From the IMG/VR virus record IMGVR_UViG_3300035701_000011, positions 33,146 to 97,145 of that record: a stretch of DNA of 64,000 nt; one strand, written 5' to 3'. The DNA comes from a virus. The position numbers and the translations under genes were made by a program. Positions 1 through 64,000 of the stretch are shown here, one piece after another. The notes beneath the pieces are model-generated. The model was given only the letters and a program-made list of their open reading frames with translations, was not told the origin of the DNA and made no database searches. Position 1 is the stretch's first letter. Every line of letters begins with the position of its first letter.

Positions 1-319
1 ATTTGCTTGCGAGGTTTGTAATGCTCCTTTGAAAGATGGAAAATTTAAGAAATGTTATATGTGTAACAAATCTGGTGCAACCAAAAAAGAAGACCCAAAA
101 AGTAATCCAGCAGTAACAGAACCAAAAAAACCTTATACACCTTATGATAATCCTGAAAAAACAGCACAGATTCAAAGAGGTAATGCTTTAAATGCTGCTG
201 CTGCGGTTGTTGGTGGATGTAATTTGAATAATCCAAAAACATCAGAAGAAATAGAGGCAATAAAACAATTTACATTATTATTGGCAGAAGATTTTCTAAC
301 TTGGTTAAGAGGCGAATAA
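1..319 (+). CDS. Hypothetical protein, C-terminal part (Zn-ribbon); starts upstream of the window
   Basis: Frame is open from position 2 (FACEVCNAPLKDGKFKKCYMC), giving two CxxC motifs. Confidence 0.6.
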   Translation, partial: FACEVCNAPLKDGKFKKCYMCNKSGATKKEDPKSNPAVTEPKKPYTPYDNPEKTAQIQRGNALNAAAAVVGGCNLNNPKTSEEIEAIKQFTLLLAEDFLTWLRGE

Positions 320-644
320 TTATTCATTATTTTTGAATAAAATGAGAAAAATAATTGCTTATTGCTTCCATTGTAAAAAAGATACAGAACAAAATGCAGT
401 AGCGGAATCGTATTTAGGACTCGATGGGATTACTATTTTTATTAATTATTGGACAAGATGTTTAGAATGTGGAGAGAACTGTATTAACAAAACTAAAGAA
501 ATTAATTCTGAGGATTTAGAATAAAATGAAAAAATGCAAATACGAACAATGTCAGTATGATAAAAGTATTTTTTGTATACATCCAAAAAATAAAGCACAA
601 TTATGTGAACAAAATTTTTGTCCATTATTAAAGAGGAAAAAATA

Positions 645-2477
645 ATGATAACAACCGAACAATTATTCCAGTATCTTGAAAAAAAGATACCTACTTTTGT
701 TAAAACAAGAAAGGCAAAGACAGGCGAGATGCTTTTTACATGCCCAAACATTGCTAATCATAAATTTAAATCGGCTCCTTCTGCAACATTTTCTCCAAGT
801 GGAAATGTTGTATGTCTTATTTGTGGTTGGAAAGGCACAATGTTTGATGCCATTCGCATATTAGAAGAAGATAAGAAAAATAATACAGATGCTGATATTA
901 CTGATTATCTTATTGGTCTTTTACATCTCGATATGTATACTGAATTATCTTTTTATGAAAAGTATGGATTTGCTTTAATTCCTCTTCTTCAAAATTCTAA
1001 AGCAGCATTTGAAAAAGGATGGACAGAATCTCAATATAGAGATAAAGTACATTGGATAAAGTGGTTGAATAATTCTTTAAACATTGGACTTCGGACTGGA
1101 GAAGTTAATGGAATTACAGTCATTGATGCTGATTTTAAAGTTGCACCAATTGGATTTGAAGAAATTTATAAAGAATTAATTGGATTAAATACATTAATGC
1201 AAGATACACCTCATGGGAGACATTTTGTTATTAAGTATGATAAAGATATTCAACAAACTACAAAAATTGCAGGAATACATCTTGATATTCGTAATGATGG
1301 TGGACAGATTGTGGCTGCACCATCTCAAATTGATAATACTTCTTATAAATGGGTTAATTTAGGAATAGAAATTAAAACCATTACTCCAGAATTAAAAATT
1401 AAATTATTAGAATTAATGAAGAAACAAACTAATAATTCTGATAAAATTTCTGATGAAGAATCTTTGAAAGTAAAGAATAACGATTTGGCAGGATGTCGAA
1501 ATGATACGATGGTTTCTATTGGGGGTATGTTGATAAAACAATTAACTCCAGAGCATACCGAATTTGTTCTAAATATTATTAATAGACATCTTTTAGAAAA
1601 ATCAATGCCTTCTCATGAACTCCGAGCAATGATGGGCAGTTTAATGAATTATAAAGGGGATGATGAAGGAACTTATGAACAAACTATATACGATTATATG
1701 AGATTAATGCAGACAGATGTTACACCAAGAGATGTAATAGATAATACTAAATTACCAAGAGCCATTGTTGATAAGTATTTAAGTAAATTTGTTAAAGAAG
1801 GCAAAGCAGTAAGAATGGGAAGAGGTCGTTATCAATATAAAGAAAAAATTGAATGGTCTGATACTATTCCTGAAATGGTAACAGAATATAAATATAAAAT
1901 ACCTTATTTTAATGATATTGCTATTTTTCAGGATAAAGATGTTATTCTTTTGGGTGCCAAAACTAATGATGGTAAAACTACAATAGCATTAAATATGATT
2001 AAAGAAATGATAGTACAAGGAATTAAACCTTATTATATTTATTCAGAAGCTGGTTCAAGGTGGCAGAAAACATCAGAATTTTTAGGTATTACGGGAAAAT
2101 TTTATCGTACTTATCATGAGAATCCATTAGCAATAGAATTAGAATATAATGCTTTTAGTATTATAGATTGGTTACATTTAGAACATAAAGAGCTTACAGA
2201 TACTACATTAAAACATTTGAATGATGAATTACAGAGAAAAGGTGGTATTTTAGTTATTTTTACACAATTAAAAACTACAAATGAATGGTTCGCACCAAAT
2301 TTAATAGACCACTATCCTACATTTGCAGCTAGATACATACAAGATAATGATTCTAAGACTGAAGGGCATTGGGATATTCAGAAAATAAAAGAACCAAGAG
2401 GTAATTTCTGTACATACATTCTTCCTAGTGAATACAATCAAGAAACTCGTATTTTTAAGAAAAAGGATATTATCTAA
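645..2477 (+). CDS. Primase-polymerase (bifunctional prim-pol) fused to PriCT-like, winged-helix and RecA-like helicase domains
   Basis: N-terminal Zn-binding Cys; NIGLRTG, VIDAD, TPHGRH, DIRNDGGQIVAAPS prim-pol motifs; GCRNDT PriCT-like; Walker A GAKTNDGKT; ATG at 645 after GAGG. Confidence 0.8.
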   Translation: MITTEQLFQYLEKKIPTFVKTRKAKTGEMLFTCPNIANHKFKSAPSATFSPSGNVVCLICGWKGTMFDAIRILEEDKKNNTDADITDYLIGLLHLDMYTELSFYEKYGFALIPLLQNSKAAFEKGWTESQYRDKVHWIKWLNNSLNIGLRTGEVNGITVIDADFKVAPIGFEEIYKELIGLNTLMQDTPHGRHFVIKYDKDIQQTTKIAGIHLDIRNDGGQIVAAPSQIDNTSYKWVNLGIEIKTITPELKIKLLELMKKQTNNSDKISDEESLKVKNNDLAGCRNDTMVSIGGMLIKQLTPEHTEFVLNIINRHLLEKSMPSHELRAMMGSLMNYKGDDEGTYEQTIYDYMRLMQTDVTPRDVIDNTKLPRAIVDKYLSKFVKEGKAVRMGRGRYQYKEKIEWSDTIPEMVTEYKYKIPYFNDIAIFQDKDVILLGAKTNDGKTTIALNMIKEMIVQGIKPYYIYSEAGSRWQKTSEFLGITGKFYRTYHENPLAIELEYNAFSIIDWLHLEHKELTDTTLKHLNDELQRKGGILVIFTQLKTTNEWFAPNLIDHYPTFAARYIQDNDSKTEGHWDIQKIKEPRGNFCTYILPSEYNQETRIFKKKDII

Positions 2478-2995
2478 TGAATAATATACATATTGAAATT
2501 TGTCCTTATTGTAATCAAAAAATAGAAGTAAGTTATGGAACTAGACCTTGCCCGAAATGTAATAAATTAATTAACATTTTTCCAGATGATTCAATTATAC
2601 TAAGGAGGATGATAAATGTTGGGATTGGAGAATTATTTACAAAACTTTTTACAAGATAAGAATTTAATTAAAAAATATTTAAAACAAATTAATACTATTA
2701 CATTAATTGAAATTATAAAAATTTTACAAGAAGAATTAAAATTAAGAATTAAAGAATTTGAGACAAAAAAGAATGAATAATCTTATTAAACATATAAATA
2801 AATTAAATAATCTTTATCATTCTTTTAAAAAAAATTATTCTGACATGAAAAAAATGTTTCGCAATCATTCTTGTATTTTACAAAAAATTAAATTATCAGA
2901 AGAAATTTTAATGCAAGCATATATGTTAATTTCAGAAAAAACAGAAGAAACAGAACAACATAGAGAATTTAATAAAATTATAAAAGGGATAAAAA

Positions 2996-3238
2996 ATGAA
3001 AACAAAAATCTATAAAATTAATCCTACTAAGAAACAATTAGCCATAATGAAACTTTATTGGGATATGTTTCAAGCTGAACAAAGTAATTTGTGGATAAGA
3101 ATAGGTGAATTAGAAAGAGAAATGAGCAAGAAAACTGGAATTGAAGAACTTGAATTTTTTCAAGATGATAATGATTGGGTTGGAATAGGTCAGGGAAATA
3201 GAGAAATGAGATTAATTTATGGAGAAGATTTAAAATGA
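2996..3238 (+). CDS. Hypothetical protein
   Basis: ORF coupled to both neighbours; flanked by a degenerate junction repeat. Confidence 0.6.
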   Translation: MKTKIYKINPTKKQLAIMKLYWDMFQAEQSNLWIRIGELEREMSKKTGIEELEFFQDDNDWVGIGQGNREMRLIYGEDLK

Positions 3239-3561
3239 ACACTAAAGATGTAGGAAGAAAACTCGAAGAATATATTCTTGCTAAAGTAAAAGAAATAGAC
3301 CCACAGGCAAGATTAAGTAGAGGGTCTGGTTGTGGCAATGATTATTCCGATATTACAAGTTCACTTTATTTTATTGAGTGCAAGAAACGTAATACAATAG
3401 ATTTTACAATTAAAGAAAGTGTGTGGAATCATCTAAATAATAATTTACCCATTAATACAAAAAAGATTTGTTTTATGGTGCACGAAAATAAGAATGGTAA
3501 ACGATTAGTAACATTGGATGCAGAAGATTTTTTTAGATTATTAAAGGAGAAAAATGAATAA
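3235..3561 (+). CDS. PD-(D/E)XK Holliday junction resolvase (Hjc-like)
   Basis: G..LE, RGSG, SDI, FIECK motifs; 108 aa. Confidence 0.7.
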   Translation: MNTKDVGRKLEEYILAKVKEIDPQARLSRGSGCGNDYSDITSSLYFIECKKRNTIDFTIKESVWNHLNNNLPINTKKICFMVHENKNGKRLVTLDAEDFFRLLKEKNE

Positions 3562-3721
3562 TAAAACATTTTTAAAAATAGATATTGAAACCGATAATGT
3601 CATTATTAATGGTATTTGTATGAATGATGGAACCTTATTATGTAATTTAGGTTATGCTTGTGATTGCTGTCCTTATAATTATGACCCAGAAGTAGAAGAA
3701 CGCTTACAGGTGGGATTATAA
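3554..3721 (+). CDS. Small Cys-rich protein (55 aa, ends EERLQVGL)
   Basis: Translated by hand; AAGGAG RBS; TAATG overlap with the next ORF. Confidence 0.6.
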   Translation: MNNKTFLKIDIETDNVIINGICMNDGTLLCNLGYACDCCPYNYDPEVEERLQVGL

Positions 3722-3873
3722 TGTTACATATTACTTATTGTTATAAAGAGGATTCTGAAGTTACTTACGAAGCAAGTTGTGAAAAATGTGTTTATTTTAC
3801 TCATTTTGTGCAATTGTCTGTAGATTGGTTTGAATGTACTTATTTAGAAGAACGTTTACAAACAGGATTATAA
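3721..3873 (+). CDS. Small Cys-containing protein (50 aa, ends EERLQTGL)
   Basis: Translated by hand; coupled to the previous ORF. Confidence 0.6.
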   Translation: MLHITYCYKEDSEVTYEASCEKCVYFTHFVQLSVDWFECTYLEERLQTGL

Positions 3874-4412
3874 AATGGATTATTTTATAGATTTAATATT
3901 TGTAATAATAATAGGAATTGGTGTAGGAATAATTATTAGTAAATTATTACTTTTAATACCGATAGGATAATTATGAAAAAATTATGTAATACATGTAAAA
4001 ATTGGACAAGATATTTAAAATTAGAAGATAACTGTTTATGTTCAATTCAATCAAGAAGTATGACTGATATTTATACAAATGCTAGAGATTCATGTGGACT
4101 ATATAAAAAATGGGAACATAATTTTAAAAAATTTAGAAATAGTATTAAACCTAAAATAAAAATAATATGAAAAATAAACTAAAAATAAAAGAACCTATCT
4201 GGATTTCTCGTAGCGTGGGTATTGCTGCCAAAAGAGCATTTGCAGACCTTGAGATACAAATTATGTATAAGGACTCTTATGGTAATAAAGTTTATCCTGC
4301 TCTTTATAAAATTGCAAAAGAAAAGATTATAACATATCCATATAGATATATTGGTGGTAATAGAATTTATATAGTACCTATAAAAGATTTAACAATTATA
4401 AAGGAGAGATAA

Positions 4413-4532
4413 ATGGACTATTGTGGAAGTTGCGATATTGCGTATGAAGGAAGAGATTGTCCACTTTGTGAAGCAATGAAAGAAATAGAGGAATTGAAAA
4501 AAGAAATAGAAAGAATAAATAATTTAGAATAG
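4413..4532 (+). CDS. 39-aa Zn-finger/coiled-coil peptide (paralog of 23391-23510)
   Basis: MDYCGSCDIAYEGRDCPLCEAMKEIEELKKEIERINNLE; AAGGAG RBS. Confidence 0.7.
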   Translation: MDYCGSCDIAYEGRDCPLCEAMKEIEELKKEIERINNLE

Positions 4533-4540
4533 GAGTAAAA

Positions 4541-4789
4541 ATGTCAAGAACTAAGAAGTATATTTACGGAAGAAATAATACAATACATCGTACTAAATTA
4601 TTAAATATAGAAGTAGATAAAAGAACAGGTGAGATAGTTTCAGTATGGTTTAGATGTATGATTCTTCCCTTTGATGTAACAAAAATAGATAAAAATAGAG
4701 CAAATGAAATGAGAAGAGTATATAAAGAAAATGAGATAATACAAATAAATGCTATAGAAATAGAGGAGGTTATAGATGGGAAGAACTAA
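4541..4789 (+). CDS. Hypothetical protein
   Basis: AGGAG RBS; starts MSRTK, like the downstream RecA (MGRTK). Confidence 0.6.
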   Translation: MSRTKKYIYGRNNTIHRTKLLNIEVDKRTGEIVSVWFRCMILPFDVTKIDKNRANEMRRVYKENEIIQINAIEIEEVIDGKN

Positions 4790-5792
4790 AGGTGCAAAAG
4801 GTAAAAAGAATAAAGCAGAAATTGCATTAGAAATTGTTAGAAAACAAGAATGTTCACCAGTAAATGAACATTCACAAATAGTGAACAATCCTTTAATAGA
4901 AAAAAATAATATACAAATCTCTCAAGAAAGAAAAGATAAATTAAATCAAACTCTGAGGGAGATTAATAAAATTATTCCTGATTCTGTTAAGTATGCTAAA
5001 GATATTGAAGTTAAGGAGAGGCAATCCTTTGGTTATAAATGTCTTGATAAATTAACAGGCGGTGGCATAATTAGAGGTAATTTTACGACTATTTGGGGGT
5101 CAAAAGCATGTGGAAAAAGTACAATTGCTTATAAAATGATTGCAACAGCCCAAAAAGAAGGTAAAATAGCAACTTATTTGGATATTGAGAGGTCTTACGA
5201 CCCCCTATGGGCTGCAAAATTTGAAGTAAATGTAAACGATTTAGTTATTGTGAATATAGAAACAGCAGAACAAGCATTAGATACAATTATAAAATTATGC
5301 CGAGAGGATGTTATTGATTTGATTGTTTTGGATAGTATTCAAGGTCTTACACCGAAACAAGAAAATTATGCTGGTAAAGGAGAAAAAGAAAGGTCTGTGG
5401 AAGACGATAGTATGGCATTACTTGCCCGTAAACTTTCACAATTTTTTAGAATGGCTGCTGCTCCAGTTTCTAAGGCTAAATGTGCAATATTATTGATTGG
5501 GCAAGCACGAATGGATTTATCATCATTTATTAAGTTAGAAACCTTATCAGGAGGTCATGCTTTGTTACACAATAGTCGTTTAATTTTAAGATGTAGAAGA
5601 GGACAGGGTGCAGATGCTCCCACAGAAAAAAAAGAAACAGGAAAAATAACAGAAAAAGGTAAACCAGAAATGAAATCTGTACCAATAGGATTTGATTGTG
5701 TTATTCATGTAAATAAATCACAGATACAAGGATGTACAGAAGGTGATGAAATACACGTACCCTTCTATTATAAGGATGGAATAAAAGAATGA
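4776..5792 (+). CDS. recA: RecA-family recombinase
   Basis: LDKLTGGG, Walker A GSKACGKS, YLDIE, Walker B VLDSI, ARKLSQ, GGHAL. Confidence 0.9.
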   Translation: MGRTKGAKGKKNKAEIALEIVRKQECSPVNEHSQIVNNPLIEKNNIQISQERKDKLNQTLREINKIIPDSVKYAKDIEVKERQSFGYKCLDKLTGGGIIRGNFTTIWGSKACGKSTIAYKMIATAQKEGKIATYLDIERSYDPLWAAKFEVNVNDLVIVNIETAEQALDTIIKLCREDVIDLIVLDSIQGLTPKQENYAGKGEKERSVEDDSMALLARKLSQFFRMAAAPVSKAKCAILLIGQARMDLSSFIKLETLSGGHALLHNSRLILRCRRGQGADAPTEKKETGKITEKGKPEMKSVPIGFDCVIHVNKSQIQGCTEGDEIHVPFYYKDGIKE

Positions 5793-6057
5793 AAAAAATA
5801 GGTATTTTTAAAATTTATTTTTATCCTTTAACAATTACTGGATTTGGAATTCATGCCGATTACAAATTATTAGAAATTAGTTTGATTTGGTATAATTTAA
5901 TTATTGATTGGGATGAGGAAGAAAATGGATAACTTCACTTTAGATAAATGTTCAGTTTGTGGTGAACATAAGGCATTGAAGAATGGTGTATGTGTTGATT
6001 GTGATAAGAAGAATGATATGCCTAATTTTTTAAAAGATTTATTTGGAGGATTTAAAA

Positions 6058-6468
6058 ATGAAAAAATATAAAAGAACTCTATTAGATGAAATAAGATATT
6101 ATGGATTTTATATTTGGTGGAATTTTATTACTGATTTAAAATGGAAAATTCCTAATCTTATTCATCGTGCTTATTATGGATGGGGTAAGGCAGATACGTG
6201 GAGTTTTGATACTTATTTAGCAAAAATAATTAATGAAGGAATTACTTATCTCAAAAAAGATAAATCAGGAATACCTTGTGATTTAGCAGAAAAATATGAT
6301 GATGAAATTGCTATAATAAAACGAGATGAAAGATTAGATAAAATAATTCATGCTTTTAAATTACATCTTATTTGGGTAGACGGAAGAATATTAACAGAAG
6401 AAGAAAAAATAGAATACCAAGAAGGATTAGAATTATTTATAAAATATATGGGAGATTTGTGGAGTTAA
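6058..6468 (+). CDS. Hypothetical phage protein
   Basis: ORF with GGAGG RBS before MKKYKR. Confidence 0.55.
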   Translation: MKKYKRTLLDEIRYYGFYIWWNFITDLKWKIPNLIHRAYYGWGKADTWSFDTYLAKIINEGITYLKKDKSGIPCDLAEKYDDEIAIIKRDERLDKIIHAFKLHLIWVDGRILTEEEKIEYQEGLELFIKYMGDLWS

Positions 6469-6613
6469 TTATGGCTAAATTACCTTTTTATTTTAAAGAT
6501 GTTAAAAACTATGTTAAAAATGGAAAATTATGGGTGGATTTTAAAATATCTAATATTGGTATATTATGTTTAATTATAGATTGTTTAATTAAAAAATTAA
6601 TTAGAATTAAAAA

Positions 6614-6979
6614 ATGAAAATTCTTATTTTAGAAGATAATTTAGACCGTATAGAAAAATTTAAACAATTATTTAGAAATCAAGAATTATTTATTTGTGAA
6701 ACTGTAAATGCAGCCAAAGAAGCATGTTTATTAAATGATTTTCAAACGATTCTATTAGACCATGACCTCGGAAATGCAATTTGGGTAGATTCAAATGAAG
6801 AAAATACAGGGTATACATTTGTAAAATGGTTGGTTGATAATGAAAGTCAAAAGCAAGCATTATGTTATATTCATTCTATGAATTTTGTAGGGGCAAATAA
6901 AATGATGAATTATTTATTAGATAATGGAAGAGATGGAATTTGGATTCCATTTCATTTATTAAAATTGGAGGGCATGTAA
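6614..6979 (+). CDS. Cyclic-phosphate-processing receiver-domain protein
   Basis: ILILED...R, LDHDLG, TGY, IHSMN..GA motif set. Confidence 0.75.
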   Translation: MKILILEDNLDRIEKFKQLFRNQELFICETVNAAKEACLLNDFQTILLDHDLGNAIWVDSNEENTGYTFVKWLVDNESQKQALCYIHSMNFVGANKMMNYLLDNGRDGIWIPFHLLKLEGM

Positions 6980-7680
6980 TGGATAAAGATAGAATGATAC
7001 AGCAACAAACAAACCTAAAACAAAATAAAAATAAATCTTCTGAAGAAATTGAACAACTGGTTGATAAAAAAATTCAGGAAGAAGAATTATTAACTGCTTT
7101 TATTGGATTAAATGATACCGAAAAAATAAAAGCAATGCAATTATATAATCAGTATATAACCGAACATAGTTTTGAGTCTTTAGCCGAAAAGAGTACACTT
7201 ATTAATTTAGTCTATCTTGAAATTTTAAATGATAGAGTTAAATTATTTATTGAAAAAGAAGGTAATGAAAAACAAGGTGCTATACCATTAAGAATGACCG
7301 AACAACTTGTTGAAAATACTACACAAATAATGGTACTCAAAGAAAAATTAGGTATGCTCAAAAATAAAGAAGATGAATCTGCTTTAGATTTGATTAATGA
7401 ATTAAAAGAAAAAGCATTAACCTATTATAATGAACATGCTGGAGAGACCTATGTAAAATGCCCAGAATGTCAGAGTTTATTCAGATTATTAATGAAAGTA
7501 GATGGATTAGAACCTGCAAAAGCGACATTTTTTCGTGGCACGACCCTTTACAATGTTAAATTAATGGAACTTTATCATTATAAAAAAGTAACATTAGAAG
7601 ACTGTGCAGAAATAATGGGAGTTAATAGTAAGTATATTACTTTTATTTATGAAAATATTTATTTAAAAAAGGCGGAATAA
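6979..7680 (+). CDS. Helical protein with CxxC and C-terminal HTH; possible terminase small subunit
   Basis: CPEC; HTH-like TLEDCAEIMGV; lies upstream of TerL (positional inference only). Confidence 0.35.
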   Translation: MDKDRMIQQQTNLKQNKNKSSEEIEQLVDKKIQEEELLTAFIGLNDTEKIKAMQLYNQYITEHSFESLAEKSTLINLVYLEILNDRVKLFIEKEGNEKQGAIPLRMTEQLVENTTQIMVLKEKLGMLKNKEDESALDLINELKEKALTYYNEHAGETYVKCPECQSLFRLLMKVDGLEPAKATFFRGTTLYNVKLMELYHYKKVTLEDCAEIMGVNSKYITFIYENIYLKKAE

Positions 7681-7896
7681 ATGAAAATTATTATAAAAAA
7701 TTTAATTCCACAATCAATAACAACTTTTAATAAAGATAGTAAAAGAATTAGATATGCTGGAAAGGATGTAGGAAAAATAATAGAATTTATCGAAACTGAT
7801 ACTGGAATAGATGCAATAGCAGAAATTACTAATAAAAAATTAATTATTAAACTTAGAAATGGAAATCATAATATTAATTTAAATAAAGGAGAATAA
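7681..7896 (+). CDS. Hypothetical protein
   Basis: ORF flanked by a 39-nt degenerate junction duplication. Confidence 0.6.
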   Translation: MKIIIKNLIPQSITTFNKDSKRIRYAGKDVGKIIEFIETDTGIDAIAEITNKKLIIKLRNGNHNINLNKGE

Positions 7897-8621
7897 ATGG
7901 AATTTATTTATTCAAAAGAAATTCAGGATTTAATAGATAAACTTGAAGAAATAAGACATTTATATCCTAAAGATTTTATAGATAATCAAATTATTAAAAT
8001 AAAAGAATTAGCAATACCAATAATTTTGATTAAAAAACGACAAAAAATCTATTAAAGATTAAAGGAGATTAATAGGTTATGGAAAATAATTGTGTTAAGA
8101 GATATAGTGCTTATAGACTTTCCAAAGATTTTAGAATTATCAATTTCGATAAACAAAGTCCTAAATGTAGAACTTGTTGTGATTACGATTGGTGTATTCA
8201 CGAACAGCCAGAAAGAGACAGATTGGGGAGAATTAAATAGACTATGGAGAAGAAAATTTTTATTTGGTTACAAATAGAACCAGAAGAAAATAATAGAATA
8301 AATAGAGATTTATTAGAATCTTTTGGCTTAGAAAATTCAGGAGGAAATGCTAAAGGTTATTCTGATTATGAAGGTTATATTACAGACGAACAAATTGAAA
8401 TAATTAAAAAAATTAATATAATTAAATTACATATTCATTCAGAATTTAAAAAAGGAGAGAAAGAAGATGAAAGATTGGCTAGATAAAGCAAAGGAACATT
8501 TAGAAAAATGCAAACAATTCATAGATGAAGGTTGTTCTGAATGTAAGGATTGTATTGAAGATTGTGAGGGATTTAAAATTAAAAAATTACTTAATAGGGC
8601 ATATAAATTATTTACCCAAAA

Positions 8622-8822
8622 ATGATAACTAATAAAAATTTAACTAAACAAGAAAAAAGAATATTAATTCATTTGACAAATGCTTGGAATGAATTTATTA
8701 AATTAGATACTCAACACCCTGATGAATTAAGAGATTTTGCAGATGGATTGCATAAATGTCAATATTTAATTGGTATGAGAATAGCAAGAAGAATAGAACC
8801 AAAAATATTTCCCATAAAATGA
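8622..8822 (+). CDS. Hypothetical protein
   Basis: ATGA overlaps on both sides; flanked by a 23-nt degenerate repeat. Confidence 0.65.
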   Translation: MITNKNLTKQEKRILIHLTNAWNEFIKLDTQHPDELRDFADGLHKCQYLIGMRIARRIEPKIFPIK

Positions 8823-10435
8823 TAGCCAAAATTAAAGAAAACGATTTAAAAGCATTTCAGGTCTTATCTCATCCGATAAGTGCGTCTCAAATTCTTTTCC
8901 ATGATTTTGATTCATTAGGAACGTGGGATAAAGAAAAATTTGGACATATTCGTGTTTATCAGTATCCTATGATGTCATTTGATAGTTTATTTTTATATGA
9001 TAAGAAATTATCTAAAGAAAAGAATTGGGAAATTAAAAATAATTTAGCTGAAAATTATAATCTTGGGGGGAGACTTACTGGAAAATCAGCAATTTCTATT
9101 CTTATAGATTCTATAGTTGGCACTTTTAATAAAGTTTATACTTGGACTGTAATTAGTTCCTATGATAAGTTACATCTACAAGAAATCTTTGAAAAAATGA
9201 TTAATTGTTTTGAAAATCATAAAATAATGAGAATTTTAAATGTACATCCGTTAAGAAGTCCTACTTTTAAATTAAATTTTGCAAACGGATGTTTATTAGA
9301 AAGTGTAAATATGAATATTGCCAGCAAAAATCCAGGTGGTCAATTCTTTGGTAAACATTTTGGAAGACACTATATGGAAGAATCTTCGTATTTAACTAAA
9401 GAAGTTTCTGGAAAAATGCTTATGGCACAATCAGAACAAGGTTGTATAAATCGTTTTTCTGGTATGACTACATTTACAAAAACATCTCCAGTAGGCGAAA
9501 TATTTTTTGATTTAAAAAACAAAAAAAAGATTATTAATCTTCCTTCCTATATTAATCCTACTTGGAATGATAAAAAAGAAGCAGATGCTATAAAAGAATT
9601 TGGTGGTAAGGATTCTCCTGGTTATCAAGTACAGATTGATGGTAAGGTTATTGAAGGTGCCGAAAGTGTTTTTGATATTCAAAGAATTAGGCAAACTTAT
9701 TTAGTAGATAAAAAAGGCAATCCTATTTCTATTAAAGCATTTGAAGTAAATAAAGATAGTTTTTTTAGATATAAAGAAATTGTTATTGTTGAGAAACCTG
9801 TTAATGCTGAATTTTTAGGAATCTATGCAGACATTGGCGAGGGTGGGGCAGCATCTGAATATATTATTATTTCAAAAACAAATCAAATTTATAGATATAT
9901 ATATCGTATCACTACATTTCAATTATCACCCGAAGAAGAAAAAGAATTTCTCGGATATTTAATTAGTCTTTTACTACCTAATATTATAGGGTTGGATAAT
10001 ACTTCTGGAGTAGGCAAGGCATTGATAAGTGCATTAAGAAAAGATTATCCTGATAATGTTATTCCCGTTTCGTTTAATGAAAACATTCAAATTGGATTAG
10101 CCAGAGATAAAGATGGAAAATTTATTACAGATAAATCAGGGCAGATTGTATATGAAGAAGCCAATATGGTAGATTGGAGTATGCAGAGATTAAAAGATAT
10201 TTTCTATAGTAAAAAAATACAGATGTTGGAAGATATAAAATTCGATACAGAAATTAATAATGTTATTGTTGGAAGAACAAAACAAGGTAAGGTCATGTAT
10301 GGTTATAAAGTGGCTAACCATTTATTTCAAGCCTTTCAAGTATTTGCAATTTGTGATTGGTTAAAAGAGGGTTTACCTAATTTAAAACCCATTAAAAAAC
10401 GTCGCCCTGGGTTTGGGAGTTTCGGAAATGCATAA
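8819..10435 (+). CDS. terL: Terminase large subunit
   Basis: RVYQ, Walker A GGRLTGKS, Walker B-like YMEES, motif III GMT, nuclease ADIG and GLDNTSGVG. Confidence 0.7.
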   Translation: MIAKIKENDLKAFQVLSHPISASQILFHDFDSLGTWDKEKFGHIRVYQYPMMSFDSLFLYDKKLSKEKNWEIKNNLAENYNLGGRLTGKSAISILIDSIVGTFNKVYTWTVISSYDKLHLQEIFEKMINCFENHKIMRILNVHPLRSPTFKLNFANGCLLESVNMNIASKNPGGQFFGKHFGRHYMEESSYLTKEVSGKMLMAQSEQGCINRFSGMTTFTKTSPVGEIFFDLKNKKKIINLPSYINPTWNDKKEADAIKEFGGKDSPGYQVQIDGKVIEGAESVFDIQRIRQTYLVDKKGNPISIKAFEVNKDSFFRYKEIVIVEKPVNAEFLGIYADIGEGGAASEYIIISKTNQIYRYIYRITTFQLSPEEEKEFLGYLISLLLPNIIGLDNTSGVGKALISALRKDYPDNVIPVSFNENIQIGLARDKDGKFITDKSGQIVYEEANMVDWSMQRLKDIFYSKKIQMLEDIKFDTEINNVIVGRTKQGKVMYGYKVANHLFQAFQVFAICDWLKEGLPNLKPIKKRRPGFGSFGNA

Positions 10436-11075
10436 ATTAAAAGTATGTTCAAAATGTAAAAAAGAATTGAATATTAATAATTTTACAATAGATAATAGAG
10501 CTAAAGATAAATTATTAGGTTATTGTAAACAATGTGTTAAAGATTATCAAATTTTACATAAAAAAGAAAGAAAGATATATTTGGAAAATAATAAACAAAA
10601 ATTTATTTGTTACAGGAAAAAATATTATCAAATAAATAAAGAAAAAGCAAAACAATATTATCAGGAACATAAAATAGAAGTTATTCAAAAACATAAAAAT
10701 TATTATGAAAAAAACAAAGAAAAAATTTTATATCGTATTAAAATTTATCAAAATAAAAAAATAAAAATAGATATTAATTTCCGATTAGCTGCTTATCTAA
10801 GAACAAGAATTTGGCATGCTCTTAAAGGCAATCCTAAATTATCTACAACTATGAAATTGGTAGGATGTAATATTAAACAATTAAAACATCATCTTGAAAA
10901 ACAATTTATTAAAGGAATGACGTGGAAAAATTATGGTAAGTGGGAAATAGACCACATAAGACCTTGTGCTTCTTTTGACCTTAGCAAACCAAGTGAACAG
11001 AAGAAATGTTTTTATTATAAGAATCTTCAGCCTTTATGGAAAGAAATAAATAGACGTAAACAAGGAAAAATATAA
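10428..11075 (+). mobile_element. Free-standing HNH homing endonuclease (family A), between terL and polB
   Basis: N-terminal CSKC...CKQC, Lys/Tyr helical repeats, WEIDHIRPCASFDL...NLQPLW. Confidence 0.85.
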
Positions 11076-13144
11076 TGTTATCATTTGGAGTAACAAATAT
11101 TGCCAATGTTGGTCGGGAGATATATGTCTGGTATCGCATAGACAAGACTCTATCTTGTTTTAAGGATTCTACTTTTCGACCTTACTTTTATCAGATTTCT
11201 CCAAATGGTATTTACAAAACAATTGATGGCAAAAAAGTAGAAAAAATAATATGTAGTAGACCTTCAGATGTTAAGAATCGCAGAGACGAAGGAAGTTATG
11301 AAGCTGATATACTTTTCACGAAACGATATATAATAGATAAGATTACTAATTTTAATAAAATAGACCTACATTGGTCTTTTATAGACATTGAAGTACTTTG
11401 TAAAGAACTTCCTAATTATCTCAACCCATCTCAGCCTATCTCTTGTATTTCATGTTCTAATTCTTATACTGGGGAAATTAAGACTTTCTTTTTATTAGAT
11501 TATTATGATTCTGTAAAATCAGATGTTCCTCTTGCAGAGAATAAAGATTGGATTGAAATTGCAGAGGAAGAATTATTAAATGATTTTGTAAAATGGACAA
11601 AAGAACAACAATTTGATTTGGTATTGGGATGGAATTTTATTGAATTTGATTGGCTTTATCTTTGTGCTAGATATAAGAAAATATTTAGTTGTGAATTAGC
11701 AGAAATGTTAAGTCCAATAGCACAATCAAAATATTTAGGAAGTTCTCAAAAAGTGGAACCTACATTAATTCCTGCTGGATTAAGTGTATGCGATTATTTT
11801 GATATGTATAAAAAGATTTATCGCACAGAACCATCTTATGCTTTAGATATAATTGCTCAAAAGCGTTTAAATGAACAAAGTTTTAAAAAGGTAGATTTTA
11901 GTAGATTAATTCCAGAAATAAAGGAAAAGAATATAAATGATGTTAAAAGAATGATAGATATTGAAAAGAAATTAAAAATAATTGAATACTATGATGAACT
12001 TAGGCGAATGTCTATGTGTGAATGGAGTGATGTTACCTGGAATTCTAAAATGATAGATATGATTCTTCTTAGAGAAGCTAAACAAAAAGGAATAATACTT
12101 CCCTCTAAACATTACGGTGAAGGATTAGAAGTCGATGAAATCGGATTTGAAGGAGCCTATAGAAGATGTGATACTGGTCTTTATAAAGGTCTTTGGAAAC
12201 TTGACCTTTCCTCTGCTTATCCAATGGCAATAATTAATTTCTGCCTGGATATTTCAAACATTAAAAATGAAGGAATTACCATAAACATGGTAAAGTTTTA
12301 CCAGAATGAAAATGCTCTTCTTCCCACAATAGCCAGAAAATTAATTAGTAAGAAAGATATTTTAAAAGCACAATTAAAATCTTTAAATCCAGAAACTGAA
12401 GAAGCCAAAGATTTACAAATTAAATATGATGCAATTAAAGCGGTTGTTAATTCTCTTTTTGGAGTGTGCGGACTAAAGATTTTTAGATTGTTTGATTATA
12501 GAGTTGCTGCAAGTATTACATTTTTAATTAGAGATTTATTGCATTATGTAGAAGATAAATTAATAGAAAAAGGAATGAAAGTAATTTATATAGATACAGA
12601 TTCATTTTTTATAGATGCAAAAGAAAATCCTAAAGATTTATGTAATGAACTAGTCAAACAATGGGCAAAAGAAAAATATAACAAGGATAAGATTGGTATC
12701 GAATTTGATTTAGAAGGTAAGTTTGATAAGATTTTTATAATTGCTCTGTGCCATTATAAAGGATATTTAAATACACCAAGGGGTGTAAAAGAAGAAATAA
12801 AAGGTATAGAGGCTCGTAGGAAGGATAGTTCTAATTTTATTAGAGAATTCCAGACTAATCTTATTGAAAAAATAATGAATGAAAAGCCACAAGAAGAAAT
12901 AATTAAATGGATTAATTTAGAAAAAGAACGAATTAAAACATTACCCCTGCAAGATATTGGATTTCCTGCAAGATTAACAAAACAAGATGGAGAGTACAAA
13001 ACTATAGTAACAAATGCTAAAGGAACAACTTATAATAGAAAGTTACCAATTCATATCCAAGCAAAAAATAATAGCAAAAAAATATTTGGAAAATTTGATA
13101 AGCAATTGGGTGATAATTATTGGTGGATTTATTATGTGGACTAA
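11075..13144 (+). CDS. polB: Family B DNA polymerase, large N-terminal fragment
   Basis: Exonuclease DIE and GWN...FD; polymerase DLSSAYP, KAVVNSLFG, YIDTDS, KGIEARRKD; ends inside the thumb (WWIYYVD*). Confidence 0.92.
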   Translation: MLSFGVTNIANVGREIYVWYRIDKTLSCFKDSTFRPYFYQISPNGIYKTIDGKKVEKIICSRPSDVKNRRDEGSYEADILFTKRYIIDKITNFNKIDLHWSFIDIEVLCKELPNYLNPSQPISCISCSNSYTGEIKTFFLLDYYDSVKSDVPLAENKDWIEIAEEELLNDFVKWTKEQQFDLVLGWNFIEFDWLYLCARYKKIFSCELAEMLSPIAQSKYLGSSQKVEPTLIPAGLSVCDYFDMYKKIYRTEPSYALDIIAQKRLNEQSFKKVDFSRLIPEIKEKNINDVKRMIDIEKKLKIIEYYDELRRMSMCEWSDVTWNSKMIDMILLREAKQKGIILPSKHYGEGLEVDEIGFEGAYRRCDTGLYKGLWKLDLSSAYPMAIINFCLDISNIKNEGITINMVKFYQNENALLPTIARKLISKKDILKAQLKSLNPETEEAKDLQIKYDAIKAVVNSLFGVCGLKIFRLFDYRVAASITFLIRDLLHYVEDKLIEKGMKVIYIDTDSFFIDAKENPKDLCNELVKQWAKEKYNKDKIGIEFDLEGKFDKIFIIALCHYKGYLNTPRGVKEEIKGIEARRKDSSNFIREFQTNLIEKIMNEKPQEEIIKWINLEKERIKTLPLQDIGFPARLTKQDGEYKTIVTNAKGTTYNRKLPIHIQAKNNSKKIFGKFDKQLGDNYWWIYYVD

Positions 13145-13679
13145 AGAAGATTGGAAACAATACGCAAAAGAATATTATCAATTATATAAGAAAAAAATTC
13201 TTTTAATTCGAAAAATTTATAATAAAATTCATAAAAAAGAAATTGCTTTATATAAAAAAGAGTATGACCAACTAAATAAAGAAAAAATAAGTTTACAAAG
13301 AAAAAAGTATTATCAAGACCATAAAAAAGAAACCATCGAACAAGATAATGTTTACAAATATAATAGGTACCATAGAGATATTAATTTTAGAATACGAATT
13401 TGTCTTAGACAAAGATTGCGAAAAGTATTAAAAAAAATTCATAAATCTACTTCCATATTGAAATTAATTGGTTGTTCTTTAAAAGAATTAAAACAACATT
13501 TAGAATCACAGTTTTTAAAAAATATGTCGTGGTCTAACTATGGATTGTGGCACATAGACCATATTAAACCTTGTGCTTCATTTGATTTGCGAAAAAAGTC
13601 AGAACAACGCAAATGTTTCCATTATACTAACTTACAACCTCTGTGGGCAGTTGATAATTTAAAAAAAGGAGCAAAATAA
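13134..13679 (+). mobile_element. HNH homing endonuclease (family A) inserted in polB
   Basis: ATG at 13134 overlaps the polB end; WHIDHIKPCASFDL...NLQPLW; TAATG overlap with the next ORF. Confidence 0.88.
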
Positions 13680-13867
13680 TGATTCCAATTGCTTTTGATG
13701 AAAATACTATAGATTTATTAGATAAAACAAAAATTGCTTGGACTAAAATGATAGAAAGAAGTATAATTTCAAAGGTTGAACATATTTTTTTAGCATTAAA
13801 ATGGGATTTATCACTTATTAAGGAAATTAAACCTAAAAAAGAAAGAAAAAAGAAATGCATTATATAG
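13679..13867 (+). CDS. polB: Family B DNA polymerase, C-terminal thumb fragment
   Basis: IAFDE...IAWTKMIERSI..KVEHIFLALKW resembles the PolB C-terminal pattern that is missing from the upstream ORF. Confidence 0.7.
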   Translation: MIPIAFDENTIDLLDKTKIAWTKMIERSIISKVEHIFLALKWDLSLIKEIKPKKERKKKCII

Positions 13868-14604
13868 TTAGTTATTCAGGTGGAAAAGATTCAACTGCGA
13901 TGCTTATAAGACTTATAGAAGAAAAAAGACCTATAGATGAAATTTTATTTTTTGATACAGGATGGGAATTTTCTGCTATTTATTCTACAGTTAAAAAAAT
14001 CGAAGAATATATTAAAAGACCTATTGTTTGGCTTAAACCTGAAAAATCTTTTGAATGGTACATGTATCAGAAATCAAATAAACGTGGATTAGGTTTAGGA
14101 TTTCCTCGATTTAATATTCGTTGGTGTACAGGTTTAAAGAAAAATACGATTAAAACATATTTAAAAGATAAAAAACCATATATTAACTATCTCGGTCTTA
14201 CTAAAGGAGAAGAATATAGAGCAAAAAGATATGCAGATGATAAAACAATATTACTTCCTTTAATTGAATGGAAAATGACAGAACAAGATTGTTTAAATTA
14301 TTGTAAAAATAAAGGATTTGATTTTGAAAATCTTTATAGTTGTATGAGTAGTGCTTCATGTTGGTGTTGTCCTTTGCAACCTATGACATCATTAAGAGGT
14401 TTATATAAAAATTTTCCCGATTTATGGAAAAAATTATTAGAAATGCAATCTAAAACTAAAAGTGCTTTTAAAGTGGGTCATATTAATAATAAAAAAGGAA
14501 AAGATAGATTTCCTCCAATTTATGTTACAGATTTAGATATTCGTTTTAAAAAAGAAATAGAAGATGGAACATTTAATAAAAAAATGCAAAAGAAAAATGA
14601 CTAA
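13855..14604 (+). CDS. PAPS-reductase-family (PP-loop) protein 1
   Basis: SYSGGKDS, FDTG.E, RWCT..KK, SCWCCP. Confidence 0.85.
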   Translation: MHYIVSYSGGKDSTAMLIRLIEEKRPIDEILFFDTGWEFSAIYSTVKKIEEYIKRPIVWLKPEKSFEWYMYQKSNKRGLGLGFPRFNIRWCTGLKKNTIKTYLKDKKPYINYLGLTKGEEYRAKRYADDKTILLPLIEWKMTEQDCLNYCKNKGFDFENLYSCMSSASCWCCPLQPMTSLRGLYKNFPDLWKKLLEMQSKTKSAFKVGHINNKKGKDRFPPIYVTDLDIRFKKEIEDGTFNKKMQKKND

Positions 14605-15568
14605 TAAAATTCAAATCTGGGAATTAAAACAAAGACAGTCATTACCTTTAGAAGCTAAAATAACTTTGGCTAAAACAAGAATAGAACAATTTCATACAAA
14701 AATGGATGGTAATGTATGTGTATCTTTTTCTGGAGGTAAGGATAGTACCGTTCTTCTTCATTTAGTAAGGTCAATTTATCCAGATGTTAAAGCAGTTTTT
14801 GTTAATACAGGACTAGAATGGCCGGAAGTGGTGCAATTTGTCCGAGAAACTGAGAATACAGAGATTATACGTCCCGAGATGACTTTTAAAGAGGTCTTAG
14901 ATACTTATGGTTATCCAGTTACTAGCAAAAAGATTGCCAAAATGATTGATACTCTACAAAATCCCACAAAAGGAAATAAAGTTATTAGAAATCTTTATTT
15001 AACAGGTATTAGGGGAGATGGCAAAAAAGCAACTGGAAGTTGGAAGGTACCAAAGAAGTGGAGATTTTTAATTAAGGCTCCTTTTAAAATTTCCGACCAA
15101 TGTTGTGCAGTTATGAAAAAACAACCATTTAAAGAGTATACTAAAAAGACAGGATTACACCCCTATGTTGGCACACAAGCAGCAGAAAGTAGATTAAGAG
15201 AAATTTCTTATTTACAGTATGGATGTAATTCTTTTAAAGGTAAGATTCAATCCAGACCTTTAAGTGTTTGGTTTGAAGATGATATTTGGACATATATTAA
15301 GAAGTTTAATTTAAAGTATGCTACCATCTATGATAAAGGTCAGAAAAGAACTGGATGTATGTTCTGTATGTTTGGTACACATTTGGAAGATGAACCAAAT
15401 AAATTTCAATGTATGGCAAAGACACATCCGCAACTTTGGAATTATTGTATTAATGAAATAGGTGTAGGTAAAGTATTAGATTATATTAATGTACCTTATA
15501 AATTATTAGAAAATAGTACAAATGATGGACAACCTGACCATGAATTACCAATTCATGAACTGGAGTAA
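14597..15568 (+). CDS. PAPS-reductase-family (PP-loop) protein 2
   Basis: SFSGGKDS, NTGLEWPE, CCAVMKK, ES..R, RTGCMFC. Confidence 0.85.
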   Translation: MTNKIQIWELKQRQSLPLEAKITLAKTRIEQFHTKMDGNVCVSFSGGKDSTVLLHLVRSIYPDVKAVFVNTGLEWPEVVQFVRETENTEIIRPEMTFKEVLDTYGYPVTSKKIAKMIDTLQNPTKGNKVIRNLYLTGIRGDGKKATGSWKVPKKWRFLIKAPFKISDQCCAVMKKQPFKEYTKKTGLHPYVGTQAAESRLREISYLQYGCNSFKGKIQSRPLSVWFEDDIWTYIKKFNLKYATIYDKGQKRTGCMFCMFGTHLEDEPNKFQCMAKTHPQLWNYCINEIGVGKVLDYINVPYKLLENSTNDGQPDHELPIHELE

Positions 15569-15570
15569 AA

Positions 15571-16146
15571 ATGAATTTTAAAATTAAAGACATTGAAAAA
15601 CGATTAGGATTTAAATTAAGAAGAAATACTTATTGTATTGGCGTTGATACAGCCTCAACAACAGGATTAGCGATATTAGAAACTGATGATAAAATGTTAA
15701 AGATTAAGACTTCTATTTTTAAATTACCTGTAGTTAAAAAGGCTGACGAATTATCAGATAAATTTGTAGAGAAACTTGAATTTATGTTACGTTCAATTCG
15801 TGATTTTAAGCAAAAAGAATTTGGAAATAAAAAAGCATCTAAAACAGTTTTAGTATTGGAGAATAGTTTTCTTTCTTTCAATCCAGTAACTTTTGGATTA
15901 TTAAGAATGTTGTGTGGTATTATTTTTGCTGAACTATTTGATAATTTTGAGGAGATTAAAATAATATTTCCTATGTCAGCAAGAAAACAAGTTGGATTTA
16001 AATCTCAATTGAAAAGAGGAAGCAAGAGAGAAGAAAAGAAAAAAGAATTAATAACTTTTATAAATAATATTTTTAATACAAAAGAGACATCGGATGATAT
16101 TTGTGATGCAATAATTTTATCTCTTTGTGGATTAAAGGAGGAATAA
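15571..16146 (+). CDS. RuvC-like Holliday junction resolvase
   Basis: IGVDTASTTG, LEN, DDICDAI (RNase H-fold acidic residues). Confidence 0.75.
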   Translation: MNFKIKDIEKRLGFKLRRNTYCIGVDTASTTGLAILETDDKMLKIKTSIFKLPVVKKADELSDKFVEKLEFMLRSIRDFKQKEFGNKKASKTVLVLENSFLSFNPVTFGLLRMLCGIIFAELFDNFEEIKIIFPMSARKQVGFKSQLKRGSKREEKKKELITFINNIFNTKETSDDICDAIILSLCGLKEE

Positions 16147-16503
16147 ATGACAGATTTAAATAAGATTTTGGTTACAGGAATTTTGGTTCAGGATGTAGAA
16201 CTTCGATTTACACCAACTGGAACGAAGACTGCTAACTTGCGAATTGCTATTCATAGGAGATATAAAAATAAAACTCAAGAAATCAAAGAAGAGACTGAAT
16301 TTATTACTGTGGTAGTATGGCAGATTTTAGCAGAAAATTGTGCCAATTATTTAAAGAAAGGTAGTAGAATTTTTGTTGAAGGAAGATTACAGACTAGAGA
16401 ATTTATTGACAAATACCAACAGAAAAGAACAGTAACAGAAATTGTAGCAGAAGATGTAGAATTTTTAGACAGACCTGAAAAGAAAGAAATTAAGGAAGAA
16501 TAA
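16147..16503 (+). CDS. ssb: Single-stranded DNA-binding protein
   Basis: LNK...G.L..D.ELRFTP, VVVW, YLKKGS..FVEGRLQTR, TEIVA. Confidence 0.92.
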   Translation: MTDLNKILVTGILVQDVELRFTPTGTKTANLRIAIHRRYKNKTQEIKEETEFITVVVWQILAENCANYLKKGSRIFVEGRLQTREFIDKYQQKRTVTEIVAEDVEFLDRPEKKEIKEE

Positions 16504-16566
16504 TGGATTGGAAAGACGAATTAATAAAAAAAGAAAAAGAACTTAATCTACCAAAAGGAGGAGAAG

Positions 16567-16659
16567 ATGGACAGATTATTTCATCTAGTAGTATTAGTAA
16601 TAGGAATAATACTAGGAGCAACAGCGATGTACATAGGGTATCCGTACATAAAGAAATAA
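16567..16659 (+). CDS. 30-aa single-pass membrane peptide
   Basis: MDRLFHLVVLVIGIILGATAMYIGYPYIKK with GGAGG RBS, in a different frame from ORF 16503. Confidence 0.55.
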   Translation: MDRLFHLVVLVIGIILGATAMYIGYPYIKK

Positions 16660-16685
16660 ATAATATTAAAAAAGGAGGTAATGTA

Positions 16686-16889
16686 ATGATTACAAAAGAA
16701 GCAGCAGTTAGTGATTTAGAAAAAATTGATGTTAATGGTCCAGTAGGTAAAGTTATTGTTGAAGTAGGTAAAGTTATTATTAAAGTTTTAGCAACTATTA
16801 GGTCTAATCAACTTTTGACTGATGAAGAAAAAGTTAAAATTCGTGAAGCAAGAAAATTAAGAGACAGCAGAAAAGAACCACAGAAATAA
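16686..16889 (+). CDS. Hypothetical protein
   Basis: Strong AAGGAGGT RBS before MITKEAAV. Confidence 0.6.
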   Translation: MITKEAAVSDLEKIDVNGPVGKVIVEVGKVIIKVLATIRSNQLLTDEEKVKIREARKLRDSRKEPQK

Positions 16890-16897
16890 TTCAAGAT

Positions 16898-16924
16898 GGA
16901 AGGGTTGATAATAATCACCCTTCC
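16898..16924 (+). terminator. GC-rich stem-loop (possible terminator or processing site)
   Basis: GGAAGGG(T)TGA-TAATAA-TCACCCTTCC; no clear U-tract. Confidence 0.4.
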
Positions 16925-16935
16925 CCAAGACAAAA

Positions 16936-16946
16936 TGTGCTATACT
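16936..16946 (+). promoter_or_regulatory. Extended -10 promoter-like element
   Basis: TGTGCTATACT fits TRTGnTATAAT in an intergenic gap. Confidence 0.4.
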
Positions 16947-17176
16947 TATAGTATAAAAATAAAATGTTAATATTAGGATTACAAATTTGGGTAATAACTA
17001 TGGCATTAGGTATTGGTATAATTATTTTAACTGATAAAGGGGAATTATGATTTATTGTGAAAAGATAAAAAATTATATAGACCAGGAAGAAAAATGTCTT
17101 GCATGTATTTTTTATATAAAAGATGAAGATACTTGTGATTGGGAAAATTGGCATCCTGGATTAATTAAAGGAAAAG

Positions 17177-17545
17177 ATGAATCCAATCTTAATTAAAGAT
17201 ATTTTAGGAGGATTATTAATATTAACATCTATTGGAGATGCAATAAAATATACTATTCAAGCCAATAAAATTTCGAGAGCAAAAACCGCTAAATCAATGT
17301 CTCGTAAATTTATTAATCTTGCTCTTCTAAATGATTTTGTAAAATTATCTTATGGCATAACAATCAAAGATTTATTTATTATAAGTTCAAGTATTTTAGC
17401 TTTAATTTGTATGATTCATTTATTTGGAATAATTTATAAATTTTATCCTTATAGAATGAGAGGATGTTCTAATTTTAAACGACCTAATATATTTTTATAT
17501 ATAATTAATAGTTTAATTCCAAATCGAATTAGAAAGAGGTTATAA
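17177..17545 (+). CDS. PQ-loop/SemiSWEET-like small membrane protein
   Basis: Three hydrophobic segments; Q..KI.R.K.AK.MS pattern. Confidence 0.5.
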   Translation: MNPILIKDILGGLLILTSIGDAIKYTIQANKISRAKTAKSMSRKFINLALLNDFVKLSYGITIKDLFIISSSILALICMIHLFGIIYKFYPYRMRGCSNFKRPNIFLYIINSLIPNRIRKRL

Positions 17546-18197
17546 TTGTTAGTTAATTATTGTGATTTATGTGGGCAACCACTAAAAGAAAATAATTTTC
17601 ATTCTTTATATTGTTCTTCTCCTGATATAAATGCTCCTGACCCAAATAAATACGAAGAAATGGATAAATATTATAAAGATTATGCTCGTTATTTACTTCA
17701 AGTACAAAAAGAAGTAAAAGAAATTTGTCCTACATGCAAATATGTTTATGATAAAATTTTTGAATATAGATTACAAGGATTAAGTAAGATGACAGAAGAA
17801 TGTGCAAATTTATTTAATTTACCTTCAAAAAAGAATCCAAAGGAGAGAGGAAATGGCAAAGAAAAAAAGTAAAGAAAAATCTAATTGCTGCCATGCAAAA
17901 GTAAGAGTAAGTGGTATAGGAGATTTTGAAGGTGATAAAATTGCATGTACACTATATTATATTTGTACAAAATGTAATCAACCTTGTGATGTTTATATTC
18001 CTATAAGAAGGACTTGGAATATTAATCCTGTTACTAAAGTTAAAGGAGATAGTCGTGGAAAAGAAAAAGAAAAACTTACAAAAAAGGAAATCGAAGAATT
18101 TAGACGTAACGAAGATTTTTAAATTATTCGGAGAACAACCACAACGAACTTGTTCTTACGATGGTCATCCCCATTACGATAATTGGAGATAATGATA

Positions 18198-19226
18198 ATG
18201 AATAATGTTTTAATCTATTCTGATTTGCATATCAATCAATCCTCCCTAAAAGAATGTATAACAATCCTTGAAGAAATAGGTATGCTTACTAATAAGTATA
18301 ATATTGATACACTTATTAATTTAGGTGATACATTCGATGGTCTAAAACCAAGTAGTCAAGAGTTAGATGTTTTTGCAACTTTTATTAAAAGATTAGGAAA
18401 TGATAAAAAACATATTATCCTGGCTGCGGACAGCCATGAAAGTACCACGCAAGAAGAATCAATTTTAAATCATTATGGAATTCTTTCTGATAATGTGCAA
18501 ATTGTCAAAGAATATAAAGATGGTAATCATCTTTATTGTGGACATTTTAGTATTAAGGAATCTATTGTAAATTATGGAGCCAAACTTTCTAAAGAAGATT
18601 TAAAAAATTATATATATGTTTTTCTTGGACACATTCACAGTTATCAAGTTATAAAGCCTAACATTTGTCATTTAGGAAGTTGTAGATATGTTGATTTTGA
18701 TGAGGCAAAAGATGAGTATAAAGTCATAACCATTATTAGCGATTATAAAACAGAACAGGAAGAAGTTCATTTTATGAAGTTAAAAAGTCCTATCCCAATG
18801 ATTCAATTAGAGTTAGGTAAAAATAACCCAAAAGAGGCGATTTTAGACACGATTTCGGACCAAAACAAAGGTATAGAGAAAGATACTCTGGAACCTAAAT
18901 CGAGGCAAATTGCCTGTATAAACCCCCTAAATTCCTATAGTTTTGAGGCAGTATGTCAATTTTTAGATAAAGCAGACCACAAGACTAAAGTTAAGGTTAA
19001 AATCCTCGATTTTGAATCTTTCCGCCAATTCCTTCCCTTATGTAGTAAATACAATACAAAATTTGAGACATTTAAGTATGAAACTGATTTTACAATCATT
19101 TCGGTAGATAATCAAAATTGTAAAGATACTGCAATAGTTAGTTTTAAAGAAGCATTTATTAATTGGCTCAATAATCAGAAAATAGATGATAAGATTAGAG
19201 AAATCCTACAAAAAGAGATAGAATAA
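18198..19226 (+). CDS. sbcD: SbcD/Mre11-like metallophosphoesterase nuclease
   Basis: SDLH, LGDTFD, SHE, GH, GHIH; lies upstream of an SbcC-like gene. Confidence 0.8.
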   Translation: MNNVLIYSDLHINQSSLKECITILEEIGMLTNKYNIDTLINLGDTFDGLKPSSQELDVFATFIKRLGNDKKHIILAADSHESTTQEESILNHYGILSDNVQIVKEYKDGNHLYCGHFSIKESIVNYGAKLSKEDLKNYIYVFLGHIHSYQVIKPNICHLGSCRYVDFDEAKDEYKVITIISDYKTEQEEVHFMKLKSPIPMIQLELGKNNPKEAILDTISDQNKGIEKDTLEPKSRQIACINPLNSYSFEAVCQFLDKADHKTKVKVKILDFESFRQFLPLCSKYNTKFETFKYETDFTIISVDNQNCKDTAIVSFKEAFINWLNNQKIDDKIREILQKEIE

Positions 19227-19404
19227 TGATAGAACACAGAGTTTGGTGGGAAGAAATAGAAAGATGTAAAGGAAAAAATAAAAATGGTTCTCCTTGTCAT
19301 TTACCAACTCGTAGGGGATTTGAAATTAGTCCTGGAAATTTATTTGTTCCTTTAACTTGTTGGAGACATCAAGAACAAGAAAATAAATTAAGGCAAATCA
19401 AAAC

Positions 19405-20184
19405 ATGATAATTAAATCCTTAAAGATTAATAATCTACAACTTATCAAATCAGCTCAGGTTAATTTTGATAAGATTAATATTATTTCTGGAATAAATAAA
19501 GATAATCCTTCCGAAAGTGGTAATGGGTCTGGTAAGTCTACTTTTGTTTTGCGTGCCATTTTATTTTGTCTCTACGGGTATTGCGAGGAAGGTCTAACCC
19601 TCAAAGATTTAATTCGCTTTGAAGAAAAAGAATGTTCAGTTACTTGTGAAATAACCAATAACAATGAACATTACAGAATAATAAGAAAAATACCTAGTGA
19701 ATTACAACTTTTCCTTAATGATAAGGAAATTCAAGCAAATACCGCAACTATTAAACAAAATTTAATAAACGAATATTTTGGTGATGTTAGTTTTTTCAGA
19801 CAATATAGATGTGTTGATTTAAAGAATGGAATAAATGTTTTAGATATGGGTATTGTATCTCTTCGCAAGACATTAATGAGTTTTATAGAAGGTATCTTTA
19901 CTGAAATAAGAACTCGATTATTGGCACAAAAAGTAGAAAGAGAAAGGTATTCAATTGATAAAAAATTATTCAAAAATTTCCTCTCAGAGAAGCGATTAAA
20001 TATCTTAAATGCTTCATTAATTGAAGCAAAAACTGATTATCAACGATTTGAAAAAGAAAGAGATATACAACAAAATATTATTAATAAAATCAAATCAGAA
20101 ATACAATCAAGAGAACAAATTATCTATTATAAAAAATCAGAATTAGAAAAATTAAAAAAAGGACAATGTCCTATAATAAAATGA
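19405..20184 (+). CDS. sbcC: SbcC/Rad50-like ATPase, N-terminal half
   Basis: IKSLKINN, Walker A GNGSGKS, coiled coil, ends GQCPIIK*. Confidence 0.85.
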   Translation: MIIKSLKINNLQLIKSAQVNFDKINIISGINKDNPSESGNGSGKSTFVLRAILFCLYGYCEEGLTLKDLIRFEEKECSVTCEITNNNEHYRIIRKIPSELQLFLNDKEIQANTATIKQNLINEYFGDVSFFRQYRCVDLKNGINVLDMGIVSLRKTLMSFIEGIFTEIRTRLLAQKVERERYSIDKKLFKNFLSEKRLNILNASLIEAKTDYQRFEKERDIQQNIINKIKSEIQSREQIIYYKKSELEKLKKGQCPIIK

Positions 20185-20852
20185 ACAAATGTATAATTTG
20201 TAAAGAAAAATTTCAACCAAATAGTAATAATCAAAAATGTTGTTCAATTGACTGTTATAAAATTCATAAGAACAACTATCAAATAATTTATCGCAGTAAC
20301 AGGAACCAAGAAAAGAAAATGATTTGTTTGATTTGTAAAAATGAATTTATTAAGATTGGTAATCAAATATGTTGCAGTAAAAAATGTTCTACTATTAATA
20401 AAAAAGAGAAACATATAATTTATCGATTAAATCATAAAAAAGTAAAAGAAATTTATGATAATAATTATCGGCAAATTCATAGAATAGCAATAAATGAATC
20501 ACATAAAAAACGTTTTGAATCTGATATTAATTTTAGAATAATGTGTAATTTAAGAAGTAGATTACTTTCAGCAATTAGGGGTAATCCAAAATTAGAAACT
20601 ACTACAAAATTAGTTGGATGTAGTATAGATAAATTTAAGAAACATCTTGAAAAACAGTTCAAAATAGGGATGAATTGGAATAATTGGGGTAGGGGTTGGA
20701 GTGGAATGGGCATGAAAGAATGGCATATAGACCATATTATTCCTTGTTGTCAATTTGATTTAACGAAAAAATTGGAACAAAAGAAGTGTTTTCATTATAC
20801 TAATCTTCAACCTCTGTGGGCAATAGAAAACATGCAAAAAAGGAAAAAATAA
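20181..20852 (+). mobile_element. HNH homing endonuclease (family A) inserted in sbcC
   Basis: Two CxxC...CS..C Zn modules; WHIDHIIPCCQFDL...NLQPLW; ATGA and TAATG overlaps. Confidence 0.88.
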
Positions 20853-21544
20853 TGGAATGTCCTATTCTAAAAGAAAAATATAACCTAATATATAAAGAAA
20901 AAGAGCAAGAAATTTTAAAATTAAATGAAGAGATTAACGATTATAAGAAACAATTAGAATTAGAACAAGATTCTATTTCTTATTATAATGATATGTTGGA
21001 ATCAATTCGCAATAAAGAAGAAAAAGTACGACAAAAATTAACACAATTAAAGTCTGCATTTCAATTTGCTGATTATAAATATACTAAAGCCGACATCGTA
21101 ATCTATGATGAAGCGGTAAAAATTTTAGATACATTTGCTGGTGAATATATAAAGGAATGGTTATCTTCTCTTTCAGTAATTATAAATAACCTTCTTCAAC
21201 CTATAAATATTTCAGTAGAGTTTACTGCGGATAAAGATTTTTTACATGTTTATGATAATGAACAAATGTTAAAGTATGACCAATTATCGAAAGGTCAGAA
21301 GACATTTTTGGGGTGTTTATTTAAATTTGCTATCTTAATGCAGCAAAATAAATCGGGGATAGTGATTTTAGACGATGGACTCAATGATATTGATTGGATT
21401 AATTTTAAAAATTTAATAAATATAATTAAAACTCTTCCCTTTCAAGCAATCTGTGTGTATCAGGGATTGCAAGAAAAAATAGAAGATACAAAACATTTTT
21501 TAGTTATAAGAGAAAAAGGAATTTCAAATGTTAAAACTGAATAA
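20852..21544 (+). CDS. sbcC: SbcC/Rad50-like ATPase, C-terminal half
   Basis: Starts MECPILK; coiled coil; ABC signature LSKGQK; Walker B VILDD. Confidence 0.85.
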   Translation: MECPILKEKYNLIYKEKEQEILKLNEEINDYKKQLELEQDSISYYNDMLESIRNKEEKVRQKLTQLKSAFQFADYKYTKADIVIYDEAVKILDTFAGEYIKEWLSSLSVIINNLLQPINISVEFTADKDFLHVYDNEQMLKYDQLSKGQKTFLGCLFKFAILMQQNKSGIVILDDGLNDIDWINFKNLINIIKTLPFQAICVYQGLQEKIEDTKHFLVIREKGISNVKTE

Positions 21545-21799
21545 GAAAAAACATTTTAATTGTAAAAATTGTATCTGCCAAGAAAAGGTAAAATTTCAGA
21601 ACAATGTATTATTTTGTTTTGGATTAATTAAAAAAACTTATTATAAAGAAGACCACTATCGTTTTTGTATAATTAAAGGAAAAAAACGTTCAGCAAATGA
21701 TATAATGTTAGAAGAACTTCATAGTATGTTAATGGGATTGTCAAGGATTCTTTTTCAAAAAAGATTAGAAGAAGTAAATAAAGATAGGAGATTAAAAAA

Positions 21800-22954
21800 A
21801 TGAATACTATTCAAATTAATAAGCCAGGGAATTCTACTATGGTATTAGTTATGGCTCCTACAGGAGCCTATTACGAAGATGATAAATATAAAGGTATATC
21901 TCATTTTTTAGAACATATGTGTTTTAAGGGAACTAAAAAAAGAACCAGAGAAGAAATAAATTCTACAATAGAAAATGTAGGTGGTGATATTAATGCTTTT
22001 ACTGATTGGGAAGTTACTGCTTATTGGGCAAGAGTTGGAAATGCCTACAAAAAAATAGCATTTGATATTATTGAAGATTTAGTTACTAATCCTATTATTC
22101 CTGATAAAGAAGTAGATAAAGAAAGAGAAGTAATTATACAAGAATTAAAAATGGGCGTGGATGATGCCAAAGGATATACTTGGGATTTATTTCATTCTGC
22201 TCTTTATGAAAAAAAATCTGGATTTCATATATCAATTATAGGAACCAAAGAATCTCTTTATAGAATTAAACAAGAGGATTTGGAAAAATATCACAATCAA
22301 TATTATAAATCAAATAATTTAACTAAAATAATCGTGGGTGATGTTCCCAATATTGAAAAATTTCAAATGAAATCCTACAATATAAAAGAAAATTTTGTGA
22401 ATAAAAATCCTAAAGATAAATTAGTTACTCGCAAAGATATGACTCAAGCAAATATTATTATAGGAAATAGTACAAAACCTTTTGTATCTACTCAAGAAGG
22501 AGAAATTTTAAATTGGTTATTATCTTCTCTCTATAATGATATGAGTGGTAGATTGTTTTCTGTTATTAGAGAACAAAATCATTTAGTTTATAGAATAAGA
22601 TTTGGAATTGATTATAATAGAAATAGAGAAATGACTTGGAGTGTTTCTCTGGGATTAGATAAGAAGAATATTGAAAAAGCAAGAAAATTAATTGTTCAAG
22701 AATTAATCAGACCTGCTACAAAAAAAGAAATTGAAACTATCATAAATAAAACTATAGGTACTTTAGATTTATATTTGGATGATAATATTCATATAGCAAA
22801 TCAAATCGCTTATTTTGTTACTCGTAATATTGATTATAAATTCTTTATTTATGACTACAAAAAATATATAAAGCAAACTGCAAATTTAATTAATGATTAT
22901 ATTCAAGATTTACATTTTGAAAAAAATGTATTAGCTGGAGTAGTAGGAGAATAG
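21800..22954 (+). CDS. M16-family zinc peptidase
   Basis: GISHFLEHMCFKGT (HxxEH), NAFT, EREVIIQE, RLF..IRE...LVY. Confidence 0.9.
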   Translation: MNTIQINKPGNSTMVLVMAPTGAYYEDDKYKGISHFLEHMCFKGTKKRTREEINSTIENVGGDINAFTDWEVTAYWARVGNAYKKIAFDIIEDLVTNPIIPDKEVDKEREVIIQELKMGVDDAKGYTWDLFHSALYEKKSGFHISIIGTKESLYRIKQEDLEKYHNQYYKSNNLTKIIVGDVPNIEKFQMKSYNIKENFVNKNPKDKLVTRKDMTQANIIIGNSTKPFVSTQEGEILNWLLSSLYNDMSGRLFSVIREQNHLVYRIRFGIDYNRNREMTWSVSLGLDKKNIEKARKLIVQELIRPATKKEIETIINKTIGTLDLYLDDNIHIANQIAYFVTRNIDYKFFIYDYKKYIKQTANLINDYIQDLHFEKNVLAGVVGE

Positions 22955-23389
22955 ATGATTAAATATTTTATATTTACCTTAATTTTAGCCATTATAACTG
23001 CTCTATGGGAGATTCAGGCTGAAGGACATGATGGTTGGGCTAGGAATTTACCTACTTTCCGCATCAATGTATTCTTTAAAAAGTTATTAGGTGGTAAAAG
23101 TTTGACTGGTTATCATATCTTTTTATTACTCTTATTTATAACAGTATTTCATGGATTATTTATTAATGAATTAGGAACTTGGAAAATAGAATGTACTATT
23201 ATTGGACTAGTATCTTGGTTTTTTGTAATAGAAGATGCATTGTGGTTTATTTTTAATCCTCATTATACATTAAAAAAATTCTGTAAAGGAAAGATAGATT
23301 GGCATCGCAGATGGTTCTGTAAATTACCGATTACTTATTGGTGGGGAATGATTATAGGTACTTTATTATTAATTTTAGGAGGAAAATAA
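22955..23389 (+). CDS. Integral membrane protein
   Basis: About four hydrophobic segments. Confidence 0.65.
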   Translation: MIKYFIFTLILAIITALWEIQAEGHDGWARNLPTFRINVFFKKLLGGKSLTGYHIFLLLLFITVFHGLFINELGTWKIECTIIGLVSWFFVIEDALWFIFNPHYTLKKFCKGKIDWHRRWFCKLPITYWWGMIIGTLLLILGGK

Positions 23390-23390
23390 A

Positions 23391-23510
23391 ATGTATTATT
23401 GTAATGATTGTGATATTGCACATGAAGAAAGAAATTGCCCTCTTTGTGAAGCAAAAAAAGAAATTAAACAACTAGAACAAGAAATAGAAAGATTAAATAA
23501 TTTAGAATAA
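23391..23510 (+). CDS. 39-aa Zn-finger/coiled-coil peptide (paralog of 4413-4532)
   Basis: MYYCNDCDIAHEERNCPLCEAKKEIKQLEQEIERLNNLE; AGGAGG RBS. Confidence 0.7.
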   Translation: MYYCNDCDIAHEERNCPLCEAKKEIKQLEQEIERLNNLE

Positions 23511-23514
23511 TAAA

Positions 23515-24102
23515 ATGCCATATAAAAATAAAAAAGTTAGAACTAAATACCATAAAATATATTATTCGAAGCATAAAGATAAAATTTTAAGAATTGCAAA
23601 AAAATACATAAAATTACATAAAATAAAAGTTTCTATTTATCAAAAAAATTATCGCAAGAAGCATAAAGAAAAAATTAAACAATATAATGAACAACATAAG
23701 AAAAAAATTAATTTACAGATGAGAAAATGGAGAAAAGAAAATAGAAAAAAGATAACTCATTATATCAGGCAACGTAGAAATAATAATTTAGATATTAAAT
23801 TAAAAGATTATTTAAGAAATAGATTATATCAAACTTTAAAAGGACTTTATAAATCTAAATCAATTTTAAAATTACTCGGTTGCTCTATTAATTTTTTAAA
23901 AAATCATTTAGAAAAATTATTTGCTAAAGGTATGAATTGGCAAAACTATGGTAAGTGGCATATAGACCACATCAAGCCTTGTGCTTCATTTGACTTGAGC
24001 AAACCCGAAGAGCAACGTAAGTGCTTTCATTATAAAAATCTTCAGCCCTTATGGGCGAAAGAAAATTATATTAAACACGATAACATTATAAAAGAGGAAT
24101 AG
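23515..24102 (+). mobile_element. Free-standing HNH homing endonuclease (family A)
   Basis: WHIDHIKPCASFDL...NLQPLWAKEN. Confidence 0.88.
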
Positions 24103-24729
24103 ATGCTCAAAGATAAATTTCAAAATATTGAAGAATTTGATTTATATATAAAAGAACAATTGGATAGACAAGTTAAAGGATATTTGACTTATACAGAAAG
24201 AAAACAATTAAAAATATTATCGGATAAGAATTATAAACCTATTTTTACAAAAGAAGAAAAACCTAAACTTCCTATAGTTACTGATATAAATGAATTAAAA
24301 AAACCTTGCCAAGAAGTAACTAAGGAAGATAACATTTCCGAAATAATCCAAAAACTTAAAGATACCTTAGAAAGTAGAGGTGGGCTTGGAATTTCAGTCA
24401 ATCAAGTAGAAATTAAAAAAAGAATCTCTTATATAAAAATCCCTAAATTCACCAAAGATAAAAGAATAGAATTTAATGAATATATCTTGATTAATGCTAA
24501 AATAATAGAAAAAGATAAACCTATTAAGGTTAAAAATGAAGGATGTTTGTCTTTCCCTGGAGTTTATGTAGATACATTAAGATATGTATTTTGTACAGTA
24601 CAATTTTTAAATGAAAAAATGGAACAACAAACTGGAACGTTTCAAGATTTAGAGAGTCTTGTGGTACAACACGAATGTTCGCATCAAGAAGGTAAAACCA
24701 TTTTCGATTATAAATGGAGAAATAAATGA
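24103..24729 (+). CDS. def: Peptide deformylase
   Basis: GLGISVNQ, EGCLS, QHECSH. Confidence 0.88.
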   Translation: MLKDKFQNIEEFDLYIKEQLDRQVKGYLTYTERKQLKILSDKNYKPIFTKEEKPKLPIVTDINELKKPCQEVTKEDNISEIIQKLKDTLESRGGLGISVNQVEIKKRISYIKIPKFTKDKRIEFNEYILINAKIIEKDKPIKVKNEGCLSFPGVYVDTLRYVFCTVQFLNEKMEQQTGTFQDLESLVVQHECSHQEGKTIFDYKWRNK

Positions 24730-25304
24730 TTTTATTATTTTTAATAAGTTTAATAATTTGTATTTTTTGTCATGAATTTGCACATTTAATAACAGCAAAA
24801 AAATGTGGTTGTGGAGTTTTAGTTTTTAGTATAGGATTTGGAAAACCAATTTATAGTTTTGAATGGAAAAAAACTCGTTATAATTTCACTCCTTTTTTAC
24901 TGGGAGGATATTGTAAATTAGAAGGAGAATTAGATGGCAAATCAAACTCTCCAATAGCATTTACCAATTTATCCTATAGAAAAAAATTAATGATTGCTTT
25001 GGCAGGAGTAACTACAAATATGTTAATGGGCTCAATGATTTTTTTAATAGGTAGATTTATTCATTGTTATACATTAACTTATTTTGGATATTTAAGTTTT
25101 CTTTTAGGTCTTACAAATGCTATCCCATTTCCTGCATTAGATGGTAGTTATCCTATTTTAGTTTGGTTAGAAAAATTTTATGGAAAAGAAAAAGGATATA
25201 AATTAATGGGAATTGTTTGTAAATGGGGATTTATTATTCTTATGATATTAAATATATTATGTATTCCTTATCTTATTCATTTAATAAAACAAGGGATTTT
25301 ATAA
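24726..25304 (+). CDS. Site-2 (M50) intramembrane metalloprotease
   Basis: HEFAH, FSIGFG, GGYCKL, NAIPFPALDG. Confidence 0.88.
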   Translation: MILLFLISLIICIFCHEFAHLITAKKCGCGVLVFSIGFGKPIYSFEWKKTRYNFTPFLLGGYCKLEGELDGKSNSPIAFTNLSYRKKLMIALAGVTTNMLMGSMIFLIGRFIHCYTLTYFGYLSFLLGLTNAIPFPALDGSYPILVWLEKFYGKEKGYKLMGIVCKWGFIILMILNILCIPYLIHLIKQGIL

Positions 25305-26476
25305 TGAAAATAAATAAAAAACTTTTTTGGATTTTTGTACTCAGTTCCTCTGTTTATTTTACTCAAGGAATTGAAGGTCTTCCTGGATTGGCTTTAACAT
25401 TTTATTTAAAAGAAAAATTACATCTTAATCCTTCAACTATAATGTATCTTGGGTCAATCATAGGTCTTGCTTGGTTAATAAAACCATTATGGGGATATTT
25501 ATGTGATAATTATTTAACAAAAAAGAAATGGATAGTATTTTCTTTATTAGGAAGTTTAATAACTTGTCTTTATTTAGGATTAAATCCTTTTCTTGCCTTA
25601 CCTATTATTATCTTGTTGGCTTCAATAGGAAGTTGGACTACAGCAATAAGAGATGTAGCGGTAGATGGGATTATGTGTGTGGAAGGGAAAGAAGCAAATG
25701 AATGTGGTAGAATTCAAAGTATCCAGTGGACATCTATTACTATTGCAGGAATTATTGCAGGTCTTATTGGTGGATATGTTGCTGACCATTTTAATTATCA
25801 ATTTGGATATTTATGTTTAATTCCCTTCTATTTAATAATTATGGGAGTCGTATTAAGATATAGAACAACTGTACCAAAAAATAGAATAAAATCTATATCT
25901 ATTATAGATTCTATTTTATCTTATAAAGAATTATTTACTAATAAAAAATTCTTAATTGGTTGCTTATTTTTATTTCTCTATAATTTTAATCCTTCATTTG
26001 GTACTCCATTATTTTTTATAGAGAGAGATTCGTTTCATTGGTCTGGTACATTTATGGGGATATTGGGAGCCATTACTTCAGGTATAAGTATTATTGGGTC
26101 GATTTTATATTGGAAATTTGGAAAGAAAATAAATATTAAAAAATGTCTATTCTGGTCTGTATTTATTGGAGCTGGAACTACATTATGTTATCTTTATTTT
26201 ACACCAATTAGTGCTGTAATTTATGGTCTAATATTTTCATTGGCAGGAATGTTCATTTTTCTTAATGTGATGGCATGGATGGCTGAATCTACTATCACAG
26301 GGAAGGAAGCCACTTCATTTGCCTTACTTTGTAGTATAAATAATCTTGCAGGAACTTGTTCTGGTCTTACTGGAGCATTTCTTTTTCCAAAAATAGGATT
26401 ACAACCATTGATTATAGTTTCGGCATTAACGAGTTTTGCATGTTTACCTATTTTAAAAAGATTGGAAATAAAATGA
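25304..26476 (+). CDS. MFS transporter, folate/biopterin (BT1)-like
   Basis: About 12 TM segments; W.IKPLWG..CD, DVAVDG, G.IQS..W. Confidence 0.75.
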   Translation: MKINKKLFWIFVLSSSVYFTQGIEGLPGLALTFYLKEKLHLNPSTIMYLGSIIGLAWLIKPLWGYLCDNYLTKKKWIVFSLLGSLITCLYLGLNPFLALPIIILLASIGSWTTAIRDVAVDGIMCVEGKEANECGRIQSIQWTSITIAGIIAGLIGGYVADHFNYQFGYLCLIPFYLIIMGVVLRYRTTVPKNRIKSISIIDSILSYKELFTNKKFLIGCLFLFLYNFNPSFGTPLFFIERDSFHWSGTFMGILGAITSGISIIGSILYWKFGKKINIKKCLFWSVFIGAGTTLCYLYFTPISAVIYGLIFSLAGMFIFLNVMAWMAESTITGKEATSFALLCSINNLAGTCSGLTGAFLFPKIGLQPLIIVSALTSFACLPILKRLEIK

Positions 26477-26577
26477 ATAACGAAAAATTTGAATACGATT
26501 TATTAGAAGATTTAAGATTTTTAGAAGAGAAATATTCTCATATAGAAAAAGATTACCAACCCAGACAGGAGGAATAA

Positions 26578-27168
26578 ATGAATAGACCAAGAAGAGAAGA
26601 AGAACCAATAGAAGAATCTTTGGGAGACAAAAAAAACCGTTTCAATGAAGAATATTATTTTAAAATGTTAAACAAGAACAGAATAATATTATTATATGAT
26701 GAAATTGGTAATATTTCTGCTGATGTAGTATGTTCCAAAATTAAAGTCATGAATATTCTTGATACTAAAAAAGAAATAACAATCGAAATAAATTCCCCTG
26801 GAGGAGATATTTCTTACGGATTTTCTATAATTAATGCTATGGAACAAAGTAAGGCACCAATTCATACAATAATTAGTGGACAATGTTGTAGTATGGCAGC
26901 TATGATTAGTATAGTAGGCAAAAAAAGAAGTATATATTATAATTCTTACTGGATGAATCATCCTCTTTCTGAGGGGCAAGCAGACTATTTAAGTTTTATT
27001 AAAGATAGAACTACTTTTTTAATACATTTGGATAAAATGACAGAAAATCTTTTAAAAAAATATACTAAACTAAATAGAAAAGATTTAATAAAGATTGCTA
27101 CTGGCGAATTATGGTTATCAGCAGAAGAATGTTTGAGAAAAGGTATTGTAGATAAAATAATAAAATAA
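26578..27168 (+). CDS. clpP: ClpP-like protease
   Basis: INSPGG, CSMAA (Ser), MNHP (His), WLSAEE...GIVD. Confidence 0.85.
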   Translation: MNRPRREEEPIEESLGDKKNRFNEEYYFKMLNKNRIILLYDEIGNISADVVCSKIKVMNILDTKKEITIEINSPGGDISYGFSIINAMEQSKAPIHTIISGQCCSMAAMISIVGKKRSIYYNSYWMNHPLSEGQADYLSFIKDRTTFLIHLDKMTENLLKKYTKLNRKDLIKIATGELWLSAEECLRKGIVDKIIK

Positions 27169-27178
27169 GGAAAATAAA

Positions 27179-28792
27179 ATGACACTTGGTGTGGCTATAA
27201 TAGTTAAAAATGAAGAAAAAGTAATTGAACGAGCTTTATCTTCTTGCAAAGATATAATTGATAAAATCATTATATGTGATACTGGGTCTACAGATTCTAC
27301 TATTGAAAAGATTAGAAATTTTGCAGAAATTAATCATATACAATATGAAATTCATTCAAGAGAATGGAAAAATTTTAGTTGGAATCGTACAGAATTATTA
27401 AAAATTGCTAAAGATAAAACCGATTATTTATTATTACTTGATGCAGATGAAATAGTTGTTATTTCTAAAGATTTTAATAAAGAAAAACTTAATGCCGATG
27501 CCTATTATTTACATTATATAGGTGAATTAGATTATGCTCAACTTCTTTTGATTAACAACAGAATTAATTGGAATTATATAGGAGTAACTCATGAATATAT
27601 AGAATCAAAAGAAGCCAATACTTATATAGATTTGAAAGAAATTAAAATGCAAGATTTTTGTGATGGAACAAATCGTAAAGATAAATTTACAAGAGATATA
27701 CAGTTATTACAACAAGGAATTATAGATGAACCAAGCAATAGTCGTTATCATTTCTATTTAGGACAAAGTTATAAAGATTTAAAAAAATATGAAGAAGCCA
27801 TAAATTATTATTTAAAAACTATAAAATTAAGTTATTGGGTTAAAGAAATTTTTTATTCAAAATATCAAATTGGTAGATGCTTTGAAAATTTAGGAAAGAC
27901 CGATGAAGCAAAAATTGCTTATTTAAAAGCATGGGAATTTAGACCTGGAAGAGCAGAACCATTATATCGTTTAGCAGTTTTATGCCGAAATAATAAAGAG
28001 TATTATCAGGCTTATTTATTTTGTAAAAGAGCATTAGAAATTTCTTATCCTACAGACCATTTATTTTTGGAGAAATCAATATATGATTATTTATTAATAT
28101 TCGAATTGAGTATAAATGCATATTATGTAGGTCGTTATACAGAATCCTTAGAACTTTGCAAAAAATTAATGAAAATGGAAAATATTCCCGAATCAATTCT
28201 AATGCAGAACAGAATTAATATCCAATTCAGCGAATTAAAATTATATGGTAGTATTCTTACTTCTACTTTTGATAGAGAATCTGCTTTAGAAAATTTAAAA
28301 GATGTTTATAATATTTGTAATAAGTTAAATATTCCTGTTTTTCCAAATGCAGGAACTTTATTAGGAATTATTCGAGAAGGAGATTTTATCAGTCATGATG
28401 AAGATATAGATTTTGGAATAGAAATAAATAATTATTCTCCTCAATTAATAAAAGAATTAGAAAATAATGGATTTAAATTTGAACATACTTTTGGAACCGT
28501 AGAATTAGGTTATGAATTAAGATTTACAAAAAGAGGAATACAAACTGAATTTTCTTTATTTTATAATAAAAAAGATTATATTTGTACCTATTGTTATAGT
28601 GATGATGGCAAAATTTATGAATTAAAATATAAAAAATTTAAATTAGAAAAGTTTAATTTTAAAAATATAAAAATTAAAGTACCGAATAATCCCGAAGAAT
28701 ATTTAAGACAACAATATGGAGATGATTGGAGAGTTCCAAAAAAAGATTGGAATTATCTGACTGACCCCAAAAATATAATATTGGAGAAATAA
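27179..28792 (+). CDS. GT2 glycosyltransferase-TPR-LicD fusion
   Basis: IVKNEE, DTGSTD, LDADE, THE; TPR helices; LicD motifs GTLLGIIRE..FI.HD.DID and YL...YG.DW..P. Confidence 0.85.
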   Translation: MTLGVAIIVKNEEKVIERALSSCKDIIDKIIICDTGSTDSTIEKIRNFAEINHIQYEIHSREWKNFSWNRTELLKIAKDKTDYLLLLDADEIVVISKDFNKEKLNADAYYLHYIGELDYAQLLLINNRINWNYIGVTHEYIESKEANTYIDLKEIKMQDFCDGTNRKDKFTRDIQLLQQGIIDEPSNSRYHFYLGQSYKDLKKYEEAINYYLKTIKLSYWVKEIFYSKYQIGRCFENLGKTDEAKIAYLKAWEFRPGRAEPLYRLAVLCRNNKEYYQAYLFCKRALEISYPTDHLFLEKSIYDYLLIFELSINAYYVGRYTESLELCKKLMKMENIPESILMQNRINIQFSELKLYGSILTSTFDRESALENLKDVYNICNKLNIPVFPNAGTLLGIIREGDFISHDEDIDFGIEINNYSPQLIKELENNGFKFEHTFGTVELGYELRFTKRGIQTEFSLFYNKKDYICTYCYSDDGKIYELKYKKFKLEKFNFKNIKIKVPNNPEEYLRQQYGDDWRVPKKDWNYLTDPKNIILEK

Positions 28793-28793
28793 A

Positions 28794-29330
28794 ATGTATT
28801 ACTTTTGGTCTGATACTCATTTGGGTCATTGGAACATTGTAAAATATTGTAATAGACCATTCAAAACATTGAAAGAAATGGATTCTACTTTAATTAAAAA
28901 TTTCAATGATAGAGTAGATGAAAATGATGTCGTATTCTTTTTCGGAGATTTTTGTATGAAAAAATCTTCTGAAGCTAGTGAAGCTCCACAAGATGCCTTT
29001 GATTATTATCGGAATCAGTTAAAATGCAAAAATATTATTTTTATTAAAGGAAATCACGATAAAAATAATTCAACCAAAACTATAATTGAATCTGTTGTAA
29101 TCGATTTTGGTGGAAGTCACATCTACATGACTCACGACCCTAAGTATGCCAAAGAAGACTTTCAATTTAATTATTGCGGTCATACACATGGAAAATTCGG
29201 AAAGTTCCGAAAATTAGGACATAAATCTGTTATTGTAGACCTTTCGGTAGAAAATTGGGATTATAGACCTGTAAATATTAATGATATTAATCAAGCGTAT
29301 TCGAAATGGATAAGGGGAAATAAAAAATGA
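28794..29330 (+). CDS. Calcineurin-like metallophosphoesterase
   Basis: SDTH.GH, GDF, GNHD, H.P, GHTH. Confidence 0.85.
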   Translation: MYYFWSDTHLGHWNIVKYCNRPFKTLKEMDSTLIKNFNDRVDENDVVFFFGDFCMKKSSEASEAPQDAFDYYRNQLKCKNIIFIKGNHDKNNSTKTIIESVVIDFGGSHIYMTHDPKYAKEDFQFNYCGHTHGKFGKFRKLGHKSVIVDLSVENWDYRPVNINDINQAYSKWIRGNKK

Positions 29331-29517
29331 AAAATCGAATTAATTGGGGAATTTTATTGTGGGCTGCATTTTTAATTTTAATAACTTCTGATTGTAAAAA
29401 TTTAAAATATTTGCCTAACTTAATAAAAGAATTACATAAACTATTTAAAAAAGGTTCTGGTTATACGGAAGATAGTGGATTTATCCTGATTCATAAAAGT
29501 AAAGTAAAGGATTTATA

Positions 29518-30318
29518 ATGAAGATTTTAATTACTGGAGCAGATGGATTTTTAGGTAAACAATTAATGTTTACTCTTTATCCTACCAATAATGTAGTAGA
29601 TATTGATAAAGAAATAGATATTACTGAATATTCTAATTTACAACAAACTATACTTCATTATGCTCCGAATATTATTATTCATTGTGCTGGAATTGTTGAC
29701 CCAGCCATTTGTGAAGAAAATAAAGAATTGGCATATAAAGTAAATATAATTGGAACTGCTAATTTAATACAAATTTGTAAAGAATTGAATATTAAATTAA
29801 TTTTTATATCTACCGATTGCATTTTTTCGGGAATAAAAGAAGAATATTATGAAAATGATATTCCCGACCCAATTAATTATTATGGTTGGACTAAATATTG
29901 TGGAGAAAATTTAGTTAAAACTTTAGATAACTATTTAATTCTTAGACTTTCTTGGCTTTATGGAAAAGATTCTAAATTTATAAAACAAATATTAAACTGT
30001 AATTCTCCAATTTATTTAGACCATAATCAAATTCGCTATCCTCTTTTAGTAGACGATTTGACTTATATAATTTCTGATTTAATCAATGATAATAGCAAAA
30101 GAATATATCATATTAGAGGACAAGAAGGAGTTACTAAATTTTATCTAGCTCATTTAATCTCTGAAAAATTTAATTTAAAAAATTCTTATAATTTTTTAGA
30201 AGAAAAAGATGATTCTTACCTTAGACCAAATATTAAATTCAATTATAATTATTTTAGTCAGATTCATAGTTTAATTGATGGACTAGAAATAATTAAACAT
30301 CAATCGGAGAATAGATGA
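29518..30318 (+). CDS. RmlD-like NDP-sugar reductase (SDR)
   Basis: TGADGFLG, ISTD.IF.G, P.NYYG.TK. Confidence 0.85.
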   Translation: MKILITGADGFLGKQLMFTLYPTNNVVDIDKEIDITEYSNLQQTILHYAPNIIIHCAGIVDPAICEENKELAYKVNIIGTANLIQICKELNIKLIFISTDCIFSGIKEEYYENDIPDPINYYGWTKYCGENLVKTLDNYLILRLSWLYGKDSKFIKQILNCNSPIYLDHNQIRYPLLVDDLTYIISDLINDNSKRIYHIRGQEGVTKFYLAHLISEKFNLKNSYNFLEEKDDSYLRPNIKFNYNYFSQIHSLIDGLEIIKHQSENR

Positions 30319-32093
30319 AAGTAATAATTTTGGCTGCTGGACAGGGTACTCGTTTAGGACAATTAGGAGAAAAAATTCCAAAATGTTTATTGCCTTTAAA
30401 TGGAAGTACTTTGCTGGAACAATCGATACAAACATTAAAAAAACTAAATTTAACTGACATTACTGTAATTATTGGATATATGGCAGAAAAAATACAAATT
30501 GTTTGTCATGAGGTTAAAACAGTAATTAATTCAGAATATTCTACTTCTCAACCTCCATATTCTGCAAGATTAGGAATTATATCTAATGGTTTTTTAGAAG
30601 ATGATTATTTAATAATTGATGGAGATTTAATATTTGATTCTTCAATTATTGAAAATTTGATTAATAATTATGTTAATAAATCTGTTTTAGTAACTTATAC
30701 TGCATTAACTCCACTTGAAGCAGGGAGTCGTATTGAAGAAGACAATAACAAAATAAAATCCATTGGAAGATACATTTCTCCTACTTTTCCTTTTCAAATT
30801 CATGCAGGAATAACTAGAATTACAAAAAACGATTCTAAACAATACATTGAATTAATAACCTCCAATAAATTCAAAAAAATGGAAATGCATGTTCTTTTAA
30901 ATGAATTTTGTCGAAATAATGACCTATATTATTATTCCATAGATAAAGAGAAAATTAATATTAAACCTGCTCATCTTAATTTAATCGGCGGTTCTTTTTC
31001 AGAAGTTATAACAGTTAGAGATAATGATATAATTAAAAAACAATGCACAAAAGACCCAAAAAGATTAATTAATGAAATTGAATATTTAAAACAATTACCA
31101 GAATCTTTAAAATCTTATTTTACTGAATTAATCGATTCAGAAATAGGAGAAGACTTTGCATGGTATACGATGAAATTTTTTCCTGAACTCTCATTTAAAA
31201 AATTGATTTTATCTGGAAAAATTACAACTACCGATTCCATTGACTTCTTAATTTATTTGGTTAATTTTATGAAAAATAACGTATATAATATAAATCCTAC
31301 AGCAACACATAAAAATTATGTAAATTCAGTTCATTATTATAGAGTTTTAGTTAGAAAAGATATTACGTGTGAGCGAGCCCCAATTTTTCAAAAAATATTT
31401 AATGCCGATTCAATATATTTAAATGGAGTAGAATATACTAATATTTTACCATTAATTAATCAAATGTATTGTTGTGAACAACTTACTAAGAAATTAACTC
31501 CCCCCCAATTAAATCTTATTCATGGAGATTTACATTTTGATAATATTTTAGTAAATCCTAATAAACATCCCTTTAATTTTAAATTAGTTGACCCGAAAGG
31601 ATTTAAAGTTGGAGATTCAATGTATGATATTTCAAAATTAATACATGATTTTAATGGATTGTATGATTTTATTTATGAATATATGTTTGATTTAAAATGG
31701 AAAATAAAAAATAATAAACTTTATGCTACTTTAAATTTCCATAATTGTAAAGCTGTAGATGAATTTAATAAAATTAAAGATTATTTTATAATAGAATTAA
31801 CTAAAATTTTTGAGGAAGACCAAAATTGGTATTTACGAGCTAAATTTATTGAAGCAATTAATTTCTGTTCTCTTCAACCATTCCATTTAGTCAATGATGG
31901 TATTGAGAGTAAAAGTATTGCTATGTATTTAATAGGAGTAAAATTAATTAATTATTTTTGGGATTGTTTACCTAAAGAATTAAAAATAAGTAATAATCAT
32001 TATAAAGTAATTAATATTAATACAATTGAAGATTATACTATAACCCAAAATTTAAATCAAAATAAAGAAATAGAAAAGTTCCCAGGAATATAA
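30315..32093 (+). CDS. LicC-like nucleotidyltransferase with an inserted APH/choline-kinase-like domain
   Basis: LAAGQGTRL, PKCLL, DGD; kinase HGDLHFDNIL and LVDP; terminal NINTIEDY. Confidence 0.8.
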   Translation: MKVIILAAGQGTRLGQLGEKIPKCLLPLNGSTLLEQSIQTLKKLNLTDITVIIGYMAEKIQIVCHEVKTVINSEYSTSQPPYSARLGIISNGFLEDDYLIIDGDLIFDSSIIENLINNYVNKSVLVTYTALTPLEAGSRIEEDNNKIKSIGRYISPTFPFQIHAGITRITKNDSKQYIELITSNKFKKMEMHVLLNEFCRNNDLYYYSIDKEKINIKPAHLNLIGGSFSEVITVRDNDIIKKQCTKDPKRLINEIEYLKQLPESLKSYFTELIDSEIGEDFAWYTMKFFPELSFKKLILSGKITTTDSIDFLIYLVNFMKNNVYNINPTATHKNYVNSVHYYRVLVRKDITCERAPIFQKIFNADSIYLNGVEYTNILPLINQMYCCEQLTKKLTPPQLNLIHGDLHFDNILVNPNKHPFNFKLVDPKGFKVGDSMYDISKLIHDFNGLYDFIYEYMFDLKWKIKNNKLYATLNFHNCKAVDEFNKIKDYFIIELTKIFEEDQNWYLRAKFIEAINFCSLQPFHLVNDGIESKSIAMYLIGVKLINYFWDCLPKELKISNNHYKVININTIEDYTITQNLNQNKEIEKFPGI

Positions 32094-32094
32094 A

Positions 32095-32679
32095 ATGAAT
32101 AAAATAGAAGCAAAACAAGTATTATTTGATGTTATCGATACTCTAGAAAAATATCAAATCGATTATTTCCTTTTTGGCGGAACTTTATTAGGAGCAATAA
32201 GAGAAAAAGATTTCATAGAAAATGATAATGATATTGATATAGGAATTTTACAACCTTTTTGGGAAAATAATATATTATTTCAGCAAATAACCTGGAATTT
32301 ATTATCAAAAGATATAAAAATATGTAATCTAGCAGCAACTCATGTAATGAATTTAAATAAAAATGGGATAGGTGTTGATTTATGTTATTTCAAAAAAGAA
32401 AATAATTATCACGTTACAGAGGGGTGTGGCTGGAAAATTAAAATTCCTAGTCATTATTTAAAAAAATTAGAATCTATAACTTTTTTAGGAAAAAAATGTT
32501 ATATTCCTAATAATATAGAAAATTTTTTAACTGAATTTTATACCGATACTTGGAAGAATAAAATTTCTCATAACGATACTAAATTTGGTTTACTGGAATG
32601 GTATGGCGAAAAGGAAAAAATAATAACATTTACAACTTTTTTATATATTTATAAAGATATTATAAATAAGGAAAATTAA
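32095..32679 (+). CDS. LicD-family phosphotransferase
   Basis: GGTLLGAIRE..FI..D.DIDIG. Confidence 0.85.
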   Translation: MNKIEAKQVLFDVIDTLEKYQIDYFLFGGTLLGAIREKDFIENDNDIDIGILQPFWENNILFQQITWNLLSKDIKICNLAATHVMNLNKNGIGVDLCYFKKENNYHVTEGCGWKIKIPSHYLKKLESITFLGKKCYIPNNIENFLTEFYTDTWKNKISHNDTKFGLLEWYGEKEKIITFTTFLYIYKDIINKEN

Positions 32680-32682
32680 AAA

Positions 32683-35130
32683 ATGGAAACAAATCCTAAT
32701 TCAAAAAAATGGTTAAAAATAATAGACCAATATGGTTGGGCATATTATTTTACTACCAAAGAGCAACAACGTTATTCTTATCATCAATTAGATTTAATGT
32801 CTTTTTTTGAATTCGAAGATATTCTAAATCAAATCCCAAAAATTGATTATGAAGTAATATATTATTCTGACCCTGCTATTTGGTATGATAAAGAAAAAAA
32901 GCAAATAGAAAATTTACGTAAAAATTTTCCAAAAATTAAAATTATAGGAGCAATTTCTGGAAATACTACAAATTATAAATATGATAATGTAGATTTAATT
33001 GTTCCTATCTCCTATAAAGATATAAATAATTTAAAATTAATTTATCCTAACATTCCTATAATTTTCTTACCTGAAAGTGTAGATACTAATTATTTTATCC
33101 CAAAAAATCAATATAATAATTTTATAGTAGGCTGGGCTGGTAGATTGTCTGCCCCAGATAAACGATGCCATCTATTAGATAAATTAAAATATACTGTGGA
33201 AAAACAAGCCGAACATAATGATAAAGACTTAATTAATGGTCGGTCTCTAGAACCTATGTTAAAATTTTATCACAAATTAGAATGTTTAATTTTATTGAGT
33301 AAACATGAATGTATGCCTAGAGTCGTTATGGAAGCAATGAGTTGTGGATTGCCTGTAATAGCAACAGATTGTGGGTCTATTAGATTATTATTAGATAAAG
33401 AATGGATTATTTCTAATAATCTAACTGATGAAGAAATTATAAAACAATGTAATAAAAAATTAGATATGCTAGCAAATAATTCTGTACTTCGGAAAAAAGT
33501 AGGAAAAAGAAATAGATTACATATAGAAAAATATTTTAGTTGGAAAATTAATCAACCTATGTGGGATAGAGTAATTAATTCCCTATATAATAATGATATG
33601 AAAGATATTCAAAAAGTTCATCAATATTATATGAATTTATTTCAGCCTATGTGGGAAAAAGATAAATTAGACATTTTAAAAATTATTGATGAATATGGAT
33701 GGGCATATCATTTTGTCAATCAAGAACAAATAAGATATACTAAACATAATCTTAGTTATCAAACTATTGAAGAAAGTAGTACTCTTACTACCGTACCTGA
33801 TTATGATATTATTTATTTCCACAGTTCAAATATGTATAGTTCTTGGGAAGATAAATTGATTATTAAATTACAAAAAGAAAATCCTTATACAAAAATTATA
33901 GGGGCTTATGGTGGAGAAACAGAACAAATATATCAAGACTGTGATATTGTTGTTTCTATTTCGTTAAAATATATGGAATTTTTGAAAAAAGAATATCCAA
34001 ATAAACCTGTTATCTTTCTCCCCGAATCGGTAGATACTAATTATTTCAAACCAAATAATATTTTAAATCGGTGTATTTTTGGTTGGGCTGGTAGATTATC
34101 TTCAGTCAAAAGACATCATTTATTAGATAAATTAAAATATCCTATTATAAAAAAATCCGATTGGGATAAGAAATTTTTTGTAAAAGAAAGAACTCTAGAA
34201 CCAATGAAAGATTTTTATAAAAGTATAGATGTATTTGTCCTAACTAGTCAATCCGAATGTATGCCCAGAGTAGTTTTAGAGGCTATGGCTTGTGGATTAC
34301 CTATAATATCTACCGATGTAGGGTCATTGAAACTCATAATAGAAGATGAGTGGTTAATTTTTAATACAGAGGATGAAAAAAATGTAATTGCAGAAATAAA
34401 TAAACGAATGGAAATATTAAATAAATATCCCGAAATTAGAAAACGAGTTGGAGAAAGAAATCGGAAATTTATAGAAGAACATTTCAGTTGGAAGATAACC
34501 CAACCATTATGGGATTCTGTTTTTAAATTAATTTATAATGGAGATTATAAAGGATGTGTAAATATAACAAATAAATTTTTATTAGATTTAGACGATTCTG
34601 TAACTTCTCATTTAGGCAGAGAAGCAATTGATATTCCAATAACTTCCAATCATATTAAAATTAAACTAGAAAAAATTAATTCTATACCTGTAGCAAAACC
34701 AATTATTCCTTTAAAGATTATTAAAGAAGAAAAGCAAGAAACCTTATTAGAAAAAATGTTTAAACCAAAACCTAAAATAGAAAATATAACTAAAGAAGAA
34801 CGATATAGAACCTTTTTTAAAGAACTTAATTCTAATGATATAAAATATTGGTTAATAAAAAATAGTTGTTTAGAACGGATTGTTTTAAGAGAATTAAAAA
34901 CTGAACTTCTCAATTTAGGTACCTGTGATATTAATAATCAAAATAAAATTAATTTAATTGCCGAACAATTTAAAATTCCTGTAGAAATAACTATAGAAAA
35001 CAGGAAAATTAAAGAATTTTCTATTTATGGAGAAACTATTTTTGTTCCGATACCTGTTGTAGAATATTTATATCGTATTTTTGGAAAAGATAATTTAATT
35101 AAAAAATATGGAGAAGAATGGATAAAATGA
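32683..35130 (+). CDS. Tandem GT4 glycosyltransferase with a degenerate LicD-like C-terminus
   Basis: Two copies of KIID.YGWAY / LPESVDTNYF / GWAGRLS / ECMPRVV.EAM.CGLP. Confidence 0.85.
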   Translation: METNPNSKKWLKIIDQYGWAYYFTTKEQQRYSYHQLDLMSFFEFEDILNQIPKIDYEVIYYSDPAIWYDKEKKQIENLRKNFPKIKIIGAISGNTTNYKYDNVDLIVPISYKDINNLKLIYPNIPIIFLPESVDTNYFIPKNQYNNFIVGWAGRLSAPDKRCHLLDKLKYTVEKQAEHNDKDLINGRSLEPMLKFYHKLECLILLSKHECMPRVVMEAMSCGLPVIATDCGSIRLLLDKEWIISNNLTDEEIIKQCNKKLDMLANNSVLRKKVGKRNRLHIEKYFSWKINQPMWDRVINSLYNNDMKDIQKVHQYYMNLFQPMWEKDKLDILKIIDEYGWAYHFVNQEQIRYTKHNLSYQTIEESSTLTTVPDYDIIYFHSSNMYSSWEDKLIIKLQKENPYTKIIGAYGGETEQIYQDCDIVVSISLKYMEFLKKEYPNKPVIFLPESVDTNYFKPNNILNRCIFGWAGRLSSVKRHHLLDKLKYPIIKKSDWDKKFFVKERTLEPMKDFYKSIDVFVLTSQSECMPRVVLEAMACGLPIISTDVGSLKLIIEDEWLIFNTEDEKNVIAEINKRMEILNKYPEIRKRVGERNRKFIEEHFSWKITQPLWDSVFKLIYNGDYKGCVNITNKFLLDLDDSVTSHLGREAIDIPITSNHIKIKLEKINSIPVAKPIIPLKIIKEEKQETLLEKMFKPKPKIENITKEERYRTFFKELNSNDIKYWLIKNSCLERIVLRELKTELLNLGTCDINNQNKINLIAEQFKIPVEITIENRKIKEFSIYGETIFVPIPVVEYLYRIFGKDNLIKKYGEEWIK

Positions 35131-35762
35131 AAATATTAACTATAGGAAGTCATTTTGACGATTTGGAATTATCTTGTGGAGGTACAATAGCAAAATTTGC
35201 CTCTCAAGGACATATTATTTGGAGTATTATGACTGCAAAATCAGATTATACCTCTTATAATGGTATTATTTTACGTACAGAACAACAAGCCAAAGAAGAA
35301 GGAACTAAAGGATTATTATCTTTAGGAGTGGAAAAAGTAATCTGTCTGAACTATCCTACCAAAGATGTACCATTTGATTCTAAAATAATTGAATCGTTAA
35401 ACAGATGGATTGATATTTTTAATCCCGATATTATAATTACACACGCTCTCAATGAAAGTCATCCCGACCATTATAATACTGCTAAAAGTGTTATGGCTGC
35501 TGCTCGTTATCAAAAGACTATTTGGATGTTTGAAACTTTATATCCTTCCAAAACATCTACTCAATTATTTAGACCCTTAATTTATGTAGATATTAGTAAT
35601 TTTCTTAATTTAAAATTAAAATCTTTACAAGAACATAAAAGTCAAATTGAAAAATATTCATATTGGAAAGATTTAATTATTTCTTTAGCAAGAGTAAGAG
35701 GAATAGAAATAGGAACTCAATATGCCGAAGTATTTGATGTTATAAAAATGGAGTACAAATGA
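35127..35762 (+). CDS. PIG-L/LmbE-family N-deacetylase
   Basis: HFDD.E..CGG, HPDH, H.SQ, YAE.F. Confidence 0.88.
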   Translation: MKILTIGSHFDDLELSCGGTIAKFASQGHIIWSIMTAKSDYTSYNGIILRTEQQAKEEGTKGLLSLGVEKVICLNYPTKDVPFDSKIIESLNRWIDIFNPDIIITHALNESHPDHYNTAKSVMAAARYQKTIWMFETLYPSKTSTQLFRPLIYVDISNFLNLKLKSLQEHKSQIEKYSYWKDLIISLARVRGIEIGTQYAEVFDVIKMEYK

Positions 35763-36388
35763 TAATAACTATACATCAAATAGAACATTTACCACATATA
35801 TCATTATTTAAAAAGTTCGCAAAAGCAAATATTATTGTTTTAGGAGATACTTTTCAATTTAAAAAGAATTATTTTGAAAATCGGAACAAAATAAAAGCCA
35901 ATAACAAACAAGGATGGCAATGGATAACCGTTCCTGTTCAATCTCATAACCATAAACAAATGAAAGATATTCAGATAAGTTATAGTTATGATTGGCAAAA
36001 AAAATATTTGTCATCTATAAAATTCAATTATGAAAAAGCAATCTATTTTTGCAAGTATTACGAAGATATTCAATATATAATCTCAAAAAATTATAAATAC
36101 CTCCGAGATTTAAATTATCATTTAATCAAAATATTTTTAAAATGGTTCAATATAAAAAAAGAAATTATTTTAACTTCTGAATTAAACTTAAATCCTGAGT
36201 TAAAAGGAACTGATTTGTTAGTAGAAATCTGTAAAAAAGTAGGTGCAGATACTTATTTATCTGGTGCAAGTGGAAGGGATTATTTGGAATTAAATAAATT
36301 CGGAGATATTAAAGTCATTTTTCACGAAAAAGAAGAAGGATTGAGTGCTATAGACCATTTATTTAGAATAGGAGGGTTTCTTGAATAA
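35759..36388 (+). CDS. WbqC-family protein
   Basis: IHQ...LP, QF.K..FENRNKI, W.TVPV, YLSG.SG.DYL. Confidence 0.85.
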   Translation: MIITIHQIEHLPHISLFKKFAKANIIVLGDTFQFKKNYFENRNKIKANNKQGWQWITVPVQSHNHKQMKDIQISYSYDWQKKYLSSIKFNYEKAIYFCKYYEDIQYIISKNYKYLRDLNYHLIKIFLKWFNIKKEIILTSELNLNPELKGTDLLVEICKKVGADTYLSGASGRDYLELNKFGDIKVIFHEKEEGLSAIDHLFRIGGFLE

Positions 36389-37313
36389 ATCTTATTCTTT
36401 AGGATTATCTGGATGGAGACCTAATTCATTAGGAGAAGCAACATCAAGTAATGATATGATATTTGCTGAATTAGAAAATGGATTTAAACAATTAAATCAT
36501 GTAGATTTGCATATTCTACCAGTAACTTGGGGGGCTATGGAAAAAAATTCGGATATTTATTTTAATGTTCTTCCAGAATTGGATTTCCTCTTATTACATA
36601 TTTATAATGGTTATTCTGTTATTCAAAATATTGAAAAAGCAAGAAACAAAATTAAATATCAAATTTGTTCATTTATTGAACATCCTCAAGAAAAGATGGA
36701 CTTCACTTTTGGATATTTAAAAAATTTTGAACCTAATTGTTACATCCCTTTTCCTTATAGTAAAGAATTCATGATTAATAAACCAAAAATACCAAAAACA
36801 ATATTATTAGAGAGTCCTCATCTTTTAAATGGTATACCAATGTTAAAATGGGATATATCCGAAAAATTAATTATGTGGTTAAAACCTTTAATTGAAGAAA
36901 ATTATAGAATTTATCAATTAACTACAAAAAAATCTATAGTAGATTTTGTGGAACCAATAATAATTTGCAATTATGAAAAATATATGGAATCAACTTCTCA
37001 AATAGAAACATTTATTCAATCCCATGTTGGAAGTTACGAACATTCTATTATAGATATGGTAGGAAGAGGTATCAGAACTTTAATTCCAGAAAATCAATTA
37101 AAAAACCATACTTCTACATTTATCCCTACAGAAATAGTTTATAATTTACAATTACCCGTATTCACAACTCAAGAAGAATTTTTAAATATAATAAGAACTC
37201 CAGTAGATATTGATTTATGGAATTCTAAAATTAATAAAATGACCGAAATGAAAGAAGTAATTAAAATAATAGATAATCATTTTCAAGAGGTCTTGGATAA
37301 AAATGATAAATAA
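36381..37313 (+). CDS. Hypothetical protein, possible GT-B glycosyltransferase
   Basis: Cluster context; GSYEHSIIDMVGRG resembles a GT-B nucleotide-binding helix. Confidence 0.4.
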   Translation: MNKSYSLGLSGWRPNSLGEATSSNDMIFAELENGFKQLNHVDLHILPVTWGAMEKNSDIYFNVLPELDFLLLHIYNGYSVIQNIEKARNKIKYQICSFIEHPQEKMDFTFGYLKNFEPNCYIPFPYSKEFMINKPKIPKTILLESPHLLNGIPMLKWDISEKLIMWLKPLIEENYRIYQLTTKKSIVDFVEPIIICNYEKYMESTSQIETFIQSHVGSYEHSIIDMVGRGIRTLIPENQLKNHTSTFIPTEIVYNLQLPVFTTQEEFLNIIRTPVDIDLWNSKINKMTEMKEVIKIIDNHFQEVLDKNDK

Positions 37314-37329
37314 AAGGAAAAAATAATCT

Positions 37330-38133
37330 ATGAATAACTATAAAATTGCAATATTGATTACTACATTTTTGCGTGATAATCTCCTTTATAAGACACTTCA
37401 GACTATCGTAGATTATCATTCTGACAATTATATAGTTTTAATTGCTGACCAAGGATATACTTCTTCTGAAAAAGATATAACTATAGATTATTATAAATCG
37501 CAAATACCTTTAGAGTATTATAAAATTCCTTTTGATTCTGGACTTAGTTATGCTAGAAATTATTTAGTTAAAAAAGCATCCGAAATGAATATTCCTTATC
37601 TACTTCTTTCAGCAGATTCTATTCAATTTACACAACCTTATGATTTTCAATCAATTATAAATTTTTTAGAACAAGATATTAAACGAGGAATTGTGGGATT
37701 TAACCTAATAGGAAGTAAATGCCCCTGGGAATTTTTAATGGAAGTTATTCCTACTGGTATCAAATTAACTTCTTCATTAAATTATATTGATTTTGAAGAA
37801 ATTAAATATAAAAAAGTCGATATTTGCAGAAATATATTTATTGCAAAAACACCGACAGTTATTAATCTGTGGGATGAAGAAATGAAACTTTGTGAACATG
37901 AATTAGCTTTTTTAGAATATAAAAAAAGAGGTTATGAAGTTTATTGGACCGATTCTTATAAATTTAAAAAGGTTTCTGGGCGTAATACAGAAGAATACGA
38001 ATCTTATAGAAAAAGATTACATGATTATCAAAAAATATTAAAGCAAAAATTAAATATATCTGGATGGGTAATTTATTCTCCAGAAGTAATGAAAGAAATA
38101 AGAGAATATAAAGAGAAAAATAAATGTATATAG
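37330..38133 (+). CDS. GT2 glycosyltransferase
   Basis: ILITTFLR, IADQG, DSGLSYARN, CEH. Confidence 0.8.
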   Translation: MNNYKIAILITTFLRDNLLYKTLQTIVDYHSDNYIVLIADQGYTSSEKDITIDYYKSQIPLEYYKIPFDSGLSYARNYLVKKASEMNIPYLLLSADSIQFTQPYDFQSIINFLEQDIKRGIVGFNLIGSKCPWEFLMEVIPTGIKLTSSLNYIDFEEIKYKKVDICRNIFIAKTPTVINLWDEEMKLCEHELAFLEYKKRGYEVYWTDSYKFKKVSGRNTEEYESYRKRLHDYQKILKQKLNISGWVIYSPEVMKEIREYKEKNKCI

Positions 38134-38402
38134 GACAAAAACTATTAGTTAAACATGAAGGTAAAGTACAAGAAGGAATTGTAGAAAATATTTATCTAGA
38201 AGATTTAGATATTCGTTTAAATAATAGAGAATTAATTAGTCGTAAATTCTGGGAAGTGAGAAAAGTTGATGAAAAAAAAGAATAATAAAAAAGATGAGTT
38301 ATTAGAATTGGCAAGAGAATTTTGTCTTACTTGTCCTTGTTGTGGCAGAAAAATGCCCAATTTTAAATTTAAAAGAAATAAAGGCTGTAAATGGTGTAAA
38401 AA

Positions 38403-39128
38403 ATGACCAATATTAATGAAATAATGATAATAGGGGGTGGGAAATCAATCCAGGATGGCTTAAATCAAGGGTTGCAGCCTCTTCTTGCCACGAAGTTCGT
38501 TATAGGCACTAATTATAGCTTTAAGACCTTTTCCAGCACATTTTTGTGCTTCCAGGACCGAGAATTTTATGTACCTGATTATGCCAAAAATTATCCTGAT
38601 GAAAAAACTATACGTCATCCTGATATTTATAATGAATTAAAACAGTTACCTCTTATAATAGGAATTAATATTAATGGAATAGAAGAGTTTAAATTAGATA
38701 ATACTATTTTATTAGATAAAAAAGAAATGGAAAAACTAACGGGAATTTTTGCTTTAAAATTAGCAGAAAAGATAATGGAAAAAGGTACTATTTATTTGTT
38801 AGGATTTGATTGGAACCGCAGGATAGGACTTCCAGAAAGAGACCCAAATTATAATCCAAAAACTGATTTACAAATTCATTATTATAATAATATTAAACAT
38901 AGAGGAGTAGGTTATGTAGGTTATTATGAAAATCATAATCCAGATAAAATATTTGTACAATTCATAAAAAAAGACGTTAAAATATTTAACGTCTCTTTAC
39001 AGAGTAACATAAATTGTTTTCCTAAAATTTCTTACGAACACATGTACACATTGCTGAACAAAGAAAAAATAAATCAAAAAGAAGCAAGGCAAGAAATAAA
39101 AAATAAATTCAATCATGATTTGAAATAG
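38403..39128 (+). CDS. DUF115/MptE/Maf-like (sialyltransferase-like fold) protein
   Basis: IIGGGKSI, VIGTN, TG..A, IYLLGFD, HYY. Confidence 0.65.
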   Translation: MTNINEIMIIGGGKSIQDGLNQGLQPLLATKFVIGTNYSFKTFSSTFLCFQDREFYVPDYAKNYPDEKTIRHPDIYNELKQLPLIIGININGIEEFKLDNTILLDKKEMEKLTGIFALKLAEKIMEKGTIYLLGFDWNRRIGLPERDPNYNPKTDLQIHYYNNIKHRGVGYVGYYENHNPDKIFVQFIKKDVKIFNVSLQSNINCFPKISYEHMYTLLNKEKINQKEARQEIKNKFNHDLK

Positions 39129-40266
39129 TAATAATTCCCATACTTATATTAACTAAAGTACTTTGAAAATAATTAAAAGGAATATCTCCCTCAAGAGGAT
39201 AACTTGCTGATTGCCCTAGAGACTCAAAATCACATTGAAAAGCAATACTATTGATAAGTTGTACACCATCATTATATAAATTTCTCGCAAAACTTCCATC
39301 AAAAGTATCAGATATATATATATCATAAGATGGTGGTTCTCCTGGGCGACCAAAACGATATTTTTTTCCACCTATCGAAATTTGAAAATAAGGCAGTTCA
39401 AAATTAGGGTATAAATTTTTTGAACCATTAGTTCTGATAAAATTAAATAAAAGATTATTTATTGTTAATTCTGTATTTGGTTTTGTAGCAAAAATTAAAT
39501 CAAAATCACAAATAAAATCAAAATAAACTCTTGCCCAGGGATTAGCAGCCCACCCTGTAGGTTCAGCATAAGAATAGGCGGTATAATTAAATTTAGATAA
39601 ACTATAATTACCGCTTGCCTCTACATTACCTATACCAAAAGGACACGCAGCAGTAGCTTGTAACATTCGTTTTTTAAAATCCACATCATTATATTTCCAA
39701 AGATAGTTGCACATAAATGTTCCAGTTGCTGTATCGGATTTCGGTGGCTCCCAATATCCCCAGTTCAAATTGTCGTATTTTAGATAAACTGATTTATAGG
39801 GTGAAGAATATTTTTCAATCCATGTTTCTTTCCACCCCATAGAAATAAAATGTCTTAAATCTTCTATATGGATTGCTTTACATTGATATTTTTCAGTCAA
39901 TTCAAGGTCTGTCCAGTTATCTTTAGAATTCATTGAATTTCCATCTTCATCAGTACTTAAAAAATCATGTAAAGACATACCTGTAATTGTTAATATTTTT
40001 TCTGTAGAACTTCTTAATTCTAAAATGTATTGTTTTATATTTTGATAAAAATAAAGAATACTTATAGGAGTAAAATTAGTGAGAGGAGTAACTCCATTAT
40101 CAATTTCTTGTTGATGCCTTTCATCTTGTAATTCTTCTATGTGAGTTGTAATTAATTGAATAAATCCCTTAAATTCATCTGTAGAAAGACTTGGAATAAC
40201 TAAAAGAGGGTCGTTAGTATAAATTCCAACCGTTCTTCCACAAATCGGACATTTTCCCATTATTAT
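39109..40266 (-). CDS. Virion structural protein (tail tip/fibre region)
   Basis: Last gene of the structural arm; probable start near IIMGKCPICG. Confidence 0.45.
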   Translation of the reverse strand: MIMGKCPICGRTVGIYTNDPLLVIPSLSTDEFKGFIQLITTHIEELQDERHQQEIDNGVTPLTNFTPISILYFYQNIKQYILELRSSTEKILTITGMSLHDFLSTDEDGNSMNSKDNWTDLELTEKYQCKAIHIEDLRHFISMGWKETWIEKYSSPYKSVYLKYDNLNWGYWEPPKSDTATGTFMCNYLWKYNDVDFKKRMLQATAACPFGIGNVEASGNYSLSKFNYTAYSYAEPTGWAANPWARVYFDFICDFDLIFATKPNTELTINNLLFNFIRTNGSKNLYPNFELPYFQISIGGKKYRFGRPGEPPSYDIYISDTFDGSFARNLYNDGVQLINSIAFQCDFESLGQSASYPLEGDIPFNYFQSTLVNISMGIITISNHD

Positions 40267-40955
40267 ACTCCTGGAGCATAAACCGAAAATAGTCTCCAAC
40301 AATTACCTGATTCATCCCATGTGATTGATGTTTTTGTAGTATCTGGATTGTATAATAAACTTTTCTTTTCTTGACCTTTACTATCTAACATAATATCCCC
40401 ATTTTCATCTCTTTCCACCAGAAAGCATTTTTTAACATCTATTTCATAAGATGCGACCCCCCAAGTTCCTTTATCTGGATTAAAAATCAAATCTAATAAT
40501 CCAATTTTATCTACTTGTTCACCATTTGTATTTATTTCCTTTTTTATTTGTGGTTGTGTTACCCAAAATTGTTGACTATGTTTGTTTGTAACAGGAGTAG
40601 CAACAAAATCATATTCTACAATTTCTAATACATCTTTTATTAGTGCTCCTCCAGAAAAACGAGAGTGAGAATGTTTATTATATCCTTTTCCTGTAATTGT
40701 ATCTGGAACTGGAGGTTCTACATTTGCTGGAGGATTCCCTAATTCCGAAGTATTCCAAATTATTGACCCCCCTAACATTTGACCCATTCCTGTTTTAATA
40801 TCAACAGAACTTATTAATCCTCTATCTCTACCGCCACCAGTAACTGTAATTGGTTTTTTATAGGTTCCTTCTGTATTACGGGATAGGTCTTCGACTTTAG
40901 AAGTTAATTCAATTATTTTATCTTCGAGTTCTTTTATTCTAGTATTAAGAGACAT
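40263..40955 (-). CDS. Putative tail/baseplate protein
   Basis: Position after the hub gene; AAGGAG RBS. Confidence 0.45.
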   Translation of the reverse strand: MSLNTRIKELEDKIIELTSKVEDLSRNTEGTYKKPITVTGGGRDRGLISSVDIKTGMGQMLGGSIIWNTSELGNPPANVEPPVPDTITGKGYNKHSHSRFSGGALIKDVLEIVEYDFVATPVTNKHSQQFWVTQPQIKKEINTNGEQVDKIGLLDLIFNPDKGTWGVASYEIDVKKCFLVERDENGDIMLDSKGQEKKSLLYNPDTTKTSITWDESGNCWRLFSVYAPGV

Positions 40956-40973
40956 ATATTTTCTCCTTACTTG

Positions 40974-43568
40974 TTATTCTCCGTGATTCTGAATCGATAT
41001 AGACCGATTATAGTATCTACTATTTTCTAAAGTCAAACTTACAGCAAATGAACTGATATTATAAGTTATTCCTGTTATATTCATTGCTTCATCTGTAATT
41101 CCTGCAATATAAATTCGTTTAGATAGGTCTATATTATAAAAACATAATGCGTCTAATGTAATAGTAATAGTTCCTGTAATTTTTTTATCACAAATCTTAC
41201 TTAATTCCCAATCTGCTATATCATATGCAAAAGCAGTATCATCCCAAGAAGGAATAATAGTATCTACTCCTGTAGCATAATTATGTTGAACATATCCGAC
41301 TTGAATTGATAGATTGGATAAATTTAAATCTTTTATAATAGTGTCATCATAATCTCCCATTTTACCAGTAAAAAACATTAGTGGATTAGATATATCAGTT
41401 TCTGGGTCATCCGTTGGGTTTGAAGTATAAGTATAGTAATCCTTTTTCCATAAAAATACTTTTATTATTGGTGCTCGAACCGCAATACATTCTCCATTAG
41501 CATCGGTTTGATATAAATATTTTGGTTCGTTAAATTTTATAGTTTTATTTTCATAATCAATAGTAAATCCTTCTTTTATAGTTTCTATTCGTTCAAGATT
41601 CAATAAACCAACAAATCCAAAAGCATTTCCTACATTATATATTTCTATATATGGAGGATAACGGTCTGACCAAGAAGATAATTCAGGATTTAAATAAGGC
41701 ATATTATATTTTGTAAATACATCACTATAATCTAATGCTGGATTCCGATGGTCAAATCCATAACCAGTACCAGTTTGGTTAGATAATAATTCTAAACTAT
41801 TATCCCATGCTGGAGTAACAAATTGATGATAAGAAGAATAATTATATCCAGTATATGTACGAGTACGATTATCTTTTTGAACAATTTTATTACCCATTTG
41901 TACTCTAAATTTATTAACAATGTCCTCTACCGATTCATCAAAAGAATGATTTATAATATTATAAAGATTTATATTTTCTCCTAATATTTGCCTTTCTAAT
42001 TCTATAATAGACCCTTCGCCAGCAGTCCACAACTTCTTAGTTCCATCTACATCATAAAACCAACCATAATTACCCATTTCTTTAATAAGATTAGTAATTG
42101 CGTCTGATTTTCCAACTGCAAAATTATCCATTGTTTCTGGAGTAAAATTACCAATTCCAGGAGTCCAACTATGTTCTGCTGTTAATGCTACTGCAAGAGT
42201 TTCATAATAAAGTTCTTTATCATCGGTTGGTTTGTGTCCTATATGATAATAAACGTTAGTCTTATTTTGTTCCCAATATTTATTTTGACAATTTATTCTT
42301 ATTTTTTCTGGGTCTTCAGCAGGAGAAATTTGAGTAATGTATCCAGAATATAATTCCCAATAATTAGTATAAGAATTATTGTAATATCTTATAGATACTG
42401 TTGCTTCTATTGTAGGTTTTGTTGCATCATAAGCTCTTCCTAAATCAAATGTTGCTGTATGAGAAGTATTTATATCTTTTGAAATACTAATAGAATCAAT
42501 ATCTATATCGATTTGTTCAATTCCACCAATGTAAACTTTGATGTATTCTTTTCCTAAAGATTGAATCGTACCATTTGTAGCTTTTTGCCAACTATGCATG
42601 AATCTTACATCATTAGTTATATTATTTAAAGTTAATTTTTGGGTTCTAAAATCATTAGTAACATCTGAAATAACAGATTTACATGTGTTAATAAAATTAT
42701 TAATATTTGAAAAGACTCTTATTACTGTATTTACTTTATTGTTTATGTCAGATAAGACCTGTTTTGTAAAAATAAATTTATTAATTATATCATATAATAC
42801 TTCAATAGCAATTTTTGCATCTGATAAGATTGTCTTTTGAATACCAATTGCCAAAATTTTAGTATCAGATAAAATAGTTTCTTGATATTGGTCGACAACT
42901 TTTGTATCTGATGTTATTGTTTTTTGGTCCCCTATTACTTTTATTTTAGTATCAGATAAAATAGTTTTATTAATAATGTTTGTAATAATAGCATCTGATA
43001 AAATAGTTTGTTGTTGTCCTATGACTTTTATCTTTGTATCTGATAAAATTGTCTTTATTTTTGTAGGATTTTCTACATAAGTTTCAAAATATAAATCATT
43101 AACATCATTCATTGTCCAAGAACTGCCACTATCAAATGACCTACCTGCTTTCCCATCTGGATATGGATTGGTAACACTTTTCCCAAAATGGTCATAACAA
43201 TGAGTCATATCTCCATCTACTTGATGACAAACTATAGCATAAGAAGTTCCTGAAACAACACTTGCAGGAGTAAGAAATGTTGCAATAACTTCAGCACCCC
43301 ATCCATCAGTTGAAAAACTTGCTTTAGGTATAGTAGTAGTTGCTAAAATAGTAGAGCCAGGATAATCACTAATAACATTTCTTATTTCTACTATCAAATC
43401 ATTAATTGGGTCGCTTGCTGACTTCATCATCCATAAATGAAGTTCAGTTAAATTTCCAGAAGCACCTGCCTTAAAAGTTTGACATAACCATCTAGTATCA
43501 TATATCCATTGTACACCGGCTGGTATCCAACTAGAATGGTCTAATTGATATTGGTCTAAAACTGCCAT
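40974..43568 (-). CDS. Baseplate hub/Tal-like protein with an N-terminal beta domain and TILSD repeats
   Basis: Hub-like C-terminal region (ISISK...ATF.L, LYSGYI, GTITI...IDL..RI.I); position after tape measure and distal tail genes. Confidence 0.6.
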   Translation of the reverse strand: MAVLDQYQLDHSSWIPAGVQWIYDTRWLCQTFKAGASGNLTELHLWMMKSASDPINDLIVEIRNVISDYPGSTILATTTIPKASFSTDGWGAEVIATFLTPASVVSGTSYAIVCHQVDGDMTHCYDHFGKSVTNPYPDGKAGRSFDSGSSWTMNDVNDLYFETYVENPTKIKTILSDTKIKVIGQQQTILSDAIITNIINKTILSDTKIKVIGDQKTITSDTKVVDQYQETILSDTKILAIGIQKTILSDAKIAIEVLYDIINKFIFTKQVLSDINNKVNTVIRVFSNINNFINTCKSVISDVTNDFRTQKLTLNNITNDVRFMHSWQKATNGTIQSLGKEYIKVYIGGIEQIDIDIDSISISKDINTSHTATFDLGRAYDATKPTIEATVSIRYYNNSYTNYWELYSGYITQISPAEDPEKIRINCQNKYWEQNKTNVYYHIGHKPTDDKELYYETLAVALTAEHSWTPGIGNFTPETMDNFAVGKSDAITNLIKEMGNYGWFYDVDGTKKLWTAGEGSIIELERQILGENINLYNIINHSFDESVEDIVNKFRVQMGNKIVQKDNRTRTYTGYNYSSYHQFVTPAWDNSLELLSNQTGTGYGFDHRNPALDYSDVFTKYNMPYLNPELSSWSDRYPPYIEIYNVGNAFGFVGLLNLERIETIKEGFTIDYENKTIKFNEPKYLYQTDANGECIAVRAPIIKVFLWKKDYYTYTSNPTDDPETDISNPLMFFTGKMGDYDDTIIKDLNLSNLSIQVGYVQHNYATGVDTIIPSWDDTAFAYDIADWELSKICDKKITGTITITLDALCFYNIDLSKRIYIAGITDEAMNITGITYNISSFAVSLTLENSRYYNRSISIQNHGE

Positions 43569-43569
43569 A

Positions 43570-44145
43570 TTATTCTCCTAAAATCTTGTCGTTCTTACTT
43601 AAGTTATCAAACGCCCATAAAGGTTGAAGATTAGTATAGTGAAAACATTTACGTTGCTCTTTAACTTTACTTAAATCAAACGAAACACATGGTCTAATAT
43701 GGTCAATATGCCAAAGACCATAATTATTCCAGGTCATACCTAATTGAAACTTAGATTGTAAATGATTCTTTAATTGTTCTACATTGCACCCTAATAATCT
43801 CATGGTAGATTCTGATTTGGAGATTCCTTTTAATACTTTATAAATTCTAATTCTTAAATTAACAATAATTTTATTTTTTATTTTTCTATAGTATTTTAGA
43901 TTATAAGAAATTCTTTTTTCTCGATTATTATAATAATTTTTTTTAGCCCATTCTCTTGCTTTTTCATAATTATCATAATAATACTTCAAACTATAATCAT
44001 TTACTTCTTTTTTATGAGATTCTCTATATTTTTTCTTATATTGTTTAATTTCTTCAGCATGTTCTTTTCTGTATTCAGAATTTCTTTTATTTAATTCATC
44101 TTTATGTTTTTGATAATATATTTTTCTATATTCTTTTATATCCAT
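43570..44145 (-). mobile_element. Free-standing HNH homing endonuclease (family A)
   Basis: WHIDHIRPCVSFDL...NLQPLW; start MDIKEY at 44145. Confidence 0.88.
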
Positions 44146-44146
44146 T

Positions 44147-44602
44147 TTAATCACCGATAATCCAATTACCTTGTTCATCTATGATAAGTATTATTTTCTG
44201 ATTTTTTCCATCTTTAAGCCATTGTAAACCCAAATGATATTCTATTGTATGAGATTTTTCTTTTAAATCTTGGGTTCCTATTTCTACTTTATGCCTACGG
44301 AAGAATACTAATCTACAATTTTCTTTTTTTTGTTCTGTTTCTATATAAGGAAATTCTAATCTATTATAACCAATAAGTCCGTTTGTTAAGTTTACACTAA
44401 ACATCTTACCATTGTTATTTGTTAAATTAAAATAAACTAAATCATTAAATTTTTCTTGTACTTCTCTGAATTGATGCTCTATACCGTTTTTGTCAAATTG
44501 AAAAATATGAGTACCATCTTTGAAAATTGCGTTCCAATAAAAAGATAGCGAATTCATTGAATTGTTTCCGCCATTAATATTTATGTCCATTGTATTGTCC
44601 AT
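44147..44602 (-). CDS. Hypothetical tail-module protein
   Basis: ORF and context. Confidence 0.55.
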   Translation of the reverse strand: MDNTMDININGGNNSMNSLSFYWNAIFKDGTHIFQFDKNGIEHQFREVQEKFNDLVYFNLTNNNGKMFSVNLTNGLIGYNRLEFPYIETEQKKENCRLVFFRRHKVEIGTQDLKEKSHTIEYHLGLQWLKDGKNQKIILIIDEQGNWIIGD

Positions 44603-44611
44603 TTTTATCCT

Positions 44612-45103
44612 TTAAATTTCATCGTACTGAAAAAGTAACGTTTTTTGGAAAACACTACCTGCTGGTGTTGAACCTGTTGTATGAAGTTGTAATCTTATAT
44701 ATTTTGTATACCCAGAAACTCCAGTAACACCATATTCGATTGTATTTGCACCTTCTGCTGATAGAATTGCTAAAGATGCACCTTCATTTAATGGTATATC
44801 AGAATCTCCATTAGCAACATCAGATGGTTGAACATAAGCTACATTAGCTGCTGCTTTTAATGTTTCTCCTGTTTTATATCCATTTGCATCAGAACGCCAA
44901 AATTTCAAATTACTAATTTCAGTCCATGTACCACTAAAGAAACAACGAATATATTTCTCAAAAGAAGCGTCGCCTCTAGTAATAGGATTTGTTGCAGGAA
45001 CTATTTCTGCTGCATCAATAGAACCAAAATTCACGTTTGCTACATCTGGGGTTTCAACTTCACCCGATTCATTACTTTCGTAAAAATGGTGAACAGCACT
45101 CAT
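44612..45103 (-). CDS. Putative virion structural protein
   Basis: Beta-rich, G/A/T-rich, strong RBS. Confidence 0.5.
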   Translation of the reverse strand: MSAVHHFYESNESGEVETPDVANVNFGSIDAAEIVPATNPITRGDASFEKYIRCFFSGTWTEISNLKFWRSDANGYKTGETLKAAANVAYVQPSDVANGDSDIPLNEGASLAILSAEGANTIEYGVTGVSGYTKYIRLQLHTTGSTPAGSVFQKTLLFQYDEI

Positions 45104-45254
45104 TATTATTCCTCCTTATTTTATAAATTTTTGTAATAATTCATTCCTTTTTTCTATCATTTCATTGAGTATTGCTTCTTTGGGTAAATTTTTTTCTAAA
45201 AGTTTTCTAATTAAATATAATGTTCTCTCGACAATATCATACCGTTTTTCCATA

Positions 45255-45620
45255 TTATCCTCGCCAAAAATCTGGATTTAATGCTGCTATATATTTAGAA
45301 TCTTTTTCTAAAATATTTATTTCAACATCACCATTTTTTTGATTAATTCTATATTGAATATATTTATTATCTCTCTCTATTATTAAATAAGTATATTCTA
45401 TTTTTATTTTCCCACTTTCAGAACCATTTAAATCTTTTATTGCTTCAACATAATGATATATTCTTTTAAATCCTGATAACATTAATCCTGCCTGAGTTGG
45501 AATGAAATAAATTATAGTTCGAATTTTTTTATCTTTAGGAATTTTAGTCCATTTAGTATCAAATAAAGAATCACCACTATTAAATATTTCATTATTATTA
45601 AAAATTATTTGATAAATCAT
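45255..45620 (-). CDS. Hypothetical tail-module protein
   Basis: ORF with AAGGAG RBS. Confidence 0.5.
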   Translation of the reverse strand: MIYQIIFNNNEIFNSGDSLFDTKWTKIPKDKKIRTIIYFIPTQAGLMLSGFKRIYHYVEAIKDLNGSESGKIKIEYTYLIIERDNKYIQYRINQKNGDVEINILEKDSKYIAALNPDFWRG

Positions 45621-45644
45621 TCTAACTCCTTTATTATCAATGAG

Positions 45645-46265
45645 TTATGCCCACGTATAACGCACACAACTTACAAAAGTTTCCGCAGCAGGTGTTGAAT
45701 AAGCAGCAAGAATAACTATTTTTAAATTCGCATAAAGTGTTCCTGCTCCTAATAATGCACCAGCACCCTCATTTAATAAAATAACATTACTCGCCCCTGC
45801 TATTGGCAACCATGCCCCTGTACCTATAGTTTTTGTACATCTTCCATTTAACATCGAGCTTAATGCAGTTCCATGTCCTAAACAATGATTGAGAATAGTA
45901 GTATGTGCAGAAGTATCCCATGCTTCTAGTTGAGGTTCTGTTGCAGTTGGACCATCAAAGGTAAAAGCAAAAACATGTAAATTATCTAATCCCATTCCCA
46001 CAACTAAACGTTGATAATAAGTATTAGCATGGGAATAATCATATAACAAACATTTAGAAACTGTTACTGGTGATGATGGGTTGATTATTTCGGCAGCAGC
46101 ATTTAACAAAGCAGTAGTAACTTGACCACCATTATCTTTTATATAATCACTACCTTTTGTCCAAATTAAATAATCATTTCCTAAATCCATTGCAATATAA
46201 CTTGCAGGAGTTGATATAGGTAAATCTCCTGAAGCAATATTTACACTTACAATTAAACTTGTCAT
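45645..46265 (-). CDS. Putative virion structural protein
   Basis: Beta-rich; follows the distal tail gene. Confidence 0.5.
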   Translation of the reverse strand: MTSLIVSVNIASGDLPISTPASYIAMDLGNDYLIWTKGSDYIKDNGGQVTTALLNAAAEIINPSSPVTVSKCLLYDYSHANTYYQRLVVGMGLDNLHVFAFTFDGPTATEPQLEAWDTSAHTTILNHCLGHGTALSSMLNGRCTKTIGTGAWLPIAGASNVILLNEGAGALLGAGTLYANLKIVILAAYSTPAAETFVSCVRYTWA

Positions 46266-46282
46266 TATTTATTTCCTCCTTA

Positions 46283-46699
46283 TCAATATGCAACAATTAA
46301 AAAAGTACACTCATATTCCTGCTCCCAAGTCCTTAATGATTCGGGAAAATTTATCGGTTGAATTCTTTTAACTGTAAATTGCCAATCTGTAACGTAAGTA
46401 GTTCCATTGAAATGTTCTAATGTTAATGTTGCTTGGTCTCTTGTAACCATATTTCTCATTGTAGTCATCAAACTAGTTAAATCTGCATAACCATCATTAT
46501 CAATAAGTCTACCTCTTATAATTATTTCTTCACTCTTCTTACCCGATGGAATAACTATACATCCATCTCCTCTAATTCCTTCGATAATAGTATCTTTTCC
46601 ACCTGCTTCTGGGTCAGAAATATAAAAAACATGAGGAAAAATATATTCTGAACCAGAAATATCTGAGTTAAGAACTACTCGGACAATATAACTCGCCAT
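46283..46699 (-). CDS. Distal tail (Dit)-like protein
   Basis: Directly after the tape measure; G..G....G.....I.IRG pattern. Confidence 0.55.
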   Translation of the reverse strand: MASYIVRVVLNSDISGSEYIFPHVFYISDPEAGGKDTIIEGIRGDGCIVIPSGKKSEEIIIRGRLIDNDGYADLTSLMTTMRNMVTRDQATLTLEHFNGTTYVTDWQFTVKRIQPINFPESLRTWEQEYECTFLIVAY

Positions 46700-46710
46700 A
46701 TTATTTCTCC

Positions 46711-49242
46711 TTAAATTTTAGGACTTATTCTTTTTGCAAAAATATTAATAAAAGTTTCATCTGTCATTAATTTTTCCTCTAACATTTTACTCATTAATTT
46801 TATAACTTCTTCTGCTGTTGCCATACCACCAGCATCTACATTAACATTAACATTTTGAGCACCGTAATTAGTAATATTTGCTGTTGGTGCAATCGTTCCA
46901 CCCCCAATTATCGTTGTAGGAGTTACTGTAGGAATTTTTATTTCTGGTAATCTTATAGACAATTCTTTAAATAAATTAGTAGTTTTTGCTATTGCTAATT
47001 GAGCTTCTTCAGAAAAAGAAGTCCAATATTCTTGAATTATTTTTCTATCAAACATAGAACCAGTATATTTAGTACTGATTTCTTCTGGTTTCATTTGTTG
47101 TAATTCTGCTAATCGACGAATTCTAGATTTTTCAAACATATCTGCTTGTTCATATTTCATCGATAAATCAGTTAATGTATTTATTTCTTTTTGTCTTTTT
47201 TGTAATTTAACATCTATTAATTTATTACCTAATTCTTCTAATTTTAGATTTTTTGTATGACTATCATATAAAGTTTTTGATTGTCTAACTAATTCAATTT
47301 CTTTTTTTACCTGTACTTCTACTGCATCAACACCATTATAGCGAATTTTAATTAATTCTTTTTCGATATTTAGTCTTTCTTTTTCTGATTCTGTTAATTC
47401 TGTAGATAAAGATTCTTCTTCATCAAATCCTTCTATTAATGCTTGTTTGGCAGCATCCTGACCTTTTTGAATTTTATATTGTTCATCAATAGATTTTGTT
47501 TGGTCTTCATATAATTTGTTAATTTCTTTTTGTTTTTCTGCTAATTGTATTTTCACTTTTATTGCTTCGGTTCCACCCGTAAATTTTAATTGATTTTGTA
47601 ACTCTTGAAGTTCTTTTTCAGCTGATGCGATTTTTGGTTCAAATTCTAGACTAACATTTAGTCTAATTTTTGTCATTTCTAATTCTTTTGATATATCTTC
47701 TATAGATTTCTTTAATTCTTCTGGTTTGCCTGTTTCTAAAGCTACTTTAATTCTTAATTCTTTTGTTGATATTGCAGTTATTGCATCTTGAACCTTTTTT
47801 AATCTTTCAACATTTTCGACTGTCTGAGGAGCTTTTGCTAATTTATTTCTAACATTTAATAATTCTTCTAATGATTTTACTTCGTTTAATCTTGTTTCAT
47901 TTGCTAATTGTACTTTATTAATTTCTCTAGTATAAAGTGCTCCGTAGGCTTTTTCATAATTAATAAGAGCAGCAAAATTAATTATCATTTTATCAAACAA
48001 AGATAAACTTGCTTTAAATCCTGAAGTATCCCCTATAGCAGTAGTTAATACATTCCATGCAGCACTAACTCGTTGTATTTTAATTGCTGTTGTATCTTGA
48101 ATTAATGCAAATGCTTTTTCTGCTGCACCAGCAGATGTTAAAGCTGCAATTCTAGCATCGAGTGAAGCAGTATAATTCTGCATTAACGCATATAAACCAA
48201 CCATCTGTCGTTTACTACCTAACGATGTTGCTATCTGTAATTTTTCTTGAACAGTTAAGGTTTCCCATTTACCAGCTAAATCTTCTATAATACTAGAAAC
48301 ACTACGCATTTGTGTTCCAATTACATTCGTAGCTTTTCCTGTAGAATCTAAATAAAATGGTACTTTAGCTATTTGTTCAATAGTTTTTTTACCAGAAGTT
48401 AATAATCTAGCATAAACAAATGATAATGCTCTTGCTGCTTCAGAACCACTTTTTCTAGTAACTTCAACTATAGCAGTTACGTCTCCCAAAAATTCAGACA
48501 TAGTAATTCCTAACTGATTGGCTGAAGCACCAGCCACTTTAGTTGCATCTGCTAAATCTTTAGAAGTTACAGCAAATTGTCTTTCAACATTAATCCATTT
48601 ATCTACAATTGAAGTTGCATCTCCTATACCTAATTTAAATCCCTCAATTGCAGCAGTCATGTCATTAACTGCTGTTTTTATATCGGTACCTAAAATTTTT
48701 GAGGCTAACATAGCTGCTCTTGTTAATTCTATAGTTTCTTTAACCGTTCTACCTTGTTGTGCAAAAATTAATGCTGCATCAGCAGCTTCTGAACCAGTTG
48801 TTCCATAAGCATAAGCCAAACCAACAAGGACATTTTGTAAATTTTTATACTCATCTGAAGTACCTTTACCAACTATTTTTATTCTAGTCATTGCTGTTTC
48901 TAAATCTATTAAAAATTTTATTTGAGCTTGTATAGTATTAGTAACTGCCATTATAGCACCACGTAAAATCATCCATACAGGAGCAACAATTAAAGCCCTT
49001 CTCATAGCTAATCCAAATTGTTCCATCATTGGAGTGGCTTTTTGAGTAGTATCTTTAACTTTAGTAAATGTTTCTTCTATTTGTTTACCTGTTGCTAATC
49101 CTTCTTTATCAAACATTGTCGTGATTTTTGTTTTAGATAAATTTTGAGCAGCTTTCTGGGTTTCTTGTAAACCAGCAACTACTTTTTCTTTACCCTCTAG
49201 GGCAAGCCGAATTTTTGCAAGGAAGTCTCCACCTTGTGCCAT
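46711..49242 (-). CDS. Tail tape measure protein
   Basis: TP901-type core (FAQQG, LADA....G..A...G....E), long helical region. Confidence 0.88.
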   Translation of the reverse strand: MAQGGDFLAKIRLALEGKEKVVAGLQETQKAAQNLSKTKITTMFDKEGLATGKQIEETFTKVKDTTQKATPMMEQFGLAMRRALIVAPVWMILRGAIMAVTNTIQAQIKFLIDLETAMTRIKIVGKGTSDEYKNLQNVLVGLAYAYGTTGSEAADAALIFAQQGRTVKETIELTRAAMLASKILGTDIKTAVNDMTAAIEGFKLGIGDATSIVDKWINVERQFAVTSKDLADATKVAGASANQLGITMSEFLGDVTAIVEVTRKSGSEAARALSFVYARLLTSGKKTIEQIAKVPFYLDSTGKATNVIGTQMRSVSSIIEDLAGKWETLTVQEKLQIATSLGSKRQMVGLYALMQNYTASLDARIAALTSAGAAEKAFALIQDTTAIKIQRVSAAWNVLTTAIGDTSGFKASLSLFDKMIINFAALINYEKAYGALYTREINKVQLANETRLNEVKSLEELLNVRNKLAKAPQTVENVERLKKVQDAITAISTKELRIKVALETGKPEELKKSIEDISKELEMTKIRLNVSLEFEPKIASAEKELQELQNQLKFTGGTEAIKVKIQLAEKQKEINKLYEDQTKSIDEQYKIQKGQDAAKQALIEGFDEEESLSTELTESEKERLNIEKELIKIRYNGVDAVEVQVKKEIELVRQSKTLYDSHTKNLKLEELGNKLIDVKLQKRQKEINTLTDLSMKYEQADMFEKSRIRRLAELQQMKPEEISTKYTGSMFDRKIIQEYWTSFSEEAQLAIAKTTNLFKELSIRLPEIKIPTVTPTTIIGGGTIAPTANITNYGAQNVNVNVDAGGMATAEEVIKLMSKMLEEKLMTDETFINIFAKRISPKI

Positions 49243-49244
49243 TT

Positions 49245-49589
49245 TTATTTCCCCTTAGCTGGAAAGTTTATTTTTTTTCCTGCCACTAAATGTACATCGC
49301 TTTGTTTATTATCTTTCATAATTTTTTTCATATTCTTTCTTTTCCAAATCATGTACGCATCCCAATAAATTTGATTATCTAAAACATGAGGACTAATTTT
49401 ATCTAAAATAATATCTCTATTTATAGAATCAAAATTATAAAGCCAACTTAAAAATATACTTTGAATATTAGATAAATCTATGCTGTTCCTGAATAATTTG
49501 ATACCATATACTTCTTTAGAAGCTGTGAAAAGGTTCTGATATTTTACACTTTTAGCTAACTCACAAAGATTATCCCAAATATTTGTCAT
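49245..49589 (-). CDS. Putative tail assembly chaperone (second part)
   Basis: Immediately upstream of the tape measure. Confidence 0.45.
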   Translation of the reverse strand: MTNIWDNLCELAKSVKYQNLFTASKEVYGIKLFRNSIDLSNIQSIFLSWLYNFDSINRDIILDKISPHVLDNQIYWDAYMIWKRKNMKKIMKDNKQSDVHLVAGKKINFPAKGK

Positions 49590-49600
49590 TTTAGTTCCTT

Positions 49601-50233
49601 TTAAATATTTTGTAAAAGTACCGAATAAGACCCTGCTTTATTAATTAATTCCGAATCTGGATATTTCTGGAAATTTTCAAGAGTTTCAAACATCCTACTC
49701 CATTTACCATCTTTTTTTTCGTCTAAAGAAAGATAACAAATAATTTGATATACATAGTTCAAAAGAGCATTTTCCAGACTGAACTCTAACAACAATGTTT
49801 TCTGAGTATTTATAATTTGTTTTTTGGTTCTTAATTCTTCAATTTGGTCTTTATAGGTTTTAAGAATTATTTCAGTTTCATTTTTTGAAATAGATTCACC
49901 TAATTTTGTTTGTAATTCTAAATCTTCAGCATTTAATTTTTTTATTTGGTCATCAAGTTCGTCAATATTAATTCCTCTTTCTTTATATTGCAAAATTAAA
50001 TCTTTCTCAAGAAATATATCTTTATCTTTCATCAATTGTCCAAATTTCTTTCTACGAAGAAGGTCTAATTCTTCTTTTTCTGCTAAATTAAGTAAACGAA
50101 CACGATATTTTTTGTCTTTATATTCGAAAGAAATTTTATTTTCTTTCACCAATTCTTCAACTCGACTTAACTCTAGTTCTTTAGCCATATCTTTAACTAT
50201 CTGTTCAGCCTGACCTAATTTATTATCATCCAT
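49601..50233 (-). CDS. Putative tail assembly chaperone
   Basis: Between the tail tube and tape measure; helical. Confidence 0.45.
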   Translation of the reverse strand: MDDNKLGQAEQIVKDMAKELELSRVEELVKENKISFEYKDKKYRVRLLNLAEKEELDLLRRKKFGQLMKDKDIFLEKDLILQYKERGINIDELDDQIKKLNAEDLELQTKLGESISKNETEIILKTYKDQIEELRTKKQIINTQKTLLLEFSLENALLNYVYQIICYLSLDEKKDGKWSRMFETLENFQKYPDSELINKAGSYSVLLQNI

Positions 50234-50797
50234 TTTAATTACTCCTTCCTTACATTTGTGTTAGTTAATGAAATACCTTCCTTACCGTTCAAAATGATTA
50301 TATCTAAAATATTTCGTAAACTCTCATATAATACTTCTTTAATAGCTTTTTTTTGGTCTTCTGGATTGCTATGAATCTCGAAGCGTTTCATACAAATACC
50401 TACTACTTTTTTAGATTCTTGGTCAAAAATTTGTCTTAATAATCTTTCGGTAACAATTATTTTAGCATCCATTTTTATTCCTTTTCAAATAATTTATAAG
50501 CCAAATCAAAAATACATGAAAGTATTACTGTCATTCCCCAATAAATAAAAGCAAGAATAGAAAATATTGCACTTAAAATTAATTTACATTTTTTCATTTT
50601 ATTCCTCACAAATACAAAAAATTATATGTAATTTTAAAAATAAAATTTCTATTAATAGATAATATTGTTTTATACTGAAATAAATTTTTCTTCCTTGATA
50701 ACAATAAATAGAAAAAGGCAGAGACCAAGATTTATCAATTTTAATCTTGATTCTGCCTAATTTAATTGCTATTAATATTTTTTGCCTTACTTTATTC

Positions 50798-50819
50798 ATT
50801 GTTACTCCTTACTTTATTA
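50798..50819 (-). repeat. 22-bp exact repeat, copy 1 (TAATAAAGTAAGGAGTAACAAT)
   Basis: Identical to 62251-62272. Confidence 0.8.
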
Positions 50820-51305
50820 TCGACTTAGTAATAAAAACTAATATTAATGATATAAGAAAACATAATATAATCTTATAAAAAAACTTACAATATTTGTTAT
50901 CTTTTGCAATAATTTTAATTATTTCTCTTAAAACTATATAATATATCATATTTAATTTTAAATTGCATAAATATTATTGATTCAATTAAATATAAAATAG
51001 CATTTATTTTTTGTTTTATTTAATACTCTTTTATAATTATCCATTATCTAACCCATATTATTAAATATCTAATTTATCGGCTGATAAATATTCTTTATCT
51101 ATTCTGTGTTCCCATTCTATATCATAATTACAATCTGTTAAATAATAACGAGCTAATGTACCTAATTTATCATAACGGATTATTAAGACTTTATTTTTAC
51201 TATTAACAAATCCAGCATAATCATAATTGGGGTCTGAAGTAGTATCTAAATTCATAAAAGCAAAACTCATAAAAAATAATTCCATATTAATTATTCTCCT
51301 AAAGC

Positions 51306-51350
51306 AAAAAGGGATAAACCCTTCTTCATATACGGTGAAAGGCTTATCCC
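51306..51350 (-). terminator. Intrinsic terminator downstream of the tRNA
   Basis: Minus strand GGGATAA...TTATCCC stem followed by TTTTT. Confidence 0.55.
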
Positions 51351-51395
51351 CTGCGTGTTTACTTATTTTATGCCTTACCGTACATATTACAATTT

Positions 51396-51470
51396 TGGAG
51401 CCCAAAGAGTGATTCGAACACTCCTCTGAAGTTTACAAAACTACTGCTCTTCCTACTGAGCTATTCGGGC
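51396..51470 (-). tRNA. tRNA-Thr(UGU) with encoded CCA
   Basis: GCCCGAA/TTTGGGC acceptor stem, GCTC/GAGC D-arm, loop TTTGTAA (one T-T mismatch in the stem), GAGTG-TTCGAAT-CACTC T-arm, TCCA end. Confidence 0.88.
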
Positions 51471-51516
51471 TGGTAGGAGGCTCAGATTATATCCTGAGAC
51501 CTCCTATTTTATTCAA

Positions 51517-52722
51517 TTATGCAAAAACTAATTCAGTTACGTCATCACTTATTTTTAAATTGTCTGATTCTAAATTACAGGTGCGAGCTTGATAAGCCTC
51601 AACATCCTGAGTTGTTCCAATGGTTGTAGGTGATAATCCTGTTATTAAATAACCTATTTTAATATCTCCTGTATGAGCTTTATTACCATAAATTAATATT
51701 TGCATTTGAATATTTTCAGCAAAATCTCTAGGATTAATATAAGGATAAGTAGTATCACTTGCCAAAATATCTTCAAGTGCAAAATCTTCAGCAAATCTAT
51801 TTAATGCTACTGTAACTGTTTTATTATTGACACCACGTTGCACAACTTCACTATTACCAATTTCTTTATAATCTGCTCTATCAAATGCGACATCAATACC
51901 AACCGATTGTAAACGATAGATTCTTGTACCAGTACTACCTACTTTTAATCTAATTTCACAATATTCGGCTAATAATAAATCAGAATCAGGTTCATTATCT
52001 GTCCATAAAGTAGTATATGCAGAAGCAGATTCATAATAAACTTTTATTATGTCTCCATTTACTCCACCAGTAACTGTTACTGTTGCTGGGGCAGCAAATG
52101 TATAATCAGTAGTTTCTACTAATTCTGTTACAACACCACTACGAACTCTCAAAACTCTAAGAATATAATCTCCAGAAGCATATTCTACAGGAACTGGGTC
52201 TAATACTATAACTGTAGATGCTCCTGCTGCTGTTGCTTTTTGAAAAGCAAGATATTTTCCATCTAACATTTTATAATCTTCACCAATGAGGTCAAAACTT
52301 CTTTCTATTGTTGCATCTGGGTCGCCAATATTAATAGAAAATCCATTAACTCTTAATCCAGGGAACCAAATAGTTCCTCTAAATGTAGCGTTGTCATCTG
52401 TTAAAAATGCAGCAATATCCATCTGTGTTTCAACTAAATCGTCTAAATCTATAGAATTATCTAAACCTCCCGAAGCAGGAGTTTCTTTGTTAGCTAAACA
52501 ATACCAAAAATCCATTGAACCATATTCAAACTGAGTTGCAGAATACGCAAATGAAGGGGTCGACTTTTTAAATCCTAACCTACCTACACGACCTATCTCA
52601 TACTTTTTTTCTCTATTAAGCGTTAAATCACCCGATAAATTCTGCAACCTATCAATCTGTTCGGGGTCTCGGTCATTGTTCCAGGGAAAAGCCCTGGGTT
52701 TACACATTTTCGCATGAAGCAT
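51517..52722 (-). CDS. Major tail (tube) protein
   Basis: Between tail-completion genes and chaperones; beta-rich; repeated EIG motif; strong RBS. Confidence 0.65.
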   Translation of the reverse strand: MLHAKMCKPRAFPWNNDRDPEQIDRLQNLSGDLTLNREKKYEIGRVGRLGFKKSTPSFAYSATQFEYGSMDFWYCLANKETPASGGLDNSIDLDDLVETQMDIAAFLTDDNATFRGTIWFPGLRVNGFSINIGDPDATIERSFDLIGEDYKMLDGKYLAFQKATAAGASTVIVLDPVPVEYASGDYILRVLRVRSGVVTELVETTDYTFAAPATVTVTGGVNGDIIKVYYESASAYTTLWTDNEPDSDLLLAEYCEIRLKVGSTGTRIYRLQSVGIDVAFDRADYKEIGNSEVVQRGVNNKTVTVALNRFAEDFALEDILASDTTYPYINPRDFAENIQMQILIYGNKAHTGDIKIGYLITGLSPTTIGTTQDVEAYQARTCNLESDNLKISDDVTELVFA

Positions 52723-52822
52723 AGTTTTAATCCTCCTTTGATTTGACTATGATTGGTTTCTCTTTCTCTTCATAGAAAGATTTAATTCTTCTTTTCATAC
52801 TTATTTTTTAATTCCATACTTA

Positions 52823-53374
52823 TTACTTTATCTTTTGTTTAGGTTTGCTTAAATTATCTTTTGCCCATAAGGGTTGAAGATTTGTATAACGGAAACATTT
52901 CTTCTGTTCACTTGGTTTACTAAGGTCAAAAGAAGCACAGGGTTTTATATGGTCTACATGCCATTTACCATAATTAGACCAAGTCATACCAGATTGAAAC
53001 TTAGATTGTAAATATTCTTTTAATCGTTCCACAGAACAACCGACTAATTTCATAGTAGTAGATGATTTGGGATTATTTTTTAATACCAAATATAATCTAG
53101 TTCTTAAATTGCATAAAATTTTAAAATTTATATTTGTAGACCTTTTAATTCTATAATATTTAGTTATTTTATTAAGTATAGATTTTTTATTTTTTAGATA
53201 GTATTTTTTCTTTTTAGCCAAAATTTGTTCTCTGTGAGTTTCATAATATTTTTTATCAACTTTAACACATTTTACTTTATTTATTTTTACATATTCTTTT
53301 CTTTGCAACAAAAGTTTAATTCTATTTTTTAAATAATAAGCCTTCTGATATTCTTGTTTATTAAATTTTTTCAT
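52823..53374 (-). mobile_element. Free-standing HNH homing endonuclease (family A)
   Basis: WHVDHIKPCASFDLSKPSEQKKCF...NLQPLW. Confidence 0.88.
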
Positions 53375-53383
53375 ATTATCTTT

Positions 53384-53590
53384 TTATTTTAATCTACCTT
53401 CGATAGTTGCTACTTTTTCTGCTACACCATCGAGTCTTTTATCCATATCATTAACTTTATTTTTTATTTCGGTTAAATCTTTTTGAACATGTTTTAAATC
53501 ATTACCCATTATTTTAACAAAGCAACAAGCAGAAACAATTAAAACAATAACATTTAATCCAAGTGATAAAAATGGAATTAAATTAATCAT
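53384..53590 (-). CDS. Small TM plus coiled-coil protein (holin/XhlA-like?)
   Basis: N-terminal TM helix followed by heptad repeats. Confidence 0.35.
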   Translation of the reverse strand: MINLIPFLSLGLNVIVLIVSACCFVKIMGNDLKHVQKDLTEIKNKVNDMDKRLDGVAEKVATIEGRLK

Positions 53591-53600
53591 AATTATCTCC

Positions 53601-54077
53601 TTAACTTAATGCAACTAAACATTCAAATTCGAAAATATGTCTAGATTTATCTTCTTTTTCTAAAATTTCTGTATTCACTAATTCTTTAGAATTTCTAAAC
53701 CATTTAGCAATTACTATTCTTCCTGCTAACGTTCCAACTGCCACGTTATTAGTAATAATATATGTATTATAATTTATATCATCTTCTAATAAATCAAATA
53801 ACCAATCACTTAAATCTAATCTCTGTCCATCATCAGATGCAAAAATTCTAATTTTAACAGTATAATATTTAATATTAGTTTTACTTCCTATTTCTTTTTT
53901 TTGTGGTCTAATTTCGAGTGCTTCTACTCCTATCATTGGAACTTTTCCTTTATAATCTTTAGGAAAACCTTTTTCTACCCTAATTCCAGTCCAAACTGGA
54001 GTAGCATGTGCTAATTGATAAGTAATAAAATCTAATAAAGACTTTTCTATATTTCTAGATATTCTATAATTTGCCAT
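53601..54077 (-). CDS. Tail terminator/completion protein
   Basis: Position and size. Confidence 0.5.
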   Translation of the reverse strand: MANYRISRNIEKSLLDFITYQLAHATPVWTGIRVEKGFPKDYKGKVPMIGVEALEIRPQKKEIGSKTNIKYYTVKIRIFASDDGQRLDLSDWLFDLLEDDINYNTYIITNNVAVGTLAGRIVIAKWFRNSKELVNTEILEKEDKSRHIFEFECLVALS

Positions 54078-54079
54078 TT

Positions 54080-54598
54080 TTATTTACTCGCTTGGGAGGC
54101 TCCGCCTAAAAATTTCTCTCCCCATTTTTCCATCATTGTTCTTAATTCTTTATCAAGATTACGAATGGATTTCCCAATGTAATCTATTCCAGTAATTGTG
54201 TGAGAAGACCCCTCTTTAAAAGTTATAAAACCACTTCCTGCATCTGCAAAATAAGTTGTAGGTACTATATGTGTTTTTTTTGTAATATAAGTAGCCCCAG
54301 CATCTATCATTTCCCAATAAGGGGCTTCTGTATTTAATGTAGAAATTCTACCAATACCAACTTCTACTCCACCAGTTGTTGATAATGTTTCGGCAATGAT
54401 GGCACTAACCAATTTATCATCTGGTCTTTTAGGATTTTTTCTTTCATTATTTATTGTATTCCGCATATTATCTGCGGTTCTATGTCCTAAAATTCTAACT
54501 TCTTCTTGTGCTTCTGCATAGATTAAATTATTTTCTATATATCTGATTAAATTATCAAATTTTTTGCCATCGACCCAATCTATAGTTATTTTAATCAT
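54080..54598 (-). CDS. Neck/tail-completion protein (HK97 gp10-like)
   Basis: APYWEMID.G motif; position. Confidence 0.5.
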   Translation of the reverse strand: MIKITIDWVDGKKFDNLIRYIENNLIYAEAQEEVRILGHRTADNMRNTINNERKNPKRPDDKLVSAIIAETLSTTGGVEVGIGRISTLNTEAPYWEMIDAGATYITKKTHIVPTTYFADAGSGFITFKEGSSHTITGIDYIGKSIRNLDKELRTMMEKWGEKFLGGASQASK

Positions 54599-54599
54599 A

Positions 54600-54980
54600 T
54601 TATTCTACTTTTTTTGCTAGAATCACAACTACATAATCTGGTCTTTCCAAAATAGCAAAACCTTTAGAATCATCTTTATAACATTTAAAATAATCATCCT
54701 TATATTTTATTTTATTTGCTGTTCTAAAAAGTGTTAAGTATTTTTTTTCAGCAATTACTTCGATTGACCCAACTGGGATGAGACCATAATATTTCCAATG
54801 TAATGCCTCAAAAGAAACTTGCCTTATTAATCCCTTTATAGGAATAGGATTCATATAAATTAAATCCGTTGTATGTTCAGTAGGGTCAGTTTCAATTTCT
54901 TTAGCTGCATAAACATAAAGAGTTGATAATTTTCCCTCATTTTTAAATAAATTAAATAAATCTATACGTTTCTCAGACAT
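54600..54980 (-). CDS. Head closure (stopper) protein
   Basis: Position; beta-rich, 126 aa. Confidence 0.5.
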   Translation of the reverse strand: MSEKRIDLFNLFKNEGKLSTLYVYAAKEIETDPTEHTTDLIYMNPIPIKGLIRQVSFEALHWKYYGLIPVGSIEVIAEKKYLTLFRTANKIKYKDDYFKCYKDDSKGFAILERPDYVVVILAKKVE

Positions 54981-54983
54981 TTA

Positions 54984-55802
54984 TTATTCCTCATCCTCGT
55001 CTTCAAGAACTGTAGTTTCTGATAAATCTATATAATCTAGTACTCCCATTGTTTTTTTAAATTGTCTTATAAATTTTTTAATTTTTACTTCCTTAGAATC
55101 TCCTCTTTCAAAAATCATTGTTAGTTCTGGAGTACGATATTGAACTATATCATCTTTAATAAGAATAGATGCAATAACTGCAATAAGATAAATTTCGGAT
55201 TGTGTAGGAGTAGGAAAAATTAAACTTGGCGGTTTTACTAAAAAACATTTATATTTCTCTATCGCCAAATAACTTATAGCACCTCTAATATGTCCTGATA
55301 ATTCTGTATCTGAATATTTTTCATAATAAGAATAATCTACTTCTAATGAATCTCCTACTACTAAAGTTCCTCCTATTGTTATTTTTCCTGTTGTCGTAGA
55401 ATAAACATAATTACTCCATGTACACGTTCCATTTGCTGTACCAGTATTTATACCTACGATTGTAAATGTATTGGCAGTTAATGTTGTTATTGTATAAGTT
55501 CCTAAAGGTAATCCTGCTGGAACACTAGAAGCAGTTATAGTTATTACATCTCCAGTAACAAGACCATGTGCTGTTTTTGTAATTGTAATAACTGTTCCTA
55601 CTCTGGTCCAATTTTCACTACTGCCAGTAACAGACCATAAAATTCCATTTTTATATACTAAAATTGTAGTTGAAGAAATGTTCGATTCGGTCAATGTAAA
55701 GATTTTGGAGGATATTATACTTTCGTATATAAATACATCTCTTCCTGTTGTGATAAGTAAATCTCCTATTAAATCTCTCGTTGCTAAAATTACATCATCC
55801 AT
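54984..55802 (-). CDS. Head-tail adaptor-like protein with an inserted beta domain
   Basis: RDLIGD N-terminus and YSDTEL segment flank a Thr-rich insert (AHGLVTGDVITI). Confidence 0.5.
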   Translation of the reverse strand: MDDVILATRDLIGDLLITTGRDVFIYESIISSKIFTLTESNISSTTILVYKNGILWSVTGSSENWTRVGTVITITKTAHGLVTGDVITITASSVPAGLPLGTYTITTLTANTFTIVGINTGTANGTCTWSNYVYSTTTGKITIGGTLVVGDSLEVDYSYYEKYSDTELSGHIRGAISYLAIEKYKCFLVKPPSLIFPTPTQSEIYLIAVIASILIKDDIVQYRTPELTMIFERGDSKEVKIKKFIRQFKKTMGVLDYIDLSETTVLEDEDEE

Positions 55803-55803
55803 G

Positions 55804-56376
55804 TTATTCTCCTCTTATATATTTAAAATATGCAAACCAATAATCTCTGCTACCATTTGTTTTTGCATGACAATTAGAGCATAATAAAATCAAATTATTT
55901 TCTTTACAGTTCTGTTTATTATAATCTATGTGATGAACACTTTTTCCTTTTTTATTACAAATTATACATTTATTATTAAATTTATTTCTAATTTTAATTC
56001 TTATCTCGAACCATTCTACAGGATATGGTAGATAACATTTTCCATGTATATAACCTGGAGATTTTTTACCATATCTGTGAATATTATACATTGGATTGCT
56101 TTTACCCTTATTATTTAATTTGCCTATCTTATGTAAATGAACATCGCTACAATGAATACATCTTTTTACATCGTGTCTGCTAATTTCTTTTTTACAATCT
56201 ATACAGTAATAAATTTTTAATGTTCTTCCATCAATATAACGTTGATGATTCTTAGGATTTTCAAATTGTTTTTTTGCTGCACAAGATTGACAGCGTTTTG
56301 TTCCATTATATTGAGCATTTTTACCTAATGGTTTGTTACAATCATCACAATATTTTTGTTTATGCCATTTAATCAT
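55804..56376 (-). mobile_element. Free-standing HNH endonuclease (family B, multi-Zn-finger)
   Basis: Several CxxC; VHHIDYNKQNC...NLILLCSNCHAKTN. Confidence 0.85.
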
Positions 56377-56377
56377 T

Positions 56378-56863
56378 TTAATATAATCTATGTTCTTCGT
56401 CTTTTAAATAATCATCTTTTGGAGTAATTTTAAATAATTGTTTTAAACCTTTTTTATAAAATAATAATTCTTTACCTCTATCACCGATTTTTATAAATCC
56501 AGTTTTAATTATCATAGTTGAAAGTGGATTTTCTTTTTTAAATTTAGCATATAAATCTTTTTCGAAATACGTCCAACGCAAAAATTTAAGCATATCGATA
56601 GTATATTTACTATTTTCTGCCAATAATTTCACATATGGACGAAACCCTTTATCTTTTACGATAATTAGTATGGCTTTTAATCCATTATTATCTAATCCAT
56701 ATATTTCTTGTTTTTTTAAAACTTCTTCTATCAAAGACCAATTATTTTTTAAAAAATGCCTTGCCTTATTTTTTGTCAGATAAAAATCTTCAAATTTGTC
56801 TGGTATACGAGAAAGAAATTCGTACATATCAATTTTATTTTGTATCTTTAATTTTTGAATCAT
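56378..56863 (-). CDS. Hypothetical protein, possible GNAT-like fold
   Basis: C-terminal N......K.GF pattern; weak. Confidence 0.35.
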   Translation of the reverse strand: MIQKLKIQNKIDMYEFLSRIPDKFEDFYLTKNKARHFLKNNWSLIEEVLKKQEIYGLDNNGLKAILIIVKDKGFRPYVKLLAENSKYTIDMLKFLRWTYFEKDLYAKFKKENPLSTMIIKTGFIKIGDRGKELLFYKKGLKQLFKITPKDDYLKDEEHRLY

Positions 56864-56902
56864 CCCCTCAACCTTTCTATTTTAGTGATATAATCTTTTT
56901 GG

Positions 56903-56930
56903 GAAGGGGAAAATTTTATTCTTCCCCTTC
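56903..56930 (-). terminator. Stem-loop after the major capsid gene
   Basis: GAAGGGGAA...TTCCCCTTC 9-bp stem; no clear minus-strand U-tract. Confidence 0.5.
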
Positions 56931-56949
56931 ATTTATATTAAACTAAATA

Positions 56950-57903
56950 TTATACACCTAACAAAATATCATCACTCCAACAAACAGCACGATAATTTGT
57001 TAATACCTGTATAATACTTTCATATCCGAATATACCATAACCCAATGTATTAAAACCAGCACCTGTAATATTAATGGGTGTAGGTGTTCTTGCAACGTCA
57101 ATTAAACGAACAGCACCTTCCGCAGCACCACTAAGTTGAGCAATTTCACCATTAAATTTTCTACGTAAGAAGGAAATAGGTCTACCAACAGCTAAATTAG
57201 AATTACGACCAACTAAAATTGCTGTTCCAGCAGCTATAACAGGATGTGTCGTACCAGCTAAACCAGAATCTCCAAGAACTTTTACTATTTTAACAATACC
57301 TAAATTTGTAATTTCTTCTTTAATCGACATCTTATAATTGAAATTATCAACGTTGTCTTTATCATATTTTTCGATAGTATCCATAACATCAGAAGCTACC
57401 AATAAAACGTAATCTGTCGCATAGTTAGAAATTTTTTGTTTCATCTTTATAATAGTATCAAGTATATCATCACCTGTAGTTGCTCCAGTAACTTCCTGAG
57501 AAGGTACTGCGATTATTAAAGCAAGAATTCTGCGAATTTCTTCACAATCCATAGCACGAATAATACCATCTTTCTTCGCAGCTAAAGCTGACTGGTCTTT
57601 AGAATTTAAAATCTCATCAATTAACACTACTTCTAACTTAGACTGCAATCCAACAAAGGTAAGAGGAAGTGCTGTCTGATTAGTTAAAACATGATATACT
57701 AAAGAACCATTCGCATCAGCAGCATAAATATTATCAACTTCTCTTTCATATGCACCACCAACTCTAAAATATTCAACTGTCTCGCCAGCTTCAGATTCTT
57801 TATAATTAACAATATCTGCTAACTCTACTGCACATTTTTGATTAGGGTCTATCGGTTCACTTATTAACTGATAGGCTCTCTCAATTACATCTTTTCTTTC
57901 CAT
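56950..57903 (-). CDS. Major capsid protein
   Basis: Follows protease/scaffold; 317 aa; strong RBS; followed by a hairpin. Confidence 0.65.
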   Translation of the reverse strand: MERKDVIERAYQLISEPIDPNQKCAVELADIVNYKESEAGETVEYFRVGGAYEREVDNIYAADANGSLVYHVLTNQTALPLTFVGLQSKLEVVLIDEILNSKDQSALAAKKDGIIRAMDCEEIRRILALIIAVPSQEVTGATTGDDILDTIIKMKQKISNYATDYVLLVASDVMDTIEKYDKDNVDNFNYKMSIKEEITNLGIVKIVKVLGDSGLAGTTHPVIAAGTAILVGRNSNLAVGRPISFLRRKFNGEIAQLSGAAEGAVRLIDVARTPTPINITGAGFNTLGYGIFGYESIIQVLTNYRAVCWSDDILLGV

Positions 57904-57973
57904 TTTTTATTTCTCCTTTATTTCATCTTTGTTTCTATCTTTTAAACTAATTCATTCCTTTATCTGAGGAATT

Positions 57974-59755
57974 TTATTTTTTATGTTTAGAAGCAATTAT
58001 TGCATTTATATTTTCTGCTTGCTTCTGTGTATCAGTTTTTGTTTTTACTTCAACAGTACCTACTGCCATTTCTTTTTTTACTTCAACTTCAGGAGGTTTT
58101 AACTCCGCAATCTCTTGGTCTTTTTTACCAAGTTCTTGTTTTATTATAGTTATTTCTTTATCTTTTTCGACTAAAATTCTTTCTTGTTCAGCTTTAAGAG
58201 TAGCAATTTCTGCATCCTTTTCGGCTTTTGCAGCATTTACTTTCTCTTCGACTTCTGCAAAATCAAATTTCTTTTTGATTTCTACTTCTGTTTCAACTTC
58301 ATCTTTTGTACCATCTTTATATTCAGTTATTGTTTTGGTATAACCTTTAACTTCCTGAGTACCAGATGGTGTACCATCGATATAAGTATCTATTCTTACT
58401 TCGCTGTAAATACTTGTAGTCTTAACTATTATTTTTGGCTCGATAACTTCTAAAGGTTGAGCTTCCTCTTTTTTCTCTTCTGGTTTCACTTCGGCTTCAG
58501 TTTTTACTTCTAGAGTTACTTCGACTTTCGGTTCTTCAATTTTCGTTTCAGCGACAACAGGAATTTCCTGTGCCTGGGTTTCGATTGGTTTCACTTCAGT
58601 CTTAGGTTCCTCAGAAGATTTTTCCAAAGCATCCTTGTGTCTTTCTAGGTGAGTACTTGCTTTTGCTTGTAAATCTTCAGCAGAAATCGAATCAGAAATT
58701 GGTTTAATCTGATTACATCTTGCTAAAGCATTTTTGTAATGAGGTAAATCTAAATTTGCATTAGATTTCTCTTTACCTAAATCACCTTCACCATTGTGAT
58801 GAGGAAGATGTCTGGCATTTTTATCTTCTGTCTTTTCTGGATAAGCAGGTTCAATTGCAGCAAATGCTGAATCTGGCAAACCATTAATAAATTTTTTGGT
58901 CCATTTTGCAGCATCTTCTGTTAATTTTGCTTTATCCTCATCAGAAGAATAATAAAATGCCATAGCTAATTCAAATGTAATCTCTTCTTCTTTTGTAACA
59001 TTAGCAAATAATTCAACTAACTCCATTTTGTTTTCCTCCTTATCTTTTATACAATTACATTTTCCACAATTTACGCAGATTGGTTCTTCTATAACCAAAG
59101 CTGCAAAAACTAAGTCTTGATTAAAGACTTCATTTGTTATCTTTTCTGCTTCATCTATTATTTTTTTATTGGCTGTAGCTAGTAATTTTTCTGCATATGC
59201 TTCTTTACATGCTGGAGTTTCGCCTTCAATAAGAATACCCACTCCATGATAAATTATCGGGTCGATTGATTTAATACCATTTCCTAAATCATGTAAAACA
59301 GAATTACCATTTTCATCTTTGTTCCATATCTCAAAGGAGACCGCCATTTTATTTCCTTTTACCATTTCTTTCATTTTTTCAAATTCTTCTGGAAATAAAG
59401 ATTTATATATTGCTATATAAGTAACAATTAAATCTTTTTCTAACTTTGCATCTAAAATCCACCCACATATATAATTCTTTCCTAAATGCGACCAGTTGGC
59501 TTGCTTTCCCACAAGTGTAGGAAGTGCTTTTTTAGCTGCTTCTTTAGGCAATACAATATTATTTCTGTTTGGAACATCTGTTCTTGCGTAAATTGTTTTT
59601 AGTATAGCTATATCTGGGCTGGGAACAACCAAATTCATTTTTTCTGCTATTTTTATAAGTTCAGAATCTTTTGATATTTCAATAAATTCACTTTTTGATT
59701 CTTTTGCTAAATCATAAAGATATTGAGCCAATATTTTCTTGTTACAATTTTTCAT
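57974..59755 (-). CDS. Prohead protease-scaffold fusion
   Basis: N.N, NWSH, G.I, VSFE protease-like motifs; acidic coiled-coil C-terminus. Confidence 0.65.
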   Translation of the reverse strand: MKNCNKKILAQYLYDLAKESKSEFIEISKDSELIKIAEKMNLVVPSPDIAILKTIYARTDVPNRNNIVLPKEAAKKALPTLVGKQANWSHLGKNYICGWILDAKLEKDLIVTYIAIYKSLFPEEFEKMKEMVKGNKMAVSFEIWNKDENGNSVLHDLGNGIKSIDPIIYHGVGILIEGETPACKEAYAEKLLATANKKIIDEAEKITNEVFNQDLVFAALVIEEPICVNCGKCNCIKDKEENKMELVELFANVTKEEEITFELAMAFYYSSDEDKAKLTEDAAKWTKKFINGLPDSAFAAIEPAYPEKTEDKNARHLPHHNGEGDLGKEKSNANLDLPHYKNALARCNQIKPISDSISAEDLQAKASTHLERHKDALEKSSEEPKTEVKPIETQAQEIPVVAETKIEEPKVEVTLEVKTEAEVKPEEKKEEAQPLEVIEPKIIVKTTSIYSEVRIDTYIDGTPSGTQEVKGYTKTITEYKDGTKDEVETEVEIKKKFDFAEVEEKVNAAKAEKDAEIATLKAEQERILVEKDKEITIIKQELGKKDQEIAELKPPEVEVKKEMAVGTVEVKTKTDTQKQAENINAIIASKHKK

Positions 59756-60488
59756 TTTTATAAACCTCCAATTTTTCTATATAATATTTTTGCCAATAAT
59801 CACGATTATGATTGACTCTTAAATTACATTGTTCACATAATGTTATTAAATTATCTTTAGAACAATTATTTTTATTATAGTCTATATGATGCACAGGTAA
59901 TTCTATTCCTCTGACTATAAGGTGCTCTTCTTCGGTCATACCGCAATTCTGACAAGTATAATCGTCTCTTTTACGAATTAATTCTTTTAAATTATCATTA
60001 AATTCGTTAGGATATGGTGCATTTGCTTGACCATGTATGAAACTGTGGTGATTTTTTCCAAAATTATGTTTTCTATAACATTCATTGCATCTTCCATCTA
60101 CGGTAGTATAAGAACTTAATCTTTTTCCACAATCTTTGCATTTCGGTTTACCACCTTTAAAATTTGGATGGTTATCACCTGTATTAAATTTATTCCAACA
60201 TTTTCTACATCTTTTAGTTCCAACTTTCCAAGAAGAATAACTTATTTCTTTAGTTTTACAATCTATACAATAATATTTTTTAAATGTACTACCGTCTTTA
60301 TAAGCAGGATTATTTTCTTTTTCTTGAATTCCTTGATGCGATTCTGAATTAGAACGAATTTTAATCCCATATTTTTTCATAGTGTATGTTAATTTATGTC
60401 TACTAATTCCCAAAGAATTAGCAATAATTACTAATGTTTTTCTTTTTGTTATATATTCTTTTTGTAGAAATTTTTTAGTTATTTTCAT
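59742..60488 (-). mobile_element. Free-standing HNH endonuclease (family B)
   Basis: HTH N-terminus, CxxC modules, IRKRDDYTCQNCG, VHHIDYNKNNC...NLITLC. Confidence 0.85.
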
Positions 60489-62133
60489 TTATTATTTCCG
60501 ATTTAACCCACTTGTCGCCTACTTTTTTATAACCGTGCTTTTTTAACCAACGTTTCATTGCCGACCAAGCTACTGGAAATGCGTAATCTTCTCCTTTGGG
60601 TAATGATTTATTAAAAACTTGTATAAAAACTTCTTGAGCACCTTTAGGATATTTCTTTAAAAATGCTGGAGGATTATCTTTATCATAAGGAGCAATTATT
60701 AAATCATCTGCTAAACTAGCAGTTTTATTTTTTGTTTCAGGTGTATTTTTCTTTTTATTTTGGTCTTCTAATTTAGTTGTGTCTTTAGGTTTTGCTGGAA
60801 TTCCCATTCTATCAGGAATGTCTTCTCTATTCTGAATTAGATGAGGATAGAATAAATCTTCATCACCATTTTCTAATTCTTTTTGTCGTCTTTCTTTTTC
60901 AGTTATTGGGTCTAATCCTAATATTTCTTGATATGTCTGAATACTCATTGAACCTCTATCGAATCCACTTCTTAAATCTGCGAGTAAATTTTCTACATTA
61001 ATCCTAAGTGGACTATTTACAATAATAATATTACCCTTATCACTAAATAGTTTTTTATGAGCATTTTTATTTCTTTCTTCTATTAAATATATTGCTTCTA
61101 ATAAAATTCCTTTAAATCCTTCTACTCCTTCATTAACTTCAGAAATAAATGCTTTGGGATTTAATCTTGATTCTTGTCTTGAAGGACTTATTTCAAGCAT
61201 ATCGATAAAACCGAGACCTGCTAAAATAGAACGATAACCCTGACGATATAAATCTTCTGCTAAAATTTTACTCAAATCAGGAATTAAGTGGTCATATTTT
61301 GTATCAAATGTATCGGCTAAAAATGGTGTTTTTCCTTTTTCACTTTTATATTTTTTAATTTGTTCTTTCCAACTTTCAGCTAATTCTTTTAATTCATCAT
61401 CTCCCCAATCGATTCCTGCTTGAGATAATTCTGGAGAACCTTTTTGAATTAAAAATAAATAAGGTAAAATCTTAGAAATAACTTCATCAGATTTATCTTG
61501 TAATGTTTTCATTCCTAACCAATTTTTATAAACACCTTTTCTAATTAAATAAGGTGTAGCATATTCATCAAACCAACGATTATAAGGTTTTTGCACAATT
61601 ATTTCTTCATTTTCAGTTCCAGGAATTCCTATTTTATTTGCTTCATCTAAATAATATTTATCACTACCTAATTTATAATTTGGGTCTTTTGGTCTTGCTA
61701 CATAAATAGACCCACCATTAACAAACCACATTGTGGTTGGAACTTCTATTGTAACATTATCTACTGAAATTTTTTCCCAACCAGAAACTCTCAAAATACA
61801 AAAAGAAGAACCTTCCCATCTCTCTTTGAAATATTCTTTGGAAAGGGCTTGTAATCCAGTTGGAATTCCTTTAATTTCTATATTTATATCTTCCAACCAA
61901 ATATTTAATAATTTTTGGAGAGTACTTTCAGAACATTCTACTCTATATTTGGCTTCTGATGCAGAATTAACTGCATAATCCAAAATACTATTTATTGTTC
62001 CTGAAATATCAGAATCCAACATCTCTTTAATTTTGGAACATCTATCGTGATAATCGGAAGGAACTGAAATACCTCCACTTTCAAATAAATAATTTAAAAA
62101 TTTTTGAAAATAACCACCCAATGCATCTGCCAT
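60475..62133 (-). CDS. Portal protein with a C-terminal ChaB-like domain
   Basis: Upstream of protease and capsid; G.MS..T..E.LG...E.ERR crown pattern; ChaB-like tail. Confidence 0.7.
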   Translation of the reverse strand: MADALGGYFQKFLNYLFESGGISVPSDYHDRCSKIKEMLDSDISGTINSILDYAVNSASEAKYRVECSESTLQKLLNIWLEDINIEIKGIPTGLQALSKEYFKERWEGSSFCILRVSGWEKISVDNVTIEVPTTMWFVNGGSIYVARPKDPNYKLGSDKYYLDEANKIGIPGTENEEIIVQKPYNRWFDEYATPYLIRKGVYKNWLGMKTLQDKSDEVISKILPYLFLIQKGSPELSQAGIDWGDDELKELAESWKEQIKKYKSEKGKTPFLADTFDTKYDHLIPDLSKILAEDLYRQGYRSILAGLGFIDMLEISPSRQESRLNPKAFISEVNEGVEGFKGILLEAIYLIEERNKNAHKKLFSDKGNIIIVNSPLRINVENLLADLRSGFDRGSMSIQTYQEILGLDPITEKERRQKELENGDEDLFYPHLIQNREDIPDRMGIPAKPKDTTKLEDQNKKKNTPETKNKTASLADDLIIAPYDKDNPPAFLKKYPKGAQEVFIQVFNKSLPKGEDYAFPVAWSAMKRWLKKHGYKKVGDKWVKSEIINENN

Positions 62134-62250
62134 CGCCTACTCCTTTTCTATAAAATATTTATTCATTTTTATACTAATATAATTCTTTTTCTTGGAATAA
62201 GAGCATACATATTATCTATATAAAAAGTATTATCTGCATCAGCATCCATT

Positions 62251-62272
62251 ATTGTTACTCCTTACTTTATTA
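62251..62272 (-). repeat. 22-bp exact repeat, copy 2
   Basis: Identical to 50798-50819. Confidence 0.8.
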
Positions 62273-62523
62273 CTCTATAAAGAAATTTAGTTATACCAGA
62301 TATGTCTGTAATAATTTTTTATAATTGGCGATAACTTGTTCTTTCTGTTTCTGTAATTCGTCTATTTTTGTCTGATAATCATTGATAATTGTTATTTTAT
62401 TAGCATTTACTTTAGTATCTTCTGTTACTAATAAAGTATCTCTTTCAGAAATAAGTTCATCTAATTTCATAGTTATACTATCTACTTCAATTTTTGAAAG
62501 AATAACTATTTCTTCATTTTCAG

Positions 62524-63246
62524 TCATTTTGTTTTTCTCCTTTTACAATACATTAATCCGATTATTATTATTCCTAAAATTCCAGTAATTGTTCTATGAA
62601 ATGGTAAATCGATGATACCTTGTAACAATAAACATAGATAACTTATAGAAAGATAATCATATCCTATCCACTTTAATGGTAAAAGTATTAAAAATAAAAT
62701 TATCATCATTTTTAATACTCCAAATTCATAAAATCCTTGAATTAAATCTGACTCAACAAATTTTGTACCTTTTTTTATAACTGTTCCATTTTCAATTATT
62801 GATTTATTTTGTGGCAACTTTGAAAATGTATTTATTCCCTCGCCTATCCAAATATGTTTCCAATTACTTAAAGTATAATCATAAAGTTCAATTCTTGTCT
62901 TAAAATCTTTAAACAAATTTCTATTTTGGTTTAGAAAATTTCCTCCAATCATTCCAAATAAAATACCAAAGATAATTATAAATATTGCTAATAATCTATT
63001 TTTTTGCCAGGATTTTATTAATAAAAATAACCCTATACATTCCCATCCTATCCAACTTCCACCTTTTGCCATAGCAATTAAACATATTACTATACTCCAT
63101 ATTTTTAATAACTTATTTTTTATAGTGAATAATATAGGAAATCCCATTCCAATAATAAAGGGATAAGTCTTTGGAATATAAATTATTCCTTGTGGTAACA
63201 AAGATAAATATGCTATCATCATTATAATAAATTTAATTATTTTCAT
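62524..63246 (-). CDS. O-antigen ligase/polymerase (Wzy_C)-like membrane protein
   Basis: Multi-TM; R..LY, IG.G.NTF, ESD..Q...EFG, DLPFH. Confidence 0.6.
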   Translation of the reverse strand: MKIIKFIIMMIAYLSLLPQGIIYIPKTYPFIIGMGFPILFTIKNKLLKIWSIVICLIAMAKGGSWIGWECIGLFLLIKSWQKNRLLAIFIIIFGILFGMIGGNFLNQNRNLFKDFKTRIELYDYTLSNWKHIWIGEGINTFSKLPQNKSIIENGTVIKKGTKFVESDLIQGFYEFGVLKMMIILFLILLPLKWIGYDYLSISYLCLLLQGIIDLPFHRTITGILGIIIIGLMYCKRRKTK

Positions 63247-63471
63247 AATTTAAACATAATCAAATTTTTAAAATTTAAAATAAATACTTCTTCTATTGTT
63301 GTTAATGCCATTGTTCTATAAAAGGTCCTTTGAAGTTCAGAATAACTTTTCTTCATTGACGCAGAATTATTAAAAATAATAAGTAATGATGTTAAAAATA
63401 TAATTAATATTTCAATTTTCTTTTTTAGTAAGTAATAAGAAAAATTAATAATCATTTATTTCTCCATTTCA

Positions 63472-64000
63472 TTATTGAAAAAATAATCTAATATCAAGAC
63501 CTCTTGTTCCTGTTCCTGCCACATCTACATCTATTCTTATCTGGTCTCCAGTTTGTACATCATCGGCTGTTGTATCTATCACAGGTTGTACATTCGCATT
63601 ATTAGAATTCCATTCATTTTCGTCTATAGTAATACGAGTAGAAAGCATATCAACATAAGTCATTCCCGAGGTTGGAGTAGCAGGGCGACCTCTGGTTATC
63701 TGAATAGTAGGAGTTCCCGATGAAGAACGAGTATATACATTTGCTTCTATTCCGATTAAATTTAATCCATTTAAATTGGCTGTAATAGTAACATATCTTT
63801 GTCCGTCGCCAGTAACAACTAAAGTTGCTTCTTCAAAAACTCTTAAATAATATCCCTTTACTCCTGTTGGTCCAGTCGGACCTGTTGGTCCAGTCGGACC
63901 TACTACGGTAGAGTCAGCTCCTGTGGGTCCTGTTGCACCTGTTGGTCCAGTCGGACCTACTACGGTAGAGTCAGCTCCTGTGGGTCCTGTTGCACCTGTT
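63472..64000 (-). CDS. Collagen-like (GPT-repeat) protein, C-terminal part; starts beyond the window
   Basis: Minus frame open from 63999: [19 protein letters not shown] repeats, then a beta domain continuous with ORF 63472-63663. Confidence 0.85.
63886..63999. repeat. 57-bp perfect tandem repeat, two copies visible
   Basis: 63886-63942 is identical to 63943-63999; adjacent 18-bp GPTGPT repeats. Confidence 0.9.

Follow-up and report, generated by a model that had tools for sequence, protein, structure and literature searches.

A B-family DNA polymerase gene in two pieces, with a candidate intron-less homing cassette at the break, in an uncultured sediment phage

Introduction

How does a phage make a working replicative polymerase when the gene for it is broken near its 3' end and an endonuclease gene fills the break, and what kind of element is the interruption? 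The question is raised by an uncultured sediment phage, known from a 97-kb metagenomic record, in which the only polB found is in two pieces encoding 689 and 62 aa. The DNA analysed here, called the window, is a stretch of 64,000 nucleotides of this virus (IMGVR_UViG_3300035701_000011:33146-97145). An earlier description of the window (the sequence-only reading) left two answers side by side, a two-chain enzyme or a product rejoined at the RNA or translation level, and regarded the endonuclease gene as having landed in a tolerant loop. Both proposals are evaluated below by comparison with split and unsplit relatives.

Results

Anatomy of the split gene

The locus consists of three overlapping genes and a putative translation signal:

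11075..13144, + strand: polB-N, family B DNA polymerase fragment, 689 aa (ORF, Pfam, PHROG, homologues)
13134..13679, + strand: free-standing HNH-like (His-Me finger) endonuclease gene, 181 aa (motif, PHROG 1035)
13665..13671, + strand: Shine-Dalgarno-like AAAGGAG (read from the sequence; putative function)
13679..13867, + strand: polB-C, 62 aa (alignment to unsplit C-termini, stand-alone homologues, model of an unsplit enzyme)

PolB-N contains the N-terminal, exonuclease, palm and fingers domains and most of the thumb, and it ends in ...GDNYWWIYYVD with the TAA at 13142-13144. It matches PF03104 (E=1.3e-17) and PF00136 (E=1.9e-25), both better than the curated cut-offs, and PHROG 262 (E=1.5e-85). 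Because the match to the Pfam DNA_pol_B profile covers positions 12-376 of 453, the ORF lacks the C-terminal part. Catalytic motifs A (DLSSAYP, for DxxSxYP) and C (YIDTDS, for DTDS) are both inside polB-N, and D377, Y382, P383, D507, T508, and D509 are invariant in a 37-sequence alignment. The protein is about 24% identical to T4-like gp43, and the phage group is unrelated. PF00136 is the sole polymerase family found in the record, which has direct terminal repeats and a CheckV completeness of 59%; neither PolA nor DnaE was found there, in agreement with the earlier view that this is the only replicative polymerase in the window. A completeness of 59% leaves a small probability of a second polymerase.

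The thumb domain is complete only once the 62-aa ORF is added. This ORF, suspected from the start of being the missing C-terminus, does align with the C-termini of uninterrupted homologues (mostly single chains of 750–770 aa), corresponds to about residues 706-760 of the unsplit homologue P0010, and gave E values of 1e-6 to 3e-15 in tblastn against 14 unsplit loci; tblastn against GenBank phages returned no match, and Pfam and PHROGs returned nothing meaningful. It comprises the last thumb β-strand (IPIAF), the C-terminal helix (WTKMIERSIISKVEHIFLALKW) and a conserved basic tail, with I29, K32, A39, and W42 invariant. A role for the tail in clamp binding is speculation; searches of the record for a β-clamp, PCNA or gp45 family found none.

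The endonuclease ORF begins with the ATG at 13134, overlapping polB-N by 11 nt in the +1 frame, and its stop TAA (13677-13679) shares an A with the polB-C ATG (13679-13681) in a TAATG overlap; all coordinates given by the sequence-only reading hold. AAAGGAG lies 7 nt upstream of the polB-C ATG, within the last endonuclease codons, and the 3' end of polB-C overlaps the next gene by 13 nt. A scan found no + strand terminator between polB-N and the 62-aa ORF; promoter-like matches are common in this AT-rich DNA. Co-transcription of the locus is presumed.

The endonuclease and its paralogues

The endonuclease has an N-terminal part made of a Lys/Tyr-rich helical repeat and a C-terminal part of the form WHIDHIxPC...NLQPLW...N..K, which contains the catalytic motif (D/H)H...N...N with conserved spacing. 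Among 16 homologues D142, H143, P146, N166, Q168, P169, and L170 are invariant, with H140 and N175 conserved to 90% or more. PHROG 1035, "endonuclease VII," is matched at E=8.8e-8, and at 8.7e-14 by one paralogue. The original label of HNH thus stands on motif and PHROG match, but the Pfam HNH model (PF01844) matches the family only faintly (E=0.057, in 2 of 16 members), and "HNH-like" is used here. NCBIfam models gave no match and sequence and profile searches of the PDB no relevant one; the AF2 model has low confidence across the catalytic part (pLDDT about 45–55), and the ESM Atlas returned only viral clusters labelled "hypothetical," plus a single neighbour (0.89) with an HNH label, which is a lead only. 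The in-frame ATG at 13014 is the less probable start, since paralogues align from 13134; the open stretch from 13014 (44 codons) is the longest in that polB frame, and stretches of 34–37 codons also occur.

Six paralogues of the endonuclease lie at gene junctions in the window, and about 66 relatives were found in viral contigs. One paralogue adjoins polB-N:

10413..11075, + strand: paralogous HNH-like gene, 220 aa, with an N-terminal Cys-rich module

Because this gene fills the terminase-polB junction, the neighborhood of polB is a hotspot for the HNH-like family; among relatives, the same junction holds a homologue of the 220-aa gene in L007 and an unrelated HNH gene in L086. The sequence-only reading had also described the same architecture in sbcC, and at the level of ORF arrangement the sbcC/rad50 split was confirmed.

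A probable mobile unit larger than the endonuclease gene

Comparison with other polB alleles defines two nested intervals around the break:

12985..13783: heterologous cassette core, 799 bp (blastn against unsplit alleles; contig joints)
12941..13795: near-identical tract (sliding-window identity)

When the region was compared by blastn with six unsplit alleles (L001, L002, L006, L007, L009, and L010), the core had no detectable DNA similarity to them, and it stands in place of about 303 bp in L001. DNA homology ends at 12967-12984 and resumes at 13784 in four of the six; the more distant L007 and L010 gave short right-flank matches only, from 13772 and 13729. In other sediment runs contigs join 12945 to 13783 and 12967 to 13787. 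Relative to unsplit alleles, the split polymerase lacks a 37-aa β-hairpin and has a 14-aa insert (TIVTNAKGTTYNRK) in PolB-N. Simple landing of an endonuclease gene in a tolerant loop does not describe this arrangement, in which a cassette of about 800 bp with diverged thumb-coding flanks replaces about 300 bp of the unsplit allele.

The tract at about 12941-13795 is 98–100% identical in the window, L086 and L012 (in L012 to about 13740), whereas polB outside it is 72–85% identical among the three. At the DNA level the cassette hardly differs among these three loci, and the endonuclease copies in L012 and L086 are 98.9% identical. The tract is read as the co-conversion tract of a recently spread cassette. 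Since the split recurs in two other assembled contigs, L012 and L086, and contigs from three more sediment runs bridge it, an assembly artefact was rejected.

Seven split alleles were found against dozens of contiguous ones, a presence/absence polymorphism at one site. On a polB tree built from PolB residues 1-615 the split alleles are scattered and the split state needs seven changes; the AU test rejects them as a single clade (p=1.3e-51), and their distribution conflicts with the phylogeny of the host gene. Both ORFs persist in diverged split alleles (N-ends in P0003, P0004, P0053, and P0067; C-fragments in P0124-P0127). Scans of viral contigs with P0004, P0034 and the C-fragment alignment found no new split loci. 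Full inteins occur elsewhere in polB of related alleles, for example in L012.

The polymorphism might also have arisen if the split were ancestral to one lineage and had spread by ordinary homologous recombination, with the endonuclease a later, non-driving passenger. The split is indeed old, because P0067, whose PolB is 56% identical, has a diverged split-type thumb, and the invasion of an already split gene 43 is treated as possible for phage 25 in the discussion of that phage in PMC2988022. Against a passenger role, the endonuclease lies within the near-identical tract in all three loci for which there is DNA and is as nearly identical as the rest of it; moreover, six junction copies and some 66 viral relatives are typical of active free-standing homing endonucleases. 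This history is accordingly judged improbable.

Position of the break in the thumb

The AF2 model of the unsplit P0010 (pLDDT 87; TM 0.74–0.76 to RB69 gp43 and KOD polymerase) places the break between the strand at 663-669 and the strand at 707-710, where it replaces the hairpin 674-704; a helix at 723-742 follows. Residues 707-742, equivalent to polB-C, are modeled as strand plus helix with pLDDT of about 87–93, and the terminal helix is thus a confidently predicted, integral part of the thumb in the unsplit model. Prediction of a complex between PolB-N residues 330-689 and the 62-aa fragment scored 0.68, with one control at 0.50, and weighs neither for nor against assembly.

Retention of every catalytic motif in PolB-N would allow this chain to work alone, the thumb tolerating loss of a strand and a helix and the 62-aa ORF being a decaying or re-purposed remnant. 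The relatives P0009 and P0034, which stop shortly past the CFDD strand with no terminal helix in the same ORF, seem to offer a parallel. However, stand-alone ORFs P0128 and P0129 begin exactly where P0009 and P0034 stop, which suggests a second split site rather than loss. Intact stand-alone C-fragments occur in at least six diverged lineages; those analyzed (P0122-P0127) are 68–97% identical, P0124-P0127 at 68–85% identity still keep the invariant residues of the family, and W21, I29, K32, F37, A39, and W42 are common to stand-alone fragments and fused C-termini. Together with the integral place of the helix in the model, this conservation makes a self-sufficient PolB-N a slim prospect.

Splicing, bypass and flank pairing

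The two ORFs might be rejoined if a cryptic intron spliced itself out, if their RNAs were trans-spliced, or if ribosomes bypassed the 534-nt insert as they do in T4 gene 60; their common reading frame and the base-pairing across the insert described below would favor such a mechanism. The frame is shared because 534 is 3 × 178, a state with a 1 in 3 chance. The insert (13145-13678) is wholly occupied by the endonuclease ORF, with about 30 stop codons in the polB frame; because all of it is protein-coding, there is no room for a ribozyme core. No Rfam intron family matched at E<=10, the only hits being chance matches to snoRNA and lncRNA under their gathering scores, and the RNA fold is no stabler than that of shuffled sequence (z=+1.38). 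Pfam detected no intein or Hint family, the fragment ends align residue for residue to contiguous PolB, and the endonuclease gene is in another frame. The claim that neither a group I or II intron nor an intein is present was borne out by these searches.

Nor was a bypass signal of the gene 60 type found: no GAC precedes the 62-aa ORF to match the GAC-TAA take-off, so that take-off and landing codons are unmatched (GAC TAA ... AAA TAA TGA TTC), and the gap in gene 60, about 50 nt, is only a tenth as long. The C-fragment is preceded by a Shine-Dalgarno-like sequence and starts at an ATG of its own. The exact junction is not preserved, because C-fragment starts and N-fragment ends vary between lineages: P0124 and P0126 start 8–9 codons earlier, and the N-fragment of other lineages ends differently (..YYEE).

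Base-pairing across the insert, also pointed out in the sequence-only reading, involves one repeat:

13100..13109 (left arm, AAGCAATTGG) with 13685-13694 (right arm, CCAATTGCTT), + strand: 10-nt inverted repeat, found in the sequence

The repeat exists, its right arm lying 4 nt past the polB-C ATG, and the pairing is present in both the MFE and the centroid fold; the two flanks share more complementary 8-mers than expected (13 against 2.8, p about 0.003). Within that 1 kb there are 16 inverted repeats of at least 9 nt, this one included, and two of the others are perfect 11-mers. A function for the pairing is unsupported: two of three nested flank helices are broken in L012 by uncompensated changes, and the count of complementary 8-mers reaches 8 in the unsplit L010. 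The pairing was therefore rejected as functional evidence. On balance rejoining is very unlikely, and of the two answers first offered it is the two-chain enzyme that is favored.

Least credible of all is that polB is dead and that a host or helper polymerase replicates a defective or misassembled genome, as might be suspected of an incomplete metagenomic record with six HNH paralogues in the window. Against this, independent assemblies and runs show the same arrangement, every copy has both ORFs intact, the PolB-N proteins of split alleles are 72–83% identical with no frame disruptions, and the record has direct terminal repeats.

Discussion

The locus is best explained, with a probability of roughly 80%, as an intron-less homing cassette in the thumb-coding end of polB combined with a two-chain PolB that assembles noncovalently. 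The cassette would consist of a diverged stretch coding for the end of PolB-N, the HNH-like endonuclease gene starting 11 nt ahead of the polB-N stop, and the diverged start of a separate PolB-C ORF with its own Shine-Dalgarno sequence and an ATG that overlaps the endonuclease stop. During co-infection, the putative endonuclease would cut polB alleles that have no cassette; repair off the cassette-bearing allele would copy the core of about 800 bp, the crossovers falling in conserved DNA immediately beyond its ends. Translation would then yield two polymerase chains that associate noncovalently: the IPIAF strand of PolB-C may pair with YWWIYY, the final strand of PolB-N, at the place taken by a long β-hairpin in unsplit enzymes, and the PolB-C helix would complete the thumb. 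Homology and precedent argue for the assembly and activity of the two chains.

In Aeromonas phages 25 and 44RR, gene 43 is split well upstream of the thumb, whereas the sediment phage has its break close to the C-terminus, with just 62 aa in the second fragment. In other respects these phages are close counterparts: as presented in PMC2988022, their family B replicative polymerase is likewise encoded in two ORFs, and in phage 25 a free-standing homing endonuclease gene likewise lies between 43A and 43B. The intervening sequence is a seg-like (GIY-YIG) endonuclease gene or an untranslated spacer according to that account, but an HNH-like gene in the sediment phage (PMC2988022). The split 43A/43B products of phage 25 purify together and have activity (Petrov, Ratnayaka and Karam, 2010; summary in PMC2988022). 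In PhiKZ, too, a phage B-family polymerase comes from two genes, DNAP-N and DNAP-C forming a stable heterodimer; its split, unlike the present one, is in a palm insertion, and the genes are far apart with no endonuclease (PMC13648687).

Free-standing endonucleases of the HNH type also split essential enzyme genes in Aeromonas phage Aeh1 (mobE in nrdA) and T4 (mobA in gene 39/60); the fragments reassemble into active enzyme, aided by element-borne sequence (PMC2988022, PMC3045599), as with the active split NrdA of Aeh1 (PMC2988022). The host gene differs here, and the locus is known from comparison alone, through the co-conversion tract and tree incongruence. The spread of SegF, SegG and other endonucleases of T-even phages by double-strand-break repair, with co-conversion of flanking markers, is a known form of intron-less homing; there, as here, the endonuclease gene lies between or within conserved genes, but T-even endonucleases are usually found between genes, whereas this cassette interrupts coding sequence and carries re-modelled coding flanks (PMC2988022). 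"Fractured genes," known from metagenomes and often replication genes, have the same layout, an endonuclease gene separating the two ORFs of a host gene; in them, split inteins flank the free-standing endonuclease gene (PMC2677866). Here there are no intein halves, and the PolB ends align directly to contiguous PolB.

The phenomenon of genes in pieces is thus already known, and this locus is a clean new example rather than new biology. What is new, judged from the allele comparisons, is that the apparent mobile unit is more than a bare insertion, the thumb-coding flanks having been re-modelled. A tentative and rather doubtful extension is that the endonuclease travels with a "prosthetic" thumb module and that the end of the PolB thumb is a recurrent natural split point. 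The co-converted flanks would be a re-engineered junction in which the TIVTNAKGTTYNRK insert, loss of the hairpin and new chain ends make the split tolerable; the cassette could therefore, it is proposed, invade any polB of the phage group without killing. The N-fragments P0009 and P0034 with the ORFs P0128 and P0129 would represent a second, independent split about 10–15 residues further on. As a weaker, low-probability addition, pairing of 13100-13109 with 13685-13694 could couple translation of PolB-C to that of PolB-N.

The biological interest of the locus lies in a natural replicative B-family polymerase that would tolerate interruption at a defined thumb hairpin only some 60 residues short of its C-terminus, a case useful for split-polymerase engineering and for understanding how the thumb assembles. 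It also appears to be a homing cassette caught in the act from metagenomes alone, with sharp recombination end-points and with older, diverged copies in distant lineages. For annotation, PolB calls of about 680 aa in this phage group would not be truncated genes, and the small ORF downstream would be the second subunit of the polymerase.

Anatomy of the split polB locus

The polymerase gene of this uncultured sediment phage occupies two open reading frames with an endonuclease gene between them, and the ORF map and raw sequence bear out every coordinate of the sequence-only reading:

11075-13144, + strand: polB-N, 689 aa, C-terminal end ...GDNYWWIYYVD, TAA at 13142-13144
13134-13679, + strand: HNH-like endonuclease ORF, 181 aa, ATG at 13134 in the +1 frame, TAA at 13677-13679
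13679-13867, + strand: polB-C, 62 aa, the first base of its ATG being the last A of the endonuclease stop codon

In the raw sequence AAAGGAG lies 7 nt upstream of the polB-C ATG, and no start codon was found ahead of the 13679 ATG in the polB-C frame. polB-N encodes a family B polymerase (PF03104 and PF00136 both exceed their Pfam cut-offs) but lacks the C-terminal part: its match to the 453-position polymerase profile spans only positions 12-376. The 62-aa ORF is this missing C-terminus, as had been proposed: it aligns with the last ~55 residues of 750-770-aa homologues. Searching 5.8 billion proteins yielded 211 PolB homologues, the close ones mostly 750-770 aa, and unsplit C-termini match polB-C in the alignment (e.g., ...VLCYDED..WEKIINKSIIDKVEHIFLALKWDLSLIKEIKPKKER...). 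A minority of 664-689 aa (P0001-P0004, P0053, P0067) stop where polB-N does, ending in ..WIYYVD or ..WIYYEE; a second search recovered small ORFs that stand alone (P0122-P0127; 61-106 aa, 68-97% identity) and retain the residues that are invariant in fused C-termini.

Other polB arrangements were also seen. The N-fragments P0009 and P0034 end ...CFDDTEESQQIIER, and the stand-alone 49-54-aa ORFs P0128 and P0129 start M[DN]KV.IDWDKIIDKS exactly where these stop; judged from the sequences, they may be a second, independent thumb split ~10-15 residues further on. In a distant relative (L019:4001-5898; 35-38% identical) the PolB match falls in two frames, with a 14-nt break near motif A (query residues 371 and 377) that may reflect a frameshift or sequencing error, or may mark another split. 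The PolB ORF extends into extra C-terminal domains in L013 (955 aa) and in L014 and L018 (1260 aa each); an HD domain (PF01966) occurs in P0068, and in contig L012 a separate HD-like ORF precedes polB. Directly 3′ of polB-C, two tandem PAPS-reductase/PP-loop-like genes (13855-15568; PF01507; PHROG 424), the first overlapping polB-C by 13 nt, may form a DNA-modification module; contig L086 has none at the corresponding position.

Position of the break in the polymerase fold

An AlphaFold2 model of the unsplit relative P0010 (pLDDT 87; TM 0.74-0.76 to RB69 gp43 and KOD-type polymerases) confirms that the break is in the thumb. The P0010 thumb end comprises, in order, a strand (663-669, FYWIPV), a long β-hairpin (674-704), a second strand (707-710, VLCY) and a helix (723-742). 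PolB-N terminates after the first strand, and PolB-C provides the second strand (IPIAF), the helix and a basic tail. The split allele's thumb end is re-modelled, not merely interrupted, since the 37-aa hairpin is absent and split-type PolB-N has gained a 14-aa insert (TIVTNAKGTTYNRK) ~30 residues before its end.

A mobile cassette

The split arrangement recurs in L012 (IMGVR_UViG_3300031952_000004, 109.6 kb) and L086 (Ga0315288_10001632, 29 kb), with 72 and 83% protein identity, respectively, to the polB-N of the window but 98.9% identity between the endonucleases. In sliding-window comparison with these two contigs, DNA identity rises from ~0.6-0.9 to 0.97-1.00 across ~12941-13795. Similarity to unsplit alleles ends at 12967-12984 and returns at 13784, so that a 799-bp core replaces ~303 bp. 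Contigs from three further sediment runs span the cassette junctions, and contigs of other alleles skip from 12945 to 13783 and from 12967 to 13787. When the PolB tree is built from residues 1-615, which lie outside the cassette, the seven split alleles fall in scattered positions, every one beside unsplit relatives, and require seven changes; a single clade of split alleles is rejected (AU test, p = 1.3e-51). At the sequence level, the near-identical tract and the scattered split alleles are the hallmark of intron-less homing accompanied by co-conversion. The cassette's history is both old, with diverged split-type thumbs in P0053 and P0067, and marked by very recent transfers.

The polB-N of L012 (2276-5560) is 1094 aa owing to an intein with a LAGLIDADG-type domain in the exonuclease domain (borders ...FDLLC|LDENTK...THN|CGWNF...), so that intein and thumb split occur together; inteins are also present in P0019, P0040, P0060, P0065 and L009.

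The endonuclease family

The window holds six copies of the family, all at or inside gene junctions, and viral contigs hold ~66 relatives. Across the family alignment the C-terminal motif WHIDHIxPC...NLQPLW...N..K shows little or no variation, and PHROG 1035 ("endonuclease VII") matches the endonuclease; curated HNH profiles, NCBIfam, PDB and an AlphaFold2 model gave no firm support for an HNH assignment. "HNH-like" is thus a motif-level term, and the protein is a putative endonuclease. Five further paralogues are 43-51% identical:

10413-11075
20166-20852, between the SbcC/Rad50-like halves
23515-24102
43570-44178, - strand
52823-53374, - strand

Every one of them abuts core genes (terminase/polB, sbcC, peptide deformylase, or a tail fibre-like or capsid-like gene); one copy immediately precedes polB and another sits within sbcC/rad50. 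The N-termini of these five carry 15-aa Lys/Tyr helical repeats, with Cys-rich modules in two copies. The terminase-polB junction is a second hotspot. It holds a paralogue in the window and in L007, a different, unrelated HNH gene in L086 (1590-2159; 189 aa, HHKIP motif) and nothing in most relatives.

As an arrangement of ORFs, the parallel drawn with sbcC also holds, an SbcC/Rad50-like ATPase being divided around a paralogue (19405-21544), with CPI[IL]K on either side of the insert:

19405-20184: N-half, Walker A, ends ..GQCPIIK
20816-21544: C-half, Walker B, contains ..MECPILKEK

A probable two-chain polymerase

PolB probably works as a two-chain enzyme (probability about 0.8), by analogy with published splits, and we infer that the two chains assemble physically. 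This option of the sequence-only reading is favoured because PolB is the sole polymerase family found in the parent record (97,145 bp, direct terminal repeats), because every copy has the two fragments intact and diverged lineages keep them, and because published splits are functional: the 43A and 43B products of Aeromonas phage 25 purify together and show activity (PMC2988022), Aeh1 NrdA is active in its split form (PMC2988022; PMC3045599), and the PolB of PhiKZ, encoded by two genes, forms a stable complex (PMC13648687).

Rejoining at the RNA or translation level was the other option. Bypass and other exact-junction mechanisms are disfavoured because fragment ends differ between lineages, the C-fragment starting 8-9 codons earlier in some and the N-fragment ending differently; no pair of take-off and landing codons like that of gene 60 is present. 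Pairing of the flanks across the insert had been noted, and the 10-nt inverted repeat exists and forms in predicted folds, with 13 complementary 8-mers between the flanks against 2.8 expected (p ~0.003). However, that kilobase contains 16 inverted repeats of at least 9 nt, this one included, uncompensated substitutions in L012 break two of the three nested flank helices, and the unsplit allele L010 reaches eight such 8-mers; the pairing is unproven and probably incidental. That no intron or intein would be visible also proved correct. Between 10000 and 15000, Rfam (E<=10) gave only sub-threshold snoRNA and lncRNA matches; the 534-nt insert is wholly occupied by the endonuclease ORF, contains ~30 stop codons in the polB frame and folds no more stably than shuffled sequence (z=+1.38). 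Pfam found no Hint/intein domain at the split locus, and a split-intein "fractured gene" arrangement (PMC2677866) is ruled out, the fragment ends aligning directly to contiguous PolB.

That a free-standing homing endonuclease can split an essential phage gene, which then works in pieces, is already known. What is new is the split site at the thumb end, leaving a 62-aa subunit; the endonuclease family that splits the polymerase gene; the phage group, the window's PolB being ~24% identical to T4-like gp43; and the population-level evidence that the endonuclease travels with a re-modelled coding segment.

Follow-up and report, generated by a model that had tools for sequence, protein, structure and literature searches.

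A phage SbcC/Rad50 gene interrupted at its hook-coding apex by a free-standing HNH-like nuclease gene

The stretch of viral DNA analysed here, 64,000 nucleotides long and referred to below as the window, contains an SbcC/Rad50-type ATPase gene with an SbcD/Mre11-type neighbour; a free-standing nuclease gene interrupts the ATPase gene at the point that encodes the coiled-coil apex. This arrangement had been proposed in an earlier sequence-only reading, whose ORF ends, overlaps, motifs and 15/17 junction repeat were all confirmed. Comparison with relatives shows that an intact single gene is the ancestral state and that both halves are conserved; a two-piece SbcC that is still under selection is the best reading of the sequence data. 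Insertion of an HNH-like cassette has probably produced a two-piece, still selected SbcC whose parts reassemble. That the terminal cysteines rebuild a zinc hook is a more tentative suggestion.

Anatomy of the locus and the inserted nuclease gene

All features described lie on the + strand. Three ORFs (19405–20184, 20181–20852, and 20852–21544) occupy three different frames and abut via ATGA and TAATG overlaps. The first encodes the 259-residue N-half of SbcC/Rad50, which contains the Walker A motif and the ascending coiled coil and ends in GQCPIIK followed by TGA. The second encodes the 223-residue nuclease, from the ATG at 20181 within the ATGA overlap to the TAA at 20850–20852; an alternative ATG is present at 20166. 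A small hairpin (AGGAC-AAT-GTCCT, −5.1 kcal/mol) at 20160–20172, just 5′ of the nuclease gene, spans an SD-like AGGA and this alternative ATG. The third encodes the 230-residue C-half, which starts as MECPILKEKY from the ATG at 20852 in the TAATG overlap, contains the descending coiled coil, LSKGQ signature and Walker B motif, and stops at 21542–21544. A GTG at 20816 is a less likely, upstream alternative start for the C-half.

Upstream lies an intact gene for an SbcD/Mre11-like metallophosphatase (18183–19226; 347 residues from the first TTG), whose true start is probably a few codons 3′ of that TTG. Its product matches Pfam Metallophos at 23.9 bits (cut-off 21.5) and phrog_100 ‘SbcD-like subunit’ with an E-value of 1.4e-7. 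The order sbcD-sbcC is identical in all related loci among the matches listed. A 60-residue ORF (19226–19408) separates the two genes in the window; among the matches listed, the slot between sbcD and sbcC holds a differing small gene from relative to relative.

Neither an intron nor an intein accounts for the interruption, as the overlapping ORFs had already indicated. An Rfam search of positions 18000–24500 found neither an intron nor another RNA family. An in-frame intein is impossible with three ORFs in three frames, and the fracture point leaves no room for intein parts, with only 5 residues of the hook motif before the stop of the N-half and 2 residues ahead of the motif in the C-half. 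A −1 slip on the A-run preceding TGA, which would fuse the N-half to the nuclease, was considered but given little weight; runs of four A are commonplace at this DNA composition.

The nuclease contains an N-terminal double Cys4 module, a helical middle region and a core encoded by 20721–20840 (WHIDH ... NLQPLW ... ENxxK). The predicted order of the core is a strand (181–185), a helix, a strand (209–213), and a helix (214–220), and His-185, Asn-208 and Asn-217 are invariant in 60 family members. PHROG profiles assign 49 of these 60 to phrog_1035 ‘endonuclease VII’ (best 6.9e-26) and 7 to ‘HNH endonuclease’, the same two names given by depositors to homologues in named phages. The family is large, comprising 46,563 representative clusters, and seven paralogues are present in the 97-kb genome. 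Searches with the nuclease against Pfam, NCBIfam and PDB sequences returned no matches, and hhalign found no similarity to a Pfam-positive HNH protein from L021. The model of the nuclease domain has a mean pLDDT of 80. Foldseek with either nuclease model gave nothing at E ≤0.001, the weak rows for the domain being mostly pyocin and colicin DNases and Cas9 HNH domains. VIA-align of the domain identified 33 chains at Z ≥2, most of them HNH nucleases, with Cap5 (Z 3.4, rmsd 3.1, 66 aligned) and Gme HNH (Z 3.4, rmsd 3.7, 72 aligned) as the best; the same alignment with the whole model was uninformative, being dominated by the long N-terminal helix. The ‘HNH’ assignment made in the sequence-only reading is thus retained as HNH-like (His-Me finger) on the basis of the motif, the PHROG families and weak fold matches, and is left without the sequence matches in Pfam, NCBIfam or the PDB.

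The C-half has start signals of its own. A Shine-Dalgarno-like AAGGA (20840–20844) falls within the nuclease ORF at its 3′ end, in the arrangement AAGGA-7nt-ATG; such a site precedes 61 of the 88 long ORFs in the genome versus 6.4% of random positions. The nuclease gene has no such site of its own and is therefore probably translated at a low level by coupling. No terminator was found on the + strand at the locus.

The intact ancestor, selection and the hook junction

The state before the interruption is well represented among relatives. There are 89 longer homologues, at least 85 of which are single proteins of 478–525 residues, at most 81% identical. At least 11 related metagenome and virus loci contain one uninterrupted sbcC ORF in the same gene order. 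Along its whole length, the N-half matches the first 259 residues of uninterrupted 486-residue proteins at 81% identity, and the C-half aligns to the C-terminal half of uninterrupted relatives. Scanning of metagenomes revealed a split hook in none of the loci among the matches listed (at least 15). Viral contig scans with the N-half, the nuclease and the N-half-like protein P0096 as queries gave no matches, and the scan with a second such protein, P0091, recovered intact-hook alleles only; a scan of prokaryote genomes gave no match. Among named phages, tblastn with the C-half found no match and tblastn with the N-half matched only its first 126 residues at ∼37% identity, in SbcC-like genes of Herelleviridae, Bacillus-phage and other named phages.

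The motifs expected of the ATPase are present in the two halves. The Walker A sequence GNGSGKST is encoded by 19519–19542, and Gly-43 and Lys-44 are invariant in 46 aligned sequences. The signature LSKGQ (21284–21298) and the Walker B sequence IVILDD (21359–21376) are found in the C-half, in which Ser-146, Gly-148, Gln-149 and Asp-174 are invariant across the aligned sequences. The Asp-Asp in place of Asp-Glu in Walker B occurs throughout the close clade, including intact members. Against Pfam SMC_N (PF02463) the halves score 16.2 and 27.2 bits, under the 40-bit cut-off; the uninterrupted homologues carry PF02463 in precomputed annotation. When columns at least 90% conserved are counted, the N-half keeps 68 of 69, departing only by a hook Leu to Ile change common to P0091, and the C-half keeps 49 of 50, departing only by the change of the second hook cysteine to tyrosine, common to the C-half-like protein P0113. 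Intact proteins have a median of 1–2 such departures. The dN/dS values against intact alleles are 0.13–0.20 for the N-half and 0.12–0.23 for the C-half, compared with 0.05–0.28 between intact alleles; all are rough because dS, at 0.8 to above 2, approaches saturation, and those of the halves also cover the time before insertion. The sequence-only reading had named two ORFs in HNH-free relatives as evidence against it, and relaxed selection on either half, with no complex or joined product, as the mark of a simple pseudogene. In the HNH-free relatives the gene is a single ORF, and no relaxation of selection is seen in either half.

Among the 89 full-length relatives, the hook is C-P-x5-C in 81 and CxxC in 8, from which it follows that the window did not separate the two cysteines of an ancestral hook. 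The junctions carry a direct repeat, at 20165–20181 and 20856–20872, which is identical at 15 of 17 nucleotides and encodes CPIIK (20167–20181) in copy 1 and CPILK (20858–20872) in copy 2. The repeat pattern is expected 0.09 times by chance in the window, and the flank-to-flank match is modestly unusual in this 27% GC DNA, 23 of 500 random window pairs scoring as high. The weight of the repeat is in its position: both copies encode, each in its own frame, the hook peptide, which corresponds in the alignment to C-P-[IV]-L-K in relatives that lack the interruption, and copy 2 is almost identical to the intact hook-coding sequence. By this alignment, the two cysteines of the window are two copies of one ancestral cysteine rather than both cysteines of one hook; the first hook cysteine, with its proline, is duplicated, and the second is now a tyrosine (codon 20879–20881). 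The second cysteine is conserved at 90% or above in 41 intact relatives, and tyrosine occurs there only in the window and P0113. The junction linker of the split form is ∼8 residues shorter. The description of one cysteine left on each half is therefore literally correct, the route having been duplication plus loss of the second cysteine and not a cut between the two.

The same derived junction is found in a second pair of proteins. P0091 (260 residues) ends in GECPVIKE followed by a stop, and P0113 (228 residues) starts with MKCPLLQNKY; both are listed on a 50,609-nt contig, and this together with their complementary ends leads us to infer that they are neighbours. They are 60–68% identical to the window halves and share Cys-Pro on both new termini, tyrosine for the second cysteine and the shorter linker. 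Their ends have only Cys-Pro in common, with neither matched codons nor a long repeat. A third N-half, P0096 (266 residues), ends in GYCPILENENE. A tree of the N part, from which the final 12 residues had been trimmed, places the three split alleles in three separately supported clades of intact alleles, with P0091 sister to the intact P0041 (SH-aLRT 98). Sequence comparison thus shows a shared derived junction in phylogenetically scattered split alleles. Identity to the nearest intact kin drops at the junction from 80–84% to 40% for the window N-half, from 79% to 27% for P0091 and from 91% to 33% for P0113. Between the window and P0091/P0113, the junction-proximal segments are 60% and 42% identical and the gene bodies 68% and 62%; because the junction segments are no more alike than the bodies, a common origin of the cassette rests on the shared derived characters. 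These characters, in gene bodies of different clades, suggest a cassette that homes into intact alleles and takes short flanking segments along, and we lean towards such horizontal spread rather than convergence. The P0096 junction resembles that of its own intact kin (67%), and its split may be an independent event. C-halves nearly identical to that of the window are present in two other samples.

Predicted reassembly and competing explanations

Structure prediction of the N-half with the C-half gave an ipSAE of 0.70 (0.70, 0.70, and 0.71 in three runs) versus 0.00 for the best of three controls; 58 of 80 solved complexes attain this mark, as do 2 of 110 mismatched pairs. Solved structures already include Rad50 and SMC heads together with coiled coils, so the score demonstrates likeness and is not proof of binding. 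The runs have at least 90% of contacts in common, with a partner pLDDT of at least 77. Predicted contacts recur every 3–4 residues between N-half residues 153–250 and C-half residues 10–107, and in the heads, residues 23–28 of the N-half are placed with 198–216 of the C-half. The confident contacts leave out the terminal hook residues (251–259 of the N-half and 1–9 of the C-half). The halves likely assemble. Of the four outcomes considered in the sequence-only reading, two polypeptides that reassemble is the one that fits the conservation, the selection, the split relatives, the Shine-Dalgarno site and the predicted complex.

We propose that a free-standing HNH-like homing-endonuclease cassette entered the hook-coding apex of a phage sbcC, and that one gene of ∼486 codons would thereby have become three tightly packed genes on a single transcript. 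Translation of the N-half would stop at the TGA overlapping the nuclease ATG, and that of the C-half would be initiated anew from the AAGGA-7nt-ATG in the nuclease 3′ end. The two SbcC polypeptides would reassemble unjoined, their ascending and descending helices zipping into the antiparallel coiled coil and their half-heads forming the ABC ATPase that acts together with the adjacent SbcD. The break in the chain would thus sit at the one point of Rad50 where the halves are held together anyway. The cassette would spread by homing into intact alleles together with its short flanks. A further, tentative part of the proposal is a hook made of four chain ends, in which Cys-255 of the N-halves and Cys-3 of the C-halves would replace C-x6-C and bind one zinc between two N+C pairs, the Cys-Pro, stop, ribosome-binding site and start all being borne by the cassette. 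If this is true, a selfish element has brought its own repair kit for a metal site and made its insertion harmless.

The proposal has to be weighed first against a functional two-piece SbcC with a dead hook, in which the Cys-Pro copies and the Cys-to-Tyr change would be by-products of insertion and no adaptation for zinc, left behind either by co-conversion of donor-allele flanks or by changes at the target site that shield the allele from its own nuclease. The junction-proximal segments do differ sharply from the nearest intact kin and look imported, and with copy 2 so close to the intact hook-coding sequence, changes just downstream such as Cys to Tyr could confer immunity to cleavage. Duplicated gene ends beside inserted genes are also seen at other places in this phage group, as in L027, where an inserted 221-residue ORF ends in an 18-residue copy of the SbcC C-terminus (14 of 18 identical). 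The lack of a confident placement for the hook residues in the complex model is in line with a dead hook as well. Against it, Cys-Pro is kept on both termini in two lineages despite diverged flanking residues, and the N-half of a third lineage likewise ends just past Cys-Pro. Two cysteines per protomer are present in all 89 intact members, and the split form, with one cysteine per chain end, keeps exactly two per N+C pair. A flank duplication as a general footprint of the nuclease family was examined at all seven paralogues and rejected, as only the hook copy matches, and modestly; the six other paralogues are free of it, so the duplication is not a routine product of this element. On this balance a dead hook appears rather unlikely.

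The remaining explanations deny a working two-piece protein. A slowly decaying pseudogene, in a phage that does without its own SbcC or uses the host enzyme, would account for the physical break and for the loss of an essential-looking second hook cysteine, but it is very improbable given that both halves are open and keep nearly all conserved columns, that dN/dS is the same as for intact alleles, and that the C-half has a proper Shine-Dalgarno site and ATG. The same split also occurs in alleles only 51–68% identical that are likewise open and conserved, and the almost identical C-halves in two other samples point the same way. Rejoining of the halves, by a 691-nt deletion or RNA removal, by joining into a CPEC hook or by ribosomal bypass from the AAA before the stop to a downstream AAA, can draw on the direct repeat in register, on the frame being kept when 691 nt are lost, on the stop right after the last AAA and on the small hairpin nearby. 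The repeat copies, however, are bound to be spaced in frame since they encode the same peptide, and the gap is a complete, conserved 223-codon gene rather than a spacer, in which no group I or II intron or other Rfam family was found. Removal of the 691 nt and bypass, both put forward in the sequence-only reading, depend on the nucleotide repeat, whereas the second split lineage keeps only Cys-Pro. The suggested CPEC hook loses its basis once the HNH-free homologues are aligned, the ancestral hook being C-P-x5-C and neither CxxC nor CPEC; CPEC is found in no relative. Bypass is contradicted by P0091/P0113, which have no matching take-off and landing codons, and by the C-half's own start signals, and the known case spans 50 nt versus 691 (T4 gene 60; bioRxiv 10.1101/2022.08.31.505936). 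Rejoining in any form is hardly credible.

Comparison with known split genes and Rad50 proteins

Phage genes that stay functional after being split by an endonuclease gene are known for ribonucleotide reductase, topoisomerase and DNA polymerase. SbcC/Rad50 would add another host gene to these ‘genes in pieces’; among the papers searched, none reports an SbcC/Rad50 split in this manner. The canonical zinc hook is a CxxC at the coiled-coil apex, as in P. furiosus Rad50, T4 gp46 and E. coli SbcC. The window resembles canonical Rad50/SbcC in the N-terminal Walker A, the C-terminal signature and Walker B, the predicted antiparallel coiled coil, the Mre11/SbcD neighbour, and the two apex cysteines with a proline after the first. 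It differs in that its short-coil clade uses C-P-x5-C and in that its chain is broken inside the hook, leaving the cysteines on two chain ends. The catalytic domain of P. furiosus Rad50 was reportedly obtained for structural work from separately expressed N- and C-terminal segments. That work is reported to show that a Rad50 head and coiled coil can come together from two polypeptides, but it used a laboratory construct that omits the coiled coil and hook, and no natural gene arrangement. The window is a natural version of a designed experiment in which the chain is broken at the hook and both cysteine-bearing ends are kept. Should the two halves prove active together, the chain would not have to run unbroken through the apex, and the protein, with ∼490 residues over both parts and a short coiled coil, would be a simple system for studying the roles of the hook and zinc. 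The presence of one derived junction in unrelated gene backgrounds suggests that a homing cassette can bring along pieces of the host gene that offset the harm it does.

A close parallel is nrdA of Aeromonas phage Aeh1, which Friedrich et al. are said to have found in 2007 to be split by the HNH gene mobE. That split yields an active multi-piece enzyme (Crona et al., 2011; PMC3045599). In both cases a free-standing HNH-type gene lies inside a critical conserved site of a phage DNA-metabolism gene, intron and intein are absent, and the upstream piece overlaps the nuclease start. The Aeh1 polypeptides reassemble with participation of terminal sequences derived from the insertion, and reassembly is predicted likewise for the window. 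Unlike in nrdA, the host gene of the window is SbcC/Rad50, the break falls at a coiled-coil apex and the termini carry a duplicated metal-ligand motif; new interaction tails would not be needed, since a long helical interface would hold the halves together in any case.

T4 topoisomerase (mobA) and gene 43 of Aeromonas phage 25 (a seg gene) are further active enzymes split by endonuclease genes (PMC2988022). As in the window, the insertions in T4 gp39/gp60 and in phage 25 gene 43 give separately translated pieces, though of different host genes; T4 gene 60 adds a translational bypass of 50 nt, of which the window shows no sign. The SbcCD system itself has been hit before, in an SbcD-like gene fractured by a Vsr-like endonuclease gene without inteins (Dassa et al., 2009; PMC2677866). 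That case shares with the window a free-standing endonuclease gene between the halves, and the fractures of that study also resemble it in that the nuclease 3′ end overlaps or touches the piece that follows, with additional residues where the gene is broken. Most of those fractured genes carry split inteins that re-ligate the product, whereas the window has only 5 and 2 residues beyond the hook motif. Compared with the fractured SbcD-like gene, the inserted nuclease of the window belongs to a different family and its target is the hook of SbcC.

The interrupted sbcC gene and its single-chain relatives

The 97,145-bp virus record of which the window is part has direct terminal repeats and a G+C content of ∼27%. 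Five plus-strand ORFs lie between 18183 and 21544. The first encodes an SbcD/Mre11-type phosphoesterase (Pfam Metallophos above the cut-off; phrog_100 'SbcD-like') and the second has 60 codons. The third, the N-half of sbcC (259 codons, 19405–20184), contains Walker A and ends in GQCPIIK; the fourth (223 codons, 20181–20852) is inserted between the sbcC halves; the fifth, the C-half (230 codons, 20852–21544), starts with MECPILKEKY and includes both Walker B and the ABC signature. The last three ORFs occupy three different frames and are joined by ATGA and TAATG overlaps. An Rfam scan of the locus detected no intron or other RNA family, and the plus strand has no terminator-like site there. 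The overlaps, repeat and absence of an intron described in the sequence-only reading were all verified, bearing out the split gene. The 15/17-nt repeat (20165–20181 and 20856–20872) is modestly unusual in AT-rich DNA as a plain flank-to-flank match (23 of 500 random pairs score equally high), and its significance comes from the encoded peptide rather than from the match score. An AAGGA lies 7 bases 5' of the C-half ATG; such sites accompany 61 of the 88 long ORFs of the genome versus 6.4% of random positions, and the inserted gene has none. A hairpin at 20160–20172 (AGGAC-AAT-GTCCT, −5.1 kcal/mol), created by a Gln codon specific to the window allele, spans an SD-like AGGA together with the nuclease gene's upstream ATG and could reduce nuclease expression.

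A search with the N-half for longer relatives yielded 89 proteins. Eighty-five are single chains of 478–525 residues, at most 81% identical across the entire N-half, which run on into sequence alignable with the window C-half; three have a longer coiled coil (684–690 residues). Uninterrupted sbcC also occurs in the same gene order in related metagenome and virus loci. Relatives lacking the HNH-like gene have one ORF, which answers the earlier concern that they might likewise carry two. In the short-coil clade the hook differs from CxxC. Of the 89 full-length relatives, 81 have C-P-[IV]-L-x-x-x-C, and CxxC occupies the equivalent position in the remaining eight, the three long-coil forms among them; all intact members thus possess two apex cysteines. 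Throughout the close clade, intact members included, Asp-Asp replaces Asp-Glu after Walker B (window 21359–21376) and Gln replaces the H-loop His of distant relatives (VYQ versus ILH); for the ATPase catalytic site of a Rad50-type protein, these residues look unusual.

The altered hook and predicted assembly of the halves

In alignment with intact proteins, the N-half breaks off after five residues of the hook motif (C-P-I-I-K, then stop), and the C-half restarts with the same motif (M-E-C-P-I-L-K), followed by a Tyr at the second-cysteine position and a linker ∼8 residues shorter than in intact proteins. In its DNA, the second repeat copy with its surrounding sequence closely resembles the uninterrupted hook-coding region of relatives. 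Because the motif restarts in the C-half and Tyr replaces the second cysteine, the insertion did not part the two hook cysteines. One cysteine was previously said to be left on each half; each terminus does have one, but both copy the first cysteine. By alignment, the first cysteine and its proline are now duplicated and the second cysteine is lost.

The hook split is not confined to the window's contig. P0091, an N piece of 260 residues (68% identity to the N-half), ends in GECPVIKE, and P0113, a C piece of 228 residues (60% identity to the C-half), starts with MKCPLLQNKY; for each, the longest listed contig is 50,609 nt and the nearest intact protein is P0041. This lineage has all the derived features of the window halves, namely Cys-Pro at both ends, Ile for Leu in the N piece, Tyr for Cys in the C piece and the shorter linker. 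The duplicated Cys-Pro with second-cysteine loss, which this distant split allele shares, is the one notable feature of the case. In a third lineage, the N piece P0096 (51% identity) ends in GYCPILENENE; its C-half partner was not found. Near-identical copies of the window C-half occur in two other samples. Three further C-terminal SbcC pieces (P0112, P0119 and P0120, 211–256 aa) begin either ∼16–22 residues ahead of an intact two-Cys hook or immediately behind it; they could represent additional split sites around the apex, and some may be gene calls clipped by the ends of short contigs.

Both halves appear to be under selection. Among columns at least 90% conserved in 41 intact proteins, the N-half departs at one of 69, located in the hook, and the C-half at one of 50, the second cysteine; intact proteins have a median of 1–2 departures. 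Against seven intact alleles, dN/dS was 0.13–0.20 for the N-half and 0.12–0.23 for the C-half (intact versus intact, 0.05–0.28), values that are rough because dS is near saturation. The predicted complex of the two halves reached an ipSAE of 0.70 (0.70, 0.70 and 0.71 in three runs; best of three controls, 0.00); 58 of 80 solved complexes attained this mark, as did 2 of 110 mismatched pairs. Since solved Rad50-type heads and coiled coils exist, the score of the two halves indicates likeness to them, not proof of binding by these copies. The runs shared at least 90% of contacts, with partner pLDDT of at least 77. The modelled contacts comprise an antiparallel coiled coil (N 153–250 with C 10–107) and a joint head sheet (N 23–28 with C 198–216); hook residues are absent from the confident contacts.

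Four models had been offered for the split gene. Reassembly of two polypeptides is the best-supported reading; removal of the 691 nt between the repeats, joining into a CPEC hook and ribosomal bypass are without support. That reassembly extends to a zinc hook rebuilt from the two terminal cysteines is possible, though we lean against it.

The inserted gene and its apparent mobility

The inserted gene has six paralogues in the same 97-kb genome. The seven HNH-like proteins are 42–54% identical, and most of the genes overlap or abut their neighbours. They lie at window 10413–11075, 13014–13679, 20181–20852 (the hook copy, plus strand), 23515–24102, 43570–44178 (minus strand) and 52823–53374 (minus strand) and, outside the window, at G000 27231–27743. 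Among them, the hook copy alone carries a double Cys4 module at its N-terminus and 9 residues inserted ahead of the catalytic His. The copies at 10413–11075 and 13014–13679 flank a family B DNA polymerase ORF (11075–13144; Pfam DNA_pol_B and its exonuclease domain) within 10413–13867; a 62-aa ORF (13679–13867) that follows the polymerase ORF was earlier taken as the missing polymerase end.

The family comprises 46,563 representative clusters at E ≤0.001. The C-terminal 100 residues of the inserted protein contain WHIDH ... NLQPLW ... ENxxK, a core whose His, Asn and Asn are invariant in 60 family members, and the predicted model has a strand-helix-strand-helix core. PHROGs label 49 of the 60 members 'endonuclease VII' and some 'HNH endonuclease', and homologues in named phages are annotated likewise. 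Foldseek (E ≥1) and VIA-align (best Z 3.4, rmsd 3.1, 66 aligned) gave individually insignificant rows, mostly HNH nucleases. Sequence searches of Pfam, NCBIfam and PDB gave no match; the combined motif, PHROG, annotation and fold rows support an HNH-like assignment with moderate confidence.

The cassette has the appearance of a mobile element. A tree built from the N part minus its last 12 residues places the three hook-split alleles in three separately supported clades, each amid intact alleles, and the split label requires three changes on it. At the junction, identity to the closest intact relatives drops sharply, from 80–84% to 40% for the window N-half, from 79% to 27% for P0091 and from 91% to 33% for P0113, which then returns to near-identity with P0041. 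The separate clades and the drop in identity are read as homing, in which the nuclease gene would enter different intact alleles and bring short imported flanks. The shared junctions might instead reflect convergence rather than homing of one cassette; the P0096 junction looks like that of its own kin, so this split may have arisen independently.

Other insertions at sbcCD and known split genes

Two related loci (L021:4194–6188 and L022:137–1396) have sbcC split elsewhere, after ∼residue 98. The N piece ends in YKIIRKIEL; next comes a 179-aa ORF in which Pfam detects an HNH domain (E 6.7e-7), then the C piece (P0098, 392 aa), which starts with MKTTLKICVDNQEIQ and has diverged from intact kin far more strongly in its first ∼35 residues than elsewhere. 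In four others (L014:3116–4731, L024, L025 and L026), sbcC is intact, and a 195-aa Cys-rich ORF divides the neighbouring sbcD/Mre11 into pieces of 208 and 133 aa. Inserted genes have thus struck sbcCD at no fewer than three sites in this phage group. At L027:3977–6129, an unrelated Cys-rich ORF of 221 aa comes after intact sbcC, and its last 18 residues copy the SbcC C-terminus (14 of 18 identical to P0001); it is another inserted gene with a duplicated piece of its target.

Full-text literature searches returned no report of SbcC/Rad50 split by a free-standing endonuclease. Endonuclease genes of this kind are documented to split other phage genes into working pieces, namely nrdA in Aeh1 (by mobE), the topoisomerase gene in T4 (by mobA) and gene 43 in phage 25 (PMC2988022, PMC3045599). 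A 2009 paper noted an SbcD-like gene that an endonuclease had fractured, with no inteins (PMC2677866). The window sbcC is a new host gene for this known phenomenon of endonuclease-split genes.
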